From positions 1 through 11,507 of the forward strand of contig CDMY01000909.1 in the NCBI GenBank assembly GCA_001179505.1: a stretch of 11,507 nucleotides of DNA. The letters are read 5' to 3'. The translations under genes and the position numbers were made by a program. This DNA comes from Vitrella brassicaformis CCMP3155 (lineage: Eukaryota; Protista; Chromerida). Below are positions 1 to 11,507 of the stretch, piece after piece; position 1 is the first letter of the stretch, and the number at the start of each line of letters is the position of its first letter. The notes beneath the pieces were generated by a model. It searched no databases and was not told where the DNA came from. It saw only the letters and a list, made by a program, of their open reading frames with translations.

Positions 1-1194
1 CGCTAGCTATTTGTGACTGTGTGTCGATGTACGTCTATGTAGGTGTGCCCTAGGTGAGATCATTTATCTCCTTAGCTGTCTGCGTCTGCTTCATATGTTT
101 GTTCTCGCGCGGGATGTGTGCTGTATCTAGCATTTATAGTGTGAATGTGCTTAGTTTCCCTTTGTATTAGCGTTGCACACCGTGTAAGCGGTGCTGGTCT
201 TCGACACATACAGTGACAGGCATATGTTGCCTCACTGTATTTTCTGCGCATCTGTCATACTCGTCGGACAGTTCTTCGTGGTTGCGACAAGACTCTATAA
301 GGCCACAGGTATTGTCTGCATTGACGAAGACCTTCCTTGTCTTTATAGTATATGATCAAAACACATTCGCCACACGTTAGCGCCATTTTGCCGCATAGTC
401 TTAGCACAAATCCACTGAGGGCATTTGTGAGATTGACCCGCGCTCAATTATTTGAACACAGAGAGCCGACCAGGAACGCGGGAACGACAGAGAGCCGGCA
501 AGATCTGAACATCACCATGTGTCGCATCTCAACAGATCCATCACACAAATGAAAGCGGTCCCATTCCCTCCTCCCCCACCAACCCCTCACCGCTCCTCAA
601 CGCCCTCTGTCCAGCCCCGGAAGAAATCCTCTGGAATGACGTCTCATTGTGATTCGCATAAACAGTTCAAATTAATCTGTCACATGCGCCATGATGGCCA
701 CACCGGTTGCGTTTTCGAGAAGGGGAACGCCAGTTGGAGGGTGACGAGAGGGCAAAGGGAGATAGGGTGTGGCGTGGAGGGTCGAGCAGCTCCCTCTTCC
801 TTGTCACCCCCACTCCCCGCCTCGGTCCGTCTCCAGTAGCGATGCCGCCCCCTTAATGGCACAGGGAGTAGCCGCAGTGGCGGCGCCGCACATGGGCGAG
901 CGAAGGGCACCGACGGTTGCGACGGTTGGATGGATGGGGTGGAGGAGGGGGGGCGAAATATGTCCTCGAAGGGAGGGACGACAGATAAGTCTTCGCCGCT
1001 TGTCAACCTCCGCCGCTACTCTGGCTTGTTTCCTCAGCTAGCTCTTTTCAACTGCCCGCCCCAACACAAAGAAATCAAAGCGGTCGAATCCCGGCGGTAG
1101 ATAGGCCGGGAGGGGCACACGACGCCAACAACGCGTGTGATCGTATATACATACACATACATACACATACACACGCATACACACGCCCATACAG

Positions 1195-1803
1195 CTTGGC
1201 AAGTCCGCATATTTTCTTCTCCACTTATGGCGGCAGCTGCATCAGCGGCATCCTGCCCTCCTCACGGCTCTCCTGCACGGACTGACGTATGCACATCGGC
1301 CTTCAATGCAGCCATGCCTAAGTCGGTGATTTTTCGGCTGTTTCTCCTCCTTTTCGGATGAGGGAGCGTGTGTCGGACTACACCCAGCCCCCTCCAGCGA
1401 CCCTCATCCCGCGAGACGGCGGCGGGCCCCCCCGTTGCGCATGCAACGCGAAGTCGCTGTCCACATGCAGCCGAGGATGCGCCTCTGCACTGACTGTGTC
1501 AACTGCAAGCGCGGCACGTGCACGAATTTTGAGTATCCCGCGGACCCGGCCGTTTGCGATGATGATGATGAATCGGATGCCGTCTCCCCCTCTGCTGGCC
1601 CTGCCGTGCCCTCCACGGCTTCCTTTGTCGATGAAAAGATGCGCGAGGCCTTCGGCGAGCCCCTCGTCAACTCCGCCGGTGGATCGAGGAGAAACGCGAG
1701 GTTTCTCATCCTTTTGTTTTTTTTTCACACAGGTAGCTTCTGTTTGTCTCAATGGGACTGCGTGTCGACGAACTGTTACGAGGGGGGAGGGGCCCCCGAG
1801 TAA
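1195..1803 (+). pseudogene. Degraded coding remnant with a Cys-rich (CXC/Cys8-like) cluster split across two frames
   Basis: Acceptor-like ...catacacacgcccatacag ends at 1194. The 1358 frame gives RCACNAKSLSTCSRGCA and the 1435 frame continues LCTDCVNCKRGTCTN, followed by an acidic DDDDESD stretch. Upstream frames carry stops. Confidence 0.35.
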
Positions 1804-2115
1804 TTGGAGGCGATCGGCCAGACGGAGAGCATAGAAATGGCGGGCAACAAATATCCACATGTTTTTCGAGAGTGAATTTTTGTCGCCTTGAGGTTGAGTG
1901 ACTCAGAGGTTGAGTACGTATTTTAGAAGGGCTGGACAACAGGAGACGCCAGAGGTTTCGGCAGAATTCACGTGTGGTGCACGGAAACTGGCTGTTCCAA
2001 GTTTTTCTTGCGTTCTGTTTGCTGAGTGCACACGGCGAGTGTTGGGGAATAGGAAGGCTGCAATAACGGGGGTTTCGACGAGAGGAGCGATGCCCCCCCC
2101 CCCCCCCCCCCCCTT

Positions 2116-2415
2116 NNNNNNNNNNNNNNNNNNNNNNNNNNNNNNNNNNNNNNNNNNNNNNNNNNNNNNNNNNNNNNNNNNNNNNNNNNNNNNNNNNNNN
2201 NNNNNNNNNNNNNNNNNNNNNNNNNNNNNNNNNNNNNNNNNNNNNNNNNNNNNNNNNNNNNNNNNNNNNNNNNNNNNNNNNNNNNNNNNNNNNNNNNNNN
2301 NNNNNNNNNNNNNNNNNNNNNNNNNNNNNNNNNNNNNNNNNNNNNNNNNNNNNNNNNNNNNNNNNNNNNNNNNNNNNNNNNNNNNNNNNNNNNNNNNNNN
2401 NNNNNNNNNNNNNNN
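2116..2415. other. Assembly gap (300 N) flanked by poly-C on the left and poly-G on the right
   Basis: N run 2116-2415, C run 2093-2113, G run 2416-2432. Confidence 0.98.
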
Positions 2416-2521
2416 GGGGGGGGGGGGGGGGGCCTTAAAGGGCAGACGTGTAGGTATTCGAGGCAGAGGATGATGCATAGGAAGACGAGCGCATTTCGTT
2501 AGGACGGCAGGCAGTCGTGCA

Positions 2522-3184
2522 CACGACAGCTCCGATCAGTTTCACGGATGTTGCTCTAAGCTGAAAGCTGAGCTGATGAGTGGTTATCGGGTTCCAGTTT
2601 ACCGGCGTGGAACCAACTTTTTTTCCAGGGGGCCTCTTCAAGATCTGCTTTGTGATACTTGCGGAGGGGGTCACTGCGAGGAACAAGTTTGCTTCGAGCT
2701 TCAAATCCGCTCACGCGTTCGCGCGAAAAACGGCACCAAAAACCCAAAAAATCGGTTTTTGGCTGTTTTCGCTCGGGTTTCTGGTGCGTTCGCCGCGCAA
2801 GTCTGAGTGTGAGTGCTCCTTCGTCTGCTCTGTCCTCACGCAAGCGTCCATCGCTCTGCGCTACGTCAAACACGAGAACCAGCCACCGAAAGTTGACGCT
2901 GCCGTCAACCCAAATCACCACAATTGTGTTGTGCTGTGTTCACACGTAAGCGCTAATGGCTTTTCGTTCCGTCAACAAGAAGAACCAGTCACTGAAAGGT
3001 TACACAGTCATCAACCATCCAGCCACACAATCTATTATCTACGGCACACTGCTCTACGCTCTGTCCGCACGCAAGCGGCCGTCGCTCTTCGACCCGCAAA
3101 CGAGACCATAGCCGCTGAGACCTTGCGCACCGCTAACCCAACCGCAATCTCCATGCAGACGTTTCAAGGTCTGGTTGATGAAAT
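2522..3184 (+). repeat. Left inverted arm (TIR-like)
   Basis: Aligns to the reverse complement of 6709-7388 at roughly 80% identity by eye, e.g. CTGAAAGCTGAGCTG, GGGGGTCACTGCGAGGAAC, GGTTGATGAAAT. The ORF-track peptides 2556..2921(-) and 6945..7202(+) are mutually homologous. Confidence 0.92.
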
Positions 3185-3497
3185 TCTAGACCCCGGCGGG
3201 ACCGGGGGATGCACACGACAGCCCTTGTCCGTTTTTCCTCAGTGCGGAACACGTGCGTGAAATCCATCTAATGAGGGGTATGACGGGCATGTGCAACTGC
3301 ACTGCCATGTACGTGTAAACTGCGATTTTGTGAGCAGACTGGGATGGGCGACGTCGAGACACGTTTTGGTTGACGGTGTGGTGATGTCGATGTGGCACGC
3401 GTGGCGGTTGGCTTGGTTGCATTGAAACGTTTGCAACCGCTCACTTCTTCACGGATAATCAGAAAAGAGATCGTGTTCGCAACGGACGAATTAACCT

Positions 3498-4238
3498 AAA
3501 CGGAGCAAAGAATGTAAGGAAAGGGATATGGATGCTGTAATCAGAGCTCGGATTACTTCGATGCACGGAAAGGAGACAAACTCCTCTAAAACTCGGGAAC
3601 GGTTTTCGAAGCTGAGGCAGTGTCAGGCCTGAGAAGGACCCTCCATGTTGGATCATCAGAGTGTCGGCTTTCCGTCAAACCTCTACATTCTCTCCTTGTT
3701 GGGTCTTTGTTTAGCATATAGGACTTTACACAAGTGAGCAGAGCATCTTTTTCCCTCTTTGACAAACCCCAATCATCGCAACAAGCCGTCTCTCAGAGTG
3801 TCTCAGACGACTCTTTAGTATTTTTAGTTGGTCACACCATGTGGTCTACTGACAGAACTGAAATCGTGGTTATTGCAGAAGAGACTTGGCACTTACAACG
3901 ACACACAAAGAAAAGCTCACAGAACACTGTGCACCTTTCGGCTTTTACACGGGCCTGGCCGGGGGTGGCGCTCAACGGAAGGCGAGCTGAAGCACATGCG
4001 TGGCTGTAAAAGAACAGAGCGGGGTGCGAAATCGTGCCTGACGGGATCAATTCGTTATCACCTGAAACGGACTTTGGCCTCATCAGTGTAATGATAGTGA
4101 TTCTGCAATGGGACGTGCCGCCTGATAAGGCATGAACGAACGAATCACTCTGTCATTCTCTCGAGTCACACGATTGTGTGCTTGCTTGTCAGTCAACAAT
4201 CAATGATGGATCATTGTCATTCATTCATTCATTCAGTC
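3498..4238 (+). repeat. Direct duplication, copy 1 (ends at gap)
   Basis: Near-identical (about 97% by eye) to 4539-5335, offset 1041 bp. Confidence 0.95.
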
Positions 4239-4538
4239 NNNNNNNNNNNNNNNNNNNNNNNNNNNNNNNNNNNNNNNNNNNNNNNNNNNNNNNNNNNNNN
4301 NNNNNNNNNNNNNNNNNNNNNNNNNNNNNNNNNNNNNNNNNNNNNNNNNNNNNNNNNNNNNNNNNNNNNNNNNNNNNNNNNNNNNNNNNNNNNNNNNNNN
4401 NNNNNNNNNNNNNNNNNNNNNNNNNNNNNNNNNNNNNNNNNNNNNNNNNNNNNNNNNNNNNNNNNNNNNNNNNNNNNNNNNNNNNNNNNNNNNNNNNNNN
4501 NNNNNNNNNNNNNNNNNNNNNNNNNNNNNNNNNNNNNN
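4239..4538. other. Assembly gap (300 N) between the two duplicated copies
   Basis: N run 4239-4538. Confidence 0.98.
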
Positions 4539-5335
4539 AAACGGAGCAGAGAATGTAAGGAAAGGGTATATGGATGCTGTAATCAGAGCTCGGATTACTT
4601 CGATGCACGGAAAGGAGACACGCTCCTCTAAAACTCGGGAACGGTTTTCGAAGCTGAGGCAGTGTCAGGCCTGAGAAGGACCCTCCATGTTGGATCATCA
4701 GAGTGTCGGCTTTCCGTCAAACCTCTACATTCTCTCCTTGTTGGGTCTTTGTTTAGCATATAGGACTTTACACAAGTGAGCAGAGCATCTTTTTCCCTCT
4801 CTGACAAACCCCAATCATCGCAACAAGCCGTCTCTCAGAGTGTCTCAGACGACTCTTTAGTATTTAGTTGGTCACACCATGTGGTCTACTGACAGAACTG
4901 AAATCGTGGTTATTGTAGAAGAGACTTGGCACTTACAACGACACACAAAGAAAAGCTCACAGAACACTGTGCACCTTTCGGCTTTTACACGGGCCTGGCC
5001 GGGGGTGGCGCTCAACGGAGGGCGAGCTGAAGCACATGCGTGGCTGCAAACGAACAGAGCGGGGTGCGAAAGCATGCTTGACGGGATCAATTCGTTATCA
5101 CCTGAAACGGACTTTTTCAGACTTCAGCGTGCACTCCTGTGATCGCTCTGCTCCTCTTTAGAGGTCTCACTAATCAGTGTGATGATAGTGATTCTGCAAT
5201 GGGACGTGCCGCCTGATAAGGCATGAACGAACGAATCACTCTGTCATTCTCTCGAGTCACACGATTGTGTGCTTGCCTGTCAGTCAACAATCAATGATGG
5301 ATCATTGTCATTCATTCATCCATTCATTCATTCAG
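4539..5335 (+). repeat. Direct duplication, copy 2 (starts at gap)
   Basis: Matches 3498-4238 but has ~50 extra bp around 5115-5170 (TTCAGACTTCAGCGTGCAC...GGTCTCACT). Confidence 0.95.
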
Positions 5336-5642
5336 TGAATCACTGCATCACTACAGACAACCCTCCTCGGTTGCTTCGCTTGGGAGACGGCCGTGATCCT
5401 GGCCGTACGTATACAGGTATTTGTACGAATGTGTACCCTCCATAAGGTATACGTACACCTCCCCCCGCCGGGGCAGCCGACGCCCTATAAAAAAACACCC
5501 ACCACCTCCCTCGTCGGCTGCCCCGCCGGGGCAGCCGTGGGCCCATGGCCGGCCACCTCGTGGCCAGTCAGGCCAGGATCACGGCCGTCTCCCAAGCGAA
5601 GCAACCGAAGAGGGTTGTCTGAAGTGATGCAGTGATTCACTG
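5333..5642. mobile_element. 310 bp MITE-like palindromic element with 72-bp inverted repeats
   Basis: 5333-5404 and 5571-5642 are reverse complements with 2 mismatches. Flanked by (CATT)n on the left and (GAAT)n on the right. Weaker inverted similarity extends to 5252/5709. No direct TSD identified. Confidence 0.6.
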
Positions 5643-5893
5643 AATGAATGAATGAATGATTTGAATTAATTGCTTAACTGACAAGCAAGCACACACTTAT
5701 GTGACTCGACTGACGCCCTGTCATTGCGGAATGGCAAAGTGTTTTGTGCTCGCGTCATGGCTCGCGTCGTTTGTGAGTTTCGCACAAGCACTTCACTGCA
5801 AATGCGTCGCATTCGATTCATTGGGGCCTGTAAGGGCTCAAGGCTTGCCTGACGCTGGCAAGGAGTCTGTTTTATGATGAGAAAAGGTCCGTT

Positions 5894-6017
5894 TCAAGAC
5901 GGCGCAGGGCGATGGCCGCTGGCGTTCACACACAGCATGACGGGGATGTATCAGACATACATGCTTTTGCATCGAATGAGTGAGAGTCCCGAAAGAAATC
6001 AGCACAACGCCGAATTC
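5894..6017 (+). repeat. ~120 bp direct repeat, copy 1
   Basis: TCAAGACGGCGCAGGGCGATGGCCGCTGGCGTTCA...GAGTCCCGAAA...GCCGAATTC recurs at 6494-6608. Confidence 0.92.
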
Positions 6018-6493
6018 TGAGCCCGCCTTGCAAAGTCCCTCGCGCTAATCCAAAACAACAGTGCAAGTACCGTTGGGTGGCGGTTGAAATTTGAGAAAGC
6101 TTTTTGACAGCGTCGTAGCTCTGGCCGCTTGCGTGTGAATTCAGCACAGCGAGATATATGTATGCAGTGACACACTTATATTGAGTTCGCTTTCACACAT
6201 GGGTCTCTGTCTCAAACGGCGCAAAGCAGCGTGCAGACAGAGACTGCAAAACGTAGAGTACATGTGCTTGGCATGGCATTAATGAAAGAGAGTGTGCAAT
6301 GAACTGGGGTCGGTACACACAACCAAGTTCCGTGTAACCGACACCCGTCTTCCCATTTTTTCACACAATGATACGGTCATAAGCAGTGGCCGCGTACGTG
6401 TGAATACAGCATAGCGATATGTTTCATGCATTAACACAATCGTGCTGGTTTAGGTCCACAGCTGTGCCCACGTTCGGTGCCTCCTTCTCTTTC

Positions 6494-6608
6494 TCAAGAC
6501 GGCGCAGGGCGATGGCCGCTGGCGTTCATACACAGCATGACGGGATGTATCAGACATACATGCTTTTGCATCGAATGAGTGAGAGTCCCGAAACAAATCG
6601 CCGAATTC
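6494..6608 (+). repeat. ~115 bp direct repeat, copy 2
   Basis: Near-identical to 5894-6017, 600 bp offset. Confidence 0.92.
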
Positions 6609-6708
6609 CGTGTAACCGACACCAGTGCGCTTGCCGCCTTTTACCCGAACGACAGAGCGCAATTGCGACTAGAACCAGAATCGTCTCTGGCAGCGTCCGT
6701 GGGCATAT

Positions 6709-7388
6709 ATTTCATCAACCGGATCGACCTTGAAGCGTGTGCAAGGAGATTGCGGTGGAGCTAGCAATGAGCAAGTTTTCAGCGGCTATGGTCTCCTTTG
6801 CGGGGACGAAGAGCGACGGCCGCTTGCGTACGAAGAGACCGTAAAGCAGTGTAGCGTGGACGATGCATTGTGTGACTGATGGTTGATGGCTGTGTAAACT
6901 TTCAGTGATCCGTTCTTTTTCACGAAACCAAAAGCGATGCGCGCTTGCGTGTGAACACAGTACAGCGAAATCTATCATGCATTGACCCAGTCGTGCTGAT
7001 TTGGGTTGACGGCACCGTCAACTTTCGGTGGCTGGTTCTCGTGTTTCACGGAGCGCACAGCGATAGCCGCTTGCGTGAGGACAGAGCAAACGAAGGAGCA
7101 CTCACACACAGACTTGCGCGGCGAACGCACCAGAAACCCGAGAGAAAACAGCCGAAAACCGATTTTCCGGGTTTTTGCCGCCGTTTTCGCGCGAACGCGT
7201 GAACGGATTTGAACCTCGAAGCAAACTCGTTCCTCGCAGTGACCCCCTCCACAGATATCCGAAGACAGATCTTGAAAAGACCCCCTAGAAAAAAAGTTGG
7301 TTCGTCGCCGGAAAACTGGGACATGATAACCACACCAGCTCAGCTTTCAGCTAGAGCAAGATCCGTAAAACTGATCTGAGCTGTCTTG
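6709..7388 (-). repeat. Right inverted arm (TIR-like)
   Basis: Reverse complement of 2522-3184 with small indels, e.g. extra sequence near 6970-6995. Confidence 0.92.
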
Positions 7389-7463
7389 TGCATTCACTTT
7401 CATCACCATCTCCCCGATCTCCCTCTTACTCCTTCCCTGTGTTTTCTCCCTTCCTTAACTCAC

Positions 7464-7597
7464 TGGCCATTTTGGAGGCAATCTTCTTCACGGCCCCCCA
7501 AAAGCACCAGCTGGGGGAGTTCAAGACCCCCCCAAAAGCACCAGAACGGGCCGTCAAGCAGATGAGTCGATCCTCCCTCATTGAGTGGAGCAGTCAT
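7464..7597 (-). CDS. Possible isolated exon of an unknown host gene (strand uncertain)
   Basis: On the minus strand a ...catgcgtatacag acceptor and a gtgagt donor bound 134 bp, open in one frame (MTAPLNEGGSTHLLDGPFWCFWGG...). A GC3-rich plus-strand frame (7388..7621) is an alternative reading. Confidence 0.25.
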
Positions 7598-8433
7598 CTG
7601 TATACGCATGTCTATGTATGAGTGAGTGATCGAGAAGCAGTGAGCGGCATCAGAGAGAAGCACAGCACACCACCATCGCCCATTCTCATCGTGTCTCGGT
7701 TGCTTATCGCGTGTCTCATTCATGTGACAAAGCAATCACCACATAAAGCAATCATTCCCGTCAAGCAATCAGCCCATCCCGATCACCCTATTCACAAGCA
7801 AAATGAACCGCATAAACCATTCACTCATCAGCCATCCAAACCGACAATTTCATGGCTCAAAATGACCGCAAGACACATGAAGCACCCCTCTGTGAAAGAG
7901 CGGACCGATGAAAGAGTGAATTAACGGAGAAAGACAGACATTTTGATTGTCATCTTCTGAGATGAACCATTCTCGATGGCGATTTGCGACGAAAAAGCGA
8001 CTTGCGTGACCGAGCTTGCCACGATGACATAAACGGAAGAGCAGCTGCTTCGCGCTTGCGATGCAGCAAACGCCCATTGGTGACTTACAGTGGGCCTCGG
8101 ATAAGTGGAACCGTGCTTAAATGGGAAAATCGTTAAATGGGAAAATCCCATTTCGCAACCGGTTCGCCCCGTATGTGAAAAATGGCGGTTGCCTGGGATC
8201 TCCGGCGGTGTGGCTAGTGAGTGCCGCACTGATGCAGTGATCAAACTTCATATGGGCACCATCGGGCTGCGATCCTTCCCTGTAGCGTTAGGCAAGGAAA
8301 ACGTTTTACGGACAATCAAGCTCGCAGGATGAAAGCAAAGCAGAGTGCCGCAAGCAATTTTGCGAAGCAAAGTCGATGCAGAGGGATGCTCTGAGCAATC
8401 CCTGCGTCACAGGCTCCCAAAATACCCACTCAC

Positions 8434-8545
8434 CGCTGAGATCGGCCGCCCCTCTCCCCACTTGTACAGAAGATCGGCCTGATCAGTCGTGAGCATGTCG
8501 TTCCGACGCTCACCGACACCCTTGGACGACGCCTGACACATCGGC
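8434..8545 (-). CDS. Possible exon fragment truncated by gap, unknown product
   Basis: Open frame PMCQASSKGVGERRNDMLTTDQADLLYKWGEGRPISA ends at a gtgagt donor (8433-8428). A gtaagg donor at 8951-8946 is followed by an intron-like acag/tgtg/ctcc tract running into the gap. Confidence 0.3.
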
Positions 8546-8845
8546 NNNNNNNNNNNNNNNNNNNNNNNNNNNNNNNNNNNNNNNNNNNNNNNNNNNNNNN
8601 NNNNNNNNNNNNNNNNNNNNNNNNNNNNNNNNNNNNNNNNNNNNNNNNNNNNNNNNNNNNNNNNNNNNNNNNNNNNNNNNNNNNNNNNNNNNNNNNNNNN
8701 NNNNNNNNNNNNNNNNNNNNNNNNNNNNNNNNNNNNNNNNNNNNNNNNNNNNNNNNNNNNNNNNNNNNNNNNNNNNNNNNNNNNNNNNNNNNNNNNNNNN
8801 NNNNNNNNNNNNNNNNNNNNNNNNNNNNNNNNNNNNNNNNNNNNN
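8546..8845. other. Assembly gap (300 N)
   Basis: N run 8546-8845, adjacent to a (GGGA)n tract. Confidence 0.98.
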
Positions 8846-9105
8846 GGAGGGAGAGAGGGAGGGAGGGAGGGACAGGGAGAGGGAGGCCAACACCACACAC
8901 ACATCCATCCATCCACTACTTTTTCTGTCTGTCTGTCTGTCTGTCCCTTACCTGCAGTATTTAGCTCATTGTTTGTTGCCGTACCGTTCGCTGCTCGACG
9001 CCCCACAGCCCGCCCCCTCTCACACCCACCACCAGCTGCATCACTCCCTCTGCGCCCCTCTCGCACCCACCAGCACCTCCACCACCACCACCAGCTGCAG
9101 CGAGC

Positions 9106-9872
9106 ATGACCAAGCGTCCATTCCCGGACGACGCTGAGGTCCTTCCTGGGCGCACCCGCACCGCCCAGCGCGTCCTTGACGGCCGTGAGCCGCTTGCAAC
9201 GCACACCGCCGGTCCTGCAGCAGGCAGAGCGTATGGTGATCAAGCTAAAGAGTCTTCAGCAGGCGGCCGCAGACACCAGCTGTCGGTGCGGCGTACGGCG
9301 TTTCTGGCAGACGATGGCCACCTGGGGATGGGATGGCGGGGCAAGCTTGCTCAGCTGGAAAGTGTGCGTGGGAGGGAGGGACCGAGAATCTGCGGCTGCA
9401 CCAGGAGGTCTTCGCGCCGTTGGTGTCGATCGAGGAAGGGCTTCACAAGGCTCTGGGTCGTCCGCGCCTCAGGGAGCCCAGCCTGGTGGTCCTGTCCAAG
9501 ACCAAGTGCCGCGAGGGGATTCGAGCGACGGGCAAGGTGGGACGGGTCACGGCCATCTGCAGCAGAAGGGCGGCGGTATCGCTGTTCCACTTCCTCGTCA
9601 ACCACTCATTCCCTCCCATCGCACGTCCAACCGGAGATGAGCACTTCGACCGCATCGAGATGATCACCAGCCCAACCACGATGCGGCGAGTGCCAGCCGG
9701 TCCGCAGCGACGGGCTGTTCTTGGCGATGACGCGATCGTGCCCGACACGCCCCTGTGGGGTGTCTTCGCGTTCAGAGGGGCGGGGATGACCAGCCTGGTG
9801 TCGCGGCTGCTCGGCTCCGATCGGTGTGAGAACGGCCGGACCATCAAGGGACGTACGGGTTTCGTCAACACG
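9106..9872 (+). CDS. Exon 1 of a hypothetical protein gene, with one apparent frameshift near 9370-9381
   Basis: agcATG start, GC3-rich codons (MTKRPFPDDAEVLPGRT...). The 9333 frame (TENLRLHQEVFAPLVSIEEGLHKALG...GRTGFVNT) ends at a phase-0 donor gtcagc (9873). One extra base would join the two frames. Confidence 0.6.
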
Positions 9873-9967
9873 GTCAGCCTGACACACACACATAGACGCA
9901 GCCACACAACACACAATACACAATACACAACACATGGCCATGACATTGTCGCTTGTATGTGTGTCAG
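9873..9967 (+). other. 95 bp spliceosomal intron
   Basis: gtcagc...(ca)n-rich...tgtatgtgtgtcag. Splicing joins FVNT to HRLVATEDAPFY in frame. Confidence 0.8.
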
Positions 9968-10417
9968 CATCGCCTCGTCGCGACCGAGGATGCGCCCTTC
10001 TACCTCGTCATCAGACCGCTCAGCCCGCGACCCAACGCCATTCTCCAGGGCATATTCTCATTCCAGACCACCACGGTGCAGGGCGGCGGCGGCGGTGTGG
10101 GTGGTGATGTGGGTGGTGGTGTGGGTGGTGGTGTGGGTGGTGGCGAGGGTGGTGATGACATGCCCGCTGTGAAGGAGGAGGGGGAGGGCGAGATGGATGA
10201 GGAGGGCGGGGAGGGCGACATGGGTGAGGAGGAGCCTGCCGGTGACGACGAGGATGGATTTGGCGACAAAGACGGTGATGACCCGGAGGGCGAGCAAGAC
10301 CTGGCTGGCTTCCTCGGAGATGATGACGATGCTCGCGGCTTCATGGGTGTGGGCGGAGGGGCGTACAGCAATGAAGAATTGGAGAATTTGCAACGGGCAG
10401 GGAGGAGGGCTGTATAG
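9968..10417 (+). CDS. Terminal exon of the hypothetical protein; Gly-rich then Asp/Glu-rich low-complexity tail
   Basis: 450 bp open frame HRLVATEDAPFYLVIRPLSPRPNAILQGIFSFQTTTVQGGGG...EEGEGEMDEEGGEGD...RAV*. Confidence 0.75.
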   Translation, partial: HRLVATEDAPFYLVIRPLSPRPNAILQGIFSFQTTTVQGGGGGVGGDVGGGVGGGVGGGEGGDDMPAVKEEGEGEMDEEGGEGDMGEEEPAGDDEDGFGDKDGDDPEGEQDLAGFLGDDDDARGFMGVGGGAYSNEELENLQRAGRRAV

Positions 10418-10491
10418 ACATGTTTGCGTGAATCACGGACCGATCGATCGAATGATTCAGCTCAGCGAGTGGTGGACGAATGGGCCAGAGC

Positions 10492-10598
10492 TGAATGAAT
10501 GAATGAATGCATGAATGCATGAATGCATGAATGAACGAATGAACGAATGAACCGACCAATCAATCAATCACATGCATTGAATGAATGAATGAACGAAT
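10492..10598. repeat. Degenerate (GAAT)n/(GCAT)/(CAAT) microsatellite between two convergent genes
   Basis: tgaatgaatgaatgaatgcatgaatgcatgaatgcatgaatgaacgaatg... Confidence 0.95.
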
Positions 10599-10660
10599 CC
10601 ATCGCGCCAATCGACATGTCAGTCACTGTTTCACAACTATGCACAATGATCGTCAGGCAG

Positions 10661-11171
10661 CTACTTCTGTTGTTGCTTTTTCGGTTCTATCGGCACTTCC
10701 AACTGCCCTTCCTTCATCGCTTTGTCTGCTTGCTTCTGCAGGTTTCTCCAGTCTGCGTCTGTGAATGGCTCGCCCTTCCTTGGACCCCCAACCTGCCTCA
10801 GCACCATGAATGGCACGTCCGGGAGTGGGTGGTCGTACTCGATCGATGGGAGCATGCGTGTGGCGTTGTTGCTGCCATAGGTGACCACCTCGAGGTGGTG
10901 TTGGTCGACAGCAGCGAGTTGGGCCTTCTCGATGCTTCGAGTGATCATCTGCCACCCGAGCTCCCCCTCGATGGCGCCACCACCGCCCTTTGTGGTGTGG
11001 TGCCGCTCCACCTCCTTGGCCACGTGGTTGGATGCCTCGGGTGCTGTCATGTTGCCCATCTGGCCGAGAGGAGGGGCACCGACGGGATCGCGCCGACATG
11101 CTGTGAAGAAGTAGAACACGTGGCACTCGATCTGATGCAGGGTCAAGTTGTACACGTTGAACAGGTTGGCC
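10661..11171 (-). CDS. Terminal exon of a RAG1/Transib/Chapaev-like DDE transposase (H-x4-H and putative catalytic E)
   Basis: Acceptor tgtctgtctgtttgtttcag. Translates ANLFNVYNLTLHQIECHVFYFFTACRRDPVGAPPLGQMGNMTAPEASNHVAKEVERHHTTKGGG...*, resembling RAG1 TNYFHKTLAHV...[20 protein letters not shown]. GC3-rich codons. Confidence 0.6.
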
Positions 11172-11254
11172 CTGAAACAAACAGACAGACACATCCACAC
11201 AGGAGATGACACACTCAGACGCATTCACACACTCAGACCCATTCATTCACTCAC
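11172..11254 (-). other. 83 bp spliceosomal intron within the transposase-like gene
   Basis: gtgagtgaatgaatg...tgtctgtctgtttgtttcag. Phase-2 splice gives ...MRFAAIQ-E-ANLF in frame. Confidence 0.8.
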
Positions 11255-11461
11255 TCTTGGATTGCGGCGAATCTCATTTGATACAGATGGCATACGAAGA
11301 GGTCGATCTCCTCGTCTGTCGGCGCCACGCTGCGCATGGCGGCCAGCAGCACTCAAGCAAACGACCGGAAGAAGAGCATCGTGGATCGTCCGCCGCTTTG
11401 GCGGCCTGTCGTCAGGCTGCCGAAGGTGAGCAGTGTCCACATCAGACGCTCGAAATGGGGG
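11255..11461 (-). pseudogene. Internal exon of the transposase-like gene with one in-frame TGA (11355-11353)
   Basis: Acceptor gtgttgtgtcag (AG at 11463-11462). The 207 bp exon (1+204+2) reads PHFERLMWTLLTFGSLTTGRQSGGRSTMLFFRSFA*VLLAAMRSVAPTDEEIDLFVCHLYQMRFAAIQ. The gene continues beyond the window end. Confidence 0.6.
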
Positions 11462-11507
11462 CTGACACAACACAGCCATCAGTCAAGGAGTGATGTGTGG
11501 TGTCTGT

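Follow-up and report, generated by a model that had tools for sequence, protein, structure and literature searches.

In an intact CMCT (CACTA-Mirage-Chapaev-Transib) enzyme, an RNase-H-like fold bears two Asp residues, and the helix that follows supplies a Glu as the third member of the Mg-binding triad, which nicks and hairpins the transposon ends; in RAG1, CxxC and H-x(3-4)-H bind one zinc. The clade comprises EnSpm/CACTA, Mirage, Chapaev, Transib, Plavaka, ESTA, as well as Lanisha, together with RAG1, and its members have the DDE triad on an RNase-H-like fold, C-x2-C past the second Asp, and H-x(3-4)-H shortly ahead of the Glu, with element termini of the form 5'-CA..TG-3' and a target site duplication (TSD) of 2 to 5 bp (PMC12730594). 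Transib elements have a 5-bp TSD and heptamer termini of the CACAATG type, and the distance from the second Asp to the Glu (D2-to-E) is 206 to 214 aa in Transib and 253 aa in RAG1 (PMC1131882). The mouse RAG1 residues used for comparison here, i.e., D708...C727-x2-C730, D792-A-L-H795, H937-x4-H942, and E962-x2-N965, were confirmed by short queries against PDB chains. In the literature searched, no paper naming both Transib and Vitrella was found, such transposase families are named neither in the chromerid genome paper nor in its supplements, and no description of CMCT-type (RAG1-like) transposases from chromerids is known.

The stretch of DNA analyzed here (the window) represents a Vitrella brassicaformis CCMP3155 scaffold over its full length of 11,507 bp. 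We consider it probable that a spliced locus on its minus strand is an expressed tail relic of a decayed, very divergent CMCT-clade transposase. The locus was compared with three other Vitrella copies, i.e., L001 (2,983 bp; the contig of protein P0003), L002 (scaffold CDMY01001026.1), and L005 (a 160-kb contig with protein P0007 at its end), and with the transcript contigs L003 (JGI 3300017148) and L004 (SRR646408). The original prediction, made from the letters of the window, had proposed a two-exon RAG1/Transib/Chapaev-like transposase gene not evident among the open reading frames (ORFs). The spliced peptide that it gave is identical to a deposited Vitrella protein, P0001 (197 aa, 100% identity, starting with MRSVAPTDEE), and the 169-aa translation of 10664-11170 (minus) retrieves P0001 at 100% identity in a protein search. 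The gene was only partly concealed: exon 1 and the splice are hidden from the plain ORF list, but a 187-aa ORF (10661..11224) in that list covers exon 2. This exon encodes H-x4-H (HQIECH, 11137-11120), the candidate catalytic Glu73 (11038-11036), an HTTKGGG block, and a conserved C-terminal region (ELGWQMI ... TRMLP..EYD.PLPDVP), and the positions that had been assigned to the two His codons (11137-11135 and 11122-11120) and to the Glu were correct. The annotated coding sequence starts at the ATG at 11337 (minus). The features of the locus are listed in Table 1.

Table 1. Features of the transposase-derived locus in the window (X1, X2, X3, and X6 are sequencing runs)
Feature	Position	Strand	Evidence
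Stop codon TAG of the conserved reading frame	10661..10663	minus	Sequence, ORF list, frames
Exon 2, conserved frame	10664..11171	minus	Translation; homology to P0003/L001 and L003; transcript-like contig cover
Segment absent from L002, with 15 nt instead	11121..11433	minus	blastn; joint 11120->11434 plus 15 inserted letters, in four of four runs
Spliceosomal intron, 83 nt, GT..AG	11172..11254	minus	Sequence; contig joint 11170->11254 in X1 and X6; X3 unspliced only
Exon 1, annotated coding part (MRSVAPTDEEIDLFVCHLYQMRFAAIQ-E)	11255..11337	minus	Homologous to TDEFWCLG... (L001) and THEE.DNLCLHLWQM (L003)
Same transcribed exon, upstream part	11338..11461	minus	Spliced 309-nt contig; frame analysis; paralog sequences
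3' end of a further upstream intron, acceptor AG 11463-11462	11462..11507	minus	Loose contig ends at 11462 in X1 and X2

Contigs of four public runs were placed on window positions 9800-11507. In X1 and X6, which come from different studies, one 309-nt contig each covers 11072-11170 plus 11254-11462 with 0 mismatches, skipping 11171-11253, and the intron bin is almost without cover; X3 has even depth and solely an unspliced contig, 11072-11463. X1 and X6 behave as RNA because they also splice a separate 95-nt GT..AG intron on the plus strand (9872-9966), whereas X3 behaves as DNA because its depth is even and its contig is only unspliced. Since the 83-nt intron is skipped in X1 and X6 and kept in the DNA-like X3, it is a real splicing event and not a DNA variant, and the two-exon structure proposed from the letters holds. 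The intron has no counterpart at the homologous position in the paralog L001 or the transcript L003. The 95-nt intron belongs to a neighboring plus-strand gene, whose ORFs at ~9.1-10.4 kb are acidic and rich in Gly, Glu, and Asp. A (CATT)n-like microsatellite occupies window positions 10480-10600 in the 3' flank of the minus-strand gene, and the contigs of all four runs break there.

Contigs of X1 and X2 run past 11462 into sequence unlike the window, and the letters 11462..11507 correspond in L002 to the end of exon 1 of protein P0005. Because the transcribed exon reaches 11461 and the transcripts continue off the scaffold, the annotated start is internal to a longer mRNA, whose preceding exon is off the scaffold. 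In 11338..11461, the conserved frame (PHFERLMWTLLTFGSL...) is open except for one TGA (11355-11353), 16 nt ahead of the annotated ATG, and the 'ERLMW' within it corresponds in the alignment to ARDILMW of P0003 and to ARDFMKW of L003. With this in-frame stop inside a transcribed exon and an internal annotated ATG, the locus is not the intact transposase gene that had been envisaged. An intron within 11338-11461 that would remove the TGA was ruled out, as there is no suitable GT donor and the transcript contig is contiguous. Complete 132-aa ORFs in the conserved frame are found in MMETSP transcripts. A second frame, out of register with that of the transposase, is open from end to end of the transcribed part (11461-10653 minus, spliced; ~268 codons) and would be the one continued from the off-scaffold exon if the phase is that in L002; an antisense ORF (10589-11209, plus strand) is also open.

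An exhaustive phmmer search with P0001 against 1.84 billion representative proteins retrieved three proteins only: P0002, the ORF of a Vitrella MMETSP transcript with 93% identity to P0001; P0003, a 450-aa Vitrella protein (E = 1.8e-14); and P0004, a 76-aa fragment from a eukaryotic transcript contig (L003/L004). Word-based protein searches returned nothing beyond Vitrella paralogs and one transcript fragment, and metagenome scans with alignments A2 and A3 gave no match. In L001, one continuous frame (1839-2336) matches P0001 residues 12-166 at 39% identity, HLLECH included; the deposited P0003 model treats this conserved HLLECH segment as an intron (L001 1818-1997) and retains a non-conserved stretch, and the model is probably a mis-annotation there. 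The C-terminal region is also present in L003 and L004, where it is disrupted by an in-frame stop (THEE*DNL) and, after HTMRGGG, by a frameshift; therefore, a decayed relative is also transcribed outside Vitrella CCMP3155.

The H-x4-H motif takes the forms HQIECH in the window, HLLECH in L001, and HQLECH in P0004, with the Glu 26-28 residues later. Among the three lineages, whose C-terminal domains are ~40% identical, residues H40, E43, C44, H45, P61, G64, M69, E73, N76, A79, E83, H86, T87, and G90-92 (P0001 numbering) are invariant, as is the HT-x-[KR]-GGG block, so that both His residues and the Glu singled out by the original prediction are kept in the paralogs. H-x4-H followed by E would be trivial as a lone pattern; its conservation across three lineages only ~40% identical, as judged from the alignments, exceeds chance. 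The ~120 conserved residues after the Glu (ELG.QMI ... TRMLP..EYD.PLPDVP) match no known domain. The likeness of the RHTTKGG tail to Transib/Chapaev-like proteins, proposed in the original prediction, is a putative one.

P0003 overlaps the C-terminus of P0007 (702 aa) at 89% identity, and L001 nt 1-1347 and L005 nt 1325-2691 are 97% identical. Upstream of H-x4-H, the L001/L005 family carries the two Asp and CxxC that the original prediction had proposed to look for, in the expected order and with D-x2-H in addition: LCISGD495GS, FILGD588QKWIGLILGLAGSAAANPC607QRC610, PPDILH, HLLECH, and HESMN, which contains the Glu (D495, D588, and C607-x2-C610 in P0007; PDILH and C40 of CxxC in P0003). The C-x2-C lies 19 residues past D588 (C607-Q-R-C610), as in RAG1; the window copy begins downstream and has no CxxC. 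P0007 D588-C607 aligns without gaps to RAG1 D708-C727, 19 residues each (shuffle p ~0.02), while the others of the three mouse RAG1 segments compared by Smith-Waterman alignment did no better than shuffled ones, and RAG1 932-973, locally aligned with the stretch from H-x4-H to E, scored at chance level. The D2-to-E distance in L001/L005 is ~327 aa, a value that depends on the intron reading, as it combines P0003/P0007 positions with the L001 1839-2015 frame. By analogy with RAG1, the conserved residues would be putative zinc ligands and catalytic residues, and the apparent tie of the window peptide to a catalytic domain is a transitive one, via the paralog. An 85-nt repeat of 90.6% identity links window positions 1312-1396 (minus) to L005 4-88, 190 nt upstream of the P0007 start codon, and could be part of the 5' region of the element.

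Profile and sequence searches linked neither the peptide nor its paralogs to RAG1, Transib, or a Pfam transposase family, even at E values up to 10. Neither Pfam nor NCBIfam gave a family for P0001, for either of the exons, or for P0003, P0004, P0007, and the L001 C-terminal ORF; phmmer (P0001, P0003, and P0007) and a hidden Markov model of alignment A1 retrieved no RAG1, RAG1L, Transib, or other transposase from the PDB; and the Pfam RAG1 domain models, Transposase_21, and Plavaka gave no HMMER-level match for any family member. By ESM Atlas features, P0007 455-685 matches the clusters of PF26100 RAG1_RNase_H, PF26101 RAG1_ZnC2, and PF26104 RAG1_ZnH2 at 0.96-0.97, sharing 188-194 of 256 features with them, and 7 of its 10 best named matches are from one family or clan. 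The structure of this segment, a low-confidence ESMFold model, gives TM scores of 0.66-0.71 to the RAG1 clusters over 195-202 of 231 residues; DUF1280 and Transposase_21 (tnp2/CACTA) clusters are matched as well. For whole P0003, the features give Plavaka at 0.91, RAG1_ZnC2/ZnH2 at 0.89-0.90, and Transposase_21 at 0.89, and for P0001 the nearest named clusters are RAG1_ZnH2 and DUF4218, at 0.80, a lead only. The comparisons of features and of structure in the Atlas are counted together as a single kind of evidence, and the ESMFold models beneath it are of low confidence. Because the AlphaFold2 single-sequence models (pLDDT 38 for P0001 and 31 for P0007 440-690) were unusable for fold comparison, the structural support rests on the ESMFold model of the Atlas.

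The motif order of the paralog, the language-model features, and the likeness in predicted structure together suggest, with fair confidence, that the Vitrella family is a very divergent member of the CMCT clade. The earlier label "RAG1/Transib/Chapaev-like" is thus fair at the level of this clade, but it is not backed by a profile or sequence match to RAG1, Transib, or Pfam transposases. We keep the family out of Transib proper because there is no sequence or profile match, D2-to-E is ~327 aa, and the element ends were not identified. Transposon ends and target duplications were sought in the window, L001, L002, and L005 and not identified, and no repeats, inverted or otherwise, were found to flank the gene in the window. 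Elsewhere in the window, a 4.9-kb element (2518-7392) has long imperfect terminal inverted repeats, with ends TGCA|CACGACAGCTC... and, on the reverse complement, TGCA|CAAGACAGCTC...; its CA-type termini and 4-bp flank would suit a non-autonomous CMCT-type element.

That the family is instead a true Transib/RAG1-lineage transposase, sister to or within Transib rather than CMC-like or a separate CMCT lineage, is a tentative reading, which we hold as possible rather than probable. RAG1 clusters are the top named matches for the catalytic part (features 0.96, TM ~0.7), but tnp2/CACTA, Plavaka, and DUF1280 clusters are nearly equal, and for P0003 Plavaka comes first. The D-x19-CxxC spacing equals that of RAG1 D708-C727, and E-x2-N past the Glu equals RAG1 E962-x2-N965; against these stand a D2-to-E distance outside the published Transib and RAG1 values (PMC1131882), the lack of significant similarity to RAG1/RAG1L chains of the PDB and to the RAG1 models of Pfam, and the fact that a 5-bp TSD and CACAATG-type termini were not identified at any copy. 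A further proposal, which we regard as rather unlikely, is that the family forms a deep independent branch beside Transib/RAG1 within CMCT, with its own 120-aa C-terminal domain and perhaps with intact mobile copies elsewhere in chromerids or related alveolates, or else that the window tail has been exapted.

All four copies examined (window, L002, L001, and L005) are broken. In the window copy, the TGA interrupts the conserved frame and the two Asp and CxxC are absent; only H-x4-H, the Glu helix (E-x2-N-x3-K), and the family-specific C-terminal domain of ~120 aa are retained. In L002, a 313-nt deletion has removed H-x4-H together with exon 1 and the intron and has caused a frameshift. L001 has 2-nt and 10-nt deletions, just ahead of D1 and D2, and L005 has lost 1 nt and, through a 1.5-kb deletion, its entire C-terminal part; it also contains a stop, and the Asp of its D-x2-H motif is changed to Asn. 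The original prediction had placed the two catalytic Asp beyond the window end. The sister copy L002 extends 895 bp further; remnants of D/D/CxxC sought there gave noise only, and these 895 bp encode the unrelated-looking N-terminus of P0005, which argues that the two Asp probably do not lie simply past the end of the scaffold.

Window positions 8152-11507 and L002 895-4007 form one duplicated segment (~3.3 kb) of ~90% identity that includes the neighboring plus-strand gene, and the two copies are therefore not independent insertions; the second copy reflects a segmental duplication or else a haplotig that has diverged. Within the conserved frame, the window and L002 differ by 19 changes, distributed 5/8/6 over codon positions 1/2/3 with dN/dS 0.61, and there is thus no sign of purifying selection since the duplication. 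The ORF part is 95.8% identical (4.2% diverged), compared to ~90% for the surrounding DNA, and this lower divergence could reflect some constraint or gene conversion.

These figures bear on a reading that involves exaptation of the C-terminal piece: the loci in the window and in L002 would be host genes of chimeric origin, and their product, consisting of the post-catalytic domain (H-x4-H, the Glu helix, and the PLPDVP domain), would be a small protein without catalytic activity, e.g., a DNA-binding or regulatory one. We judge it improbable. Transcription and splicing of the locus in two studies, the complete 132-aa MMETSP ORFs, and the ~40% identity kept in the C-terminal domain across three lineages would all agree with such a protein, as would the higher identity of the ORF than of its flanks; the substitution pattern since duplication does not, and within a longer mRNA the ORF is preceded by an in-frame stop in the window and by a frameshift in L002. 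An alternative frame is open over the whole mRNA part, and L002 has lost H-x4-H altogether. It is highly improbable that the protein is a lineage-specific orphan unrelated to transposases with a coincidental H-x4-H to E pattern, for although it has no Pfam, NCBIfam, or PDB match, its alignment to the RAG1 segment is at chance level, and the pattern within 30 residues is weak alone, the same block ends an L001/L005 ORF in which D, D-x19-CxxC, and D-x2-H follow one another as expected and which resembles the RAG1 and tnp2 clusters (features 0.96-0.97, TM ~0.7), the motif residues are invariant across lineages, and the copies, found on short scaffolds rich in repeats, were broken independently of one another.

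The fragment is transcribed and correctly spliced within a longer mRNA whose 5' exon is off the scaffold, and the TGA ahead of the annotated ATG closes the transposase frame in that mRNA. Because the two Asp and CxxC are missing and the frame is closed, the product would be unable to cut DNA; the window copy has presumably lost its function and is best read as an expressed pseudogene.

A lineage so divergent that Pfam does not detect it broadens both the known sequence space and the hosts known for the group ancestral to V(D)J recombination. If the deep branch proved true, RAG1-type (C2H2-zinc, long D-E insert) transposases would extend to Alveolata, and the family would provide an outgroup for reconstructing the ancestral RAG1/Transib core; membership of the Transib/RAG1 lineage would bear directly on RAG origins, a link that the original prediction had suggested. 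The window copy itself, truncated and interrupted, adds one more data point for a family profile and is a case of a deposited "protein" that would be the tail of a dead transposase.

Compared to the RAG1 core and Transib (PMC1131882; RAG1 structures, e.g., 4WWX), the Vitrella family gives no significant match by sequence or by profile; neither an NBD/nonamer-binding region nor a RAG2 partner or RSS-like TIR was identified, and the copy in the window is interrupted and has neither of the catalytic Asp residues. The D2-to-E distance of ~327 aa in L001/L005 differs from the 253 aa of RAG1 and the 206-214 aa of Transib (PMC1131882), and the H-to-E spacer is 26-28 residues in the family versus 20 in RAG1, the window value of 28 (H45-E73) against 20 in mouse (H942-E962) being as originally counted. 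With respect to the CMCT clade as a whole, the family differs in that none of its members reaches a Pfam model of these groups, in carrying an extra ~120 aa after the Glu, and in its host, a chromerid alveolate. What it shares with RAG1 is H-x4-H followed by Glu, as H937/H942/E962, and E-x2-N, as E962-x2-N965, to which the paralog adds the 19 residues from D to CxxC, as D708-C727, and a D-x2-H (PDILH) that parallels D792-A-L-H795. The neighbors of the Vitrella proteins by language model and predicted structure are the RAG1, tnp2 (Transposase_21), Plavaka, and DUF1280 clusters, and the order D...D...C-x2-C...H...H-x(3-4)-H...E is that of the CMCT clade, with the paralogs carrying all of these elements and the window copy the last two.
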